Of a stretch of 64,000 bases of DNA, positions 1-64,000 are shown in pieces. How positions within the stretch are numbered: position 1 is the stretch's first letter; each line of letters opens with the position of its first letter. The stretch is taken from NCBI GenBank assembly GCA_965240325.2, contig OZ251244.1, forward strand, positions 1,054,001-1,118,000. Direction: 5' to 3'. Made by a program: the position numbers and the translations under genes. This stretch comes from Rebecca billardiae RCC1528. Taxonomy: Eukaryota; Protista; Haptophyta. The notes under the pieces are model-generated. The model was given only the letters and a program-made list of their open reading frames with translations. It was not told the origin of the DNA and did no database searches.

Positions 1-1230
1 CCGCCTCGTTGGCGCAGGCGGGCGGCGCGAGGGCGCGAGTGGCGAGCTGCGTTGGGCAGGAGTTGGGAGTCGTCGGCTTCAGCCGCCGCGCCCGGAAAGG
101 CCGCGTCCGCCCGTCCGGTATGCGGTATCCGATTCATGCGCGCATCCCGACGCACCCGCGCGAGCTCGTTGGGCGCGCTCCGCCTCGGCCGGGCTCCCAG
201 ATGACGCCCGTGTACCCTCGCGCCGAGCCGCGTTCAGCCGCATCGGAAGCACTGGCCTCATCCCTCGGGCCTAGCTCCGCCCGGCCACGATCCGACCGAC
301 GGCGAGACCGCCACCCGACTCGGCGGCGGCGCACTCTCACGATCCCCCGAGCGGCTGCACGCCACGCCGACGGGCGAGACGGTGCCTTCGGTCGCGTGCA
401 TGGAGGCTCGCGCGAGCCTGGTGAGCATTGCGTTCAATGCCATCGGCAGTCGTGGGCCGAGTGGCCGTTTCAGCCCGCCGGCGGCGCCACCGGGCGCCGG
501 ACGCGGCACCGTGCGGTCGAGACTCGTTTGCCGACGCCGGCGGACCGTGGAGCCCATCGGGTGCGTGGCTCATCGGCCGTTCGTTGCATTCGGAAGGCGA
601 TGCCGCCATCGCCGTGGGCGAGCGCGCCGCCTCCAGCGTCGCCCATCGCGTGTACTAGTACCGCCTAGCCTGACGCGTCTGGCGGGTCAACCGTAGCGGG
701 CCGTATACTCCGTACTGTGAACTACTCTGTGTCAGTCAGTCCGAGGCCTCCAGCGGTGTCGGCTGTCAATCAAGCAGTGAGACTACTTACATCAGCTGCC
801 GGTGTCAGTGACTCATCAGCAGTCTCAGTGCGCGGTCGTGCGAAGGCGCCGAGAAGTGCGCGCATAGAGCTCGTCATTGATGCTGCGCGCTGTCTGACAC
901 TTGGCCGGATGACGACAGCCGCCGCCGGGCCCAGGGGCTGAGCAGGGCAGGGCCGCACTGCGGGGCCTCGTGCGTAGCCTCCAGCTGACGCTCCGCAGCT
1001 CAGCCGCCTCGGCCCGACGAGGCGCTGCCCACCCAGCGGGCCGCGCGCCGCAGCGCAACGTTATTGGCGCAGTGTACATGCCGCCGCCGACGCGAGCTAT
1101 CGCCGCCGTGCGGCGGAGGCCAGGGCGTTGCGCGCGCTCGTCGCGAGCGCCGAGGGCGCGTCGCGCGGCACCGGCACCGCGTCGCGGCCGGCCGCGCGCG
1201 TGGCAACCGCCGCCTGGGCGGGCCGCCCGC

Positions 1231-2723
1231 CTACTCGTCGGCGGCGGGGTCGATGTCGTCCACGCCCGCGATGCCCGCCTCCTGCAGCTTGGCGCGCAGC
1301 TCCTGCGCGCCGAGCCGCGGCGGCGGCGGGCGGGCGGGCGGGCGCGGGCGCGGGCGCGCGGCGACAGGCAGCGCGATCGGTCGGTCAGTGTGTGGGGGCC
1401 GGCCGGCCGCGCGCTCGGGCGCGCGCGGCGGGCGCGCGCGCGCGCGCGCACCTTGACCAGCTCGTTCTTCTTGGCGAGCATGGTGCGCACGTTTTTGAAC
1501 TGCGACGACGCCTCGACGCGCGCGCTCAGCTGCGCCTCGGCGCCCGCGAGCTTCGCCTCAAGCTCGGAGACCGAGGCCTGCGCGCGCTCGAGCTCGGCGC
1601 GGAGGGCGGAGCCGGCGGCGGCGGCGCCGCCCGCGCCCTGCTCGCGCAGCGTCGCCGCCTCCTGCCGCGCCGCGCTCAGCTCCTTGGTGCTCGCGAGCAG
1701 CTTCGAGCGCAGCTCGTCCACCATGGGATCGCTGCCGCCGCCGCCGCCCGCGCCACCGCCCGCGCCGCCCGCGCCGCCCGCGCCGCCGCCGCCCGCCGCG
1801 CCCGCCGCCTCCTTCGCCGCGGCGAGCTCCTCGCGGCACGCCTCGAGCTCGCGGCCCAGCGCCGTCTTCTCGCGCAGCACGCCCTGCAGCTGCGCCTGCA
1901 GCTTCATCAGCTTCTCCTGCGCCGACGCCGCCGACTCCTTGGCTGAGTCGAGGTCGCGCGCCGACGTGCCAAGCGTCGGCAGCGCGCGCGCGAGCGGCTT
2001 GCCGACGTGCGCGCGCACGGCGAGGGCGCCCTTCCCGCCGGAGAGCGCGTCCTGCTCGAACGCGGCGATCGCCTTGTGCAGCCCGCCGTCCTCCGTCCGC
2101 GGGATATCCAGGCTCACGCCCGCCGCGCCGCCGCCGTCCGCGCCGCCGCCCGCGTCCGCACCCGACTGCTCGAGGACCTGCACGAGGAGGAGCGCGCTCG
2201 AGTGCGAGAGCTGCGTGAGCTCGCGCATCATGTTGGCGCGCACCGTGCCCAGCAGCCCATCCAGCAGCTCCTCCACGTCCTGCTGCGAGTACGAGTCCTC
2301 GAACAGCCTGCGCGCGCGCGCGCGGCGCGCCGAGCGCGCGCTCGTGAGCGTGCTCGAGCGCGCGCGCGCGCGCGCCGCGCCGCGCCCGGGCCGCGCGCGC
2401 GCGCACCGCGACTCGCGGAGCTCCTTGAACTCCGCGGCGACCTCGCCGATGCACTGGTCGCGCTTCCGCCTGAGGAACGCGAGGTACTCTCTGCGCCGCG
2501 CCGGCGGCGTGCGCGCGAGAGAGAGAGGCGGTTGGGAGGAGGCCGCGCGCGCGCGCGGCGCGGGTCGCGCGCGCGCGCGCGCGCGCGCGCGCTCGGGGGC
2601 GCAGGGCCGCGTGGTGCGAGGCGCGGCGCCACCGTGCCGCGCGCCCAGGGGCCCGGGCGTGAGCCCGCCGCCGCGCCGCGCGCACCGCACGTGCTGCTGC
2701 GACTCGTCGCTCAGGTCCGCCAT
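1231..2723 (-). CDS. LZTFL1: Leucine zipper transcription factor-like 1 (LZTFL1/BBS17), BBSome regulator; exons 2723-2686, 2490-2407, 2307-1452, 1302-1231
   Basis: The spliced protein reads MADLSDESQQHVREYLAFLRRKR…FKELRESRLFEDSYSQQDVEELLDGL…RELTQLSHSSALLLVQVLEQ…coiled coil…FKNVRTMLAKKNELVKELRAKL…DE*. This matches the LZTFL1 N-terminal pattern and the C-terminal KKN motif. Three GT-AG introns (2685-2491, 2406-2308, 1451-1303) keep the frame. Confidence 0.88.
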
Positions 2724-2859
2724 GGCTGCCGCGGGAGCCGCTCGCCAAAGGAGAGTTCACGCGCCGCCAACCGGTACGACGACAGTAAGTAAGCTTTTAC
2801 AACGGTAGATGGTTGGGCGCTACTCAGACTCACTAGTACAGCCGCCAAGGTCGCACTGG

Positions 2860-4134
2860 CTAGGGCGGGTCGAAGACGCGCACGCCGTACGCGCGCAGCG
2901 CCGCGCCGCCGTCCGCGCGCAGGCAGTAGCGGCCGACGAGCCGCGGCGCGCCGGCGGGCGGCGCGCCGCAGCGGCACTCGCCGGCGGCGGCGGCGCGCTG
3001 CCACGCGCCGCCGTGCAGCGCGCACGCGCGGCGCGCGACAAAGCTGCCGATGCCGGCGAGCGCCTCGGCGCCGAGCGCCTCGGCCAGGTCGCGCGCGCGG
3101 TTGAAGTGCCCCGCGCCGCGCGCGTGCACGCACAGCGCGGTCGGCGCGGCGCAGCCGCGGCCCGCGGCGCACGCCATCCGGGCGCCGCTCGGCGGCGGCC
3201 GCGCGAGCGCGCCGAGCGCGCCGGCGGGCTCGGCGCAGCCGTTGGCGCGCGCCCACGCGGCGAACGCGGCGGCGGCGCCGGCGCACGGGCGCCCGGCCGC
3301 GCGCGCCGCCTCCTCGATCCCGCAGCAGCACGCGCCGCCGTCCCCGCCGCCGGCGGCACCGGCGTAACCGCCGTCGCCGCCGCCGCAGCCGCAGCCGCCG
3401 AACCGGACGTACTTGTCGTCGACGGCGTGGTGGAGCAGCAGCGCGGTGGGCCGGCGGACGGTGGCGTTGAGGGCGCCGGCCGGCACGGCGCCCGCGGAGG
3501 ACGCCGCCGCGCGCAGGTGGGCCGCCGTGTACCCGGCGATGCCGACCGCGCCGGCGAGGAGCGCGGACGTGTGCGCGAGCTCGGTCGCAAGGAAGCCGCC
3601 GTTGCTCCAGCCGAGGGCGAAGAGCGCCTCGGGGCTGGCGGGGCGGATCGCGCGGAGCGCGTGCGCCAGCACCTCCGCCGCGTACGCGCGGTCGTCCACG
3701 CGCGCCGCCAGCGCCGGGCCGCAGCACTCGTTCGCGCTCCACGAGCGGTTGGTCGGGATTCCGGCGAGAAGGACGAGCCCGCGCGCGTCGGCGAGGTCGT
3801 AGAGCGCGGCGGCGACGTGGTGGGCGGCGCAGCCGTAGCAGCCGAGCGTGAGCAGCACGGGCGCGCTGCGCGCCGCGCGCGCCGCGCACACCGACGGCGG
3901 CAGCCACGCGAGGTAGCCGCGCGCGCCCGCGCGCGCCGGCGCGAGCGGCGCGAGCGCGCGCCGCGGCAGCCGCGCGCACAGCGCGTCCGTCACGTCGCCG
4001 GCGGCGTCCGGCGCGGGCGGCGCGGCGAGCGCGCGCGCGTCGGGCCGCGCCGGGCCGTCGGCGCGCGCGCGCGCGCGCGCGAGCGCGCCGAGGAGGAGGA
4101 GGAGGCACGCGGCGCCGATGAGCCGGGGCGCCAT
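2860..4134 (-). CDS. Secreted alpha/beta-hydrolase, LpqC/PHB depolymerase-like esterase
   Basis: Signal peptide MAPRLIGAACLLLLL, then SWSANECCG, VDDRAY, nucleophile elbow GWSNGG, HAVDDKYV and GAGHF. The ATG at 4134 is preferred over the upstream start in the track. Confidence 0.75.
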   Translation of the reverse strand: MAPRLIGAACLLLLLGALARARARADGPARPDARALAAPPAPDAAGDVTDALCARLPRRALAPLAPARAGARGYLAWLPPSVCAARAARSAPVLLTLGCYGCAAHHVAAALYDLADARGLVLLAGIPTNRSWSANECCGPALAARVDDRAYAAEVLAHALRAIRPASPEALFALGWSNGGFLATELAHTSALLAGAVGIAGYTAAHLRAAASSAGAVPAGALNATVRRPTALLLHHAVDDKYVRFGGCGCGGGDGGYAGAAGGGDGGACCCGIEEAARAAGRPCAGAAAAFAAWARANGCAEPAGALGALARPPPSGARMACAAGRGCAAPTALCVHARGAGHFNRARDLAEALGAEALAGIGSFVARRACALHGGAWQRAAAAGECRCGAPPAGAPRLVGRYCLRADGGAALRAYGVRVFDPP

Positions 4135-4619
4135 CGTGCCGCCGTCCCGATCTGTGCCGAAGGACGCTGGACGCATCCGGCCGGCGGCCGTCCGCCCCGC
4201 CCGCCCGTTGGCAAGTCTTTGACGAGCGGCGGCGCGGAGCTGGGCGCACGCGACGCGCGCGTCTGGGAGGCGTGCCATCAGCGCGGCGAGGAGGACGGGG
4301 TCCAGCCCGAGCCTACGATGATGCTCGGTGGCACACCACGTCGGCTGCTTGCCGGCCGTTCAGAAGGCGAGTCCTTGCCGCGCGTGCAGCACGGCCACGG
4401 GAGTGTAAACGGCGCACCGGGCCCAGGCGGAGTTTGAGCGCGCGCGGCTGCTCCGCCAGCAGGGGAGAGAAAGAGGCGTGGCCGCGCCGGCCGAGCGGAC
4501 CACGCTAGACTGTTGCACGGGTCACCATGGCCAGGGCCGGAGGGAGCGAGCCGGCGAGCGCCGCTGCCGCGCACTCGGTGCCCAGGGCTAACGGCTCGAA
4601 ATCACGTCACAAACACCGT

Positions 4620-4840
4620 GGTTGGGTGGTGGCCGAGTGGTGGTCGTTGCGGGGCGCGCACCGTACGAGCTGACCCGCGCCGCCGCCGAGTACTATAGAG
4701 CGTGCGCCGACCGGAGGCGTTCACACGGCTGTCGACCGAGCACGCGCAGCCGGCGCGGCCGGCAGCACGCGGACTCACGTCAGAGGCCGGGTGTTGAATA
4801 AGTTGAGGGGCTCCGCGCCCTCGAAGCCCCGAAGGCCGAA
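4620..4840 (+). repeat. Degenerate dispersed copy of the ~220-bp tRNA-Leu-headed repeat
   Basis: Starts ggttgggtggtggccgagtggtggtc and shares gcgcgcaccgtacgagctg, tagagcgtgcgccg, gtcgaccgagcacg and gggtgttga with the units at 21500-22170. Confidence 0.7.
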
Positions 4841-4893
4841 TCTGCCACTCATCAGCTGACTGACTGGCATGACGCCTCGGCTGCCCTAACACG

Positions 4894-4894
<1 letters not shown>

Positions 4895-4938
<44 letters not shown>

Positions 4939-4998
4939 ATATATATATATATATTATATGACTCTCTCTCTAGCTCTCTCTCTCTCTCTCTCTCTCTC
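4895..4998. repeat. Compound microsatellite (CA)n-(TA)n-(TC)n
   Basis: Visible directly in the sequence. Confidence 0.95.
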
Positions 4999-5489
4999 TA
5001 CTGCTTTATTAATAATGAATCCGTGCGCACTCATCGTCAGGCCGAGCAGCAGCGCACATATCATCCTGATACGGCTGACTTATTGCCGCCGCGCGCCAGT
5101 AGAAGTTGGGCGACTTGGCGGGCGTCAACGCGCGGCGGGCGGCACTTCTCACTCATCACGCGTCATCATCACATCACTGGCTCGTCATGCGGCTGTGGAC
5201 GGGCGGCCACCGCGCGGCGTCAGGCCCCGCGTGCCGTCCCCGCGACTGCTCGGTAGTGGCTGTAGATGGCGGTCGTGCTGCATGTTGTACATTCGAGCAG
5301 CAGTAGTCGGGCTGTCGGCATGATCGCCTTGCTGCGGCGGCTAACACGCTTGGCGCAACATGTACGCCTCAGAGGGTAAGAGTTTGGGTCGGCGCAGGTC
5401 ATGGCCGTGATGAATGAGGCGACGACGGGGGCCGCGACCCGGACTCCGCTACACGGCGGGAGTAGCCTTGACTGTGAAGGGGACTTGAT

Positions 5490-7712
5490 TCAGAGCAAGT
5501 AGTGCGCACGAGTCGGAGTAGGGCTGCTTGCAGCAGTGGCTGCCTTTGCAGCGCCGGAGCGGTGCGCGTACCCGTAGTAGTGCTGCTTGATGGCCACGGC
5601 CACGGCGCCTAGGGCAACGGCGGCCATGCCGACTCCTGCCAGCATGCCGACCACCGCTCCGCCTGCGTGCGGCTGCGACAGCGCGTGCGACACCGGCAGA
5701 CCGCGAGGAGCTGGCTCGGCGCGCGCCGCAATGAGGGAGGGCTCGAAGAGCTCGGCGGGGAGGCCAGGGGTGAGCCGGCGAAGCAGCGTCTCGGCGCCAT
5801 GCCCGAGTGTCCCCAGGCCGGTGGTCAGGTCGTAGCCGACCGTAGCGTTGTAGCGCACGGCGGGGTTGTAGCACGAGCTGTACGGCCGCGGCTTCGCGGG
5901 GAAGGCCGGCGCGCCGTAATCGCCCCAGCCGTTGTTGCCGACGGTCACGTCATAGAAGGCGGGGGCGGCCGAGCCCGCCGTCTCCGCGTGCGCGCGGTAC
6001 AGCAGCGGGTTGATCCAGCCGAAGCGCTCGCCCGTGAACGCGAGCGAGATCAGGCCGGCCATCACGGGCGATGCGATCGACGTGCCAAACACACAGGTCT
6101 CCGCACCCCCGAAGACGATGGCAAAGTTGGCGCCGACCGCGGCCACGTCCGGATAGGTCCGCGCGCGCGGCGCCGGGCTGCCGAGCTGCCAGGAGAAGTC
6201 GTAGCCGGCGTCGGCCGTGAACACATCGCTGATGCCGCCTCCGCTCGTGATCGTCGCCGGCCCCGCCGCGCCCGGGACGCCGTCCGCCATCGTCGTCGTC
6301 TCGCACTCGCGGCAGCCCAGCCCGGCCTCGAATGTGGTCGCTCCCACGGCCGTCACCCACGGGCACGACGCCGGGAACTCGGGGCGGTACGCGTTGCACG
6401 CGTAGCTGCCGTTCCTCGCGCCCGAGCAGCCGCCGTCGCCGCTCGAGGCGAACGTCGTGATTCCCGCGAGCGCGAGCACGTACAGCTCGTCACAGACCGC
6501 GCGCAGCGCCTCCTTCTGCCCCTCGGTCACGGTGTAGCCCGGGGCGCTGCCGAGCGGCTCGGCGCCGGCGTCGTAGCCCTCGGGCGCGCCGTACGAGATG
6601 GAGAGGAAGTCGGGCGTCGGCCCCGCCGCCTCGTCGCGCTCGACGAGCGTGTGCACGTACTGCACGAGCGCCGTGGTGAAGCCGCTCTGGATCTCGCTCA
6701 GCATGGTGAGGCCTGTGCCAAGGCTCACAAACTCGCCCTCCGCGTGCTGGTTGACCGTGAGCGCTGCCTGCACGTCCAGCGCCGCCTCCTGATCGACATT
6801 GGAAGTGCAGCTGGTGCACAGCCCGCTCGAGACGCCGTCCGCCGTGTACACCGCGGTCACGCGCGCGCTCGTCCGCGCGCCAGTCCGCGCCTGCAGGCAC
6901 AGCAGGTCGGCCGGGTCGAACTGCGCGCCCGACGTGCCCGGCGAGAACTCGACGAGCCCGATGCGCGCGCGCGCAGCCGACGCGTTGAAGGTCGGGTTCA
7001 CGCCGTACGAGTTGGCGAGCGCGCGCCACGTGACGGACTGGTACTGCTCGATGCGCTCGACGACTGCCTCCGCGGTGCACGCCGCCGGCAGGGCGTCCAC
7101 GCCCAGCGGTGGCGGGTGGGTGACGCGCGCCGGCGTGCTCGGCGCCGCGCCGAGCAGCCGCAGGTCAAAGAGCGCGCCCATGCAGTGCGCGTCGGTGGGG
7201 ATGGGCGTGCCCTCGATGGTCTCCGCCGCGAGGTCGACGACCTTTTGGAGCGGCCACGCGTCAAACGCCGCGGTCGACTCGGCGCTCGGCTGGGTGCCGT
7301 TGCACACCATCTGCTTGTTCTTCATGCCGGTGCCGGACGCCTGCGCGGTGGCGCACACGAGCGCAAGCACGTTGGCCTTGGCGGGCGGGCCCTCGAGGAC
7401 GGCGTAGCGCCCGCCGAGCAGGCGCCGGGCCACGGTGAAGCCGATGGCCTCGTACAGCCCGAGCTCGTGCGCGGCGGCCTCCGCCGAGCAGCTCAGCTCG
7501 ATCCGCTCGGCTGCGGCGGACAGGCTGAGGTAGTGACGGCTCGCCGCGACGCGCGCGAGCTCGGCCGCGTCCGTCTGGTGGCGCGCACGGCGGAGCGCGA
7601 GGGTGAACTGCACGCGTGCTGCCCCGCCTGCCGCGGGGTCGGCACCGAGCGCGAGTGCGGGTAGGCTGGCGAGCATCAGCCATGCGGCGGCGCGTGTGCC
7701 ACGCGAGCCCAT
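5490..7712 (-). CDS. Sedolisin/tripeptidyl-peptidase I (S53 family) with signal peptide, prodomain and C-terminal TM helix; copy 1
   Basis: Catalytic E-x3-D (QEAALDVQ), SISYG, oxyanion SSGDGG, FPASCPWVTAVG, SGGG, YPDVAA, nucleophile GTSIASP, Ca-site YDVTVGNN…GYDLTTGLG. Intronless. Confidence 0.93.
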   Translation of the reverse strand: MGSRGTRAAAWLMLASLPALALGADPAAGGAARVQFTLALRRARHQTDAAELARVAASRHYLSLSAAAERIELSCSAEAAAHELGLYEAIGFTVARRLLGGRYAVLEGPPAKANVLALVCATAQASGTGMKNKQMVCNGTQPSAESTAAFDAWPLQKVVDLAAETIEGTPIPTDAHCMGALFDLRLLGAAPSTPARVTHPPPLGVDALPAACTAEAVVERIEQYQSVTWRALANSYGVNPTFNASAARARIGLVEFSPGTSGAQFDPADLLCLQARTGARTSARVTAVYTADGVSSGLCTSCTSNVDQEAALDVQAALTVNQHAEGEFVSLGTGLTMLSEIQSGFTTALVQYVHTLVERDEAAGPTPDFLSISYGAPEGYDAGAEPLGSAPGYTVTEGQKEALRAVCDELYVLALAGITTFASSGDGGCSGARNGSYACNAYRPEFPASCPWVTAVGATTFEAGLGCRECETTTMADGVPGAAGPATITSGGGISDVFTADAGYDFSWQLGSPAPRARTYPDVAAVGANFAIVFGGAETCVFGTSIASPVMAGLISLAFTGERFGWINPLLYRAHAETAGSAAPAFYDVTVGNNGWGDYGAPAFPAKPRPYSSCYNPAVRYNATVGYDLTTGLGTLGHGAETLLRRLTPGLPAELFEPSLIAARAEPAPRGLPVSHALSQPHAGGAVVGMLAGVGMAAVALGAVAVAIKQHYYGYAHRSGAAKAATAASSPTPTRAHYLL

Positions 7713-7948
7713 GCCGTCGTCGTACGTAGTCGCGGAGGTCGACGAGGAGCGCGCGCTTAATTGGCTGATGAGGCTCGCGTGGCCGGGTTGAGTGCTCACG
7801 AACCACGCTCGCGGTGTATTTTCGTGCAACAACCACATGGAAAGTTCTGGACTTGACGAATGACTGAATCTCGATCAGCTTCGTTGGCACGCGCTATAGT
7901 ATTTGTTTCGTCGTTGATTGGGCACGATTGTAAAGTGCTTGTCGTGCT

Positions 7949-8121
7949 GTCAAATCTCGCCTGCCTGAGCTGTACATGTGCGTCTCTCATATTCTTAGTC
8001 AACTGTACGAATTTTTCCGGCGGCGCTACCATCGGCGACGGCTTCATGGGCGGTGACAGTTGGCGGGCGTCAATCTCGCCTGCCTGAGCTGTGTGCGTCT
8101 CTTATTCTTAGTCAACTGTAC
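7949..8121 (+). repeat. Imperfect ~55-bp direct repeat (7949-8008 / 8069-8121) upstream of sedolisin copy 1 only
   Basis: atctcgcctgcctgagctgt…tattcttagtcaactgtac occurs twice here and is absent from the equivalent position of copy 2. Confidence 0.8.
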
Positions 8122-9059
8122 CTTCGAAACGACGTCGACGTCCTTCCCACTACGTAGATGGATATGGATAGATAGATTTGTGCTTCGTCAAATACATTGT
8201 ACAGTGTGTTGCCCATAAGCACCGCTGCCAGCAAGGCCCGCTGCCAGGTTCTTTTTGGGTACTCATCACGGGCAAGTTGGGTAGCCGTAAGCCGTGGGCG
8301 GCGTCAAGTGGATTACAGGTCGTCGATGGTTCAGAAGGAATTCGATGAGGGCAGAATGATCTGAGACAAAATCCCGGAGCGTGTTTTGCGCTCGACCACG
8401 ATGGCGCTCACGCCCATCGCGCACGTCGTTGTGGAGGGCATCAGACGAAGACTTCAAGCTGCGAGTCTCGTGGGCTAACTCCATGCCGCTGCGAGGAGCA
8501 CGAGCCCCATCAAGTTATCCTCACTTTGGGTGGGGGAGGGCAATAATTTGAGACAAACCGCGTGCGCGCACGCCCGAAGGGCTCACCATGACTGGGGAGA
8601 GCAAGCTTCCCATGGGCTCTTGACGCGTATCTGGCGTCCCTATACTACCTCCCATGGCATGGCCAGCCGTCAGGTTGGCGTGGCCCTTGTAGTAGTAGAC
8701 TACCTTGCTCACGTCACTGAAGGGCACAGTGCATCGCGGTTCGCGGGCGTCTCACAGTGGCGGGGCATGTTTGGCGGCTACGTTTGGTGCGTGCAGGCCA
8801 GGCGTGGGCAGCGGAGCAGCCGGCAAACGAGCGGAGGTGCCAGGCATGCACCTTGGGCACCCATGCGACGCGCCTCGACAGACTTGCGTCCACCTCACCG
8901 GGCGCTGTAGCGCGTGCGAGGCGGGCGCCATGCACCAAGCCCAGTGGGCACTACTGGGCCGCCACTGGGCCGCCGCCTTTGTCTCAAAGTGCCCTCTGTC
9001 TCATTCTGCCCTCATCGACCTGTAGTGTGCGTCTTAGTAAATAACCGCGAGTGTGTCGT

Positions 9060-9325
9060 ATGGCGGGGCTGCGCGCGCTGCACTGCCCCGCGCTGCGCCG
9101 ACGCCGAGGCCCGCTGCCCGGTCCCGGCGAGGGCTCGTAGAGCGTGCGCCGACCGGAGGCAGTCACGCGGCTGTCGACCGAGCACGACTGGCACGCGCGG
9201 CCGGCGCGGCCGGCAGCACGCTGACTCACGTCGGAGGCAGGGTGTTGATGGGCTCCGCTCGAAGCCCCGAATCCACACACGTTGGATGGCCGAGCTGGTC
9301 GTGGCGGGCGCACGTGTACCGCGTG
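9060..9325 (+). repeat. Degenerate copy of the ~220-bp tRNA-Leu-headed repeat
   Basis: Same internal blocks as the 21.5-22.2 kb units, plus the head gttggatggccgagctggtc at 9281. Confidence 0.72.
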
Positions 9326-9747
9326 CTGCCACTCGCGCCGCCAGCCTGGCCAGAGGGTCGAGCGATGCGACTACCGGCTAATGATGGAGCCGCGCGCGCT
9401 ACGCGCGCCGCTGCTGTGCGCCGCTGCGCGGCATTCCGCCACGACCACTGCGGTGGCGGCGCGCGCGCGTCGACGCCAGTGGACTCGCTCGGTGCGTCGT
9501 CGAGGGCTTCCGCTCCGGGCGATGCAGAGTGATGCTGGGCGATAATGAGGGGGGGGGGCGACTGTGAGGAGCGCTGATGATAATCTGCCTGCTGAGCTGG
9601 TGTTTGTCATATCCCTTACTCCTACTAGCTACAGTATGAGTACTGCTGCTAGTTGGTGACCGATATCTGCTACAGCTGACTGACTCTGACAGTGACGCCT
9701 GCTGCCCGTTGCATAATGCATGCCAGCACCACGACGTTATTAACAAT

Positions 9748-9779
<32 letters not shown>

Positions 9780-9784
<5 letters not shown>

Positions 9785-10391
9785 AGCTGACGCAGCCTGG
9801 GACGCGCATCTCAGCAGATGGCGTCGCCGCTGGGACGTCAGGGCCGGCGCCGCACCAGGCGGGCCGGCGTCATCAGCTACGGAGCAGTGGCTGGCTGGCG
9901 GCGCGCGCGCGCGGCGCGCGCGGCGGCAGGAGCGCGAGCGCAGCAGCGCTGGCGCGGATCGACGTGGACGCGGAGCGCGGACGCGGCAGCGCGGACGCGG
10001 AGCGACACGGACGCGGCGCGTGCGCGGGCGGTACGGCCCGGCGCAGCGCGACACGGTGACGTCGCACGGGCATGGCCCGGACGCCATCGTGGGAGTCCAT
10101 CCAGATTTCCACTTTCGGAAAAGTGGGAATCCGGCTGAGGGCGGACGGACGAGGACGTCCGGGAGTTACGTCGGGACGGGCGGGTTTTCGGGAAGGTAAC
10201 GCATTCCCCGGAGCCGGCCGCGACGTGGTCACCCCGCGACCAAAAAAGGTCGGCGGGAGGTTAGCTTGTCTTCGTAAAGGAGCGAAGGGAAGGAGGTTGC
10301 CTCTCGTGGTCGACATCGACGACGCGCCCGAGGACGCGCCGGTGAGCTCTTAGCAGGGCTCGAGACGCTCGGAGCTCGCGTTTACCCAATA
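9780..10391 (+). repeat. 5' LTR (TGTTG…CAATA)
   Basis: Direct repeat of 16321-16932. Confidence 0.95.
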
Positions 10392-13012
10392 TGCATGCAG
10401 CGATCGGGAGGGATCGTACGCGCGGCGCTTTCTCATCGATCGCGCCGATGAGCACGAGCGGCCGGTACTACGGCTCGGTCGACGTTGGGAGCCTCAACGA
10501 CAAAGGTAATCAGCAGCGTTGGCTCGCGCAATCGGCGAGCAAGCTGGCGGCGCTTCCGGCGGGGCAAGGTGCTACGATGTCCGCACTGAACGGCATCATC
10601 GTGACGCACGGCCCGAACGCGGAGCACCGCATCAACACGCTCGAGGAGTACAACTCGACGTGGGAGACATTCAACCCATCCGCGGCGAAGATGATCAAGG
10701 TCAGTGCCGAGCGGATGGACCTGGCGCGTGAGAACTACGCGCTGCAGCAGCGGCTGCTCGACCATCGCCACGAGCACGAGCGCCGCGAGCACGCCGAGCG
10801 CCGGGCCGCGGCGGAACGCGCGGCGGCGGCGGCGGCGGGGGCGAGGCAGGCGCCAAGCTACGCGCAGGCTGCCTCGGCGGGCGCGGGGAGTGGTTTAGCC
10901 ACTCCGGGCGGCCCGACGGCGACCGGACCGGGTTCAGGTCCGGCGGCGGGCGGCGGATCCGGAATTTCTCCGGGTCCGGCGGCCGGCACACCCAGTCCGG
11001 GTGTGGGCACAGGCGGCGCTGCAGGTGCGCCGGCTGGGACTGACGGCGCGACGCCTATGGGCGGTGCCGGCGTCGGCGCGGCGCCTACGGGCGGCGCCGG
11101 CGGGATGGGTGGCGCGGCGCCCGCGGGCGGCGCTGCCGTGACGCTCGATCCGCGCGCGCGTGAGCTCTACCGCCGCGAGCGCGAGACCGAGGATCAGATG
11201 CATGAGCGGCAGGCGAGCGAGCACGCCATGCTGGACATCAAACTCCGACAGAGCGTGTTGGAGGCAGCGCCGGACGGCGACGAGGCGGACCCCGCCAAGT
11301 ACGCCGGGGCGCAGTACGAGAAAGGGACGGCTTTCTTACGCACCGAGCTGCGGTCGTGGGTGACGGAGGCTGCGTGGCAGCACATCAACCGCCTCATGGA
11401 GACGCAGCCGGAGGTGCAGGAGGAGCGCGCGCGCCGGGGCGCACTTACGCCGGGGCGCGAGTTTCTGTACCTGTGGAAGACGATCCTGCGCATGCGCAAG
11501 CCCGACGACATGCGGAAGTACATGTCGGTGCGGGCACGCTGGCATCGGACGGTCCTGCCGGACTGCGGCAAGGACGGCGTCGGCGCCCTCGAGCTCTTCC
11601 AGGTGCTACAGCACAACCACGTGCTGCTGCAGGAGCTGAGTGACGCAGCGCCAGCGGCGGAGATGCTTGCGCGGCTCATCGAGTTCATTCCGTCGGTGGG
11701 CGCGGGCATCGAGATGCGGACGCGGTACGAGTCGAAGGACTACAGGACCGTGACGAACTTCGACGTGCAGGAGCTCGTGCACGAGCTCAACGGCAAGTTC
11801 GAGGACTGGGACTTCTCCAAGGGCAAGCGGGTTGACCGCGGCGGCCCTGGGCGCCCAGGGGCGGGTGGCCGCACGCCAGGAGGCGGCGGCGCTACCCGCG
11901 CGCACCCAATCGACGGGCTCCGCCTGGCGCAGGCGGCGGCGGCGTCGGCGGGTGGCGGCGGCGGCGACACGACGTCGCCGGCTGGCCGTGGTGGCGGCGG
12001 CGGAGGTCGTGGCGGTGGCGGCGGCGGCACTGGCCGCGGCGCCGGCCGCGGAGGCCAGGACGACTCCGACGACGCGCACGGGCCGCGCTGCTACAAGTGC
12101 GGCGCCGTGGGGCATATCAAGCGTTACTGCCCGCAGGTGACACAGGCTGATCGCGACTCGAACGCTGGCGATGACGCGGCGTCGACGCGGTCGGATCGCA
12201 GCCGTGGCTCACATCGGAGCGGCGGTGGCGGTGGCGGCGGCGGTGGCGGGGGCAGCACCCGCGCCGTGGTCGGTAATGGCAACGGCGGCGGCACGGTCCG
12301 CACGCAGGTCGCGTTCGCTCCCGAGCAGGGGGACGAGCCCGACGGCGCCGTTGGTGGCGACGGTGACGCTGACGCCGGAGACGGCGGCGGCGGCGGCGCC
12401 GGACTCGGCTTGGCGCCTATTGGCGCGGCTATCGGTGGCAGAGCGCAGCGCGACGAGGACATCGAGATCGTCGCGGCGCGGGCGGCCGAGGCACGCGTGG
12501 CGCCGCCGGAGGACAACACGCGGGCGTTGGTGTTTGACACTGGCGCACGGAAGAACATCGCCATGGCCGAGGATTTGACGAATCTTACCCCGGTGGACGG
12601 CGCATGTCAGATCGAGTGGGGGAACGGTGCGCGGGAGCGGGTCACTCACCGCGGGACCCTGGTGGTCAAGCTTGCGGCGGACGACGACAGCGACAAGGTC
12701 CTCACGCTCGAGATCGAGGCGTGGGCGTCGCGGCGCGTCACGGCGCCGCTGCTGTCGGTCGAGCACTGCGCGGACGCAGGCATCGAGTTCCACTACTCGC
12801 AGCGCGGCAACACTGCGGACTTTACGGCGCTGGGAGGCGGCGTCGTGCAGCTGCCGCGCGATTCCACGCTGCGCGCCGAGATCGTACGGCGCCAGGTGGG
12901 GCCGGACGTCGGCGATGCGCCGGCGGAGGCGCGCGCACGGCGCAGGGCGCCAGTGCGGCGCGTGGGCGCGGGGCGGGGGCGCGTTGGCGCTGCGCCGCCC
13001 CCAAACGCCTAA
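10391..13012 (+). CDS. gag: Copia Gag-protease ORF (start may be the ATG at 10448)
   Basis: CCHC knuckle CYKCGAVGHIKRYC; aspartic protease LVFDTGA followed by IEWGNG…THRGTL and PLLSV. Confidence 0.9.
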   Translation: MHAAIGRDRTRGAFSSIAPMSTSGRYYGSVDVGSLNDKGNQQRWLAQSASKLAALPAGQGATMSALNGIIVTHGPNAEHRINTLEEYNSTWETFNPSAAKMIKVSAERMDLARENYALQQRLLDHRHEHERREHAERRAAAERAAAAAAGARQAPSYAQAASAGAGSGLATPGGPTATGPGSGPAAGGGSGISPGPAAGTPSPGVGTGGAAGAPAGTDGATPMGGAGVGAAPTGGAGGMGGAAPAGGAAVTLDPRARELYRRERETEDQMHERQASEHAMLDIKLRQSVLEAAPDGDEADPAKYAGAQYEKGTAFLRTELRSWVTEAAWQHINRLMETQPEVQEERARRGALTPGREFLYLWKTILRMRKPDDMRKYMSVRARWHRTVLPDCGKDGVGALELFQVLQHNHVLLQELSDAAPAAEMLARLIEFIPSVGAGIEMRTRYESKDYRTVTNFDVQELVHELNGKFEDWDFSKGKRVDRGGPGRPGAGGRTPGGGGATRAHPIDGLRLAQAAAASAGGGGGDTTSPAGRGGGGGGRGGGGGGTGRGAGRGGQDDSDDAHGPRCYKCGAVGHIKRYCPQVTQADRDSNAGDDAASTRSDRSRGSHRSGGGGGGGGGGGSTRAVVGNGNGGGTVRTQVAFAPEQGDEPDGAVGGDGDADAGDGGGGGAGLGLAPIGAAIGGRAQRDEDIEIVAARAAEARVAPPEDNTRALVFDTGARKNIAMAEDLTNLTPVDGACQIEWGNGARERVTHRGTLVVKLAADDDSDKVLTLEIEAWASRRVTAPLLSVEHCADAGIEFHYSQRGNTADFTALGGGVVQLPRDSTLRAEIVRRQVGPDVGDAPAEARARRRAPVRRVGAGRGRVGAAPPPNA

Positions 13013-16000
13013 GCCCGGAACCCGCGCAGGTGCGAACCACAAACACTACGGAGGCGGCGCGAGGCGCTGATCCGGCGTGGTTGCGCACTTGGTCGGTTCG
13101 AACGGGCACCAATGACCAACGTCTACTCGAGCGCACGCGACGCGTGGCCGAGGGGATGGAGGGGGCGAACGCGCGGCGTGAGTCGCTCGACGAGCAGTCG
13201 GCGGCGGGCATGACGCGGCGGTCGTTCGCGGACGCGATGCCGACAGCGCACTACCCTGGGCAGGTGACGCACGTCGACATCTTCTCTATGGCGCGCATCG
13301 ACTTACCAGTTGGGGCCGATGGCGCACGTGGAGGGTATCCTCATGGGATCATATTCATCGATGGGCATTCACGTCGATGGCAAGTGTACGCGCTACGCAG
13401 CTTGGATGACGCCGAGGTTGGTCGGGCATTCCGCTGGTACGCGCAGTTGCTTGGAACAGGGGCCATGCACATGTCGCATTGGGTCCTGGCGTCGGGGTGT
13501 ACTATGGCGCGACGTCATATTCACACCGACGGTGGCTCGACGTTACTGAGTACGTACGTCGAGGGTGAGCTGGCGAAGCTTGGGTTCTCGTCGACGGTCA
13601 CGTCGGCGCCCGACTCGCCGAGCTCGAATGGCGTGGCGGAACGCGCTATCCGCACGCTGAAGTCGAGACTGCGCGCCACGGTCGTTGCGCGTGGAGTCTC
13701 GAGGGTCGATTGGCACTACGCGGCGTGGCACGCATGCGCGTCGCGCAATCGACTGGCGTCACGTGGTATCATTCGTGACGATGGAGACATCGAGTGGCTC
13801 ACGCCGGATGAGCTGTTCTTTGGCAAACGCCCGACGTGGAAGCATCACGTGGCGTTTGGCGCGCGCTGCCGCGTGCTGATGCTGGGCGCACGGCGCAATG
13901 CATTGGGGCAGCTGAAGCAGCGCGCACTACCCGGACGTGTCTATCTCTGGGGTGGGCACGGCGTGCAGTGGCGCGGTACATGGCGCTACGTACTCGGGTA
14001 CGTATGTCGTTTAGACGACGGACGTCTCGTTCACTCACGTGACGTACGCATCGACGAGACCGACCTGGTCGAGGGGGGGCACTCGTCGCTGGGCGCACCT
14101 GACGGTGGCGCGTACGTGGGTGATGGTGACGGCGCCGCGGTAAGCGGCGGACTTCGTCCGGTCGGTGGTGACGCCGACTGTGAGGACGAGGACGGCGACG
14201 GCGGCGAGACGCCAGCCGACGCCGGGAATGACGACGCGACAGAGTTCGACGTCGGGTACGACGACGACGCAGATGCGTCAACGTCGGGGCGCGGGCGCAG
14301 CAGCGTGGACGCGGGACATCGCGGGTGCAGCAGCGCTGGCGCAGAGCCGTCGACGCCGACGCCGCAGGGCGGGCGTGACGGGGCAGGCGCGTCGATGACG
14401 CAGCCGGGTCGGCAGGATCAGATACCGCCGACGGAATCACGGCGCGGGGCCGCAGCAGATGCTGGCGGGCCGCCGCGCGGCGCAGACGGTGACGACGGCG
14501 TGATCGAGGACGCGCCGCCGCCCGGTCTGGATATGGGACACGATCCGCTTCGCAGGGATCGGACGTCGCGCCGACGGCCGCAGCTGCTTACTGCCGTCGT
14601 CAGCGCCGCGTCGGTGTTCCAGAAGATCAACGTGAAGGTGCCGACGAACTATCGCGAGGCGATGCGGTCGGCGGAGGCGCCCCAGTGGCAGGGCGCCATG
14701 CTCGAGCACTTGGAAGGTCACAAGTTGCTCGGCACCTCGGAAGAGGTGGTGGTTCCGGAGGGCACGCGGGTGTTGCCGAGCCAATGGGTCTTTGACGTCA
14801 AGTCGAACCCGGAGGGCGAGGTGACGCGCTTCAAGGCGCGGTCGGTGCTACTGGGGAACCTACAGCGGCCGGGGATCGACTTTCAGGAGGTCTTTGCTCC
14901 GACGATCCGGCCGGAACAAGTGCGACTACTCGTTGCGATCGCCGCTCAGCAGGCGGGCGCGAGGGTCGACTTGGGAGCAGCGTCGGTTGCGGCGCTGGGC
15001 ATACTGTCGAAGGGCGACGTCAAGGACGCGTACCTCAACTCGGAGTTGAAGCCGGATGAGCGGCCTCTCTTCTCATTCCCGCCGGGCTACGTGCCGAGCA
15101 CGCAGGCGCCGCCGGGGTACAAAGTCGTGGGCCGGAGCCTGAAGGCGTATCCGGGCCTACGCCAGTCTGGGCGCGCGTGGCATCGCACGCACCGCACCCA
15201 GCTGCTCGCGCGCGGCTTCTCGGAGTGTCCGAGTGCGCCGTGCATCTACGTCAAGGAGTCGGCGCCGGGCGAGTTCATCATCGCGGGCGGCTTTGTCGAC
15301 GACTTGCTGTTTCTCAACCTGACGCGCGACGCGCGCGCAGTGGAGAAGCTGGCGGCTGACCTGAAGGAGCACTACGAGATCAAGCTGAGTGAGCGGCTCG
15401 ATAAGTTCCTGGGCGCCGTGTTTGAAGTTCATGACGACGGCATCCTGATGCATCTGGGGCCGTACGTCGAGAGCGTGCTTCAGCGGTTCGGTTTGAACGC
15501 GAGCACGCCGGCGCGCACGCCGGAGCCGGCGGCGCGGACGCAGCTGAGCGACGACGATGAGGCGTTGCTGCAGCGCGCGGAGATTGAGAACTACCAGGCG
15601 ATGGTGGGATGTCTCATGTTTGCGATGGTCACGGCGCGGCCGGACATCGCGCACGCGGTGAACATGCTGACGCGACGCATGTCATGTCCGCGGGCGGTGG
15701 ATCTGGTAAGTGCGAAGCGCGTGCTGCGCTACTTACGTGGATGCCCGCGATTGGGAATCTTGTTCAAGTTTGCGACAGATTCCGAGCACCCCGACCTACT
15801 TGCTTTCGCTGACTCCGATTGGGCAAGCAATCCGGTGGAGACCAAGGGCAGGTCGACGGGTGGGTACATTGTGTTCTACAATGGTGCGCCGGTGTCGTGG
15901 CACAGCGGGCTGCAAGGTACTGTCTCGCTGAGCTCGACGGAGGCGGAGTACGTCGCGCTGAGCGATTGCTGCCGCGAGGTGAGCTACTTGCGGAGCATAC

Positions 16001-16284
16001 TCGAGTCCATGCGGCAGCCGCCGCGGGGCGCGACGGAGGTGCGAGAGGACAACAAGGGGGCTATCGACCTCGTGGAGAATCCTGTGCACCACAAGCGCTC
16101 GAAGCACATCGAGATCAAGCATCACTATGTGCGTGACGCGCAGGAGGGTGGCAAGGTGAAGGTGGTCAAGGTACACACCTCACTCAACCACTCTGACATC
16201 ATGACGAAGGCGACGGACGGTGCGACGTTCAAGCGGCACGTCGACGCCATCATGGTGGAGCGACACCCGACGCGCGCGCGGTAA
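13000..16284 (+). CDS. pol: Copia integrase-reverse transcriptase-RNase H, in the -1 frame relative to gag-pro (frame open from 12604)
   Basis: Integrase DDE (THVDIF, HTDGG, SNGVAER). RT motifs KARSV…QRPGIDF, DVKDAYLN, GLRQSGRAW, FVDDLL. RNase H motifs ADSDWA, STEAEY, EDNKGAI, RSKHIEIKHH. Confidence 0.95.
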   Translation, partial: PKRLSPEPAQVRTTNTTEAARGADPAWLRTWSVRTGTNDQRLLERTRRVAEGMEGANARRESLDEQSAAGMTRRSFADAMPTAHYPGQVTHVDIFSMARIDLPVGADGARGGYPHGIIFIDGHSRRWQVYALRSLDDAEVGRAFRWYAQLLGTGAMHMSHWVLASGCTMARRHIHTDGGSTLLSTYVEGELAKLGFSSTVTSAPDSPSSNGVAERAIRTLKSRLRATVVARGVSRVDWHYAAWHACASRNRLASRGIIRDDGDIEWLTPDELFFGKRPTWKHHVAFGARCRVLMLGARRNALGQLKQRALPGRVYLWGGHGVQWRGTWRYVLGYVCRLDDGRLVHSRDVRIDETDLVEGGHSSLGAPDGGAYVGDGDGAAVSGGLRPVGGDADCEDEDGDGGETPADAGNDDATEFDVGYDDDADASTSGRGRSSVDAGHRGCSSAGAEPSTPTPQGGRDGAGASMTQPGRQDQIPPTESRRGAAADAGGPPRGADGDDGVIEDAPPPGLDMGHDPLRRDRTSRRRPQLLTAVVSAASVFQKINVKVPTNYREAMRSAEAPQWQGAMLEHLEGHKLLGTSEEVVVPEGTRVLPSQWVFDVKSNPEGEVTRFKARSVLLGNLQRPGIDFQEVFAPTIRPEQVRLLVAIAAQQAGARVDLGAASVAALGILSKGDVKDAYLNSELKPDERPLFSFPPGYVPSTQAPPGYKVVGRSLKAYPGLRQSGRAWHRTHRTQLLARGFSECPSAPCIYVKESAPGEFIIAGGFVDDLLFLNLTRDARAVEKLAADLKEHYEIKLSERLDKFLGAVFEVHDDGILMHLGPYVESVLQRFGLNASTPARTPEPAARTQLSDDDEALLQRAEIENYQAMVGCLMFAMVTARPDIAHAVNMLTRRMSCPRAVDLVSAKRVLRYLRGCPRLGILFKFATDSEHPDLLAFADSDWASNPVETKGRSTGGYIVFYNGAPVSWHSGLQGTVSLSSTEAEYVALSDCCREVSYLRSILESMRQPPRGATEVREDNKGAIDLVENPVHHKRSKHIEIKHHYVRDAQEGGKVKVVKVHTSLNHSDIMTKATDGATFKRHVDAIMVERHPTRAR

Positions 16285-16311
16285 GCGGCGCAGCTCGCGG
16301 CTATGGCTGTC

Positions 16312-16320
16312 GAGGGGGGG
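16312..16320 (+). promoter_or_regulatory. Polypurine tract of the retrotransposon
   Basis: gaggggggg lies immediately 5' of the 3' LTR. Confidence 0.85.
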
Positions 16321-16932
16321 TGTTGAGCTGACGCAGCCTGGGGCGCGCATCTCAGCAGATGGCGTCGCCGCTGGGACGTCAGGGCCGGCGCCGCACCAGG
16401 CGGGCCGGCGTCATCAGCTACGGAGCAGTGGCTGGCTGGCGGCGCGCGCGCGCGGCGCGCGCGGCGGCAGGAGCGCGAGCGCAGCAGCGCTGGCGCGGAT
16501 CGACGTGGACGCGGAGCGCGGACGCGGCAGCGCGGACGCGGAGCGACACGGACGCGGCGCGTGCGCGGGCGGTACGGCCCGGCGCAGCGCGACACGGTGA
16601 CGTCGCACGGGCATGGCCCGGACGCCATCGTGGGAGTCCATCCAGATTTCCACTTTCGGAAAAGTGGGAATCCGGCTGAGGGCGGACGGACGAGGACGTC
16701 CGGGAGTTACGTCGGGACGGGCGGGTTTTCGGGAAGGTAACGCATTCCCCGGAGCCGGCCGCGACGTGGTCACCCCGCGACCAAAAAAGGTCGGCGGGAG
16801 GTTAGCTTGTCTTCGTAAAGGAGCGAAGGGAAGGAGGTTGCCTCTCGTGGTCGACATCGACGACGCGCCCGAGGACGCGCCGGTGAGCTCTTAGCAGGGC
16901 TCGAGACGCTCGGAGCTCGCGTTTACCCAATA
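16321..16932 (+). repeat. 3' LTR
   Basis: Direct repeat of 9780-10391. Confidence 0.95.
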
Positions 16933-17004
16933 ATATATATATAAGAATATATATAGTAGTTAACGACGTGATGGCATGCATATTAATGGTATACTCATTT
17001 ATTA

Positions 17005-18060
17005 GTTCTGGTGAACATAGCTTTATAAATAATTTTAATTCTTTTCAAAGCTCGGGGGGACCCAGCTCCGACCCCCTTTCATTCGGGTGTGACGTAGAAT
17101 TACTGCTGAGGAAAGTAATATACCCGAGCAGGAATTTACGAATAACAATGAGGCTCGAAACGTTTTTTGAGTAGGCACGCCTCGGGAATCGAGATGAACG
17201 CATCATGTCGTTATTACCTTTTTGAGCCCGCGCCTCATAGGGACGTCGTTGCGATTCCCACCTATTTGTTGACGCTTTTCTACGACCATCCGCACCCAAG
17301 TTGAGGCGGAACCGCGACGAGTGCTTTCGCCACCGCGCCGCGTGCGCTCGGCACACACGATTGAGTATGACGAACGAGCTCAGCGCGCTGCTGCAGGAGG
17401 CGAAGGCCGCGCGCGACACGCAGAATGGCTCGACGATGCTGCCGGCACTCGCGCTCGCACACACGTGCGCGACGAGGATCAGCTCCGCGGGCCTCCGCCG
17501 AACCCAGCGCTCAGATAGATGCCATCGTCGGCGTCGCGAGGTACTGCACCGATCTGGCGGAGATCCAGCGGCACGTGGCGGCGATCAAGCAGTTGCAACC
17601 GCATCAGATGACGTGCACGAACGGCCTCATGGAGAAGCTCGTACCACAAGGCACAAGCCTACCATAAGCCACCCGCTCGCCGACTTGCCCGACTACTACT
17701 CGCGCTGGCTCGTCATCAACGGGCGCCGCCTTCGAGCCGTCACCCGCGCCGCCCGCGGCGCGCGGCGCCATCGCGGAGGTGCGTGCCCGCCGGCTTGAGC
17801 TGCACAACACAACATGCACACCGACTCGACCCGCTCACGAGTACCACGTCGTGCCCGACGGGCAGTGCTCAGCGCCACGGCTGACGCGAGCCTCGCCGTG
17901 CGCCTCGGTGGGCCTTGCAGCACCGCGGTGGCGGTGCGGTGCTGACCGCGCTCCCGCGCCGCGCGCACGCGCCTGCGGCGCGCACGGATGTCGATGATAT
18001 ACTGTTGGTTAGCGCTGAACGGCCGAAAGTAAAACTCGTCCAGGCGCATCGTCGTCGGGT
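17005..18060 (+). repeat. Dispersed repeat with decayed coding-like sequence; homologous to 52795-52866 plus 53664-54830
   Basis: Shared blocks ttctggtgaaca, gacccagctccgaccccctt, taggcacgcctcgggaatcgaga, gagatccagcggcacgtggcggcgatcaagcag and cacccgctcgccgacttgcccgactactactcg. Frameshifts differ between the copies. Confidence 0.85.
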
Positions 18061-18179
18061 CAGTGCCGGCGCTGCCCAAGCGTACAGGCAGTATCCGTCG
18101 CGTCCAAGACGGCGGACGGTGTTCGACCAGCCCCACCGGGACAAGGCCGCCAGGCCCCCGCTGTTCAATAACTCATGCA

Positions 18180-21100
18180 TCATATCGTCAGGCAGCAGCG
18201 CACATATCATCGTCCTGATACGGCTGACTTGCCGCGGCGGGCCAGTCGCCTAAGAAGCTGGGCGTCAACAACGCGCGCGGGCGGCATCTCATCACGCGTC
18301 ATCTAATCACTGGCTCGTCATGCGGCTGTGGACGGGCGGCCACCGCGCGGCGTCAGGCCCCGCGTGCCGTCCCCGCGACTGCTCGGTAGTGGCTGTAGAT
18401 GGCGGTCGTGCTGCATGTTGTACATTCGAGCAGCAGTAGTCGGGCTGTCGGCATGATCGCCTTGCTGCGGCGGCTAACACGCTTGGCGCAACATGTACGC
18501 CTCAGAGGGTAAGAGTTTGGGTCGGCGCAGGTCATGGCCGTGATGAATGAGGCGACGACGGGGCCGCGGCCCGGAGTCCACTACACGGCGGGAGTAGCCT
18601 TGACTGTGAAGGGGACTTGCTTCAGAGCAGGTGGTGCGCACGAGTCGGAGGAGCAGGGCTGCTTGCCGCAGTGGCTGCCTTTGCAGCGCCGGAGCGGCGC
18701 GCGTACCCGTAGTAGTGCTGCTTGATGGCCACGGCCACGGCGCCAAGAGCAACGGCGGCCATGCCGACTCCTGCCAGCATGCCGACCACCGCTCCGCCTG
18801 CGTGCGGCTGCGACGACGCGTGCGACACCGGCAGACCGCGAGGAGCTGGCTCGGCGCGCGCCGCAATGAGGGAGGGCTCGAAGAGCTGGGCGGGGAGGCC
18901 AGGGGTGAGCCGGCGAAGCAGCGTCTCGGCGCCATGCCCGAGTGTCCCCAGGCCGGTGGTCAGGTCGTAGCCGACCGTAGCGTTGTAGCGCACGGCGGGG
19001 TTGAAGCACGAGCTGTACGGCCGCGGCTTCGCGGGGAAGGCCGGCGCGCCGATCTCGCCCCAGCCGTTGTTGCCGACGGTCACGTCATAGAAGGCGGGGG
19101 CGGCCGAGCCCGCCGTCTCCGCGTGCGCGCGGTACAGCAGCGGGTTGATCCAGCCGAAGCGCTCGCCCGTGAACGCGAGCGAGATCAGGCCGGCCATCAC
19201 GGGCGATGCGATCGACGTGCCAGACATAGGGTTCTCCACGCCCCCGAGGACGACGGCGAAGTTGGCGCCGACGGCGGCCACGTCCGGGTAGGCTCGCGCG
19301 CGCGGCGCCGGGCTGCCGAGCTGCCAGGAGAAGTCGTAGCCGGCGTCGGCCGTGAACACATCGCTGATGCCGCCTCCGCTCGTGATCAGCGGCGGCCCCG
19401 CCACGCCCAGGACGCCGTCCGCCATCGTCGTCGTCTCGCACTCGCGGCAGCCCAGCCCGGCCTTGAATGTGGTCGCTCCCACGGCCGTCACCCACGGGCA
19501 CGACGCCGGGAACTCGGGGCGGTACGCGTTGCACGCGTAGCTGCCGTTCCTCGCGCCCGAGCAGCCGCCGTCGCCGCTCGAGGCGAACGTCGTGATTCCC
19601 GCGAGCGCGAGCACGTACAGCTCGTCACAGACCGCGCGCAGCGCCTCCTTCTGCCCCTCGGTCACGGTGTAGCCCGGGGCGCTGCCGAGCGGCTCGGCGC
19701 CGGCGTCGTAGCCCTCGGGCGCGCCGTACGAGATGGAGAGGAAGTCGGGCGTCGGCCCCGCCGCCGCGTCGCGCTCGACGAGCGTGTGCACGTACTGCAC
19801 GAGCGCCGTGGTGAAGCCGCTCTGGATCTCGCTCAGCATGGTGAGGCCGGTGCCAAGGCTCACAAACTCGCCGTCCGCGTGCTGGTTGACCGTGAGCGCT
19901 GCCTGCACGTCCAGCGCCGCCTCCTGATCGACATTGGAAGTGCAGCTGGTGCACAGCCCGCTCGAGACGCCGTCCGCCGTGTACACCGCGGTCACGCGCG
20001 CGCTCGTCCGCGCGCCAGTCCGCGCCTGCAGGCACAGCAGGTCGGCCGGGTCGAACTGCGCGCCCGACGTGCCCGGCGAGAACTCGACGAGCCCGATGCG
20101 CGCGCGCGCAGCCGACGCGTTGAAGGTCGGGTTCACGCCGTACGAGTTGGCGAGCGCGCGCCACGTGACGGACTGGTACTGCTCGATGCGCTCGACGACT
20201 GCCTCCGCGGTGCACGCCGCCGGCAGGGCGTCCACGCCCAGCGGTGGCGGGTGGGTGACGCGCGCCGGCGTGCTCGGCGCCGCGCCGAGCAGCCGCAGGT
20301 CAAAGAGCGCGCCCATGCAGTGCGCGTCGGTGGGGATGGGCGTGCCCTCGATGGTCTCCGCCGCGAGGTCGACGACCTTTTGGAGCGGCCACGCGTCAAA
20401 CGCCGCGGTCGACTCGGCGCTCGGCTGGGTGCCGTTGCACACCATCTGCTTGTTCTTCATGCCGGTGCCGGACGCCTGCGCGGTGGCGCACACGAGCGCA
20501 AGCACGTTGGCCTTGGCGGGCGGGCCCTCGAGGACGGCGTAGCGCCCGCCGAGCAGGCGCCGGGCCACGGTGAAGCCGATGGCCTCGTACAGCCCGAGCT
20601 CGTGCGCGGCGGCCTCCGCCGAGCAGCTCAGCTCGATCCGCTCGGCTGCGGCGGACAGGCTGAGGTAGTGACGGCTCGCCGCGACGCGCGCGAGCTCCGC
20701 CGCGTCCGTCTGGTGGCGCGCACGGCGGAGCGCGAGGGTGAACTGCACACGTGCCGCCCCGCCTGCCGCGGGGTCGGCACCGAGCGCGAGTGCGGGTAGG
20801 CTGGCGAGCATCAGCCATGCGGCGGCGCGTGTGCCACGCGAGCCCATGCCGTCGTCGTACTCGTAGTCGCGGAGGAGCGCGCGCGGCTTAATTGGCTGTT
20901 GATGAGCAGCTGCTCGTCCGCCGGGTGATCGCTCACGAACTACGCGCGCGGTTTTGATATCGTGATGCAATATATAATAACCACTCGTCATGCATGGAAA
21001 GTTCTGGACTTGACGAATGACTGAATTTCGATCAGCTTCGCTGGCACGCGCTATATTTGTTTCGTCGTTTATGCTTGTCGCACCTTTAGAACGACGTCGA

Positions 21101-21224
21101 CGTCCTTCCCACGACTGTTTTGTGCTTCATCCTCGAATACAGTTTCTTGTTGCGCCCACAAGCACGCTGCTCACCAGGTTCTTATGAGGTACTCATCAGT
21201 AGTCATCACGGGCAAGTTGGGTAG
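18180..21224 (+). repeat. Segmental duplication, copy B
   Basis: Matches 5030-8284. Confidence 0.92.
18622..20847 (-). CDS. Sedolisin/TPP1-like S53 peptidase; copy 2
   Basis: Same motifs as copy 1 (QEAALDVQ, SSGDGG, GTSIASP); nearly identical except around the catalytic Ser. Confidence 0.93.
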   Translation of the reverse strand: MGSRGTRAAAWLMLASLPALALGADPAAGGAARVQFTLALRRARHQTDAAELARVAASRHYLSLSAAAERIELSCSAEAAAHELGLYEAIGFTVARRLLGGRYAVLEGPPAKANVLALVCATAQASGTGMKNKQMVCNGTQPSAESTAAFDAWPLQKVVDLAAETIEGTPIPTDAHCMGALFDLRLLGAAPSTPARVTHPPPLGVDALPAACTAEAVVERIEQYQSVTWRALANSYGVNPTFNASAARARIGLVEFSPGTSGAQFDPADLLCLQARTGARTSARVTAVYTADGVSSGLCTSCTSNVDQEAALDVQAALTVNQHADGEFVSLGTGLTMLSEIQSGFTTALVQYVHTLVERDAAAGPTPDFLSISYGAPEGYDAGAEPLGSAPGYTVTEGQKEALRAVCDELYVLALAGITTFASSGDGGCSGARNGSYACNAYRPEFPASCPWVTAVGATTFKAGLGCRECETTTMADGVLGVAGPPLITSGGGISDVFTADAGYDFSWQLGSPAPRARAYPDVAAVGANFAVVLGGVENPMSGTSIASPVMAGLISLAFTGERFGWINPLLYRAHAETAGSAAPAFYDVTVGNNGWGEIGAPAFPAKPRPYSSCFNPAVRYNATVGYDLTTGLGTLGHGAETLLRRLTPGLPAQLFEPSLIAARAEPAPRGLPVSHASSQPHAGGAVVGMLAGVGMAAVALGAVAVAIKQHYYGYARRSGAAKAATAASSPAPPTRAHHLL

Positions 21225-21489
21225 TAAATCTACCCGCCCGACGGCGGGTAGATTTGTACATTCATTCACTGACGTCGTCGCAACGACTACTACGTCGTCA
21301 ACATGCTTGTACTTGTGTAATTCTGGCCGCGCCGCGCGTGGCGGCAATTCGCCATCAATCATGATATGCAGCGGCATGATGCAATTCTGCCGTATGGCGG
21401 AGCAGTGGGTAGTACGTCGTAATTCGAAAGCGCTAGCTCGTAGTTAGTCGTCTACTTAATCATCCGGACACGGTTCGGGCAGGTGATGA

Positions 21490-22174
21490 CGCCGGAGTTC
21501 AGGTCGGGGCGGGGCGGCGCGCGCTGCACTGCCCCGCGCTGCGCCAGCGCCGAGCCCGCCGCCCGGTCCGAGGGCCGTAGGCGTAGAGCGTACGCCGACC
21601 GGAGGCGGGCGCGCGGAGCCGGCCGTCGCGAACGCAGCGGCTGCGCGTGCCACGGCGTGGCAGCACTCGGCAGCGGCACTGTCCGAGGCCGCCGGGTGTT
21701 GATGGGGGCTCCGATCCAGCAAGCGCCTCCCCATCATCTGGTTGGGCGGCCGAGTTGGTCTGGCGGGCGGGGCGCGCACCGTACGAGCTGCCAAGCACCA
21801 CCGCCGAGCCCGCCGCCCGGCCCGAGGGCCGTAGAGCGTGCGCCGGCAAGACGGGTCAAGGAGGCGGGCGCGCGGCCATCGACCGAGCGCGCGGCGATGA
21901 GGTCCGAGTTGATCGGGGCTCCGCTCCGGAAGCCCGCCGGCGAAACCACACAGGTTGGATGGCCAAGCTGGTCTGGGCGGGGCGCGCACCGCACTGCACT
22001 GTGCCTCCTCCGCCGAGCCCGCCACCCGGCCCGAGGCGGGTAGAACGTGCACCGGCCGTCGACCGAGCACGCGCTGACGACGCCCGGCGCGCGTGACAGC
22101 ACGACTCGCAAGCACTCGGCTAGTCCGAGGCCAAGTGTTCACGTGGTCAGCGTCAGACGGCGCCCGATCATATC
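21490..22174 (+). repeat. About three diverged units of the tRNA-headed repeat preceding the homogeneous array
   Basis: Heads ggttgggcggccgagttggtc (21740) and ggttggatggccaagctggtc (21953, exactly 222 bp before 22175). Confidence 0.8.
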
Positions 22175-23949
22175 GGTCGGGTGGCCGAGTTGGTCGTGGC
22201 GAAACGCGCACGGCACTGCCCCGCGCCGCCGCCGAGCCCGCCGCCCGCCGGCTCGAGGCGGGGAGCGCGTGCGCCGCACCGGTCGTCGACCGCGGAGCGC
22301 GCGCGCAGCGGGCGTGCGCGAGTGGCCCAGCCACTATCTACTCGGCTCGCCCGACACGCACGGGGCCCGCCGCGCCGCGCACCCCCCCAGGCGCAAGGTT
22401 GGGTGGCCGAGTTGGTCGTGGCGAAACGCGCACGGCACTGCCCCGCGCCGCCGCCGAGCCCGCCGCCCGCCGGCTCGAGGCGGGGAGCGCGTGCGCCGCA
22501 CCGGTCGTCGACCGCGGAGCGCGCGCGCAGCGGGCGTGCGCGAGTGGCCCAGCCACTATCTACTCGGCTCGCCCGACACGCACGGGGCCCGCCGCGCCGC
22601 GCACCCCCCCAGGCGCAAGGTTGGGTGGCCGAGTTGGTCGTGGCGAAACGCGCACGGCACTGCCCCGCGCCGCCGCCGAGCCCGCCGCCCGCCGGCTCGA
22701 GGCGGGGAGCGCGTGCGCCGCACCGGTCGTCGACCGCGGAGCGCGCGCGCAGCGGGCGTGCGCGAGTGGCCCAGCCACTATCTACTCGGCTCGCCCGACA
22801 CGCACGGGGCCCGCCGCGCCGCGCACCCCCCCAGGCGCAAGGTTGGGTGGCCGAGTTGGTCGTGGCGAAACGCGCACGGCACTGCCCCGCGCCGCCGCCG
22901 AGCCCGCCGCCCGCCGGCTCGAGGCGGGGAGCGCGTGCGCCGCACCGGTCGTCGACCGCGGAGCGCGCGCGCAGCGGGCGTGCGCGAGTGGCCCAGCCAC
23001 TATCTACTCGGCTCGCCCGACACGCACGGGGCCCGCCGCGCCGCGCACCCCCCCAGGCGCAAGGTTGGGTGGCCGAGTTGGTCGTGGCGGGGCGCGCACG
23101 ACACTGCCCCGCGCCGCCGCCGAGCCCGCCGCCCGCCGGCTCGAGGCGGGGAGCGCGTGCGCCGCACCGGTCGTCGACCGCGGAGCGCGCGCGCAGCGGG
23201 CGTGCGCGAGTGGCCCAGCCACTATCTACTCGGCTCGCCCGACACGCACGGGGCCCGCCGCGCCGCGCACCCCCCCAGGCGCAAGGTTGGGTGGCCGAGT
23301 TGGTCGTGGCGAAACGCGCACGGCACTGCCCCGCGCCGCCGCCGAGCCCGCCGCCCGCCGGCTCGAGGCGGGGAGCGCGTGCGCCGCACCGGTCGTCGAC
23401 CGCGGAGCGCGCGCGCAGCGGGCGTGCGCGAGTGGCCCAGCCACTATCTACTCGGCTCGCCCGACACGCACGGGGCCCGCCGCGCCGCGCACCCCCCCAG
23501 GCGCAAGGTTGGGTGGCCGAGTTGGTCGTGGCGAAACGCGCACGGCACTGCCCCGCGCCGCCGCCGAGCCCGCCGCCCGCCGGCTCGAGGCGGGGAGCGC
23601 GTGCGCCGCACCGGTCGTCGACCGCGGAGCGCGCGCGCAGCGGGCGTGCGCGAGTGGCCCAGCCACTATCTACTCGGCTCGCCCGACACGCACGGGGCCC
23701 GCCGCGCCGCGCACCCCCCCAGGCGCAAGGTTGGGTGGCCGAGTTGGTCGTGGCGAAACGCGCACGGCACTGCCCCGCGCCGCCGCCGAGCCCGCCGCCC
23801 GCCGGCTCGAGGCGGGGAGCGCGTGCGCCGCACCGGTCGTCGACCGCGGAGCGCGCGCGCAGCGGGCGTGCGCGAGTGGCCCAGCCACTATCGACTCGGC
23901 TGCCCGACACGCACGGGGCCCGCCGCGCCGCGCCCCTCCCCAGGCGCAA
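22175..23949 (+). repeat. Tandem array of eight near-identical 222-bp units, each starting with nt 1-21 of tRNA-Leu(AAG)
   Basis: Heads at 22175 (one mismatch), 22397, 22619, 22841, 23063, 23285, 23507 and 23729. The next head, at 23950, is the real tRNA. Confidence 0.97.
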
Positions 23950-24032
23950 GGTTGGGTGGCCGAGTTGGTCTAAGGCGTGGCGTTAAGGCCGCCATCTCTT
24001 CGGAGGCGCGAGTTCGAATCTCGTCCCAGCCA
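23950..24032 (+). tRNA. trnL-AAG: tRNA-Leu(AAG)
   Basis: Acceptor GGTTGGG/CCCAGCC, D arm GCC…GGC, anticodon stem TGGCG/CGCCA with loop TTAAGGC, long variable arm CTC-TTCG-GAG, T arm GCGAG-TTCGAAT-CTCGT, and a T run at ~24049. Confidence 0.95.
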
Positions 24033-24290
24033 CAAGGTTATTGTTGCCTTTTGCTGTGAGGGGCCAGCTTTTGGCCGCGCGCGCGGTGTCGTGTTGAGCG
24101 CGCGCGCGCGTGCTCCAGCCCGCGCCGAGCGCGTGACCTCGCATCCCGGGGCCGCTCGACTGGCCGGGGAACGGAGTCCAGAGGCCACGACGACCGCTCC
24201 CGCGCAAACCACCCCCGACCCGATGGTAAACCCCGCGGACGCTTGACCGCGGACGGCCGGTCTGTTAGCTGCGACGCCGGGGCCGCGGAT

Positions 24291-24930
24291 GGCGCTGCGG
24301 CTGGGCCGCGCGGGTCGGGCACGTTGTGGTCGTGTGCGCGGCGCCGGCAGGAAGCTCGGTGTATCCCGCCGTCGTGGGGACGCGGTAGAGGCACCCGGCA
24401 TCGCTGACTCGCAGCGCCACAACTTCGGCTCACGGCCGCGCCTCGCCCGCGGTCGCGGAGCGTTCCGCGCGGAGTCAGTCGGCGGCGCGGCGGTGCGGTT
24501 GCCGACGAGTCGGCCACTCGGCCACCGCTCGGCGCTCTCCGCCTTGTTTAACGGCACCAGGGCGCTGTCTTCCGTGCCCGCTGCGCGTGGTACGGCCGAG
24601 CTACCAGGGAAGCGCGCTGGCTTACGGCGCCGTGCACCGCGGCAGCCATCGTTGTCGTGTGATCAAGGAGTGACAGAAGGACTGATCCTCAGCCATCCGG
24701 ACATTTCTGTCCGGCTTTCGACCTCCTCAGCGCTCAGAATGATAGTCAGATTGCGATCAGGTCAGCGATGGCGGCCGCGACCGCGCGCACCAACGGACGC
24801 GATCTCATTTGGCGCATTGTCACTCATCGCGCACGCCTAGCCTTCTGCTCTACTGCGCGCGACGACCCGTACCGATCGCGCCACGGTGAGATCGCCGGTC
24901 GGCCCAACTGATCCGCCGCCGCCGGCCGCC
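24291..24930 (+). repeat. ~650-bp direct repeat, copy 1 (copy 2 ~26363-27010)
   Basis: ggcgctgcggctgggccgcgcgggtcgggcacgttg…gatcaaggagtgacagaagga…ggtcggcccaactgatc occurs in both. Confidence 0.88.
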
Positions 24931-25929
24931 AGCCCGGCGCCGGCGGCGCGGCTCGCGCAGCGCTGGGCGCGGCGCTCGCGTGGCCTCCGCCTGCGCGGCG
25001 CCTCGCCATGCCGCGAGGGCGAGCCAGGCCGAGGCTCCGCACGCCACCCGGCGCCCCCGCTCCCCACGGGCGCCATGCCCGCCGGAGCAGTGGCGCCGGC
25101 CACGCCACGCCACGCCGGCCCGCCCTCGGCCGCGCCGCCTGCGCGCCGTCGGCTGCGGCGGGAGGCCGGCCCGACCCGGTACGCGTCGCGCGCGCTCCCC
25201 CGCCCCAGCCCGCGTGCCGTGGCCGCGGGCGCGCGCGCCGCCGCGCGCGGACGGCGCGCCTCGCGCCCACCTGCCTGGCCGGCCGAGCGCCTTCCGGCGG
25301 AGCACGTGGCCGAGGGTGGGGTCGTAGTAGACGAGGGGCTCGGTGAGTGAGCGCGCCGCCGAGTGCGCTCTGGGCACGCTCTAGAGAGAGAGAGAGAGAA
25401 AGAGTTCACACAGACGCTGATGCGGTGGTCGCGCGCGGGCGCACGGCGCTCGCCCAATGCATGGGCCTGCAACCTCCCCGTCGCCCCTCCGCGGCTGTGC
25501 CACCGGGAGGCGGGCCGTCGCTCGTGTTCCGACGACGGACGCGCGCCCGGCGGGCGGTGGCTTGCTCGTGGGCGGCCACTCGCGTGCGTGGAGCACTGTC
25601 TGCGTCGAGCAGTCACTTCCGCCGTGCGCGCCCGGCGCGCGCTGCCCGCGCATGCGTCCGTGACTAGCGACGTTCGGTGCTCGGGCCTCGCCGGAGCCAT
25701 TCGGGCACGCTGAACGGCGGCGAGGCGTGCGCGCGGCTCTCCCTGCCACACCCCTGTACCGCAACGGCCACGTCCCTACGAGGTCGCCATCTCGCCCGCC
25801 GGCAGCGCCCGTTCCTTCCCGGCCACGCCGCGCGCGGCGGACGAGGTGGAAGATGGGGGCGCGGGGGCGGGGGCAGGCTGGGCTGGTGCGTGGCGCCAGC
25901 CACGTCCGCGACGCGCTCGCGCCACGCGC

Positions 25930-26310
25930 CGCCGAGCAGCGCGCGCCAGGCATGCGTGAGCTTGCTGGCCGAGTGCTGTCACGGCGCGCGCGCTCTGGTC
26001 GACGGCCGCGCGCACGCTCTTTAGTCTATTCCCTCGGGCCGGGCGGCGAGCTCGGCGGTGGCAGCACAGGGCAGTGCGGTGCGCGCCCCGCCCAGACCAG
26101 CTCGACCGCCGCGCGCGCGGGCCTCGGCCCCTCCGCCCCGGAGGCCGGAGCCAGCAAGTGCTGGCCGAGTGCCGCTACCTACGGCGCGCGCGCCTCCGAC
26201 TCGCTCACGAGTCACGGCCGACTGGACGGCCGCGCGCGTGACGCCTCCGCTCGGCGCACGCTCTACCCTCCGGCCGGGCGGCGGGCTCGGCGGCGGCGGC
26301 GCGAGGCAGT
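25930..26310 (-). repeat. Inverted, degenerate copies of the tRNA-headed repeat
   Basis: The reverse complement contains ggtcgagctggtctgggcggggcgcgcaccgcactgccc, tagagcgtgcgccg and cagcactcggc. Confidence 0.65.
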
Positions 26311-26362
26311 GAGCGGAGCGCCCCTCCACCGGTCACCCGGTCTGCGCCGCTGCACGGACGAG

Positions 26363-27010
26363 GGCGCTGCGGCTGGGCCGCGCGGGTCGGGCACGTTGCG
26401 GTTGTGTGCGCGGCCCCGGCAGGAAGCTCGGTGTATCCCGCCGTCATGGGGACGCGGTAGAGGCACCCGGCATCGCTGACTCGCAGCGCCACAACTTCGG
26501 CTCACGGCCGCGCCTGGTGCCGCCGGAGCGTTCACCGCACGACCGTCAGTCGGCGGCGCGGCGGTGCGGTTGCCGACGAGTCGGCCACCGCTCGGCGCTC
26601 TCTGGCGCCGGCGCCAGGGCGCTGTCTTCTGTGCGCGGTGCGCGTGGCACGGCCGAGCGACCAGGCAAGCGCGCGTCCCGTCAAGGGTGGCTTGCCGCGT
26701 GGCTGCGCCGTGCACCGCGGCAGCCATCGTTGTCGTGTGATCAAGGAGTGACAGAAGGAGTAGCCATCCGGACATTTTTGTCCGGCTTTCGGGACCTCAG
26801 CGCGGCAGAATGCGATGGCGGCCGCGACCGGGACGCGGCTATCTCGTGGCGCATCTTATCAGTCATCACGTCGTGGTCGTCATGGCCTCGGTGGTGCGCG
26901 CCGCGCACGCCTGGCCTTGTGATCTACTGCGCGTGACGACCCTTCCGTTCGCGCCACGGTGACATCGCGCCGGTCGGCCCAACTGATCGGCCGCCGCCGG
27001 CCGCCAGCTG
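26363..27010 (+). repeat. ~650-bp direct repeat, copy 2
   Basis: Matches 24291-24930. Confidence 0.88.
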
Positions 27011-27185
27011 CCGTCCGGCCGCCGGGGCCGAGAAAGTTTTTCCCCGCCAGAATGGCCGGCCGCGGTTCTGCCGACCGCGCGGCGAGCCGGGCCTCGGGCG
27101 GCGCGGCCCGCCGCCGGCGAGCCGGGCCTCGGGGCCGCCCGCGCGTCACAGACGGGCCGGCTCCCGCCGCCGCCGTCCGACGCGG

Positions 27186-29282
27186 TCACCACAGCCGGGC
27201 GGCGCTACCGCTCGCCGCCGCCGGCGCCGGCGCCGGCGGCCAGCCGAGCCGCCGCCACCCCGCCGCCGCCCCGCCGCCCCAGCCGCCGTCGTCGGAGCGC
27301 TGCTCGGTGGCGGCCGCGCCGCCGGCGCCGCCGCCCCACGCATGGTGGCCGTCTCCGCCAAACCAGCCGCCGCCGCCGCGCTCATCATGGCCCCAGCGCA
27401 ACGCCGCCGACGGCGGCGCGCCGCCGCCACCCTCCGCCCACGCCGCCGCCGCCGAGTCGCGACTCCGGTCGTCCGCGAGCGCGTGCAACCGCGCCGCCTC
27501 CGCCGCGAGCGCGCCGGCGAGGCTGAGGCTCGGCAGCCGCGGGAGCGCGAGCGCGTGCGCGGCCGCGACAGCGGGCGAGAAGCTCGGCGGCGCCTCGCGC
27601 GCGCACGCGGCGTGGAGGCGGTGGGCGCCGGCGCCGTCCGGCCGCCGCGCGCCGTGTCGCCGCCGCGCGCCGCGCGCGCGCGGCGCCGGCGGCAGCGGCG
27701 ACGGCGGCGACAGCGGCGGCCAGCCGTCGCCGTCAGACGCGCGCGCGCGCGGCAGCGGCGGCGGTGACGGCGGCGGCGACGAGGACGACGACGCCGAAGC
27801 GGACGCCGCCGCGGCACGCCGCGTCTCGGCCGGAGCCGCGCCCAGCGCGAGCTTGAGCGCCGCAGTGATCGCCCGCACGGCGCGGTCGTCGTCCGCGCCG
27901 CCGCCGCCGCGTCCGCCACCGCCGTAGCCGCCGCCGCCGCCGCCGCCGCCGCCGCGCCCGCCACCGCCGCGTCCACCGCCGCCGGCACCGGCAGCCGGCG
28001 GCGCGACCGCAGACGCGCGGCCGTCAGCCGCGGCGCCGATCGCGCCCCACGCTGCCCGCGCGCGCGCCAGCGCCGCGCCCTCCGCGGCGGCCGCGCCGGC
28101 GGCGCGCCGCCACGCCAGCGCGCCGCGCCACCGCGCCCACGCGCGCCGCAGCCGCGGCGCGGCGGCGGGCGGCGCGGGGACAGCGGCGGCGGCGGAGCGC
28201 GCCGCGGCGCGGCGGCGCCAGCGGCGCGCGGCCGCCGCCGCCGCCGCGCTCTCCCCGCTCGGGCGGCGGCGCGGCCCCCCGCGCGCCAGCGCGCCGCGCC
28301 ACCGCGCCCACGCGCGCCGCAGCCGCGCGGCGGCGGCGGCGGGCGGCGCGGGCGCGGCGGCGGCGGCGGCGGCGGCGCGCGCCGCGGCGCGGCGGCGCCA
28401 GCGGCGCGCGGCGGCGGCGCGCGCCGCCGCCGGCGCGCTCTCTCCGCGCGGCCCCCCGCGCGCCAGCGCGCCGCGCCAGCGCGCCCACGCGCGGCACAGC
28501 CGCATGGCGGCGGCGGCCGCCGCGGCGGCGTCGGCGTCGGCGCGGCGCGCGGCGCGCGGCGCGAGCCCGCGGCGCCAGCGCGCCCACGCGCGCCGCCGGC
28601 GCGCGGCGGCGGCGGCGTCGGCGCGCGCGCGCGCGCGCGCGGCGCGGCGGCGCCAGCGGCGCGCGGCGAGGCGCGCGCCGGCGCGCCGGTGCGGCCCGCG
28701 CGCCGCCCCGCCCGCGAGCGTCGTCGCCGCCGCCGCCGCCGCCGCCGGCGGCGCGCGCGCGAGCGCGCGCAGCGCGGCGCGCAGCGCGGCCGCGCGGCCG
28801 CGCGCGGCGGCGCGCGCGCCGCGCGCGCCGCGCGCGGCGCGCGCCGCCGCGGCCGCGCGCAGCGCGCGCAGCGCGAGCACGTGGCGCAGCGCGGCGGCCC
28901 ACGCGGCGCGCCGCGCGCCGCGCGCCGCGTCGCGCGCCCACGCGCGCAGCCGCGCCGCGCCGCGCCGCGCCGCGGCGGCGCGCGCGCGCGCGGCGGCGCG
29001 CGCGCGGCGCGCGCGCGCGCCGCGCCGCCAGCGGCGCAGCGCGGCGCGCGCGCCGGCGCGCGCGGCGCGCGCGACGGCGGCGCGCCACGCGGCGAGCGCG
29101 CGCGCGAGCGGGCGGCGCGCGCGGCCCCACGGCGGCCGCGCCGCGCGCGCGCGCGCGCGCCACGCGCCGCGCCGCGCCGCCGCGCGCAGCGCGGCGCGCA
29201 GCGCGGCGGCGCGCGCGGCGGCGCGCGCCGCCGCGCGCGCCGCCGCGCGCGCCGCCGCGCCGCCGAGCCGCGCGAGCGCGCG

Positions 29283-29313
<31 letters not shown>

Positions 29314-30260
29314 AGCGTGCGCACGGCCCACGCGCGCGCGGTGCGCCGCGCCCACGCCGCGAGCGCCACGCCCGCGCGCGCGCGCGCCACCACCGCCGCG
29401 AGGTCGGCGGCGCGCGCCGCGGCCGCGGCCGCGGCCGCCCACGCGCGCAGCGCGCGGCCGCGCGCGCGCGCCGCGCCGCCGCCGCCGCCGCCGCCGCCGC
29501 GGCGCGGCGCGGCGGCGCGCGCGGCGCGGCGCGCGCGCGCCCACGCGCCGCCGCGCGCGAGCGCCCCGCCGAGGCGCGCCGCGCGCCCCAGCCGCGCCGT
29601 GCCGCCGCGCACCGCCGCGTCCGCCGCGGCGGCGCGCAGCGCGCGCAGCGCGCGCGCCGCGCGCGCCGCGTCGCCCGCGGCCGCGGCGCGCGCGGCCGCG
29701 CGCGCGGCCGCGGCCGCGGGCAGCGCGGCGCGCGCAAAGGCGCGCCAGCGCGCGCGCGCGAGCAGCAGCCGCGCGAGCGCGCGCTCGACCCGCCGCGCGT
29801 GCGCCCGCGCCCACCACCGCCGCCCGCCGCGGCGCAGCGCGGCGCGCGCGCGCGCGGCGGCGCGCGCGGCGCGGCGCGCGGCGGCGGCGCCGAGCGCGCG
29901 CAGCGCGCGCGCGGCCGCGCGCCGCCGCCGGTGCGCGCGCGCGCGGCGGCGCGCGCCCCGCGCGGCGGCGGCGCGCGCGGCGCGCTCGGCCCAGCGCGCG
30001 AGCGCGCGCCGCGCCGCCGCCGCCGCGCCGCCGCCGCGCGCCGCCGCCGCCGCCGCCGCGGCGACGCGGCTCGCGGCGGCGCGCGCCGCGCCGCGCCGCG
30101 CCGCGGCCGCGCGCCACGCGCGCAGCGCCGCGGCGGGCGGCAGCGCGCGCGCCGCCGCGAGCTCGGGCGGCGGCGGCGCGGGCAGCAGGCGCGCCATCGT
30201 CTCCGCCGTCGGCCCCCGCGGCGGCGCCGCCGCCGTCGCCGCCGCCATCGTCGCCGCCGT

Positions 30261-30294
<34 letters not shown>

Positions 30295-30860
30295 CATGCT
30301 GGCGAGGGCGGCGGCGGCCGCGCGTCCGCGAGCAGGGCGGCGAGCTGCTGCTGGCGGCGGAGCCACTCGGGCTGGCGGCCGAGCGGCGTGTTGAACGCGG
30401 GCGGCGGCGTGGGCGGCGCGAGCAGCGCGCCGCCGCGCGGCGCGGGCGGCGGCGTGGGCGCGCGCGGCCGCGGCGCGGCGCGCGCGCCCGGCGCCGCGCC
30501 GTCCGCCGTCGCCGCGCGCGCGCCGAGCGCGCGCGCGCGCGCGGGCGAGGGCGTGCGCGAGACGGACTCGGGCGAGGAGCCGATGTCGAAGGCGAACTCG
30601 AGCGGCAGGCTGCCGCCGCCCTCGGCCCCCTCGCCGCCCGGCGACGCGGTCGGCGGCGGCGGCCGAGCGCCGGCGAGCGCGCCGGGCTCGGTGTGAGCGC
30701 GCGGCGCGAGCAGCGTGGCGCGCGCGAGCCGCGTCGCGCGCGCGACGCGGCGCCACGCGCCCCAGCGCAGCGCGAGCCGCCGCTCCGCGCGCTCGCGCGC
30801 GCCGTCCGCCGGCGCGGCGCGGACGGCGTAGGGCGGGCGCAGCGCGGGCCGCGGCGCCAT
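27186..30860 (-). CDS. Ala/Arg-rich protein with periodic L-x-x-W motifs; possible Sfi1-like centrin-binding repeat protein
   Basis: 1224-aa ORF with repeated RALRAW/RALARW/LRRAWARW helical motifs and a non-repetitive LPLEFAFDIGSSPES segment. Low complexity limits the call. Confidence 0.5.
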
Positions 30861-31240
30861 CTTGTAGAGATGGCTTTTCTCGCGTCCGTGGACGGGCGGG
30901 CGTTTCGCAATTCGTCCCTAAAGTTGCGCCGCGGCAGCCGCCCGGCGGCGGGGCGCGCCAGCGCGCAGGCCGGCGGCGGCTCCGAGGGGCGGACTGGCGG
31001 CGGTCGCGCCCGAGCTGACGCAGCGCAGCGCGCGCGGTCCGGGCCGATCGAGCGGGGCAAGGTGACGGCGCGTCCGTAGCGTCGGCCCGCGGCCACGAGC
31101 GTGTTGCTGGCGTGAGTGTCCCGCGGCGGGTCCGCCCGGCGCCAGGCGGCGTGAGTGTGTGTGGTGATATGATTTTAATCACAGCTTCGTGTGCGACGCA
31201 CTCTTCTTGTACCCACCGCAAGCGTGAACAGAGTCCGGAA

Positions 31241-31322
31241 GGGGAGTTGTCCGAGTGGTTAAGGAGTCGGCTTTAGGCGCCGATGCAGTTTCTGCGCGCA
31301 GGTTCGAATCCTGTGCTCCCCA
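31241..31322 (+). tRNA. trnL-TAG: tRNA-Leu(TAG)
   Basis: Acceptor GGGGAGT/GCTCCCC, D arm TCC…GGA, anticodon stem TCGGC/GCCGA with loop TTTAGGC, variable arm GCAG-TTT-CTGC, T arm GCAGG-TTCGAAT-CCTGT. Confidence 0.95.
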
Positions 31323-31501
31323 GCACACCTTTCGCCCCGGCCGCCCCCGCAAGCGCCGCGTCGCCTGTCCACAGTCTTTCTTGTCGAGTAGTTGCGCCGT
31401 CGTCGCCGTCGGCTCGTCGGAGGCTCCGACGGCGACGGGCCGGCGGCGGCGCACGCGGCCTCGCCGGGCCATGGCGCCCGGCCGCCGCGCGCGGCCCGCG
31501 C

Positions 31502-31913
31502 CTAGCGGTCGTCCTCCTCCTCGCCGTCGACGCCCGCCGCCGCCGCCGCCGCGGCGCGCGCGCCGCACGGCCGCGGCGCGCGCGCCTGCGGGCACGGCGA
31601 CGCCTCGGCGCGCGCGAGCGCCGCCTCGTCCTCGGGCACGTCGCACGTGTACACGGCGCGCTGGTACGGCGCCTCGGCGACGCTCACGCTCAGCGCCGTC
31701 ACGCGCCGCGCGTGCAGCGTCGACAGCCCGAGCTCCCGGACCAGCCGGACCCACAGGAAGTGCGCGAGCTCCTCCGCCGTCGAGTGCACGAGCGGGAGCT
31801 GCGCGCAGTCGGTGGCGGGGAAGGAGAAGAAGGCGCCGTCCTCGCAGGTGAGGCAGAGCTGCTCGTCCGCCGCCGCCGCGCGCTCGCCGTCCTCCGCGCC
31901 GCCGCCGCCCGCC

Positions 31914-31947
<34 letters not shown>

Positions 31948-32239
31948 GCGCGGGCCGGCGCTCGATGGCGATCACGTCGGAGCGCATGGGGCAGAGGAAG
32001 CGCTCGTTGAGCTGCTTGCACAGGCGCCGCGCCGCCGCCTTGATGTCGCCAAAGTCGACCACGTACCCGTCGCTCGACACCCCCGCCCAGTCGCCCACCG
32101 CCGCGTGCGAGCGCATCGACACCTGCACCGTGTAGTTGTGGCCGTGCAGCCGCTCGCGGAAGCCGCGGTACGCGACGAAGTGCGCGCAGTGGAACTTGAT
32201 GTCGTCGCGCGAGACGTGCACCTCGAACGTGCCCGCCAT
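31502..32239 (-). CDS. 6-pyruvoyl-tetrahydropterin synthase family protein (T-fold), PTPS-III type
   Basis: FHCAHF, ERLHGHNY (ExxHGH), VVDFGDIK, STAEELA, VSVAEAP. Start chosen at MAGTFEV. Confidence 0.88.
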
Positions 32240-32444
32240 CTCGCGCGTGCGCGCCCGTGGCCGACGACGGCCGAGACGAGGGTCGGCGGGTTGGCCCAGC
32301 GCAGTCGCGACGACTGGACTTTTGGGCGATGGCGGCGCCGGCGCGTGGCCCTGTTGAGCCGGCCTTGCCACGGCCGTCCACGCGCGTGCTGAGGCTGCGC
32401 ATCGGCAAGCGCCCGGCTGATCAACAGCTGCTGCAAAGGCGCGG

Positions 32445-33461
32445 ATGGTCGCGGCGACGGGGCCGCGCGCGGGCGGCGGCGCGGCGCGCGCGCTGCTGCT
32501 CGCCGTACTCGCCGCCGCGCTCGCCGCCGCCGCCGCCGCCTCGCGCGGCGTCGGGCCGCTGCCGCGCGGCGCGGCGCGCGGCGCGCGCGCGGCGCCGCCG
32601 AGCGCGCTGCGCGCCAAGGCGCGCGCGGCCAAGAAGTCGGAGCCGATGGACCCGGACGACTACATGCGCTACCTGCAGTCGGAGGTGGACCGCACCGAGC
32701 TCGACACCTCGCCGCCCGCCGACGTCGACACGTCCGCCGCCGACCGCCGCGCGGGCGACGGCGGCGGCGGCGGCGGCGCCGCCGCCGCCGCCGACGGCTC
32801 GCGCCGCCTCTCCAAGGCGCGCGCCTCGGCGGAGCTGATCGCGGAGGAGTCGTCGAAGGGGTACCTGGACGAGTCGGACGAGATGCGCTGGTACCTCGTG
32901 CAGTGCACCCCGGGCTTCGAGCGCTCCATCGAGCGCTCGTTCGGCGCCAAGGTGCAGTACGCCGGCTATTCGGAGGACATCGCAGAGGCGCGCGTGCCGC
33001 TGCGCCGGACGCTCGTGTTTCAGAAGCGCGCGGGCGGGTACGTGCCGAAGGACGAACCGCTGATGGCGGGGTACGTGATGGTGCGCATGCGCATGCGCCG
33101 CAACCTGTACAACTTCGTCAAGGACTGCGAGTCGGTGCGCCGCCGCGCGCCGCGCGCCGCGCCGCCGCGCCGCCGCGCCGCGCCGCCGCGCCGCCGCCGC
33201 GCCGCCGCCGCGCGCCGCTCACGCGCGCCGGCCGCGGCTCGCGGGTGCGCAGGTGCTCGGCTTCTGCGGGTACGACTTTGGCGCGCGGAACAACGCGGGC
33301 GGGCTCAAGGCGGGCAAGGGCTTCGTCAAGCCCAAGCCGATCTCCGAGGCGGAGGCGGCGCGCATCTGGGCGCAGGCGGCGGTGCAGCCCAAGCCGCCGG
33401 GCGACGCGCCGGTCATCGACCCGGCGGCCGACGCGGCCGCGGCCGCGGCCGCCGCCGCTGC

Positions 33462-33505
<44 letters not shown>

Positions 33506-33870
33506 CCGACGCCGGCGCGGCGGGGGGCGCGTCGTCCGCCGCCGCCGACCCCGCGCCGCCGCCGCGGCCGCTCGCCGTCGAGCTCCACTTTGACGAGGGC
33601 GACCGCGTGCGCGTGCTCAAGGGCCCTTTTAAGAATCTCGAGGGGCCCGTGTTGGCGATGCGCGCGGCGCGCGGCGGCGGCGAGGGCGGCGAGGGCGAGG
33701 GGCGTGCGGAGGGGGCGGGGGATGCGGAGGAGGGGGCGAAGGCGGGCGCGAGGCGGCGCGCCGGCGTCGGCGCGGACGGCGCCATCGAGGTCGACGTCGA
33801 GCTCACGCTGATGGGGCAGCCGACGCGCATCACCGTCGACGCGCGCGCGCTCGCCTCCGTCCTCGAGTAG
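32445..33870 (+). CDS. nusG: NusG transcription elongation factor, probably plastid-targeted; exons 32445-33134 and 33253-33870
   Basis: NGN domain RWYLVQCTPGFE…PLMAGYVMVRM…VKDCES|VLGF…PKPISEAE and KOW domain FDEGDRVRVLKGPFKNLEG…VELTLMGQPT. GT-AG intron 33135-33252. Hydrophobic signal plus Arg/Ala-rich transit-like leader. Confidence 0.9.
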
Positions 33871-35068
33871 CCTCAGCCACGACGACTGCGGCTGCGGCGC
33901 CCGGTGGCCGTGCGCTCGCAGCATGTAGTGACACTACATCATCAGAGAGTCGTCGCCGTCCGTTGAGACTTGAGTAGCATGCACTAGCTAAGCGCCGCCG
34001 TGTACCGGACGTTGGTAACACCGAGTGACAGACTCAGTACGCTGGTCCGATGGTGGCCGCGCGCGCATTAATTACAGACGTACATTAGTAGCAGATACAT
34101 ATTAGCTAGTGACGATCATATGCGCCAGCAGCCGTCACAGTCTGACTCGGTCACGGTCACAGTGCTGAGACTGCGTCACAGCACAGCACGCGGCCGCCGC
34201 CGCCCGCGCGTCGCGGACGACTCGCTCGTGATGTTGAGACGCCACCCCCGCGGCGGTGGCCGTGCGCCTAGCCGCGCCCTCGGGCGCGCCGCCGCCTCGC
34301 GCGGCGGCGCGGGCAGCCGCACGCTCACGCGCGCCGCCTCGGGCCGCGGGCGCCAGCGCGTACGCGTCGAGGGCGAGCACGGCGCGCGCGGCGAGCGAGG
34401 CGGCGCGCCGGCGTCGGCGCGGACGGCGCCATCGAGGTCGACGTCGAGCTCACGCTGATGGGGCAGCCGACGCGCATCACCCGTGGACGCGCGCGCGCTT
34501 GCCTCCGTCGCGATCCTCGAGTAGCCACGCGATAACTGCGACTGCGGGGCTGCAGCGTTGGCCGAGTCAGAGTGCGCTCATCAGCATGTGACACTACATC
34601 ATATATATATATCATCATATATCGTAGTCAGCAGACGATATAGCTAGAGATCGAGTCGTCCCGGACCCGGTCCGCCAGTCCTCAAGTCGTGAGTTGAGAC
34701 GGCGTTTAGACTAGTAGCATGCACTAGCTAAGCGCCGCCGTGTACGTTGACACTGACAGACAGTAGTGGCGGCCGCGCGTGCGCATCATATGCGCAGCAG
34801 CCGTCACAGTCTGACTGTCACGGGCCTCACTAGTACAGTGCTGAGACTGCGTCACAGCACAGCACGCACCGCCGCCGCCCGCGCGTCGCGGACGACTCGC
34901 TCGCGTGATGTTGAGACGCCACCCCCGCGGCGGTGGCCGTGCGCCTAGCCGCCCTCGGGCGCGCCGCCGTCGCGCGGCGGCGCGGGCAGCCGCACGCTCA
35001 CGCGCGCCGCCTCGGGCCGCGGGCGCAGCGCGTACGCGTCGAGGGCGAGCACGGCGCGCGCGGCGAGC
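33750..35068. repeat. ~650-bp tandem duplication of the convergent 3' ends of nusG and the neighbouring gene (units ~33750-34396 and 34397-35068)
   Basis: The nusG tail recurs with frameshifts at 34397-34525. The neighbour's tail (34790-35068) recurs at 34115-34396. agtagcatgcactagctaagcgccgccgtgtac occurs in both units. Confidence 0.85.
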
Positions 35069-36306
35069 GGCGCGGCGAGCGCGCCGCCCGCCAGCTGCCA
35101 CGCGGCGGCGCACGCGAGCGAGGCGGCGAGGGCGCGGGAGGCCTGCGCGGCGGGCGTGCGCGCCGCGGCGGCCTCGGGCGCGCAGAACGCGCCCGCCCAC
35201 GCGCGCGCCAGCGCCTCGAGCGCCGCCGCCGCCTCGGCGGGCTCCGCGCCCGGCGGCGGCGCCATCGCAAAGTAGGCGGCCGCGCCGCGCGCGCCGCGCG
35301 CCGCGGCGCCGCACTCGGCCGGCAGCCCGTCGAGCGGGCCGCGCGCGAGCAGCGCGGCGCGCGCGGCGGCGGGGAGCGCGACGGCGAGCGCGGCGGCGGC
35401 GGGCGCGAGCAGCCCCGCGTACGGCCCCGCCGCGCCGCCGCTCGCCGCGTCGACCGCGCGCCAGCCGAGCGCCGAGTCGGCGAGCGCGCGCACGAGCCAC
35501 GCCTGCGCGCACGCGTGCGCGGCCGTGCTGACGGTGAGCGCCGCCGCCGCCTCGGCGCAGCCCGCGCGGAGGGCCCACGCGCGCGAGTCGGCGCGGACGT
35601 GCGCGGGCGTCGGGATCGCGTGCGACGCCTCCATCCCGTCCGCGAGCACGCGCTCCAGCGCGCCGTCCGGCTCCTCCAGTCCGGGGAGCGCGCCGCGCGC
35701 GGACGCGCGCGGGCCGCACGCGAGCGCGCCCGCGAGCGCGCCGACGCCGAGCGCGGCGGGCGTGCACTGCTCGAGCTGCGCGGCCCAGTCGAGGTGCGCG
35801 GCGGCGGTGAGCGCGAGCAGCGCGCACGCCTGCGCGCACGCCCACGCGAGCGGCGCCGCCGGGTGCGCCGCCGCCTCCTTCAGCCGCATCGCGCGCAGCT
35901 CGGCGCGCTCGTCGACGCCGCCGAGCGCCGCCTCGCGCGCCGCAAACAGCAGCGCCTCGAGGCGCTTGGCGCCGGCGATCGCGGCGGGCGTGGCGACGGG
36001 CTCGCCCGCCTCGTCCACGAACCGCGCGAACCGGTTGCCCGAGCGGCACGCCGCGCGCCGCCGCGCGCGCGCCGCCGCGTCGCCGCGCCCCCAGCGCGCG
36101 CCGTCCCACGCGTAGCCCATCGACTTGAGCATCGCCGCCTGGCGCTCGTCGGGCGTGCTGCGCGGCGGCGGCGGCGGCGTGGCGCCGGCCTGCTTCGCGG
36201 GCTCGGCGGCGCCGCCGCCGCGCCGCGGGGGCGGCGGCTCCGGCCGCCCCGCGGGCGGCGCGAGCGCCAGCGCCGCCGCGGCGAGCAGCGCGGCGAGCGC
36301 GGCCAT
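34945..36306 (-). CDS. Uncharacterised membrane protein with signal peptide, possibly plastid-targeted
   Basis: 453-aa ORF with leader MAALAALLAAAALALAPP, ordered segments (AMLKSMGYAWDG, NRFARFVDE) and several hydrophobic helices. No family recognised. Confidence 0.6.
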   Translation of the reverse strand: MAALAALLAAAALALAPPAGRPEPPPPRRGGGAAEPAKQAGATPPPPPRSTPDERQAAMLKSMGYAWDGARWGRGDAAARARRRAACRSGNRFARFVDEAGEPVATPAAIAGAKRLEALLFAAREAALGGVDERAELRAMRLKEAAAHPAAPLAWACAQACALLALTAAAHLDWAAQLEQCTPAALGVGALAGALACGPRASARGALPGLEEPDGALERVLADGMEASHAIPTPAHVRADSRAWALRAGCAEAAAALTVSTAAHACAQAWLVRALADSALGWRAVDAASGGAAGPYAGLLAPAAAALAVALPAAARAALLARGPLDGLPAECGAAARGARGAAAYFAMAPPPGAEPAEAAAALEALARAWAGAFCAPEAAAARTPAAQASRALAASLACAAAWQLAGGALAAPLAARAVLALDAYALRPRPEAARVSVRLPAPPRDGGAPEGG

Positions 36307-36819
36307 CGCGCGGGGCCGCGCCTTTTACCCGTCCTGTACGTACAGCAATGTATAATCAGTAGTTGATCGATAGTTTTGCCGCGCACTCATATCAACCGCT
36401 TGGTCACTGCAGTTGTCAGCAGTACGCCAGGCTCGGCCGTAGCGGCAGGTCGTCATGCAGAGGTACCGTGTCCTCACTCCGTAGTCATCCACCCGAAGCA
36501 GATCGATAACATGAACAGACCGGCTGTGAGTGTGGCACTCTGACTGGGCACTGGCACCGGGGGCCCGCGTCCGAGTCACGCGCTCGCGGCGCCGACGGTC
36601 CGGGTCCCGACGGCGGGCCCGCGCGCAGTCCGACGGCGGTGCGCCGACAGGACCGGCGCCGTGGCGGCACGGCCATGTGCCGCCCGCTGGGTCCACTCGG
36701 AGCGGCTGGCGCGCCCGCCGCTCCCACTGCGGCTCGCACTGCGCAGCAGTCGGGCGAGCGCTGACCCCGCGGTCTCCGGCGGGGCCTGCCAGCCGCGGCG
36801 CCCGGCGGCGCCCCGGCGC

Positions 36820-38010
36820 TCACGCCGGCTTGGACGCCGCGGCGCGCCAGCTCGCCTCGTCCGGGAAGCCACAGAGCAGGTTCGCCGGCAGCGACGCGTC
36901 GATCTTCTTCGGGTACGGCAGCTTGAGGTTCGTCATGATCTCCTTGAACTGCTCGAGGGTCTTGCCGTCGCCGAGCCGCGGGTTGAGCAGCCGCTCCTCG
37001 CGCACCGACGAGGCCGAGCGCCCCTGGTAGTCGTGCGCGGGGTATACGGCGCACTCGGGCGGCAGCGTGAAGAGCCGGCCGCGCACCGACGCGAAGAGCG
37101 TCTCGGAAGAGCCTTGTTGGAAGTCGGTGCGGCCGCACCCCTTGATCAGCAGCGCGTCGCCGGTGAAGACCATCGAGCGGTCGTCGAGCACGTACGAGAC
37201 GCACCCGTCCGTGTGCCCCGGCGTCGGCAGCACCTCCACCCAGCGCGAGCCGAACGCGATCCGCTCGCCCGCCGTCACGTAGCGGTCGGCCTTGGCGCCG
37301 GCCGCCTGTGAGATCACGGACGTGACGCCGCCGGGCGCCTTCGTCTTGAGCGCGGCGGTGCCGGTGATGTGGTCGGCGTGGCAGTGCGTGTTGAGCGCGG
37401 CGACCAGCTTCAGCCCCTGCCGCCCGTCCGGCGCGACGTAGCTCGCCAGCTCCGCCAGGTCGCGCTCGGCGGTCAGGTCGACCGGGTCGATCAGAATGGC
37501 TTCGCCGCTGCCGCCGTCCGCGAGCAGGTACGTGTACGTGCTCGACTCCTTCTCGAAGAGCTGGCGGAAGACGAGCGGCGCGCGCGGCGGCGAGGCGTGC
37601 GCCGCCACCGCGCCGCGCACCCACTGCTCGCGCTGCGGAGAGTCGTCCGCCACGTCGCCGCCCGCGCGCAGGTGCGCGACGGCGCCGTCCGCGTCGCCGC
37701 CGGCCCGCGCCGCCGCCCACGCGGCGATGACGATGCGCGCGCGGCGGCCCGACTTGCACGCGACGAGCGTGGGGCGCGGCAGCTCGTCCAGCGCGGCGAA
37801 CACCGCGCCGGCGAGCGCGATCGGGTTGTCCTTGAAGTCGGACGCGAGCGGCACCGTCACGGCCTTCACGCCGCCGTCGACGCTCGGCGCGTCCGCCTCC
37901 TTCGCGAGGTAGAGGAAGCCCTTGTGCTGCTTGGCGAGCGCGGCGAGGTCGGCGGAGTCGTACCCCGCGCACGCCATCGAGTGGTCCTTCGGGTCGTACG
38001 AGGCGGGCAT
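36820..38010 (-). CDS. DUF442/Blh-type sulfurtransferase domain fused to an ETHE1-type persulfide dioxygenase
   Basis: N-terminal domain [15 protein letters not shown] (CxxGxR). C-terminal domain [75 protein letters not shown]…PANLLCG. Start at MPASYD; intronless. Confidence 0.92.
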
Positions 38011-38376
38011 CGCGTGCGTGTGCGCGTCGAGAGCGGGTGCGGGCGTGGAGTTGGCGCGAGGCGCTTGGGCGGTGGACGACCGGCTTGGGATGTCGGCTGC
38101 GCCCTCGGCGACTGATGGCGGCCCAAGGCGGCCGGACTTGCGCACATTCACCCCCGTCGCCGGGGAATATGGAAGAATATCCGCGCGATATACGCAGATC
38201 GCCATCTCCGAGCCGAGCGAACTTGGCTCGTCTCGGCTCTCGCGCGCGGCCGGACGCTCACCTGCTTGGAGTCTGGAGAGCTTGCAGCTGGACCGCCGGC
38301 CGACGAGCCGCGCGCGCGAGCGAAGCGCGTCGAAGGGGGAGCGAGCGCACGCACCGCACGCGCGCGGCCAGCGCCG
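38011..38376. promoter_or_regulatory. Probable bidirectional promoter between the Blh-like and YeeE/YedE genes
   Basis: 366 bp separate the divergent ATGs. Inferred from geometry only. Confidence 0.55.
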
Positions 38377-39366
38377 ATGCAGATCGTCGACTTCGCGCCC
38401 TTCCACGCCGCGCTCGGCGGCGCGCTCCTCGGCACGGCCACGATCATGCGCATGTGGCTGCACGGCCAGGTGCTCGGCGTGAGCGGCGTGTGCGGCGGCC
38501 TCGCGCGCGGCAGGCTGCTCGAGCTGCCGCGCTGGTCGTTCACCGCCGGGCTGGTCGCGGCGGGCGTCGGCCTCAAGGCGGTGTACCCCACCGCGCTCGG
38601 CGACGCGTCCGTCGCGCCGTGGCGCGAGGCGCTCGGCGGGCTCGCGGTCGGGCTCGGCGCCGCGCTCGGCAACGGCTGCACGAGCGGCCACGGCATCTCG
38701 GGCAACGCGCGGCTCTCGCCGCGCTCGATGGCGTACACGCTCACGTTCATGGGCGCCGGCTTCGTCACCGCCTCGCTCCTCCACTCCGCCGCCGCCATCA
38801 CCGTGCTCCGCGCGCCCGAGCCGCCGGTCGAGAACGTCGTGCAGCTCGCCGCGCAGCTGCTCGTCGCGCACCTCGCCGCGTACGCGTCCGCGGTGGTGCT
38901 CGCGCGCGCGGGCGTGCTGCCCGCGGCGGCGGCGGCGACGGTGACCGCCTTCCTCGACGGCACGCTCTTCGGCTGCGGCCTCGGCCTCTCGGGCATGACC
39001 TCGCCCGCGCGCGTCGCGCAGTTCCTCGACGTGTCCGCGGGCGAGTGGAACCCGACGCTCGCCTTCGTGATGGCGGGCGCGCTCGGGCTCGTGGCGCCGT
39101 TCATGCTGGGGATGGTGATGCCGCGCACGCTCTCGCGCCCGCTGATCGGCGCCAAGTTCGAGCTGCCGACCAACAAGACCATCGACAGGAAGCTGCTCAC
39201 CGGCGGCCTCCTCTTCGGCGCCGGCTGGGGGATCGGCGGCATGTGCCCGGGGCCGGCGCTCGTCGCGCTCGCCAACCCGAGCAGCGCGCCGTTCGTCTGG
39301 GTCGGCGCCATGGTCGCCGGGATCAAGCTCGCGGACGTGCCCGCCGTCGCCAAGTACTTCGGGTGA
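38377..39366 (+). CDS. YeeE/YedE-family sulfur-compound transporter (fused PmpB/PmpA-like halves)
   Basis: [28 protein letters not shown]…[19 protein letters not shown]…FLD…[35 protein letters not shown]. Confidence 0.92.
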
Positions 39367-39900
39367 GGGGGCGGGCGTCGCCGGGCCCGCCGCGCGGCGC
39401 CCGCGCGCGGCGCTGCCACGGCCGCGGGATGCCGGCCGCGGGGCTCATCGCGGGCCGGCGGCGGTCTGACGCGACAGTTACATGTTATTACATACCGGCC
39501 ATGATACGGATCAATCCGGGCACGGACTCAGGCGCCGATATATCGTCACAGTCCTATAGTGTCTGACCGTACTGTATAGTTACTGTCAGGCGCCCGGCCG
39601 TCGGAGTCCTCACGGAATATCAGCATCAGTGACTGAGCATACAGCTGATGATGCATCAGTAAGGAGTTCCGGTCGTCCGGGCCGGCCGGGCGCCAGCAGT
39701 GCGCTAGCCGCCGCCGTCTCACTATCCCGAGACTCCAGCGCGCCGCGCGGCCGCGCGCCCGCCACGCTGAGGTGGGGCGCGGCGGCGCGCGCCGGACGGC
39801 CGTTGCGGGCAGCGCCAGCAGCCCGCGCACCAGGCGCTCATCGCGTCACGGAGAGCCCACGCGACGCCTCAGGCGTGCCTGACATGCAGCCGGCTCAGTC

Positions 39901-41286
39901 TCACGTGAACGTGGGCGGCTCGTCGGCGCGCACCTTGAGCATCGCCTCGCGGAACGCGGGCACGTCGCCCATCGCGTCCTTGCCGATCGCGAACAGGCCC
40001 TGCACGCACGAGTACTCCTTGATGATGTCGGCGGCGTCGACCATGAACTTCTCGCCCTTGATGTACGACTTCTTGTCCTTTGCGTTCGAGAGCGTCAGCT
40101 GCGCCGCGCCGGGCACAAAGTCGAGGTTGGACTGCGCCTTGAGGTGCGTGTACGGCACCAGCGACTCGTCCTCGAGGAACGGGACCAGCTTCGACATCGT
40201 GCCGCCGAACGCCTCGAGGACCGCGGTGGGCGCGCTCGTGTCCCACTTGGCCATGCCGCCCGTGTCGCGGATGTACGCGCCGCCCTTGCCCTCGAGCAGC
40301 ATCATCGCGCGGTTGCCCGACGCGACCGACGGGATGCGCTCCATGCCGCACGCCTCGATCAGCGACTTGATGAACGGCGAGACCGCGGCGTCGGTGATGA
40401 GCATGCCCTTCGGGTGGTGCGGCTCGGCCATGTCGAGCTCGCCCGCCGCGTACTCCTCCGACTTGGCGCCCGCCGCCCACGTGCACGGCTCGGTGAGCGG
40501 CCGGTACATCACGCCGGCGACCGGCTTGCCGAGCGGGTCGTTGTAGCCCATCAGCATCGTCACGTACTCACCCTGCGCGGTCGCGAACTCGCGCGTGCCG
40601 TCGATGGGGTCGAGGAAGACGGTGAGGTCCTGGTACGCCTTCTTGTCGATGCGCGTGGACAGCTGGTCGATCTTGATCGTCGCCGCGTCGATCGCCGCGA
40701 CGAACTCGTCGGGCACCTCGAGGTCGTCGACCGTGTAGGGCTTGCTCTTGATCTGCACGTGCGACTCGTCCTCCTCGCCGACGATCTGCGCGAACTTGTC
40801 GCCGGCGAAGAGGTGCTCGATGAACAGGTGCTGCACCACGCCGTCCGCGATCGTGAAGAAGGTCGCGTCCGACTTGAGCTTGGAGACGCCGCCGTGCCTG
40901 TCCTCCGAGATCTTCTCGTAGAACGCCTGCAGCATCGGCGTCACCGCGTCGCACGCGGCCTTGCTGATCTCGCACAGGTCGGTGAGCGGCGTGGAGGAGA
41001 CGCCGTAGTCGGTGGTCGTGATCGCCGTCTTGCTCAGCGTCTCGAGCAGCCCCTGGATGATCGCGTCCTTGCGCATCAGCTCGTTCTTGAGCTTGTGCAC
41101 CTCGTCCGACAGGTCCTCGACCGTGTTCATCGAGACGGCGCTCGACGCGCGCGCGAGCCGGCTCGACGGGCGAGCGAGCGCGCCCGACGCGCGCGAGAGG
41201 CGGGCGACGGACGGCGAGCCGGGCGCGCGGAGCGCCGAGGCGGCCGCCAAGGCCGCCAAGCCGAGCGCAATGATCGCGGCCTTCAT
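39901..41286 (-). CDS. 3'(2'),5'-bisphosphate nucleotidase (BPNT1/CysQ-like; IMPase superfamily), bipartite presequence
   Basis: TIADGVVQ, IVGEE, FLDPIDGTREF, VTMLMG, KWDTSAP…GG. The KWDTxAP motif is typical of the BPNT1 clade. Leader MKAAIIALGLAALAAASAL followed by a Ser/Arg-rich segment. Confidence 0.85.
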   Translation of the reverse strand: MKAAIIALGLAALAAASALRAPGSPSVARLSRASGALARPSSRLARASSAVSMNTVEDLSDEVHKLKNELMRKDAIIQGLLETLSKTAITTTDYGVSSTPLTDLCEISKAACDAVTPMLQAFYEKISEDRHGGVSKLKSDATFFTIADGVVQHLFIEHLFAGDKFAQIVGEEDESHVQIKSKPYTVDDLEVPDEFVAAIDAATIKIDQLSTRIDKKAYQDLTVFLDPIDGTREFATAQGEYVTMLMGYNDPLGKPVAGVMYRPLTEPCTWAAGAKSEEYAAGELDMAEPHHPKGMLITDAAVSPFIKSLIEACGMERIPSVASGNRAMMLLEGKGGAYIRDTGGMAKWDTSAPTAVLEAFGGTMSKLVPFLEDESLVPYTHLKAQSNLDFVPGAAQLTLSNAKDKKSYIKGEKFMVDAADIIKEYSCVQGLFAIGKDAMGDVPAFREAMLKVRADEPPTFT

Positions 41287-41547
41287 CGCGCCGATCGGCG
41301 ACCGCGAAAAGACGGAGCGTCAGAGCGCGACGTTTCGTCCCGACGACGATCGGGCCGAGTTTACTCAGCGAGAAGATTTTCCGAACACGCCCTTAATTGA
41401 AAGCAATCTTCATAGGAGCAGCCATCATGAGCGAATCGCCTGCATATTGAAGTTAGTTACAAACTTCGCTCTCGGGAAGCCCCAGCCCGGGTAGATACGG
41501 TTTTCGATCATGCAATTAAAGTAGACGCGAAGAACGCCTCACGCAAG

Positions 41548-42171
41548 ATGGCGCGTCGTACGCTGGCGTGCCTCGCGCTGATGACCGTCGGCGCGAGCGC
41601 GTGGGCGGTCCAGCCGCCTGCGAGCAGGTTGGGCCGGTCGGCGAGCCCACCGCGCGGCGCATCGAGCGTCCGCATGGAGCTCGTGACGGTCTACGAGGAG
41701 CTCGTCGTCAAGACCGTTCCGCACATCTCGATCGTCGACATCTCGCAGGACGTCGCGGCCGTCGTCGCAAAGAGCGGCTGCCTCGAGGGGACGGTGACGG
41801 TGATGAGCAAGCACACGACGTGCGGGCTCTTCATGCAGGAGTACGAGCCGCGCCTCGTCGACGACCTCCGCCAGTTCCTCCTCAAGCTCGCCCCCATCGA
41901 GTTCCCGTGGCTCCACAACGACCTGCCGTTCCGCGTGGGCCCGCCCGACTGGCCGGGCGGCGACGAGGCGTGGCGCGAGTTCCGCGCGTCCGAGCCGGTG
42001 AACGCGCACTCGCACGTGATCGCCGCGATGCTCGGCACCTCCGAGTCCATCCCCATCACCAAGGGCAAGATGGTCAACGGCGCGTACCAGAACGTGCTCT
42101 TCGCCGAGCTCGACGGCTCGTGGAAGGGCAAGGAGCGCAAGGTGTCCGTGCAGGTCACCGGCTCCAAGTAG
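41548..42171 (+). CDS. YjbQ/UPF0047 family protein, probably plastid-targeted
   Basis: IVDISQDV, KHTTCGL, E-P-x-L-x-x-D-L, HND, NAHSH, GAYQNVLFAELDG…RKVSVQ. Signal peptide ends in ASAW (ASAF-like). Confidence 0.9.
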   Translation: MARRTLACLALMTVGASAWAVQPPASRLGRSASPPRGASSVRMELVTVYEELVVKTVPHISIVDISQDVAAVVAKSGCLEGTVTVMSKHTTCGLFMQEYEPRLVDDLRQFLLKLAPIEFPWLHNDLPFRVGPPDWPGGDEAWREFRASEPVNAHSHVIAAMLGTSESIPITKGKMVNGAYQNVLFAELDGSWKGKERKVSVQVTGSK

Positions 42172-42577
42172 TAGGCGAGTAGTAGCAGGTGCGCGTGGGA
42201 GTCAGGGGAGCGCTGCTGGCGCGAGCTGCCCGCGCGTCGACGGATCGCCGCCGGGCGGGCGGCGCGGGCGTTGACCCCGGCGCCCGGTGGCGGTCAGCTC
42301 CGCCCTCGGCCCTCCGCGCCGACCGACCGGCGCGGTCGCGGCTCATAAGCCGCGGAGCCTACTGCCAGCTCTAATTCGCCCGGCTCTAAGTAGCTCTGAC
42401 TTCTAAGAGTTCTAAGAGTCTTCGTATCGCGCTGTCGTGCTATAAGCTCGGCCAAGTAATAATGATGCTGAGACTACTACGTACGCGATATATCATCGTC
42501 CCGATTATAACCGCCATCCGGCCCCGGGCGGCCCTGCGCGTCCGTCAAGACATCATCACACTGCAGTATGGGCCAAT

Positions 42578-43109
42578 GGGGGGGGCTCGGTTAGTTTTGG
42601 GGTGGGGTTAGTTTTGGGGTGCCACTGGGCGCCGCACCGGGGTGGCTGCGCGAACTGGGAGAGCATGGCCGCTCCAGCTGCTCGCCATGTCCCACAAGGC
42701 GACGCTGGGCAACGGCTCTGCCCGTCTCGGTGGCATCGCGAGTGCTTCGGCGCGTCGCTTCCGCCTCATCAGGAGTGATTGCGGGGGGATCCCCAGCCTG
42801 GGCAGCACGAGAAGGCGGCTCGCTTCGCCAGCAATGCTGCCCACGAGCTCGCGCCGCGCGTGCGCACGCGCCTCCCGGGTTAGTTTTGGGGTGGGCCGGG
42901 TCGTTTGCTGGGGTCATTTTCAAACGCGCCTGGCGCGAGCATGTGCGGCCGCGGCGACCCGGCCCCAGCGGGTGCCTTACCGACACGGGCGTCCTCCGGC
43001 TTGTCCTCGACGGCGAGGGCGAGGGGTGCCCATCTTGCGTCCGTCCAAGCCTCTCCGCGAGGGGTGGTTTTGGCAGTTGAGGGCACCCCAAAACTAACCG
43101 CCCCCCCCC
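42578..43109. mobile_element. MITE-like non-autonomous DNA element
   Basis: Inverted termini G8-ctc-GGTTAGTTTTGGGGTG … CACCCCAAAACTAACC-g-C9, flanked by AT on both sides. The 16-mer recurs at 42606 and 42878. No coding capacity. Confidence 0.65.
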
Positions 43110-43805
43110 ATAGTGCACTGATCTGATGAATAGCGTCATAATATAGCGGCGGCCCGCGGCCGCTACTGTACCGGCTTATTATTATTCAGAATACAGTAGT
43201 TTACGCTACTAAGAATAAGAGACGCACAGGCAGCTCAGAGACGACGTCGACGGCAGTGCGCATAATATATATATTATAACAGTAGTAGCACATTGAGTCA
43301 GCTTAGTTGTCGATCGCCTGCAGTACATTATAATAATCGATATCATGTCAGATCTGATCTGCTGATCCTGACGCGCGCCCTGACCCGTAGGCGAGTCTGG
43401 GCGGCGGTAGCCTAGTCGCTAGCACACCGCCCTACGGCTACCGCGCCGTAAATGTATGTATTATAATGTACTCTGAACCGCGCGGCTGAACCCGCCTCCT
43501 GAAATCAGACCTGAGACCACGCGCGTACGTCTTCGCTGTGAGTTCACAATCACAAGGCTGCTTCGCCTTGCCGTGGTCGGTGGTGCTTCGCCCGCCTTGA
43601 CACAGGGGCCACTCGCAGCATGCTCGGCCGTGTTACTGGTACGATGCAGCCGCGGCGAGCGGCCGGGCAAACCGCATTCATCGTCGGCACGGGCAGGCCT
43701 GACGCCGTCAGTGCAAGCTGCAAGCACGGCGTCATCTAGTGCCAGGGCTGCCAGCTGCCGCCGCAGCTGCGTCGCACCCGTGTCAGTTATAGTGGCCTAG
43801 CTAGT

Positions 43806-43851
43806 TGACAGTCAGATGGACTGCAATCGCCACCAGTCCATCTGACTGTCA
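43806..43851. repeat. Perfect 18-bp inverted repeat with a 10-nt loop
   Basis: tgacagtcagatggactg-caatcgccac-cagtccatctgactgtca. Confidence 0.9.
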
Positions 43852-44622
43852 TACTATTTGTGACCCGCAATGCTGCAGTCAGGCCTCCTCGACGTATATA
43901 CTATGACAATGACGTGCGGAAAGGCGTGCACACGCGTCCTGGCGCATCTGGCAGGCGGCAGTCTTCGCCAAGATGATGAGAACAAGCCTGCAAGTGCTCG
44001 CCGCGCGGGTGCAGAGCGCGCGGAGAGTTCTGGGATACGACCCATGGTATTGGATGTACCTCGTGTGCGACGACGACGAGACGGACGAGAGCCGCAACTG
44101 GATTCGTGCACTCACCGGTCACTGAGGAGTGCAGGAATCGCGTTCCTCGCGCACGTGGGGGCCAACAGAGAGGTACACCCGACGGGGCGTGACACAGACT
44201 TCCACTGGCAGGCACTGGGATGTCGCTGTGACATGGTAAATGGAACCGGGTAGAAATGAAACAGGCGGCCTCCCGCCTCGGCCCCGACGCTGCCCTTGCA
44301 GCCGCAGCACGGCCGGCGGCGCCACCCGCGGCCCGGCGTCGTTGCGCGCTCGCCGCGCGCGCCGTGCCGCGAGACGTCGGCTTCGCGGCGCGGCCTGGGC
44401 TGCGCCTACGTGCCGCGTCTCCTGCGCCTCTTCGGCTTGGGCATGGGCGTCGGGACGGGTGCCGGCGCCATCCTGTGTGCAAGGAGCAGCAAGGTGAGTC
44501 AGGACTCAGGATGGGTGCAAATCCGGATGGGCGGGCGGCGGTTGGCGTTGCGCGCGCGAGGCAACACGGCGGCGGGATCCTACCGCACGCTGTATTTCGC
44601 TCGTGGGATGGGACCGCCGAGT

Positions 44623-45267
44623 ATGGCTCCGCCGCAGGAGACGCGCCCTTCTCGGCGTTGGGCGTGCACGGCGGTCGCGGCGACAGCGCTCGCCGCCACC
44701 GTCATCGCGCTCGCCTCGTTCCACGCCGGCTCGGCGGTCGAGCCGGAGCGATCGCACAAGGATTGGGTCCCCACGCCGAAGCACAAGTGGGGCGCGGGGT
44801 GCAACCAGTGCCTGTACCAGCGCTGCGCCCCGCACAAGCAGAACTGCGCCCGGACCAACGGGTACACCGACCCGCTGCACGAGGAGAGGTTCCGCTGCCT
44901 CTGCGGCTGCTGCCGCCTGCAGTGCAACTTCCCGCGCTACTGCGACGCGCACCACCTGGGAGGCGGCGGCGGCGGCGCCGGCGCGGCTGGTGGGTCCGAG
45001 CCGGCGCCACCCCCGCCACCGCCTTTGGATGCGGGCGGTCTGGGCGGCGAGGAGAGCGGCGGGGCAAGCGGCGGCTCGGGCGGCGGCTCGGGCGGCACCG
45101 GCACCGGCGCCGGCGGCACTGGCGGCGGCGGTGCGGGCGGCACCGGCGGTGGTGCAGGCGGCAGCACTGGCGGCGATGGTGGCTCAGGTGCAGGTGGCAC
45201 TGGGGGCACTGCGCCGGCACTTTCGCCGCCGCCTCCCCTCGGCGACGGCGGCACCGGTGGCCGCTAA
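44623..45267 (+). CDS. Signal-anchored Cys-rich domain protein with Gly-rich tail; paralog 1
   Basis: Hydrophobic anchor, then CNQCLYQRC-x6-C…CLCGCCRLQC…C and a Gly/Thr/Pro tail. Conserved with paralog 2. Start uncertain. Confidence 0.75.
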   Translation: MAPPQETRPSRRWACTAVAATALAATVIALASFHAGSAVEPERSHKDWVPTPKHKWGAGCNQCLYQRCAPHKQNCARTNGYTDPLHEERFRCLCGCCRLQCNFPRYCDAHHLGGGGGGAGAAGGSEPAPPPPPPLDAGGLGGEESGGASGGSGGGSGGTGTGAGGTGGGGAGGTGGGAGGSTGGDGGSGAGGTGGTAPALSPPPPLGDGGTGGR

Positions 45268-45854
45268 CGTGTCGTCATCCCAGACCGCAAGCCAGCAGGC
45301 TTCCCGTTATCCCAGCGCTGCCGATGACTGGCCGACTGGCCCGACGACTCCCAGGCCCAGTGAGGGAGGCCGGGGACAGCTGCTCTGGTGTGCCCGTTTG
45401 AGCAGCGCCCGCGACCGCGCGGGGCGGGCCTGCTGCTGAGGCACGAGCACTCATCGGACTTCGTCCCAACCGGACGATGCGCAGAATCTGGACCGCCCGC
45501 GCGCGGGCATTACCCGCGGCAAACTAAACTTGCCGACTTACCGATTTACTCTCAGATACCGACCGGCGGCATTGACCGCCACACCTGACTGGCACTGGCG
45601 CCGGGGCACCGGCGTGACGCCGTGACCGCTCTGACACTGGCAAGTCGGACCGGCATGCTGGAGAGCTGGGGCAGTGGCGTGTGAGATACCCGCACCGTTC
45701 GCTACCAATTAGACAGCAGGATGAACCAACCAAATGATGACTGATGAAAGAACCAAACCGTGAGCCGGTCAGGATTCAGTGCGGCGGGCGCGCGGGCGCC
45801 GCGCTCCGCCCGCCGCGGTGCGCGACCACTGCTATTTTTTCGGCGCAGGAGGAG

Positions 45855-47060
45855 ATGGTCGTGTCGCCGTCGAGCCCACCCGGCGCCGAGGCTGCGGCCC
45901 AGCCGCAGGAGAAGCGCCCCTCGCGGCGTTGGCCGTGCGCGGTGGGCGCAGCGACCGCGCTTGCCGCCACCGCCATCGCCCTCGCCTCGTTCCACGCCGG
46001 CTCGGCTGTCGAGCCGGAGCGATCGAACAAGGATTGGGTCCCCACGCCGAAGCACAAGTGGGGCCCAGGGTGCAACCAGTGCCTGTACCAGCGCTGCGCC
46101 CCGCACAAGCCGAACTGCGCCCGGATCAACGGGTACACCGAGCCGCTGGGCGAGCAGAAGTTCCACTGCCTCTGCGGCTGCTGCCGCCTGCAGTGCAACT
46201 TCCCGCCTGGGTGCGACGCGAGCAACGGCGGCGGCGGCGGCGGCGGCGGCGGAGGCGGAGGCGGCGCCGGTGCGGCTGGTGGGTCCGAGTCGGCGGCCGC
46301 GCCGCCGCCGCCTTTATCATCGGGCGGCGTGGGCGGCGACGGCGGCGGCAGTGCAAGTGGCGGCTCGGGCGGTGGTGCGGGCGGCACTGGCGCCGGCGGC
46401 GGCAGCACTGGCGGTGATGGTGGCTCAGGTGCAGGTGGTGCTGGGGGCACTGCGCCGGCACACGCGCCGCCGCCTCCTCTGAACGACGGCGGCACCGGCG
46501 GTGGTGCGGGTGGCACCGGCGGTGGCGCTGGTGGCACCAACGGCGGCGCTGGCGGCACCGGCGGCGGCACTGGTGGCACCGGCGGTGATGCGGCCGGCAC
46601 CGGCGGTGATGCGGGCGGCACCGGTGGCGGCGCTGGTGGCACCGGCGGTGATGCGGGCGGCACCGGTGGCGGCGCTGGTGGCACCGGCGGTGATGCGGGT
46701 GGCACCGGCGGTGATGCGGGCGGCACCGGTGGCGGCGCTGGCGGCACCGGCGGTGATGCGGGTGGCACCGGTGGCGGCGCTGGCGGCACCGGTGGTGATG
46801 CGGGTGGCACCGGTGGCGGCGCTGGCGGCACCGGCGGTGATGCGGGTGGCACCGGTGGCGGCGCTGGCGGCACCGGTGGTGATGCGGGTGGCACCGGTGG
46901 CGGCGCTGGTGGCATCGGCGGTGAAGCGGGCGGCACCGGTGGTGGTGCGGGCGGCGGCACTGGCGGTGATGGTGGCCCAGGTGCAGGTGGCACTGGCGGC
47001 ACTGCACCGGCACACGCGCCGCCGCCTCCTCTCAGCGACGGCGGTACCGGCGGGCGCTAG
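45855..47060 (+). CDS. Signal-anchored Cys-rich domain protein with long (GGTGGD/GA)n repeat; paralog 2
   Basis: Same Cys domain as paralog 1; 21-nt tandem repeats at ~46490-46960. A possible acceptor at 45848 could indicate an upstream exon. Confidence 0.78.
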   Translation: MVVSPSSPPGAEAAAQPQEKRPSRRWPCAVGAATALAATAIALASFHAGSAVEPERSNKDWVPTPKHKWGPGCNQCLYQRCAPHKPNCARINGYTEPLGEQKFHCLCGCCRLQCNFPPGCDASNGGGGGGGGGGGGGAGAAGGSESAAAPPPPLSSGGVGGDGGGSASGGSGGGAGGTGAGGGSTGGDGGSGAGGAGGTAPAHAPPPPLNDGGTGGGAGGTGGGAGGTNGGAGGTGGGTGGTGGDAAGTGGDAGGTGGGAGGTGGDAGGTGGGAGGTGGDAGGTGGDAGGTGGGAGGTGGDAGGTGGGAGGTGGDAGGTGGGAGGTGGDAGGTGGGAGGTGGDAGGTGGGAGGIGGEAGGTGGGAGGGTGGDGGPGAGGTGGTAPAHAPPPPLSDGGTGGR

Positions 47061-48689
47061 CAGTCGTCGTCCCGGGCCGCAGCCCAGCACGACCCCCTCA
47101 CCCCCGCGGGCCCCGGCACCGTCTTACGCAAACAGTCACTCGGCAATGAACACGCCGGCCCTCAGTCCTAAGACGGACGTTGCTGACGGCCGGCAGCCGT
47201 CTGACGAGTGCCAATGGCAATGAATGTATATATATATGATGAGCTGCGTGATGAGTGCGCTGGCGCCGACTGCTGACCCCGGGTCATCACGGACATCACG
47301 GTGCCAGTCGATCCGACTATAGTCACGGCCCGCGCGCGGCAGGACGGGCGGCCCGGACGCGCGCGCGAGGCACGATGCCATCATCAGTAGCTAGTGACGA
47401 GTCATCAGTGACGACTACTCGGTCACTGAGTCCGGCGGCGTCGGCCCGGCGGACCGATTGCCATCGGGCCCGCGCGCCGACTCCACGGAGTACGAGCACG
47501 GAGCAGACGACCGTGCAGCAGGCAATCGCGGGCAACTAAGACTTGAGTCAGACGAGATCATCTCACGGTGCGGGTACGGCCCGACGAGCGCGCCTAATAT
47601 ACGGAGCCTCCGGCCATTATATTATTATATTTCGTCGTCTTATATCGTACTTCATCGTAGGCGGTAGTCAATGTACAGTCCCCTCAACAATTGGTTACCC
47701 TTGTGTTTGGCTGTCTATACCAGCAGTCCGTCCGACTGTTTGAGGCCCACTGCTGCATGCTATCTGTTACTGCACCTATAGCCCTCACAGACCAGGTGGG
47801 TATGAGCTGGGCGGGTGTGTGGGCTGAGTCAGTCAGATACATTGAATGCAGGTGCACAACCGGCTGACGGGTGCTGCGCGGGGATGCTGGACCACCACGA
47901 GGGCAGGCAGGGATGGAAATTCACCCCCTGAGCAGGCTGTGGGCTGGCTGGCTGGGAGTGTAGCAGCTGTATAGTGGGCCCTGGCGCTGCAGCTGGATGG
48001 CCTTTGATACTGCCTAGCAGCCAGCCTAGCAGTACAGTCTGGCGTGAGCAGTGCGGTAGTTTATTCAGTGCGCAGGCCACGTCTCTGCGGGTGGTGGTCG
48101 GGGAATGGCCACCACAGTGCACCAGATGCACCTAGCCTGCCAGCGGCCCACCTGCTGATTGAGTATGCCCTGTAGCACAGCACACGAGCCGAAAATCAGC
48201 GGCGCGCTGTGCTACAAGCTGGGCTGAAAGGGGTGTGGGAGCCAGTCGAGAGCCTGTCGGCCACGCGGTCACGTCGTCCGAGCTGGCCGGCTTCACGTGC
48301 CGCTACCCACTGAGAAGTCCTCCAACTTGGTCACCCACCCGGCTGAAGTCATGATGGGTGGGTGCAGCTCGACCGAATGGAGAGTGCTGGGGCCGCAGGT
48401 GCCCGTCATGCAAGCCTAGGCGGCCAAGAGAAGGTGTGATGTGCAGGTGTGCTCTCCATAGCAGTAGGGTAATTTATTGTTGATACGAGAGGACTGTAAC
48501 AGGCCGCGCCTGTAGGTAGGCTGTACTCCAGTCGGCGCCGCCGGCCGGTACTGGTCCGAGTCTGATATGACGAATAATTAAATATTAATACCGCCTGCAT
48601 ATCATGTCAGTCCGTGACTAGCTCGGGCTCCGAGCGGATGACGTCGTAGTACGGACCGCGGCCCGCCGCGCAGGCAGCGGCGCGGGCGC

Positions 48690-51600
48690 TCAGCGGCCCG
48701 CCTGCTGGCGCTGCGGCACCGCCGCCGCCGCCGCCGCACCCGACGCGGCAGCGCCCGCCGCCGCGCGCGGCGCGACCTGATGCCGCGAGCCATCCGCCGC
48801 CGCCGCCTCGAGGGAGCGCTCGTCCACTGCAAACGGCGGCTCGAGCTGGTAGTAGATCACCGAGTAGCGGACGCCGTCGTCCGCCGCGCCGGGCTTGCCC
48901 GCGCCGCTCTTGCCGCCCGCTTTGCCCGCGCCCGCACCCGGCTTGCTCGCGCCGCCGAGCCGCAGCGCGCTGCCGCCGCCCGTCGGCTTGCTGGCGCCGG
49001 CCGCGCCGCCGCCGCCGCCGCCGCGGCCGCGGCGCTGCCCCACGGCCCGGAAGGGCAGCACCTCGTGCCGGTACCGCCCGTCGAAGCGGCACCAGCGGTT
49101 CTGCGTGTCCACGTCCACCGCGCCGCCCTGGCCGTACACACGCAGCTCGCCCCCGTCGTACCCGCTGCGCGCGTGGCTTCCGTCCCACGCGCCGCCGGCC
49201 TCGTCGGCATGCAGGATCGCCGCCGAGAGGCCGGTCGCCACCTGGTGGCCGGCGTCCTTCTCGTCGCGGTGGGGCGAGGCGCTGCGTGCCGCGCGGCGGC
49301 GGGCGGCGGCACGCGGCGCGTGTCAGAGGCCGCGGCACGCGCGCAGTCCAGCGCAAGACGCACGCTGCCGCGCCGCGCTCGGTTGGCCCAGCCAGCGCGC
49401 GCGCTCCGCGCGCACGGCGCGGCGCGGGCATGCGCGCACCGGAAATTCCGGTTGAAGCCGATGGACGTGGGCACAAAGTCCGGGTCGATCGCACTATGGG
49501 CGGTTGGTTGCGCGCGGCGGGCGTCGGAGAGCGATGGTGGTTGGGACGGTGGAGGTGCCGACGAGGCCGGAGAGAGGTGGCAGCAGCAGGGCAGCAGCGT
49601 GTTTTGTTGTGTTTTGTTTTGATGGCGGGTTTTTTTGTTTGATTGTGGGTGTGTCCGGTGGGAGTCCGGCGGGTGGCGGCGGCGAAGGGCGGGGCGTGCG
49701 GCCGGGGCGGCGCGGGCGCGCGAGGGCGGCATAGGGCGCGGGGGCGGGCGGTCAGCCTTGGCTGAGAGCGCGTGCGGCGGCAGGGTGGGCTGGCACCGTG
49801 CGCGCGCAAGCGCACAGCGCGGCGCGGCGCAGCGGCCGCGGCGCCGCGGCACCTGGGGGCTGGGGGCTCCTCCCAAGCTCCACCCCTCAGCCCAACCCCA
49901 GCGCACGGCGCGCCCTCGGCGTCGGCGCGCGCGTGGCTGGGCCCACAGGGCCGGGAGGCTTCGGGGTAGGGCGGGCTCGGGGTAGGGTAGGGTAGGCGCG
50001 TGCGCGCGCACACCTGAGCAGCTCGATCGCCGCCTCCCACAGCGGGGCGTGCCGACGGCGCAGCGAGTCGCCCCTGCTGACGCCCATGCCCTCGCGGAAG
50101 GCGAACGGCGTGCCGAACGCGCCGGGCGCGAGCGCCCCCGGCCGCGCGCTCGCCGGCAGCCGCGCCGTGCCCATCCCGAGGCTGAAAGCAAACTCGACTT
50201 GAATGCCGTCGCGCCGGCCGCTCGGGTTTCGGTTGTTGCCGGTCGACGACCAATCATGCGCCTCGAGGAGCTGGAAGAGCGCGCGCGCCTCGGGCACGGG
50301 CAGCAGCTGGCCGCGCCGCCGGCCGAGCCACGCCATCGACATGCCGCCGGCCTCGGCCGCGCCCGCCGGCCGCGCCGCCTCCGCCGCGCCGCCGCCGCCA
50401 GCCGCGCCGCCGCCGCCGCCGCCGACGCCAGCGCTGAGGCCCGCGCACGCGTGCGCGCGCGCGTGGCGGTGGCGTCGGCACAGGCGCGTGACCGCCGCCT
50501 CCTCGCGCGCGCCGCCCGGCGAGACGGGGACGGGCGAGCCCCGCGGCGGCGCGGCCGAGCCGCCCGCCTCGCCGCCCGCGCCGCCCCTCGCCGCGCCGCC
50601 AGCGCTGTCCAGCGTTCGCGCAACTTCAGCGGCGAGCGCCCGCGCCTCGGCCGGCCCGCCGGCGCACGCGCTCACGCTCAGCTCGAGGCACGCGCGCGCC
50701 GAGAGCGCGCGCCACCGCGCCGCCGTCTCGCCGTGCATCAGCGCCACGCGCGCCTGCACCGACAGCGGCGTGCACGCGTCCCCAATCAGCGCCGCCGGAA
50801 ACCGCCGCTGCAGCTCGCGCGCCGCCGCGACACACGCTTCGAGCGACGCGGCGCCGGCGCCGGCGCCGGCGCCGGCGCCGCTCGGCGCGGGCGGCGGGCG
50901 GGCGGCCCCGCCGCCGCCCGGCGCGGCGGCGGCTGACGTGGCGCGCGCGGCCGACTCGGCGACCGAGCGCGCCGTCGCCGCGGCGCCCTTGTCGATCGAC
51001 GGTGGCGGTCGCTCAGACGCGGCGAGGAGAAGCGCCGAGGCGGCGCGCTCGCTGAGCTCCAGGGCGACAACGCCGCAGAATGGCGGCGGGCCGACGCCCG
51101 GCGCGGCGCCGCCGCCGAGCGCGTCGGCGGCGGCAGTCGCCGCCGCCGCCACGCCGCCGCGCGGCTCCTCGCGATCTCCCGCGATCTCGGCGCGATCTCC
51201 CGCGATCTCGGGGTGCGGCCACGCGGTGCAGAGGTGAGCGTGGACGGGCGCGCACGGCGCGAGTGGCGCGAGCAGCGCGTTGAGGAGCGCGTGCGCGCGC
51301 GCGCAGCCGGCGCCGTGTGCGGCCGGCGCGCCGCTCGCGCCCCCACCGCTCCCGCCGCCGCCGGCTGCGCCCGCCATCGCCTCGAGGGAGAGGCCGCTAA
51401 TGAGAATCAAGCGGTTGGGCGGCCCGGCGCGCGCCGCGGGCGCGCTCGGCCTGGCGGCGGCGCCGCCGCCCTCGGCCGCGGCGGCCGCCGCGCGCGAGGC
51501 CGCCTCGAGGGCTCGCGCCGCGGACGCCGCCTCGGCGATCGCGTCGGACGACAGCTCCACCTCCCACGTCACCGCCGGCTGCTGCGGCGGCTGCGATCCC

Positions 51601-52061
51601 AGTGCGGCCGCGGCGCGCGGTGGGCGCGCCGCCGCCGGGCTCGAGCCGTTGGGCACGGCCGGAGGAGCGCCGCCGCCGTCGCGCGCGCCGCTCGCTGCCG
51701 CCTCACGCGCCGCCGCCGCCGCGCCCTTGCGCCGCTTGGGCGGCGCGGCGGCCGCGGCTCGGCCGCCGGCCGCGCGCGCCCCAAGCCGCGCCTCGGCCAG
51801 CTGCTGAAACGCGTTGCCGTTGGCGCTGTTGGCCGCTGGCGCCGTCGCCGTCGGCCTGGGTGCCTTGGGCGTCGTCGCACGGGCAGCAGCCGCCGGCCGC
51901 GCCGACGGCGCCGCAGGCGCGGCCGGCCGCGGCGCCGGCGCGGCCGGCCGCGCCGAGGCCGCGCCCGCGGCCGGCGGCGCGGGCGCGGCGTCGCGCGCGC
52001 TGGCGCCCGCGATCGCGCCAAAGATGTCGTCCACGTCGTCGCGCGCGCGCTTCTTCCCCAT
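48690..52061 (-). CDS. 2OG-Fe(II) dioxygenase, TET/JBP-like; exons 52061-50014, 49493-49440, 49281-48690
   Basis: Splicing gives …ELLSAIDPDFVPTSIGFNRNFRASPHRDEKD…YDGGELRV…RFDGRYRHEVLPF…RYSVIYY, i.e. HxD…H…RxS. GT-AG introns 50013-49494 and 49439-49282. The N-terminus MGKKRAR resembles an NLS. Confidence 0.8.
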
Positions 52062-52794
52062 CTCGGGCGAGGCCCCTTGCGGGTGCGCGCGTGGCGTGCG
52101 TGCGCAAGGGCTCACGCCCACGGCCAGCGAGCTGGGCGGCAGCAAGGGCGCCGGGCGGCCGTGAGAGCAGCCCCACGCACGTCGGTACGTCGGTACTCGC
52201 GAAAAAAAGGTGCTTCGTGGCCGTCTCATCGAGTTCGTCGCGAACTTGGCGCACGTGGCTGGCCGGCCGGCGGCGCCTTCGCTCATTTTCATCGGGCCGT
52301 GATGGTCTTCCGCCGCCGCCGGATGACCGAGGGGAACTGATGACGAGCTCACGAGCCGCATCGTCTTCGGCCAATTTCATTCCGAGGGCCGCCCAGCCAA
52401 AGAAATAGCCCAGCTAACGAGGCGCGCGCGGCCCGGCAGCCGTCTTGAACATTCTCAACGCGGGCCCGTAAAGAAGGCGAAGCAGCGGCGCGAAACAGCG
52501 GCAAAGCGCGCAGTGCCCAGCGTGATGCCTCGTCTTTCGACCTGGAGATTGCTCCGGGGCGTGCACCCGGCATCCAAAACAGTCCTCGACCAAGGCCCTT
52601 GCCTCGACGGCGGCACAATCTCTGACAAATCTGAAATCGGCGGCCGGATGACTGCACGCACGATCAGATGGATCGTCGGCCAAAACTGGAAAACACGCGA
52701 ACACGCGGTGAGCAACCGCGGCCGCGAGCTGCTGGCCAGAAGTCCTTCCTTTTGCGGCCGTCCTTGACCGCCTACAGTTTACTACAGTTTACTA

Positions 52795-54830
52795 TTCTGG
52801 TGAACACAGCTTTAAACAATTTTAATTCGTGAGAAAGCCCTGGGAGACCCAGCTCCGACCCCCTTTCGCAGCTGCGGCCTGCTGCACCTCCGGTCCCGCG
52901 TCCTCCCCCGGCGCGGCCATCACCGTCGTGCGGCATGGATCGCGTCCGCCACAGTCCCGCGATTTTCCGAAAAACCGGCGGCCGATTTTTCGGAAAATCC
53001 TTACCACCAAACCCCCGGCCCGAGTAGCCAACGCCTTCTGCAGCGTCGGGGGCGAGCAGCAGTCGCCCACGGGTCTCGCTCGCTCGGGCTCGCCGAGGGC
53101 TCGCCGAGCGTTTTTTGCGCGCGCTGCCGCTGATGAGGCGGAGTCGGAACGTGCATTTGCGAGTCGTGTTGCATGTGGCCGAAACGCCATTTGTGTTTTC
53201 ATACCTTCTCCTATGGAATTGCGCCATCCAGGGCGGGAGATGCGAATCTGTGTCGCTGGAACGCCCTTGCGCACCGATCTGGTCCGATCTCGGGTAGCCT
53301 AGGAGTCGTGTGAAGTTCAGAGCGCGTCATTGTCGCGCAGTGGGTACAAAATATCGGTTACGTCTTGCTCGTCACGTCCTTGTGCAGCATTATGACCGAC
53401 CCTGAGCCTATGACCGACCCTGAACCCGATTCCAGAGCGTATGTGCGCTGGCGGCTGGCGATACCCTACACCGCCTCCTGATGATCGCTTGTGCGCTCAC
53501 GGGCGTGCGACTTTTCTATGTCCACACCCTAACCTGATTCCACGCTCTTGTGTGCGCTGGCGGCTTGTGTTTACCCTAAACCGCCTCCTCCTAGTGTCGC
53601 GTGTGCGCCTGCAATAATTCGGGAACGGCTACCCGTCATCGACTTTTCATAGTATAAAGTGTGTAAACAATTTTAATTCGTGAGAAAGCCCTGGGAGACC
53701 CAGCTCCGACCCCCTTTAATTCATAATTGGTGTGACGTACTGCTGTCCCAAGTAATACCTGAGTAGGAATACGAAGAATGCGGCCTCAAACGTTTTTGGA
53801 TTAGGCACGCCTCGGGAATCGAGAACGCATGTCGTTACCTTTTTGAGCGCGCGCCATAGGGATGTCGTTGCGATTCCCACCTATTTGTTGACGCTTTTCT
53901 ACGACCATCCGCTCCCCAAGCATAAAGTCGAGGAACCGCGACGCACGAGTGCGTTCGCCGCCGCGCCGCGTGCGCTCGGCACACACGATTGAGTATGACG
54001 GACGAGCGCGCGCTGCTGCAGGAGGCGAACAAGGCCGCGCGCGACACGCAGATAGCGCTCAGCCGGCGTGGCTCGACGACGCTGCCGGCACTCGCGCTCG
54101 CACATGCGCGCGACGAGGATCAGCTGTCCGCGGGCCTCCGCCGAACCCAGCGCCAGAATCCCAGATGCCATCGTCGGCGTCGCGAGGAACTGCGCCAATC
54201 TGGCGGAGATCCAGCGGCACGTGGCGGCGATCAAGCAGCCGCAACCGCATCAGATGACGTGCACGAACGGGCTCATGGAGAAGCTCGTACCACAAGCCTA
54301 CCATACTAGCCACCCGCTCGCCGACTTGCCCGACTACTACTCGCCCTGGCTCGTCCGTCACCCGCGCCGCCCGCGGCTCGCGGCGCCATCGCGGAGGTGC
54401 GTGCCCGCCGGCGCGAGCTGCACAACACAACATGCACACCGACGCGAGCCGTTGTACCACGTCGTGCCCGACGGGCCGTGCTCAGCGACGGCTGCAGGAG
54501 TCTACGCTGGCCGGAAGTCGGTTGTGCCCTGCGGCCTGCCGGCCTGCGCCGCTCGCCCCGCTCCTGCAGTCGCCCCGCGCCTGCAGACCGGTGGGCCATC
54601 CGCGGTGCGTGCCGTTGCCGTGCCGTCGTGCCCGAGCGGCCGTGCGCAGCGACGACTGCATCGACGCGCGCCTCGCCGTGCGCCTCACTGTGGGCCTTGC
54701 AGAACTGCACAGAAGTGCCGCGCTGCCGCGCCTGGCTTAATCGCACGCGCGACGGTGGCGCGCCACCGGATGATACCGTCCGTCAGCGCTGAACTACGGC
54801 CAACTCGTCCCATCGTCGTCGGGTCTGCCG
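52795..54830 (+). repeat. Second copy of the 17-kb dispersed repeat, interrupted by a segment bounded by 54-bp direct repeats
   Basis: Exact 54-bp repeat at 52813-52866 and 53664-53717; homology to 17005-18060 on both sides. Confidence 0.85.
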
Positions 54831-54873
54831 GCCATGGGAAGCTTCTCCGTCGCGTCCTAGACGCGCTGTGTAC

Positions 54874-56450
54874 AAGGTTGTCGTCTGGGAATCCGGACGC
54901 CGCCCACCAAACCGTTCAAACAGCATGGCGCCGCCGCCCGGCGCACGCGCAAGGACGCGCCGAAGGAGGACCTGGGCGTGATATGCCGCGATCTCGCGCG
55001 CGAGGCGGTGCGCGTGAGGACCATGCGCACCCGAAGAGACCTCACAGACGCGCGCGACATGGACAACGACCAGCGCAAGGTGTCTGAGTCGATGGCCGAG
55101 GCCGAGAAGTGCCGGCACGCCGTCAACGGCGACGACAAGTGGATCAAGCAGGCGAACACCACCGTCAAGCACGAGCGAGAGGTCATCCGGGATGGCGGCA
55201 AGCTCCGTACGGCGTATCTCGAAGGCGCCGCCGCACTCATCGCGCGCTGTGCTAAGTGCAGCCGCATGGCTGAGGCTCCCGAGGGGCTGCGCTCGCTTGC
55301 GTCGTCCCACGACGGAGGGCACAACATCGATACGGGCGGGCTCAACACCGCCAACCGCCCGTCGGGGCAGGCCGACGAGACCCATCAGCACGCGGTGTAC
55401 TCATCGGATGCGCTCGGCGCACTCTCAGGCCGTGTTGGGCGCCCACGCGCGCGCGCGTGCTGCCACGAGCACCACGACAAGCCTACACGTGCACTCGGCG
55501 GCCTGCGCGCGAGCCCTGGTGCGCCAAATCCTATAGTCGGATTGCCTCAGGATCGTGCTCGCCGTGGAGTTTTGTAACGAAATCCGGGCTCGCGCGGGCT
55601 CCGGCCGCAATCCATCAACAAAATTCGGAATATTGTCCCTAAATACGTTTTGATTATGATATTTTGGCCAAATCTGGCATTTTCGTGGAATAATTCCGAA
55701 TTTTGTCGATGGATTGCGGCCGGAGCCCGCGCGAGCCCGGATTTCGTTACAAAACTCCACGGCGAGCACGATCCTGAGGCAATCCGACTATAGGATTTGG
55801 CGCACCAGGGCTCGCGCGCAGGCCGCCGAGTGCACGTGTAGGCTTGTCGTGGTGCTCGTGGCAGCACGCGCGCGCGCGTGGGCGCCCAACACGGCCTGAG
55901 AGTGCGCCGAGCGCATCCGATGAGTACACCGCGTGCTTATGGGTCTCGTCGGCCTGCCCCGACGGGCGGTTGGCGGTGTTGAGCCCGCCCGTATCGATGT
56001 TGTGCCCTCCGTCGTGGGACGACGCAAGCGAGCGCAGCCCCTCGGGAGCCTCAGCCATGCGGCTGCACTTAGCACAGCGCGCGATGAGTGCGGCGGCGCC
56101 TTCGAGATACGCCGTACGGAGCTTGCCGCCATCCCGAATGACCTCTCGCTCGTGCTTGACGGTGGTGTTCGCCTGCTTGATCCACTTGTCGTCGCCGTTG
56201 ACGGCGTGCCGGCACTTCTCGGCCTCGGCCATCGACTCAGACACCTTGCGCTGGTCGTTGTCCATGTCGCGCGCGTCTGTGAGGTCTCTCGGGTGTGCAT
56301 GGTCCTCACGCGCACCGCCTCGCGCGCGAGATCGCGGCATATCACGCCCAGGTCCTCCTTCGGCGCGTCCTTGCGCGTGCGCCGGGCGGCGGCGCCATGC
56401 TGTTTGAACGGTTTGGTGGGCGGCGTCCCGGATTCCCAGACGACAACCTT
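54874..56450. repeat. Long palindrome: ~758-bp arms (54874-55631 / 55693-56450) with a 61-bp AT-rich spacer
   Basis: The arms are reverse complements with only a few substitutions and indels. The track shows mirror ORFs 54978-55577(+) and 55747-56340(-). Confidence 0.96.
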
Positions 56451-56580
56451 AAGGCGTGATTGACGCCATCCAACACTGCACAAAGACACCGCCACAAAAC
56501 ACAGTATGTTTTAACGTGCACACTTGGTTAAGGCGTGATTGACGCCATCCAACACTGCACAAAGACACCGCCACAAAACA
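56449..56580 (+). repeat. Two exact 53-bp direct repeats separated by 26 bp
   Basis: ttaaggcgtgattgacgccatccaacactgcacaaagacaccgccacaaaaca at 56449-56501 and 56528-56580. Confidence 0.92.
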
Positions 56581-57284
56581 GACCGGCGCAGGCAGGTAAG
56601 GGTAGGGTAGGGCTCCGGCAGGGCGCGGGGCGACGCGAGTGAGCCTCGGTCGCGGCAAGCTTGGTGGCGACCTCTCCTCCGGCGCCAGTCGGGGCGTGGC
56701 GACGCACGCGCAACCGGTTCCTCCTGGCGAGGCGGACCAAGGGCGGCGGCGGACCAAAGCCGCGGCTCGGCGTCGACGGGTGAAGCGTTCCGTCTGCACT
56801 CACCCTCGCCGCCGAGCCGCGGCTTTGAAGATACGCAGGCGGGGCGGGGCGACGCCCGCTGGGCTGGCGAGCTTGAGCAGGGCGCGGACCGTGAGGCAGC
56901 GGTGCGGTGGTGCCGGCTGGCGGCAGGGCAGGGCCAGGGACCGGCGCAGAATAACCTGGGCAGCTGCATGGCCCTGCTTGGCCGGCGCTTCGCCTCGGCG
57001 CTTCGCCTCGGCCGAATCCTGCGGCACGCCAACGCCTTGATCGAAGGCGATGGCCAGGATGCTGCGCGTTTGCGAGGCCCTGCTCAGCCGCCAGCCCGCG
57101 GCACCACCGCGCCGCGCGCCTTGTCGTGCCGTGCCCTCATGACTGTGTACCCGGGTGACGAGACGGCCGGTGCCCGGTGGCAGGCAGGTGGCTCACCGCC
57201 CGCGCAGCCCTGCCTGTGTGCAGCCGGCTCGATCGGCGGATCTCGCGTCGGCCACCGGTGTGCTCGCTCGCGCCTCGTCCGGCC

Positions 57285-58646
57285 ATGGGGGCGCTCGTGC
57301 TCGTGCTCGCGCTTGGCGTGGCGTCGAGCGCGCGGCCACCGCATGCTCGCACCGCGGCCCTCGCGCCTCGCATGCGCGTGCCCATCCGCCCGCGCTCGCG
57401 TGCCGTCGGCTTCGACGCGCACCACCGCGCTGGCGCCGCGGCGCTGCGCCGGCTCGCGCCGCCGCCGGCGCGCGCCGCCGGGCTCGCGTGGTCGAGCGCC
57501 GCGCCCGGGCGCATGGTGCCTTCGGACGAGTACGCGCCGCGCACGTTCATCGACCTCTCCCTGCTCGCGATCCTCGTCGGCAACCAGCTCGCCATCGGCC
57601 TGCCCGCGCTCGCGCTCGGCGGCGCGCGCGTCTTCTTCGGCCGCACGGCGTTCGGCGTCGCGGCCACGTGGCTCGGCGGCCTGCTGAGCGCCGTGCCGCT
57701 CATCGCGCTCGGCCGCGCGATCGAGCGCTCCCGCTCGGAGGCCGTGATCGACATCAACTGGGCGACCAGCCTCCTCGCCCTCAAGCTCTTCGGCTACTCG
57801 CAGCAGCCGCTCGTCGCCGCGGCCGTATGCGCAGCTCTCGCTTCGCTCGTCGGCGTCGTGGAGGAGGTGCTGTTCCGCGGGCTGCTGCTCGGCGGCCTGA
57901 AGGCGTGGCTGGTGGGCGGGCTCGGCGCGCCCGCCGCGCTCGGCGCCGCGCTCGGCACCGCGCTCTCCGCCGCGCTCTTCGCCGCTCTGCACTTGAACCC
58001 GCGCCAGGTGCGACCGTCGGCCGAGGCGGCAGTCACTCTTGGTCTGCAGTTCACCACGGGCGCGTGGCTCGGCGTGGTGGCGCAGACGCCGCGGCTGGGC
58101 GGGCTGGGCGGCGCGATCATCGCGCACGCGCTGTACGACTTCTGCACCTTCTACGCCACCCACCTCGCCGTCACCTCCCAGTACGAGTACGCGCGCGTTG
58201 AGGCGCGGCGCGACATGTCCGACTCGATCGCCGCCGCGCGCTGGGCGCAGTCGCACCCGCTGCAGGCGCAGTTCGTGCGCGACGCGGCGTACCTCTTCCA
58301 CTTCTGCGACGCCGACCGGAACCTCGGCGTCGCGCCGCACGAGGTGATCGCCGGGCTGCGCACGTACGGCGTGCGCCTCTCCGCGCCCGATCTGCGCGAG
58401 CGCTGGCGCGCCGCAGCCGTCGGCTCCGCTGGCGGAGCGGACGCGGCCGCCGACGCGGCGGCCGTTGGCCGCGCGGCGCAGCAGCCGCCTCCGGCCGAGC
58501 TCCCGGCGGAGCTCTCGTTCGAGCAGTACCTCGACTTCCTGTGGGAGGTGCGCCTGTCGCTCACGCGCGAGACGAGCACGCTCCGCGACGAGGCCGTGCG
58601 CGGCGTCGAGCAGAAGGGGCTGCTGGGACTAAGGCCGACGCAGTGA
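57285..58646 (+). CDS. CPBP/Abi (type II CAAX protease-like) intramembrane protease with a C-terminal EF-hand-like region; probable plastid presequence
   Basis: EEVLFRG, FAALH and AHALYDF motifs; FHFCDADRNLGVAPHEV…LSFEQYL. Leader MGALVLVLALGVASSA. Confidence 0.85.
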   Translation: MGALVLVLALGVASSARPPHARTAALAPRMRVPIRPRSRAVGFDAHHRAGAAALRRLAPPPARAAGLAWSSAAPGRMVPSDEYAPRTFIDLSLLAILVGNQLAIGLPALALGGARVFFGRTAFGVAATWLGGLLSAVPLIALGRAIERSRSEAVIDINWATSLLALKLFGYSQQPLVAAAVCAALASLVGVVEEVLFRGLLLGGLKAWLVGGLGAPAALGAALGTALSAALFAALHLNPRQVRPSAEAAVTLGLQFTTGAWLGVVAQTPRLGGLGGAIIAHALYDFCTFYATHLAVTSQYEYARVEARRDMSDSIAAARWAQSHPLQAQFVRDAAYLFHFCDADRNLGVAPHEVIAGLRTYGVRLSAPDLRERWRAAAVGSAGGADAAADAAAVGRAAQQPPPAELPAELSFEQYLDFLWEVRLSLTRETSTLRDEAVRGVEQKGLLGLRPTQ

Positions 58647-59308
58647 CGCCATCGCCCATCCGATGAGTGCGAAGCGCGTTTGCCCAACTGACTGTTCATT
58701 CGGTGGGTGTACGTTGTGTTAGTGCGCGTGCGTGCGTGCGTGCGTGCGTGCGTGGCGGGATTCGTCGTGACGGCAAGTGCTGCAGCAGCCTGTGGCTATG
58801 GCCGTGACTTGCGGCCGCTACTGCCGTACCACTGGCTAATAATACGCGGCCTACGCCCTGAGGCCTGACTCGAGTACGACGCCGCGGGCTACGCCTACGG
58901 GGCCCAACGCCCGCCCGCCGGGCGCCAGGCGCTGGCTTCAGTCGGGGACGAGCCTGGGACCGTACGACCTCACGGGACCTGGGCGCCGCCGCAGCGGTCA
59001 TGACTTAATGCCGGGGCGCAGACTGCTGACTGCGCGGGCATTAATAATATGGTATTACTACTTGTTTCAATGACTGTCTTATTGCGCAACCTCACTACCT
59101 CAGTCCTCAGCATCCGGAGTTTCCATATCAGGCTTCCGGCCGGTCCGGACCAGGGGCGGCGGCGCGGTGCTGCAAGACGGCCTGAAAACTGGGCAGAAAG
59201 CCCCAGTCTGACTGAGCACGAATTCATTCCGACGGCCCGTGTCTTGCACTGATCTGACGGCCGGCCGCTGCAGGCGCGCGGTGGGCAGGGAGACGCTCTC
59301 GCCGTACC

Positions 59309-59800
59309 ATGTCCTTCGACCTCTTCTCTGCCACTCCCGCGACTGACACCTTCGACGAGCTCGACGTCGACGAGTTCTTTGGGATCGAGAAGCAAATACT
59401 CGGTAGCTGCAAGGAGCCGTCGAGCATGACTCCGGACGACTTCACTCAGGAGTGCTGCGGCATGAAGGATCTCATGGGCTTCGTCATCGTCAACGCCCAG
59501 ACCAGGTGCAAAGGCAGCAAAAAGAGAGGCTACTACGTCACGATCAAGTGCCTCGCGGCCGGCTGGCCGGGGCCGATTGCCAAGTGGAAGGTTGACAGCT
59601 GCAAGAAAAAGTAGTTACAGCTGCTGCACCGCGCACGTCCTGCACGGCGAACGACGATGCTGGCATGCATCCGCCGCTCTCAAGGACCACGCGTGCCCTG
59701 GGATCCAGACCTTCATCGCGACATACGTGACCCAAACCACCCAAAGCGCAAAGGCTACCTTGGCCAGCTACCGCGCCATCCGCGGCACACGGCCACCCGG
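59309..59800 (+). pseudogene. Frameshifted SWIM-zinc-finger-like ORF, possibly a transposon relic
   Basis: …RGYYVTIKC…WKVDSCKKK* continues in the +1 frame as YSCCTAHVLHGERRCWHASAAL (C…CxH). The break lies in an A-run at ~59603-59614. Confidence 0.4.
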
Positions 59801-60425
59801 CAAGCTGGCAGCAGCGCTACTTTTGACGTCGATGATCGGACTACTGGTCATGTCGGTGCTCGGGGGGCATGAGCTCCGGGGCGCATGTGCGTGACCGAGA
59901 CGAGCCACTGCGCTCGGCCGAAGCCTCATGGCCGCACTGCGGCCTGATGTGGCACCGCCTGCTGATCAGCCCGCCGCGGCGCATCATTCAATGCGCGGCG
60001 CGGCCGGGGCCTGATCAGCAGGCGTCAGCGGGGCCCGTGTGGCGTGTGTCTGTCGGCGGCTCCGTGGACGCGTGCACTCGGCTCGTCGGCGAGGGAGTGC
60101 CGCATATATATATATATATGCTGGACGACTACTGGAGCCCCCTCGTCCCCTCTCCCGTCTCCGGCCGGCGTAGTGGACTACCGGTACGACTCAGCTCGAT
60201 ACGGTTCGGAGCAGCGCCGGTTTACAGTGAGCAGTCGCCGAGTCACACTCAGTCGGCCCCTGCTGCGCCGGCGGCCGCGCCGCGCCGCGCCGGCGCCGCG
60301 GCGCCCGCGGGCCCGGTCAGTCCGGCCATGCAGCAACTCATATCAGCAGCCTCGTCATCATGATCAGTCTATAAATCTGACGCGGGCGACGCTTCGGTCG
60401 TCGTATAGCTAGGCTTCGTCGATCA

Positions 60426-63206
60426 TCATCGATCATCAGTCGTCCGCGCGGTCGGAGCGTCGGTACTCTGCCGCCAGCGATAGGCTGGGGGCGGGTGAGA
60501 CCGGCGCGCGGGCGACGACGCACCCGACGCCGTCGTCACGACGCTCATGCAGCGCGGCACGTGCGCGAGCGAAGAGGCCGACTTGCGCCAGCCGCTCTCA
60601 CCGCTGAGCAGAGCGCGCGCGCGCTGCTCGGCCGAGGCGACGGGCGAGCCGGAGCGGCACGCCTCGGCGTCGGCGGTGCCCGCCGCGCCGTTGGCCATCA
60701 CCTCGAGCAGGGCGGCGCGCACCGCGCGGTTGAACGTGTCGTAGCTGCCGAAGCCCGCCTCGATGGTCGTGAGGAGCGAGGCCTCGTCCGCGCGCTCGTG
60801 CGCGCGCGCCTCGCGCACGTCAAACTGGCCAATCGCGCCGCGCCACTCGGCGAGCACGCGCGCCTCCGCCGCGGCCTGCGGCTGCGCCGCCGCCTGCGCC
60901 GTGGGGAGCGGCTGGGGCGGCTCGGTCGCGGAGGCGCGCGGCGAGGGCGCATCTGAGCGCGCGCTCGGCCTCGCCGCTACCACCGGCTGCACGGCCGCGC
61001 CTCGACCGGACGCCCCGCTCAGCAGTGGCCGCACGACCGCATGAGGTGCTGGCTGAGTCGGGCGCGAGCCCGCCGCCGCGCAACCGTCGCGCGCGCCCTC
61101 GGCGCGCGTGCCCTCGCCGCCCGCGGGCGCGCTCGCGCCCGCGTTCGAGCCTGTCGGCAAGCCCTCACACTGAGCGTGGAGCGTTGCGGGGGTGTCATCC
61201 GGGCCGTGGGTCCGGGTCTGCAGGCCCGGACTTACGGCGTTCGAGCTGCGGCGCAAGACGGAGACGCGGCGCGTCGCTGCGCCCGCAGACGCGGACGAGC
61301 GTCGCGACTCTCGGCGGAAGCGCAAGGACGAGCGGCGGCGCTCGCGCGCCGGCTCGGGCAGCGGCAGCAGCAGCAGCGCGATCGCCTCTCGCCGGCCGCC
61401 CATCTCGAGGAACACGAATCTGCATATGGGGTTGGGGTGACGGGCTAGGGTTAGGGTGCTTAGGGTCAGGGATTGTGGGCGGGCCGCCGGGGCGACGCGC
61501 CGGCGCGAGCGGCGAGCGGCGAGCGGCGCGCGACGCGCGGCCGCGTCGGCGGCGTGGCGCGGCGCGGCGCGGCGCGCGCGCGGCGTGTGCGGCGCGCACA
61601 GTTCCGTCACGCACCACAGCCGGCTGCGGGCGGGCGAGCGAGGCGCGGGCCGGGCCGTCCGCGACGGCGGCGCGGCGCGGGCGGAGCGGGCGGACGCGTG
61701 AGCGGGGCGCGGATGAGCGGCGGCGCGCGGGCGCGCGTCGGGCGCAGGCAGGCGGCGCACGAGAGGTAGCTGGGGCCGGCGATGGCGACGAGCGCGTTGC
61801 AGCTCGCGAGGAAGACCGGCAGCGCGAGCAGCGACGCCCTGATGTCCGATTGGTCGATGCTGCGGCGCAAGCGGCGCGAGCGCACGGACCAAGGGCGCGC
61901 GTGGGCGCCGTTGGCGCCCACGCGCGGCGCGGCGGCGCGCGGGCGGGCGCGGCGCGAGCGGCGCGGCGCGCACCAGTACTTGTCGAGCCAGACCATCGGC
62001 TCGCGCCCATGCCGCGCCCTGAAAGCCTGCCGCCACGCCTGCAGCGCCGCCCACTTGCCCTCCGGGTCGTCCTGCCAGCTGCGCACCGCCGCGCGTCCGG
62101 CCGCGCGCGCGCCGCGCGTCGGGCCGCGCGCCCGCGCGCGCAGCGCGGCGCGCGGCGCGCGGCGCGGCGCGCGCGCACGAGTGCGAGATGAACGCGTCGA
62201 TGCGGCCGGCTGTCGCCGGCCGCGAGAGCGCGAAGAGTCCGGGGTCCGGCTGCGGCGACTGGAGGTCCGACAGGGTCAGCACGGAGAGCGGGACGGCCCT
62301 CAGCCCCTCGCGCCCGAGGCTCGCCGCCTCCTCGGCCGACGCGCCGCCGAGCAGCGCGGCGATGCCGGCGGCGGCGGAGACGGTCTCGCCGCGCGAGAGC
62401 AGCCAGCCGTGCACCCGCCGCCGGTTCGCCGGCTGCAGCAGGAAGGCGCCGATCGCGATCAACTCGACGCCAAAGATGACTCGCAGCCACGACACCGCGA
62501 GCACGCCGCCGCCGAGCCCGCCGCCGCCGGCCGCGGTGGCGGGCACGACGAGCTCAGGGCGGAAGGCGTGCACGGCGGCGATGCCGAGGGCTCCCGTGCA
62601 ACCGACCAGCACCGCCACGACGAGCAGCCCGAGGCCCATCGTGTGCCACAGCCGGTCGAGTTGGTCGCGCGGGTGGAGGCGTGCGGCGGCGCCCGCCGCC
62701 ACCCAGCCGGCGATCGCGGCTGAGTCGGCAGCGATGAAGAAGCGGAGCACGTAGATGGCGACGGTGTACCGGCAAGGGAGCGGTCCAAACGCGTGGCTCT
62801 CGCACGTCGGCGGCAGCTCGCGGCGGAACGCGCTCGCCTCGAAGGCCACGGCGGCGACGACCGCGACAAGCGTCACGGTGATCGTCGCGCTCGCCGCGCC
62901 GACGAGCCGCGGCGAGGTGGGCGGCACGGCGAGGAGGAGGCAGACGAGCGCGGGGGCGATGCCGAGAAAGAAGTAGCTGTAGAGCGCCTCGCTCTCGCTG
63001 TCCAGCCCCGAGCTGAGCATCATTGCGAGCCCGCCGGAGAGGCACCCAAGCGCGAGCCCGCCGCCGAGCAGCGCGAGCGGCAGCTGCACGCGCACGCCAA
63101 AGGCGCGGCCCTGGCGGTGGGCCGCGTCGAGCCGGCTGCGGATCGAGGCGGAGTGCGCCTGCCCGCGCACCGACGACGTCGCGGGCGACCCCGGCGGCTC
63201 TTCCAT
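60426..63206 (-). CDS. Multi-pass membrane protein with a TIR-like domain; exons 63206-62179, 62078-61974, 61859-61761, 61623-61600, 61419-60426
   Basis: About 6-7 TM helices, then spliced IDAFISHSWQDD…VWLDKYCIDQ…LPVFLASCNALVAIAGPSYLSRLWCVTELFVF, and C-terminal FD…LLTTIEAGFGSYDTFN. Four GT-AG introns, each keeping the frame. Confidence 0.85.
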   Translation of the reverse strand: MEEPPGSPATSSVRGQAHSASIRSRLDAAHRQGRAFGVRVQLPLALLGGGLALGCLSGGLAMMLSSGLDSESEALYSYFFLGIAPALVCLLLAVPPTSPRLVGAASATITVTLVAVVAAVAFEASAFRRELPPTCESHAFGPLPCRYTVAIYVLRFFIAADSAAIAGWVAAGAAARLHPRDQLDRLWHTMGLGLLVVAVLVGCTGALGIAAVHAFRPELVVPATAAGGGGLGGGVLAVSWLRVIFGVELIAIGAFLLQPANRRRVHGWLLSRGETVSAAAGIAALLGGASAEEAASLGREGLRAVPLSVLTLSDLQSPQPDPGLFALSRPATAGRIDAFISHSCARAAPRAARRAARAGARPDARRARGRTRGGAQLAGRPGGQVGGAAGVAAGFQGAAWARADGLARQVLVRAAPLAPRPPARRRAARGRQRRPRAPLVRALAPLAPQHRPIGHQGVAARAAGLPRELQRARRHRRPQLPLVRRLPAPDARPRAAAHPRPAHASARSARAAPPSRTARPAPRSPARSRLWCVTELCAPHTPRARRAAPRHAADAAARRAPLAARRSRRRVAPAARPQSLTLSTLTLARHPNPICRFVFLEMGGRREAIALLLLPLPEPARERRRSSLRFRRESRRSSASAGAATRRVSVLRRSSNAVSPGLQTRTHGPDDTPATLHAQCEGLPTGSNAGASAPAGGEGTRAEGARDGCAAAGSRPTQPAPHAVVRPLLSGASGRGAAVQPVVAARPSARSDAPSPRASATEPPQPLPTAQAAAQPQAAAEARVLAEWRGAIGQFDVREARAHERADEASLLTTIEAGFGSYDTFNRAVRAALLEVMANGAAGTADAEACRSGSPVASAEQRARALLSGESGWRKSASSLAHVPRCMSVVTTASGASSPARRSHPPPAYRWRQSTDAPTARTTDDR

Positions 63207-64000
63207 GTCGCACGAGAAGCAAGGTCCAAATGCAAATGGCTCACCACTCCAAGCAGGCGGCGTCTCGCACGCGCACGATCAGCGAAGACTGAAGACGACG
63301 CTGATTAATAGACGAGGCGGCAGCTCTATTAATCAAGGGAGATCGCCGCTAGCTACCGTGTGCAAGACCGCGCGGGAAGTTGGAGCTTCTCACTCACTGT
63401 AGAACTACTTGTACAGAAGCTTCTGAGCCTCGATGAATCGGTTCATACTCACGGCCGAGCGATGGTGAGCCGCAGTCCGAGCTTGCAAGGGCGCACCCTA
63501 CCACACGCTCCGCGAGGGGTTTACCTCCCCTGGGGGCGTATAGTCCCCCGGGCCGCCGCTGCGCTACTGTACTGGAGACCGCTAACCCGGACTGCTGGCA
63601 GACAGCGCTGAGCGCGCGCACCGCGGCGTCTGGGCGCGCGCGCCACCTTTGCACGGCCGTCGAGTTGCCGTGCAAAGGTGGCGCGTTGCTTGCGTGGTAT
63701 CGGACCCCTGCCATGCCTCGCTCTGCGCCCCGCAGCTTGCTCCTCGCCGACATTGCCGCGCCCACGATGAGCGCGCATGCGAGCGTCGCCTCACGGAATG
63801 AGCAATGTGCGCCGGCCGGCGTGGGATGCGATCAGCTCGGGGCACGAGCTCCGCTGACCGCGGGAACATGTACCTATGCGCAAGCCGCGCCGCCTTGAGC
63901 CACCGATCGTGAGCATGACATGCCTCTCGCGCGCAACTTGTCTTCGTGCCCTTGTGACTATGGCCCCGGACTGCCCGTGACAGGACGACTCGTCAGAGCA

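Follow-up and report, generated by a model that had tools for sequence, protein, structure and literature searches.

How did a row of tandem repeats, each headed by the start of a tRNA gene, come to stand directly before that same gene, and does the row serve it? We addressed this question in a window of 64,000 nt from contig OZ251244.1 of the haptophyte Rebecca billardiae RCC1528 (positions below are those of the window unless another contig is named). The gene at issue is an intact tRNA-Leu(AAG) on the plus strand (23950..24033), which was called by ARAGORN and by Rfam (50.3 bits against the Rfam tRNA, cut-off 29) and which BLAST found only once in the genome. Upstream of it, we observed eleven head-to-tail units: eight young ones, 99% alike, after three old and decayed ones. 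TRF returned a single array at 22175-23970 with a period of 222, 8.1 copies, 99% matches, and zero indels, and the 21-mer GGTTGGGTGGCCGAGTTGGTC that opens the units had 8 exact matches in the 72-Mb genome, i.e., seven unit heads and the tRNA itself (control search with the reversed pattern: 0 forward matches and 1 reverse match). The same 21-mer was present with one mismatch at 21740 and 22175 and with three mismatches at 21953. The TRF array, the exact heads, and the ARAGORN and Rfam gene call together confirm the first-pass annotation in its view that a real array runs into an intact tRNA-Leu gene.

The eight young units (22175..23949, plus strand; seven of 222 bp and one of 221 bp) each contain an A box and lack both a B box and a TTTT run. 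They are preceded, on the same strand, by u2 (21953..22174, 222 bp), an old unit whose head has three mismatches and which carries TGTTCACGTGG 39 nt upstream of the next head, by u1 (21740..21952, 213 bp), likewise old, with one mismatch in its head, and by u0 (21482..21739), the oldest and most decayed unit, with a barely recognizable head, 64% identity to the young consensus, and a TGTTGATGGGG remnant 44 nt upstream of the next head. The original count of eight near-identical 222-bp units and two older ones stands for the eight, but the older units number three once 21482-21739 is added. Copy number is given as in the assembly, with a total array length of 2.5 kb.

A young unit consists of tRNA nt 1-21 and nt 28-33, followed by ~195 bp of probable 5′ flank of the gene. 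Within the unit heads TAAGGC is absent, which leaves a 6-nt gap, and the GTGGCG that follows is tRNA nt 28-33; the similarity to the tRNA ends after nt 33, where the anticodon loop starts. Gene sequence in the heads, first taken to be 21 nt, hence runs to nt 33 with a 6-nt gap. A reading of the units as whole decayed tRNA genes, based on the CCCAGCCAC and GCGCGAGT seen in them, was rejected, as no significant match to the tRNA 3′ part was found: Local alignments of tRNA nt 34-84 to the unit bodies were no better than shuffles (p 0.06-0.93), and the CCCAGCCAC of the young units is not an ancestral motif, its aligned counterpart in the old units being unrelated sequence.

The age structure of the array is one of two tiers, with no smooth gradient. 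Five of the young units are identical, u3 has one difference, u7 has four differences and retains an ancestral GGG, and u10, which adjoins the tRNA, has four private differences and has diverged further than any other young unit; the three old units show just 64-66% identity to the young consensus. Because u10 has four private changes, the unit adjoining the tRNA is not the newest, and the unit variants, with their two age tiers, disagree with the polarized growth at the tRNA end that had been proposed. The 6-nt deletion is common to the young units and to relics of the unit family on contig C14 and at 9280, and the young units are therefore descendants of an older pseudo-unit, not fresh events. 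Conservation within old units and relics is lower in the middle than in the head, the ~80 nt after it, and the final ~50 nt, a pattern in which constraint could have had a part. The original duplication junctions are too old or rearranged for a microhomology search.

Members of the unit family were found at four loci only, namely the array and three decayed relics of 1.5-2 units each that lack a tRNA, and three of these four loci lie within the same 20 kb. One relic (9055..9440, plus strand) comprises ~1.6 old-type units with a head at 9280-9300 that has three mismatches, and it lies beside a paralogous subtilase gene; another (25940..26335, minus strand) comprises ~2 old-type units in inverted orientation and adjoins a repeat at 26360-27008. 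This repeat is a paralogue (79%) of a non-coding segment (24247..24933, plus strand) that accompanies the unit family, as is C14:879025-879595 (74%); Pfam gave nothing credible on the segment. Matches on contig C3 to unit positions 50-145 were rejected as unrelated Pro-rich coding low complexity, and the head/body junction pattern, when run against metagenomes, returned >120 unrelated single matches and zero arrays.

The same architecture was observed at other tRNA genes. Our census covered 29 other nuclear tRNA genes and tRNA-Leu(AAG), about 30 of the tRNA genes of the genome, and 2 of the 29, Arg(CCG) and Arg(TCT), were built alike. The Arg(CCG) array (TRF: period 216, 98% matches) covers tRNA +1 to +36, fills the 3 kb upstream, and extends about 7.6 kb out, with 36 units; its far end begins within flank rather than at a head, and in all pseudo-heads seen the A box has lost 1 nt. 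A head pattern and BLAST returned only the gene itself at this locus, where the pseudo-heads contain indels, and it was TRF that found the array. At Arg(TCT), 2.2 units (period 187, 95% matches) cover tRNA +1 to about +32/33, and the first unit is truncated and starts with a partial head. The breakpoints fall after nt 33 (Leu), 36 (Arg(CCG)), and 33 (Arg(TCT)), and each of them lies at the anticodon loop or within it. Across the three arrays, the units have only a GC-rich low-complexity stretch in common. Across the ~146 kb of sampled loci, there were only two long-period arrays with at least 95% matches, and both entered a tRNA gene. The proposed check of other tRNA loci for arrays headed by their own 5′ ends was thus positive at both Arg genes, whose like layout bears out a non-accidental link to the tRNA. 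Confinement of the arrays to the 5′ side of tRNA genes is weakly established, because the downstream view spans only about 100-300 bp per locus. A separate search with a guessed tRNA-Ser head pattern returned a different, palindromic family, and when a B-box pattern served as tRNA finder, 20 loci that were blank in ARAGORN were also without a tRNA in Rfam.

Upstream of 24 of 25 array-free tRNA genes lies a TATA-like element of the TGTTCATATAC type. In the old units and relics, TGTTGATGGGC or TGTTCACGTGG occurs at -38 to -44, the native distance of this element; these matches score 2.1-4.6 bits, under the background 95th percentile (8.1), and position is the sole basis for pairing them with it. 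The resemblance of the unit body to the native 5′ flank of the gene is in this respect suggestive only. The GGTGTTGATGGG preceding old heads, once considered B-box-like, was rejected as such and may now be read as a decayed upstream promoter element. All eight young Leu units, including the one before the real gene, lack an upstream element (scores 1.0 and -4.8), and each Arg(TCT) unit has a full-score element (16.9 bits) together with a head. Of the three genes with an array, Leu(AAG) and Arg(CCG) are without the element, as compared to its presence in 24 of 25 others (Fisher p about 0.02, on a tiny sample), an association that hints at a functional link between arrays and element loss. A genome-wide pattern of upstream element plus A box, meant to list arrays, was swamped by (TA)n microsatellites.

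Other signals in the units proved sparse. An A box is present in every Leu head, and no B box (≤2 mismatches) occurs in 21480-23949, the B box at 24011 being that of the real gene only. No TTTT is found between 21480 and the tRNA terminator, for which the run at 24049..24052 (plus strand) is the first candidate after 21480; the missing TTTT is expected by chance, because the sequence is 79% GC. The RNA fold of the unit is not unusual (z-score -0.78; 44 of 200 shuffles fold equally well or better), and Rfam reported two tRNAs and nothing else. Among the array ORFs, Pfam, used here without a Dada-specific profile, gave summed sub-threshold hits with no stretch passing alone, and ORFs neighboring the array were subtilase or nothing. 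The Dada or recombinase partner that the first-pass annotation had proposed to look for was accordingly not found in or adjoining the units.

On balance, we lean toward the view that the array is a minisatellite derived from the 5′ flank (about 195 bp) and the first 33 nt of tRNA-Leu(AAG), of which 6 nt were later lost, that it arose from replication fork arrest, and that it is neutral. A tandem duplication with breakpoints at the anticodon loop and about 200 bp upstream would have yielded truncated copies, lacking the 3′ part of the gene, before one complete gene, which, being the sole tRNA-Leu(AAG) gene, has been retained at the 3′ end. The copies would then have decayed, segmental duplication would have carried copies to three other loci, and one pseudo-unit may recently have been re-amplified to eight by unequal exchange, slippage, or rolling-circle copying. 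Since the same event occurred at other tRNA genes, with an anticodon-loop breakpoint each time and periods of 187-222 bp, the trigger should lie in the tRNA gene itself, and tRNA genes seem to trigger such duplications. The most likely trigger would be arrest of the replication fork at the Pol III/TFIIIC/TFIIIB complex, after which a template switch could reach backwards by roughly one nucleosome or Okazaki length. Yeast tRNA genes arrest replisomes in either orientation, with an arrest that one report describes as “centered precisely on the tDNA” (10.1101/082008). We infer the fork-arrest mechanism from the array geometry, and the copies are probably selectively neutral.

It is possible, albeit unlikely, that the units instead form a battery of spare tRNA promoters (upstream element, start site, and A box) that load TFIIIB and Pol III, with transcripts that reach the complete gene because the array holds no terminator and that are trimmed by RNase P; selection would then favor higher output of a tRNA that is heavily used and encoded by one gene copy, possibly as compensation for the lost upstream element. 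The uninterrupted lack of TTTT from 21480 to the tRNA terminator, the A box kept in all Leu heads, the full-score element in each Arg(TCT) unit, the missing element at Leu(AAG) and Arg(CCG), and the better conservation of head-proximal parts in old units are all consistent with such a battery. However, the young Leu units lack both the upstream element and a B box, with no evident Pol III recruiter, the A box is damaged in all Arg(CCG) pseudo-heads seen, the lack of TTTT is what 79% GC predicts, and relics are retained at three loci where there is no tRNA gene to supply. The lack of B boxes and the 1-nt deletion in the Arg(CCG) A boxes likewise argue against the A-box battery or chromatin boundary first suggested, even though the A boxes of the Leu units are kept. 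A little less likely again is the broader notion that the arrays are a working device, in which promoter rows feed read-through into the complete gene, RNase P frees the tRNA, and selection acts at single-copy genes without a TATA-like element.

Repeated site-specific integration of a circular, non-autonomous element of ~200 bp, with the first 21 nt of the tRNA as att site and regeneration of the 5′ end, possibly in a Dada-like manner, would account for the order of head, unit, head, and rest of gene that att-site recombination predicts, and for the (partial) heads that open both u0 at Leu and the truncated first unit at Arg(TCT). We nevertheless consider it quite improbable: The units have no coding capacity and no recombinase or transposase in or beside them, their body appears to resemble the native promoter region, nothing other than a GC-rich low-complexity stretch is common to the three arrays, u10 with its private changes is not the newest unit, the Arg(CCG) array begins inside flank, and Dada differs in unit size (here 222 bp), in shared stretch (27 nt), and in target, which here is single copy. 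The site-specific insertion that had initially been proposed is therefore not supported. That the locus is a source or target of small RNAs, whether RNAs like 5′ tRNA fragments or siRNAs that a transcribed repeat would yield, finds its sole support in the presence of the tRNA 5′ end eleven times, in sense orientation, at one place and seems very improbable, given that the 6-nt deletion creates the apparent 21-nt length (similarity resumes at nt 28-33), that the young copies lack a promoter of their own, and that no unusual RNA structure is seen. We would put equally little weight on a chance overlap of an ordinary satellite with the tRNA start, or on an assembly artefact. The genome is indeed rich in GC-rich tandem repeats, and the copy number rests on the assembly, but arrays end inside the gene at 3 of the 30 nuclear tRNA genes in the census, always with a breakpoint in the anticodon loop, with no comparable array elsewhere in the ~146 kb sampled, and the unit-specific variants in u3, u7, and u10 as well as the 2.5-kb length argue against collapse or stutter.

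Partial tandem duplications occur widely. The unusual feature here is a shared design: Within one genome, several nuclear tRNA genes have arrays that each consist of 5′ flank plus gene up to the anticodon loop, in units of 187-222 bp. Our literature search found no published description of such tRNA-gene arrays. If fork arrest is the true origin, the arrays are a natural, base-resolved record of replisome failure at Pol III genes and of the reach of template switching; if they are selected, they represent a new form of tRNA gene regulation that tunes tRNA supply without extra gene copies. In practice, such arrays will either escape tRNA finders and repeat maskers or be wrongly labeled by them as tRNA pseudogenes or SINEs.

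Several known systems invite comparison. In tDNA insulators and extra-TFIIIC sites, the B box is the TFIIIC anchor, whereas the array units have none and only the real gene carries one, at 24011. tRNA-derived SINEs have internal A and B boxes and many dispersed copies, as opposed to an A box only and four loci here; tandem whole-gene tRNA pseudogenes differ in that the array units hold no remnants of the tRNA 3′ half, and structured non-coding RNAs in that these units fold no better than shuffles. Between the heads, there is neither the cargo nor the recombinase of an integrative element at a tRNA att site. Dada elements, whose targets include tRNA-Leu genes and which can insert in tandem, are kilobases long (2.5-10 kb), carry a DDE transposase gene, leave duplications of 6-7 bp, and disrupt genes of multicopy families (PMC3706591). 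The array, by contrast, has 222-bp units, no DDE transposase ORF, 21 + 6 nt shared with the gene, and a single-copy target. The “tRNA-linked repeats” of E. coli tyrT are about three 178-bp units that contain the tRNA 3′ end and lie downstream of the gene, and to our knowledge their function was never settled; they too are tandem units beside a tRNA gene that each repeat a piece of the gene end, but in mirror-image geometry (3′ end, downstream) and in a bacterial operon. In animal mitochondrial control regions, slipped-strand or illegitimate-priming duplications can give tandem repeats in which a partial tRNA gene is included. There, too, flank and truncated tRNA gene stand head-to-tail beside an intact gene, from replication errors at tRNA-shaped DNA, although that is organelle replication, whereas the array here is nuclear and Pol III-linked, with 187-222 bp periods, several genes, and anticodon-loop breakpoints. 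The tRNA gene arrays of Entamoeba (PMC2652664) and other tandem tRNA clusters are also head-to-tail, but consist of complete functional genes, while here all but the last unit lack anything 3′ of the anticodon loop. As for replisome arrest at yeast tRNA genes (10.1101/082008; PMC5413955), the available parts of these papers deal with arrest and damage rather than tandem duplication of flank plus the 5′ third of the gene, but the tRNA-centered arrest and DNA damage in either orientation that they describe are what our preferred origin would call for. In form, the Leu array matches a minisatellite or local tandem duplication, with constant-length, high-identity head-to-tail units at one locus.

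TRF resolved the repeats upstream of tRNA-Leu(AAG) as a single array at 22175-23970 (period 222, 8.1 copies, 99% matches), whose 3′ end is the tRNA gene itself at 23950-24033 (ARAGORN; Rfam, 50.3 bits), a gene that occurs once genome-wide (BLAST) and does not encode CCA. The 21-mer that heads the units has eight exact occurrences in the genome, i.e., seven units and the gene, versus 0 and 1 matches for the reversed pattern that served as control; it recurs with one mismatch at 21740 and 22175 and with three at 21953. The array headed by the tRNA 5′ end and running into the intact gene, as described in the first-pass annotation, thus exceeds chance by far. Those 21 nt are indeed copied, but the copy proved longer than was claimed: After a 6-nt gap (TAAGGC absent), the unit resumes with GTGGCG, corresponding to tRNA nt 28-33, and departs from the gene as soon as the anticodon loop begins, at its first base.

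The units fall into two age tiers, with no gradient between them. Among the eight young units (u3-u10, 22175-23949), u4, u5, u6, u8, and u9 are identical, u3 differs by one change, u7 carries four changes and retains GGG, the state common to all old units and to the relics (decayed copies at three other loci), and u10, which adjoins the tRNA gene, has four private changes. The old units u0-u2 share only 64-66% identity with the young consensus; two of them had been noted before, and we found a further one, u0 (21482-21739), with a hardly recognizable head. The earlier view of units homogeneous near the tRNA gene and diverging with distance, with polarized growth at the tRNA end, is contradicted by these two tiers and by the private changes of u10, which is not the newest unit. 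The identical or near-identical young units, against the 64-66% of the old ones, indicate that the young block is a recent burst out of one pre-existing pseudo-unit, and an old 6-nt deletion is common to all young units and relics.

Within 21480-23949, we found no B box (at most two mismatches), the sole one lying inside the real gene. T-run terminators follow tRNA genes of this genome; the array contains no TTTT ahead of the terminator at 24049-24052, an absence expected by chance at its 79% GC (window, 72%). RNA folding of the unit was no better than that of shuffles (z = −0.78). ORFs through the array are open in four frames because 222 is divisible by three and so high a GC content makes stop codons scarce, and Pfam matches to them are sums of eight weak repeats, with no stretch passing alone. 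A candidate tRNA 3′ acceptor strand (CCCAGCCAC) within the units was dropped, as the alignment of nt 34-84 to young units, old units, and relics was no better than shuffles and, opposite the motif of the young units, the old ones have unrelated sequence.

A check for arrays headed by their own 5′ ends at other tRNA loci, as had been proposed, was positive at two arginine genes. Two of the 41 contigs of the assembly (72 Mb) look organellar and are packed with tRNA genes; our census comprised 29 other nuclear genes (27 at fetched loci with ~3 kb upstream and ~100-300 bp downstream of each, plus the window's Leu(TAG)), for a total of about 30. The tRNA-Arg(CCG) gene (C16:1058414-1058488) is preceded by 216-bp units (98% matches) that cover the gene to +36 and occupy the whole fetched 3 kb; the far end of this array, ~7.6 kb upstream, opens partway through the flank portion of a unit rather than with a head. 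At tRNA-Arg(TCT) (locus L068, C7:1496411-1499531, minus strand), there are 2.2 units of 187 bp (95% matches), an array that covers the gene from +1 to +32; each unit carries an upstream element and tRNA nt 1-33. Across the sampled loci (about 146 kb), no other long-period array reached 95% matches. The truncated first Arg(TCT) unit adjoins CCCTA/CCCTAA-like telomere-type repeats. Elsewhere, two complete tRNA-Gly(GCC) genes stand in tandem 326 bp apart (within C14:83810-87506), the only whole-gene duplication among the sampled tRNA loci.

In all three arrays, similarity to the gene stops at the anticodon loop or within it: The breakpoint follows nt 33 in both Leu and Arg-TCT and nt 36 in Arg-CCG. 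No pseudo-head is free of small lesions of its own: the 6-nt deletion in Leu; 1-nt and 2-nt deletions and one substitution in Arg-CCG, the 1-nt deletion falling within the A box; and one insertion and two substitutions in Arg-TCT. By rough estimate, an array boundary at 3 of 30 genes would have a probability near 4e-6, assuming ~0.001 per 75-bp gene, and for three breakpoints to fall inside 6 nt when 44 nt would be tolerated, it would be near 0.02.

For 25 nuclear tRNA genes that have no array, a motif search of the preceding 80 nt returned one motif, consensus TGTTCATATAC, beginning 35-49 nt ahead of the gene in 24 of them (8.6-19.4 bits; the 95th percentile of random 50-nt stretches is 8.1). 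This TATA-like motif, often with CC after it, is probably the alga's promoter element for Pol III/TFIIIB; one copy lies at 31202-31212, before tRNA-Leu(TAG). It is missing from tRNA-Leu(AAG) and tRNA-Arg(CCG), hence from two of the three genes with arrays, as against 1 of the 25 without (Fisher p about 0.02; a very small sample). Old Leu units and relics have TGTTGATGGGC, TGTTGATGGGG, or TGTTCACGTGG at −38 to −44 from the next head, agreeing with the element in position and first half but scoring under background (2.1-4.6 bits). Most simply, then, the unit body would be the gene's own promoter-bearing flank, a reading for which position weighs more than score. The element is gone from the young units, even from the unit that directly precedes the real gene (scores 1.0 and −4.8). 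Otherwise unrelated array units (Leu, 22469-22533; loci L059 and L068) each contain an alternating (GC)5-6 tract in a weakly similar GC-rich stretch (p 0.003-0.02 versus shuffles), which may merely reflect genome composition.

The relics comprise 1.5-2 old-type units, every copy with the 6-nt-deleted head, at 9055-9440 (+), 25940-26335 (−), and C14:878672-879029; no tRNA was found at any of the three. Next to the first is a paralogue of the array-flanking subtilase gene, and the other two adjoin copies of a non-coding segment that is also present 213 bp downstream of tRNA-Leu(AAG) (24247-24933, +). These neighborhoods indicate that the pseudo-unit is old and was dispersed by segmental duplication. 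Conservation among old copies covers the head, the ~80 nt after it, and the final ~50 nt but not the middle; the head is thus not the only conserved part. Matches to the unit on contig C3 were rejected as coding low complexity. The subtilase (Peptidase_S8, minus strand) blocks, 5033-7918 and 18184-21072, form a 2.9-kb segmental duplication of 95% identity; the intergenic DNA beside them that carries the units reaches only 72%, so gene conversion may have homogenized the genes.

The window also holds microsatellites and one LTR pair: 612-bp direct repeats (n = 2, 99.8% identical; 9780-10391 and 16321-16932) enclose 7.1 kb, lie ~400 bp from the relic at 9055-9440, and fit a young LTR retrotransposon. 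Together with the AAG anticodon of the tRNA-Leu, its lack of an encoded CCA, and the T-run terminators, the microsatellites and the LTR pair identify the DNA as eukaryotic. A 2-kb block at 28000-30200 (94% GC, degenerate periodicity of 171-177 bp) lies directly upstream of tRNA-Leu(TAG) at 31241. The 18-mer TGTCCGAGTGGTTAAGGA, identical to the D-arm of this gene, has ~23 further nuclear occurrences, mostly as arms of perfect ~110-bp palindromes spaced about 340 bp (C10:2787450-2788200; also C5, C7, C8, C13, C15, and C23). ARAGORN and Rfam found no tRNA at these palindromes, just generic hairpin matches under threshold, and they may represent a tRNA-derived foldback or MITE family.

A tandem duplication from about −190 to about +35 yields the exact layout observed, with truncated copies upstream and the whole gene 3′. 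Repeated site-specific insertion, including by Dada, had been offered and fails: The element size is wrong, the target duplication does not match, the target is a single-copy gene, no enzyme gene lies in or next to the units, the body is flank-like, the junction unit is not the newest, and the Arg(CCG) array starts in flank. A chromatin boundary, with the units as insulator or TFIIIC sites, founders on the lack of B boxes in the Leu array. Less probably, the units would serve as spare tRNA promoters: Arg(TCT) units retain the full upstream element and head, no terminators separate units from gene, and two of the three array-bearing genes lack the element; however, young Leu units have neither element nor B box, and the A box is damaged in all Arg(CCG) pseudo-heads seen. 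A role as source or target of small RNAs, also suggested before, would be improbable, the 21-nt boundary being a product of the 6-nt deletion.

The recurrence of this layout at tRNA genes, with a shared internal breakpoint halfway from the A box to the B box, suggests that the trigger is the gene itself or the protein complex on it. Yeast replisomes arrest at tRNA genes whichever way these are oriented, “centered precisely on the tDNA” (10.1101/082008). We consider it somewhat probable that a fork would arrest inside the tRNA gene, that the template would switch back by approximately one nucleosome or Okazaki length (187-222 bp), and that rolling-circle copying or unequal exchange would later enlarge the array; age has left the original junctions unfit for a microhomology search.

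Our analysis adds the Leu case, the Arg(TCT) array, the common anticodon-loop breakpoint, the upstream promoter element, and the relic copies. Our literature searches returned no nuclear tRNA gene with upstream arrays built from its own flank and 5′ third. Animal mitochondrial control regions contain tandem repeats with partial tRNA genes, and in Escherichia coli, 178-bp tRNA-linked repeats follow tyrT. These partial-tRNA tandem repeats are the nearest likenesses known to us of the Leu array, which we therefore class as a minisatellite or local tandem duplication whose geometry recurs and is anchored to the gene.

What the first reader, a model, noticed from the sequence alone, without database searches (positions are those of the whole stretch)
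36820..39366. Eukaryotic counterpart of the bacterial blh-YeeE/YedE sulfane-sulfur module
Seen: a CxxGxR DUF442-like domain fused to an ETHE1-type persulfide dioxygenase sits head-to-head (366 bp) with a YeeE/YedE transporter that keeps both Cys motifs (GCTSGH, CPGP). Both genes are intronless, and the dioxygenase has no evident mitochondrial leader. Known: in Xylella and Agrobacterium the BigR-regulated operon couples Blh (DUF442-PDO) to YeeE/YedE-type membrane proteins for sulfur detoxification, whereas animal ETHE1 is a stand-alone mitochondrial enzyme. Inference: a co-regulated thiosulfate/persulfide transport and oxidation system in an algal nucleus, by HGT or convergent clustering. This is the best-supported candidate for an undescribed system here.
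Basis: partly seen in the sequence, partly recalled or inferred. Interest (0 to 1): 0.85.

Follow-up and report, generated by a model that had tools for sequence, protein, structure and literature searches.

The report
Algal persulfide dioxygenase–sulfur transporter gene pair
A haptophyte-type alga keeps a sulfur-oxidising fusion enzyme and a YeeE-type sulfur membrane channel back to back on one short promoter region, a pairing conserved in five related algal loci that mirrors a bacterial sulfide-detoxification operon; both parts belong to known families.

Summary
Window 36820-38010 (-) encodes a 396-aa protein. Its C-terminal domain is an ETHE1-type (type I) persulfide dioxygenase. Its N-terminal 140 aa form a PTP-fold domain with an invariant C-x-S-G-x-R loop. 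Pfam does not call this domain, but profile-profile comparison ties it to DUF442 (98.5%, E 1.6e-15).

A 329-aa YeeE-fold membrane protein starts 366 bp away on the other strand (38377-39366). It is a single-chain fusion of the bacterial YedE1 and YedE2/DUF6691 subunits joined by an extra linker helix. Both Cys motifs are invariant in 72 algal relatives.

The head-to-head pair recurs in five distinct Pavlovophyceae-type loci, including Diacronema lutheri and Pavlovales sp. CCMP2436, where both genes carry introns. The flanking genes differ. The two genes are unlinked in cryptophyte, pelagophyte, green-algal and Ostreococcus loci.

Each component is widespread in algae, and nothing points to a recent bacterial transfer. 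Co-expression could not be tested.

Most likely function: import of sulfane sulfur or thiosulfate, transfer to glutathione, and oxidation to sulfite in the cytosol. This is a new eukaryotic variant of a known bacterial module, of moderate interest.

Another first-stage note (s1-365551) reports a second such fusion elsewhere in this genome.

The parts
36820..38010 (-). CDS (stop included) of the 396-aa fusion protein: a DUF442-like domain followed by an ETHE1-type persulfide dioxygenase. Single exon.
   Evidence: ORF and start codon. Full-length alignment to five homologues at 61-81% identity. 60% identity to the Diacronema orthologue. Conserved start with in-frame stops upstream in the orthologues.
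37591..38010 (-). N-terminal domain (aa 1-140): PTP/DUSP fold, remote DUF442 homologue, predicted sulfurtransferase.
   Evidence: No Pfam hit. Domain profile hits PF04273-bearing proteins. hhalign 98.5%, E 1.6e-15 over 109 columns. AF2 pLDDT is mostly 75-90 in this domain. VIA Z 9-11.3 to DUSPs and Z 9.9 to DUF442 structure 3gxg.
37741..37758 (-). Active-site loop C85-K-S-G-R-R90. It has six residues (C-X4-R), as in DUF442 and rhodanese, and not the C-X5-R of phosphatases.
   Evidence: C85 and R90 are invariant and S87 nearly so in 15 algal fusions. The loop aligns with the CRSGxR loop of the DUF442 domains. It shares 40% local identity with a Cupriavidus protein annotated as a TIGR01244 family sulfur transferase.
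36853..37575 (-). Persulfide dioxygenase domain (aa 146-386), type I / ETHE1.
   Evidence: 2gcu 4e-77, 4chl 9e-77, BpPRF 5ve4 1e-74. Pfam Lactamase_B. The motifs [23 protein letters not shown] and PAHDY are invariant among five fusions.
38011..38376 (.). 366-bp divergent intergenic region, a presumed bidirectional promoter. It contains an A+T-rich island at about 38164-38205.
   Evidence: Coordinates. The equivalent gaps are 116-326 bp in four other loci. No 8-mer or longer is shared by three of the four regions compared. Promoter function is inferred, not shown.
38377..39366 (+). CDS (stop included) of the 329-aa YeeE-fold membrane protein, a single-chain YedE1-linker-YedE2 fusion. Single exon.
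   Evidence: Pfam DUF6691 at 124 bits and Sulf_transp at 25.3 bits against GA 27. AF2 pLDDT 95.3. VIA Z 18.5-19.5 to StYeeE 6leo/8k1r over about 250 residues, with the next fold at Z 6.6. Family profile hits 8k1r at 3e-9.
38389..38784 (+). YedE1-like half (aa 5-136) with the invariant GCTSGH motif (C101, 38677-38679).
   Evidence: 39-43% identity to bacterial YedE1 proteins. C101 is invariant in 72 relatives.
38827..38907 (+). Linker helix (aa 151-177) joining the two halves. It has no counterpart in the split bacterial gene pairs.
   Evidence: Helix 151-177 in the model. Bacterial alignments cover only aa 5-136 and 188-321. None of the 80 best bacterial loci gave an uninterrupted full-length match: 52 are broken by a stop and 28 are in separate frames or partial.
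38938..39339 (+). YedE2/DUF6691-like half (aa 188-321) with the invariant CPGP motif (C290, 39244-39246).
   Evidence: 42-51% identity to bacterial YedE2/DUF6691 proteins. Pfam DUF6691 covers aa 189-320. C290-P-G-P is invariant.

Best explanation
This is a conserved divergent gene pair in the nucleus of a Pavlovophyceae-type haptophyte. It encodes a two-protein route for handling sulfane sulfur outside the mitochondrion.

Proposed mechanism, step by step:
1. The 329-aa membrane protein is a single-chain version of the bacterial YedE1/YedE2 heterodimer and has the hourglass YeeE fold. It passes a reduced sulfur species across a membrane along its two invariant loop cysteines (C101, C290). The species is zero-valent or polysulfide sulfur, or thiosulfate.
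2. The N-terminal DUF442-like domain of the 396-aa enzyme takes sulfane sulfur onto Cys85 and hands it to glutathione, giving GSSH.
3. The fused ETHE1 domain oxidises GSSH with O2 to sulfite and regenerates GSH.
4. The two genes share a 116-366 bp promoter region and are presumably switched on together.

Shown here: the identity and fold of all three domains, the invariant catalytic motifs, the absence of an N-terminal leader on both proteins, and conservation of the pair in five loci.

Inferred: the substrate, the direction of transport, the membrane concerned, sulfurtransferase activity, co-expression, and the physiological role (detoxification of sulfide or polysulfide, or use of reduced sulfur as a sulfur source).
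For: Domain identities:
- PDO.
- N-domain.
- Transporter.

Conserved head-to-head pairing occurs in the window, Diacronema lutheri (140-bp gap), Pavlovales sp. CCMP2436 (326 bp, genes with introns), L014/L015 (156 bp) and L020 (116 bp). The flanks compared are not shared.

Bacteria link the same three functions. Plasmid loci show ArsR-YedE1-YedE2-TauE-PDO-rhodanese and a divergent PDO. Of the 80 best bacterial YedE1/E2 loci, 31 have a type I PDO within 4 kb, 28 an ArsR, 11 a rhodanese and 7 a DUF442.

Published biochemistry:
- The Blh DUF442 domain transfers sulfane sulfur from thiosulfate to GSH, and this activity is coupled to its dioxygenase (PMC5823870).
- Free DUF442 stimulates PDO several-fold (PMC9163753).
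- YedE1E2 imports zero-valent sulfur and raises GSSH (PMC10812762).
- BigR controls yeeE-yedE-pdo2 (PMC7315123).
- The two cysteines of StYeeE at equivalent loops (C91, C293) are essential (PMC7449682).

Both proteins start at conserved Met residues with in-frame stops upstream in the orthologues.
Against: - There are no expression data for this organism, so co-regulation is only an inference from geometry.
- The pairing is restricted to one algal class. In Guillardia, Pelagophyceae CCMP2097, Chlamydomonas schloesseri, prasinophyte-like contigs and Ostreococcus tauri the genes are not neighbours. The partnership is therefore not obligatory at the level of gene order.
- A short shared promoter can preserve a gene pair without any functional tie.
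- The N-domain is too divergent for Pfam, and its activity is untested.
- The third cysteine of TsuA-type YeeE (C22) has no established equivalent here.
- The membrane that holds the transporter is unknown.
Confidence: 0.55

Rival explanations
1. The pair is kept only because the two genes share a compact bidirectional promoter. They have no substrate-level connection. The enzyme serves endogenous cysteine catabolism, as plant ETHE1 does, and the membrane protein does something unrelated.
For: The linkage is absent outside Pavlovophyceae. The intergenic regions share no motif of 8 bases or more. Both families occur independently in many algae.
Against: The same functional pairing has arisen in bacteria many times: 31 of 80 loci have a PDO nearby. 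The flanks have been reshuffled while the pair stayed together at 60-65% protein identity. That is unexpected for a random pair.
Confidence: 0.2
2. The system works on an internal membrane rather than the cell surface. The transporter would move thiosulfate, sulfite or persulfide between an organelle and the cytosol, and the cytosolic enzyme would clear sulfane sulfur leaking from mitochondrial or plastid sulfur metabolism.
For: The enzyme has no leader. Green-algal homologues of the transporter are 60-120 aa longer, and whether the extra length is N-terminal was not checked. A second DUF442-like-ETHE1 gene with an apparent N-terminal extension exists in a sister sample (P0002), and another first-stage note reports one elsewhere in this genome. 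This hints at compartment-specific paralogues.
Against: The Pavlovophyceae transporters start directly with the first membrane helix and carry no presequence. No localisation data exist.
Confidence: 0.15
3. The N-terminal domain is a phosphatase or a purely regulatory module, not a sulfurtransferase.
For: The best structural matches are dual-specificity phosphatases at Z 10-11.3. Three of 15 family members give weak DSPc hits, best E 0.01.
Against: The loop is C-X4-R, as in DUF442, and not the phosphatase C-X5-R. The profile-profile match to DUF442 domains is 98.5%. The N-terminal position relative to a PDO domain is the same as in Blh, whose DUF442 domain is a proven sulfurtransferase (PMC5823870).
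Confidence: 0.07
4. The pair handles selenium rather than sulfur. Bacterial YedE has been proposed as a selenium transporter, and by my recollection haptophytes need selenium.
For: This rests on recollection only. Two reviews of prokaryotic selenium metabolism came up in the YeeE literature search (PMC9312934, PMC13188914), but they were not read here.
Against: The closest bacterial relatives are the PmpAB/YedE1E2 type found next to PDO, rhodanese and TauE, not next to YedF or selenium genes.
Confidence: 0.03

Closest known systems
Blh (DUF442-ETHE1 bifunctional sulfurtransferase/dioxygenase) of the BigR operon of Xylella and Agrobacterium (PMC5823870)
   Same: The domain order is the same: a Cys-loop sulfurtransferase-type domain at the N-terminus and a persulfide dioxygenase at the C-terminus. 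The C-x-x-G-x-R loop is the same. Both are genetically linked to sulfur membrane proteins.
   Different: This is not an orthologue: NCBIfam Blh scores 85.7 bits against a cut-off of 625. The N-domain is below the Pfam DUF442 threshold. The dioxygenase domain is closest to eukaryotic ETHE1s. No ArsR/BigR regulator is adjacent. The gene is eukaryotic, and its orthologue in a sister species has introns.
YedE1E2 / PmpAB zero-valent sulfur transporter and the yeeE-yedE-pdo2 operon (PMC10812762, PMC7315123)
   Same: Each half is 39-51% identical to YedE1 or to YedE2/DUF6691. The GCTSGH and CPGP motifs are the same. A type I PDO lies next door.
   Different: The bacterial system has two polypeptides of about 140 aa. 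Here the two halves are one 329-aa chain with an added linker helix (aa 151-177). None of the 80 best bacterial loci is fused. Control would come from a eukaryotic bidirectional promoter instead of BigR.
TsuA/YeeE thiosulfate importer (PDB 6leo, 8k1r; PMC7449682)
   Same: The overall fold matches (Z 18.5-19.5 across the whole chain). Both are single chains, and both have loop cysteines at the centre.
   Different: Identity is only 13-15%. NCBIfam TsuA scores 15.5 bits against a cut-off of 400. phmmer finds no match. No YeeD/TusA partner was seen among the neighbouring genes. The third cysteine (C22) has no established equivalent.
Mitochondrial ETHE1 of animals and plants (PDB 4chl, 2gcu)
   Same: The catalytic domain matches both at E about 1e-77, and the metal- and GSSH-binding motifs are intact.
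   Different: Here there is no targeting leader, an extra N-terminal sulfurtransferase-type domain, and a conserved transporter neighbour.
PDO-rhodanese fusions (BpPRF 5ve4, CstB)
   Same: A persulfide dioxygenase is fused to a sulfurtransferase domain.
   Different: In those proteins the partner is a classical rhodanese at the C-terminus. Here it is a PTP-fold DUF442-like domain at the N-terminus.

Membership tests
Type I persulfide dioxygenase (ETHE1) | Metallo-beta-lactamase fold with the HxHxDH, His and Asp metal ligands | tested here: met
   Pfam Lactamase_B at 68.7 bits. THCHADH (207-214), H266 and D285 are invariant in the five fusions aligned.
Type I persulfide dioxygenase (ETHE1) | Close sequence similarity to biochemically characterised ETHE1 enzymes | tested here: met
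   2gcu 4.4e-77, 4chl 8.9e-77, BpPRF 1.3e-74, each over the whole domain.
Type I persulfide dioxygenase (ETHE1) | Substrate-site GCGRTDFQ segment (by my recollection it holds the Arg mutated in human ETHE1 deficiency) | tested here: met
   [10 protein letters not shown] is identical to the human sequence in the alignment. C292-Q299 are invariant.
Type I persulfide dioxygenase (ETHE1) | GSSH-dependent O2 consumption producing sulfite | not testable with these tools
   An enzyme assay is needed.
Blh (NCBIfam NF040641 bifunc_ST_SDO) | Score at or above the curated cut-off | tested here: not met
   85.7 bits against a cut-off of 625. The alignment spans aa 72-381.
Blh (NCBIfam NF040641 bifunc_ST_SDO) | Placement in an operon with an ArsR/BigR repressor | tested here: not met
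   The neighbours are a CysQ-like gene and an ORF without a Pfam hit. No ArsR is adjacent.
DUF442 / BLH_phosphatase (PF04273) | Pfam gathering score | tested here: not met
   No hit at E up to 10 for aa 1-146. Three of 15 family members hit weakly, best E 0.044.
DUF442 / BLH_phosphatase (PF04273) | Homology detectable by profile methods | tested here: met
   The N-domain profile finds PF04273-bearing proteins at 7.6e-10 to 1.3e-6. hhalign gives 98.5%, E 1.6e-15 over 109 columns.
DUF442 / BLH_phosphatase (PF04273) | Six-residue C-x-x-G-x-R active-site loop on a PTP-like fold | tested here: met
   The loop is C85-K-S-G-R-R90, with C85 and R90 invariant. DUSP/PTP fold at Z 9-11.3 and 3gxg (DUF442) at Z 9.9.
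DUF442 / BLH_phosphatase (PF04273) | Sulfurtransferase activity (thiosulfate or polysulfide to GSH or cyanide) | not testable with these tools
   An assay with a C85S control is needed.
YeeE/YedE family (COG2391; PF04143 + PF20398) | Pfam domains above threshold | tested here: inconclusive
   DUF6691 scores 124.1 bits (GA 27), which is met. Sulf_transp scores 25.3 bits (GA 27), just below.
YeeE/YedE family (COG2391; PF04143 + PF20398) | YeeE hourglass fold | tested here: met
   Model pLDDT 95.3. Foldseek probability 1.00 and TM 0.55-0.58 to 6leo/8k1r only. VIA Z 18.5-19.5, with the next fold at 6.6. Profile E 3.3e-9.
YeeE/YedE family (COG2391; PF04143 + PF20398) | Conserved pathway cysteines in the buried loops | tested here: inconclusive
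   Two are invariant, C101 and C290. The GCTSGH motif aligns to the StYeeE motifs near C91 and C293. An equivalent of C22 was not established.
YedE1E2 / PmpAB subtype | Two separate subunits of about 140 aa | tested here: not met
   Here there is one 329-aa chain with a linker helix. All 80 best bacterial loci are split.
YedE1E2 / PmpAB subtype | Sequence similarity to both subunits, and a PDO neighbour | tested here: met
   39-43% identity to YedE1 and 42-51% to YedE2. The PDO is adjacent here, and in 31 of 80 bacterial loci.
TsuA thiosulfate transporter (NCBIfam NF052577) | Score at or above the curated cut-off | tested here: not met
   15.5 bits against a cut-off of 400.

The most novel reading that the evidence does not exclude
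Pavlovophyceae, and possibly many algae that carry both genes unlinked, have a dedicated extra-mitochondrial pathway for reduced inorganic sulfur. A eukaryote-specific single-chain YedE1E2 channel would take up polysulfide, persulfide or thiosulfate. A leaderless DUF442-like-ETHE1 enzyme would convert it to sulfite for assimilation or detoxification. The conserved head-to-head pair would then be a true functional gene cluster in a eukaryotic nucleus, assembled independently of the bacterial operons. It would reveal an unrecognised route of sulfur acquisition in marine phytoplankton.
Probability: 0.3. Interest if true: 0.7.

Novelty: new variant of a known kind. Interest (0 to 1): 0.55.

Why it matters
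Functionally linked gene pairs that stay together in eukaryotic nuclei are, to my knowledge, uncommon. This one reproduces a partnership (sulfur channel, sulfurtransferase, persulfide dioxygenase) that bacteria encode in operons.

The finding also defines a divergent eukaryotic branch of DUF442 that Pfam misses. It shows that the algal YeeE-type proteins are covalent fusions of the bacterial YedE1 and YedE2 subunits.

If the pair is co-regulated and acts on external reduced sulfur, it would point to a non-mitochondrial sulfide or polysulfide handling route in phytoplankton. I found no paper describing such a route in algae. The idea can be tested in culturable species such as Diacronema lutheri.

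Tried and rejected
- **Pfam on the N-domain alone** gave nothing. Profile and fold methods were needed.
- **phmmer of the transporter against PDB sequences** gave only a chance hit. The family profile and the fold search found YeeE.
- **RNA evidence:** no RNA run was listed for this stretch. Co-expression remains untested.
- **Shared promoter motifs:** no k-mer of 8 bases or more is shared by three of the four intergenic regions compared. A TTTCGCGGAAA-like element occurs in L014, with related versions in CCMP2436 and Diacronema, but not clearly in the window.
- **Recent HGT:** not supported. The nearest relatives of both proteins are algal, and CCMP2436 has introns in both genes. The trees are FastTree only and have weak backbones. 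The PDO tree places the Pavlovophyceae clade (support 98) among algal ETHE1s. The YeeE tree does not exclude a single eukaryotic origin. Neither tree identifies a donor.
- **A fused bacterial ancestor of the transporter:** none among the 80 best loci from one genome per bacterial or archaeal species.
- **A wider sulfur gene cluster:** the neighbouring CysQ-like gene is not conserved next to the pair in the other loci.
- **Literature searches** for algal YeeE or for DUF442-ETHE1 fusions in algae returned nothing relevant.
Full report
**What is there**

The window is very G+C-rich, at 60-94% per 2-kb block. First-stage notes on the same window describe copia elements and spliced genes, so it is eukaryotic.

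Two uninterrupted ORFs lie on opposite strands at the reported place. The enzyme gene runs 36820-38010 (-), with its ATG at 38010, and encodes 396 aa. The membrane-protein gene runs 38377-39366 (+) and encodes 329 aa.

**The enzyme**

Residues 146-386 are a type I persulfide dioxygenase.
- phmmer against PDB sequences gives Arabidopsis ETHE1 (2gcu) at 4.4e-77, human ETHE1 (4chl) at 8.9e-77 and the Burkholderia PDO-rhodanese fusion at 1.3e-74.
- The metal-binding and substrate motifs [23 protein letters not shown] and PAHDY are intact and invariant among five full-length homologues.

Residues 1-145 have no Pfam hit, even at E 10. Three lines of evidence nevertheless place them with DUF442:
- A profile of this domain, searched against 1.84 billion representative proteins, found 51 proteins at E up to 0.001. 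Three of the more distant ones (P0126, P0129, P0133) carry PF04273 (BLH_phosphatase, formerly DUF442).
- A 15-sequence alignment of the algal N-domains matches an alignment of DUF442 domains by hhalign at 98.5% probability and E 1.6e-15 over 109 columns. The match includes the Cys loop.
- In the AlphaFold model the domain has pLDDT mostly 75-90. It superposes on dual-specificity phosphatases at Z 10-11.3 and on the DUF442 structure 3gxg at Z 9.9.

The loop C85-K-S-G-R-R90 has the six-residue C-X4-R spacing seen in the DUF442 sequences aligned here (CRSGxR), not the C-X5-R of phosphatases. C85 and R90 are invariant across all 15 algal fusions. 'DUF442-like' is therefore correct, but as a remote and unannotated branch.

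The protein is not a Blh orthologue. The NCBIfam Blh model scores 85.7 bits against a cut-off of 625.

**The membrane protein**

- Pfam gives DUF6691 for residues 189-320 (124 bits) and Sulf_transp just under threshold for residues 79-128 (25.3 bits against 27).
- tblastn against plasmids aligns the single algal chain across two adjacent bacterial genes, annotated 'YeeE/YedE family protein' and 'DUF6691 family protein'.
- By BLASTP, residues 5-136 are 39-43% identical to YedE1 proteins, and residues 188-321 are 42-51% identical to YedE2/DUF6691 proteins.
- Residues 137-187 have no bacterial counterpart. In the high-confidence model (pLDDT 95.3) they contain a long helix, 151-177.
- Among the 80 best loci from a scan of one genome per bacterial and archaeal species, none gave an uninterrupted full-length match. 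In 52 the match is broken by a stop codon, and 28 are in separate frames or partial. The covalent fusion with a linker helix is therefore a eukaryotic feature in this sample.
- The model matches only the YeeE/TsuA structures: Foldseek probability 1.00 and TM 0.55-0.58, and VIA Z 18.5-19.5 over about 250 residues spanning the whole chain. The next fold scores Z 6.6.
- A profile of 72 algal relatives hits the YeeE chains at 3.3e-9.
- G100-C-T-S-G104 and C290-P-G-P are invariant in those 72 sequences.

In Spirochaeta YeeE the cysteines in the corresponding loops (C91, C293) are essential, while C22 is dispensable (PMC7449682). I could not establish an equivalent of C22 here.

**Is the linkage real?**

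The same divergent arrangement is present in five distinct loci:
- this window (366-bp gap);
- Diacronema lutheri JAGTXO010000009 (140-bp gap; enzyme 60% and transporter 65% identical);
- Pavlovales sp. CCMP2436 MU631310 (326-bp gap), where both genes are split into several exons and the public gene model misses the enzyme's first exon;
- two contigs, L014 and L015, from one further taxon (156-bp gap);
- L020 (116-bp gap).

The genes flanking the pair in the window have no counterpart in the flanks of three of the other loci (L001, L012, L014). Diacronema's flanking genes are absent from the window.

Outside this class the genes are not neighbours. This was checked in Guillardia theta, Pelagophyceae sp. 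CCMP2097, Chlamydomonas schloesseri and three prasinophyte-like contigs from the transporter side. It was checked in Ostreococcus tauri from the enzyme side.

The pairing is thus a conserved, lineage-specific feature and not a chance juxtaposition. It is also not universal.

**Starts and targeting**

All orthologues begin at the same aligned Met. In Diacronema, CCMP2436, L014 and L020 an in-frame stop lies upstream with no intervening ATG, for both genes. This supports 'no leader' on the enzyme, and it shows that the transporter begins directly with its first helix.

In the window itself the frame upstream of the enzyme's ATG stays open and contains an ATG at 38205. I regard this as a by-product of the high G+C content, but only 5'-end mapping can exclude it.

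**How common are the parts?**

The N-domain-ETHE1 fusion is not confined to Pavlovophyceae. Proteins of 378-419 aa with the same C-x-[ST]-x-x-R loop ahead of an ETHE1 domain include Ostreococcus tauri (P0283), Nannochloropsis gaditana (P0190) and several metagenomic and transcriptomic groups.

In a FastTree of the dioxygenase domain:
- the Pavlovophyceae fusions form one clade (support 98), which sits among algal ETHE1s;
- the PDOs taken from bacterial YedE modules, and the PDO-rhodanese fusions, lie outside it;
- the backbone is weak, and the starred branches force at least two gains or losses of the fused state.

The fused transporter has relatives in Diacronema, Guillardia, many chlorophytes, Euglena and a pelagophyte. 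The three metagenomic contexts I looked up were eukaryotic. A FastTree with bacterial pairs does not exclude a single eukaryotic origin.

Together with the introns in CCMP2436, this argues against a recent bacterial transfer of the module. 'Convergent clustering' of two resident algal genes is the better description.

**The bacterial parallel**

- On a Sphingobium plasmid the order is ArsR, YedE1, DUF6691, TauE, PDO, rhodanese.
- On a Pseudomonas plasmid a PDO lies upstream on the opposite strand from ArsR-YedE1-YedE2-TauE, with one small ORF in between.
- On a Cupriavidus plasmid a gene annotated as a TIGR01244 family sulfur transferase lies about 3 kb from a YedE pair.
- Of the 80 best bacterial loci, 31 have a type I PDO within 4 kb, 28 an ArsR, 11 a rhodanese, 8 a TauE and 7 a DUF442 protein.

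Published work supports the functional link:
- The Blh DUF442 domain moves sulfane sulfur from thiosulfate to GSH, and this activity is coupled to its dioxygenase (PMC5823870).
- Free DUF442 raises PDO activity several-fold (PMC9163753).
- YedE1E2 takes up zero-valent sulfur and raises cellular GSSH (PMC10812762).
- BigR controls a yeeE-yedE-pdo2 operon in Acinetobacter (PMC7315123).

The paper I read on the Xylella operon mentions a TauE-type transporter but not YeeE/YedE genes.

**Most likely mechanism**

The single-chain YedE1E2 channel delivers reduced sulfur across a membrane. Cys85 of the N-domain picks up sulfane sulfur and passes it to glutathione. The ETHE1 domain oxidises GSSH to sulfite. 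The two genes are driven from the short shared region.

The domain identities, the motifs and the conserved pairing are shown. The substrate, the direction of transport, the membrane, the activities and the co-regulation are inferred. I put 0.55 on this functional coupling.

Rivals:
- retention through a shared promoter without any functional tie (0.2);
- action at an internal membrane rather than the cell surface (0.15);
- a phosphatase or regulatory N-domain (0.07);
- selenium handling (0.03).

**Novelty and limits**

I found no paper on algal YeeE-type proteins or on DUF442-ETHE1 fusions in algae in the held library. One recent paper only notes the presence or absence of ETHE1 in green algae (PMC13315243). 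The families themselves are well known, and the public databases already hold these proteins under generic names.

I therefore class this as a new eukaryotic variant of a known bacterial kind of system.

No RNA run was listed for this stretch, so expression rests only on MMETSP transcripts of orthologues (P0001, P0003).

A first-stage note reports a second Blh-like fusion elsewhere in this genome (s1-365551). A 77%-identical protein with an apparent N-terminal extension comes from a sister sample. I could not show that it belongs to the same organism.

Noticed in passing
window 39901-41286 (-): The gene convergent with the transporter encodes a 461-aa Inositol_P-family protein with a hydrophobic, signal-like N-terminus. 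Its best NCBIfam match is CysQ (3'(2'),5'-bisphosphate nucleotidase) at 66.7 bits, below the cut-off. It is another sulfur-related enzyme, but it is not conserved next to the pair in the other loci.
   Followed up: partly
window 38011-38205: The reading frame upstream of the enzyme's start stays open and holds an in-frame ATG at 38205, 65 codons upstream. The orthologues have stops there, so it is probably untranslated. It would need 5'-end mapping to settle.
   Followed up: partly
window 38164-38205: An A+T-rich island (GGAATATGGAAGAATATCC followed by GCGCGATATACGC) sits in an otherwise 72% G+C intergenic region. It could be a core promoter element.
   Followed up: no
L014 intergenic region (reverse complement of 348-503), L012 5495-5820, L001 7861-8000: A TTTCGCGGAAA-like palindromic element occurs in L014. 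Related versions (TTTCTGCGAAA, TTTCGCAGA) occur in the intergenic regions of CCMP2436 and Diacronema. It is not clearly present in the window.
   Followed up: no
window 28001-30550: About 2.5 kb of more than 90% G+C, dominated by (CGC)n/(GCG)n-type low-complexity sequence. The 28001-30000 block is 94% G+C with AT skew 0.51.
   Followed up: no
L019 218-1498 (protein P0002, sample ERR14847149): A DUF442-like-ETHE1 protein, 77% identical to the window's, comes from a run numbered between the two runs that hold the window's own contig. It has a 33-39 aa Arg-rich N-terminal extension before the conserved domain. Its contig is 62% G+C, so it may be a paralogue or a related species. The called start is not an ATG.
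   Followed up: partly
proteins P0126, P0129, P0133: Proteins with two tandem DUF442 domains are the nearest Pfam-annotated relatives of the algal N-domain found in the 1.84-billion-protein library. Their origin and function are unknown.
   Followed up: no
L012 5821-9554 (Pavlovales sp. CCMP2436, MU631310): The public gene model of the enzyme (324 aa, starting at locus position 6001) misses the first exon, which holds most of the DUF442-like domain. tblastn places the start at 5821.
   Followed up: partly
L020 5380-6654: The transporter homologue loses similarity after about residue 287 and continues in an Arg/Pro-rich frame. This is an intron or an assembly frameshift.
   Followed up: no
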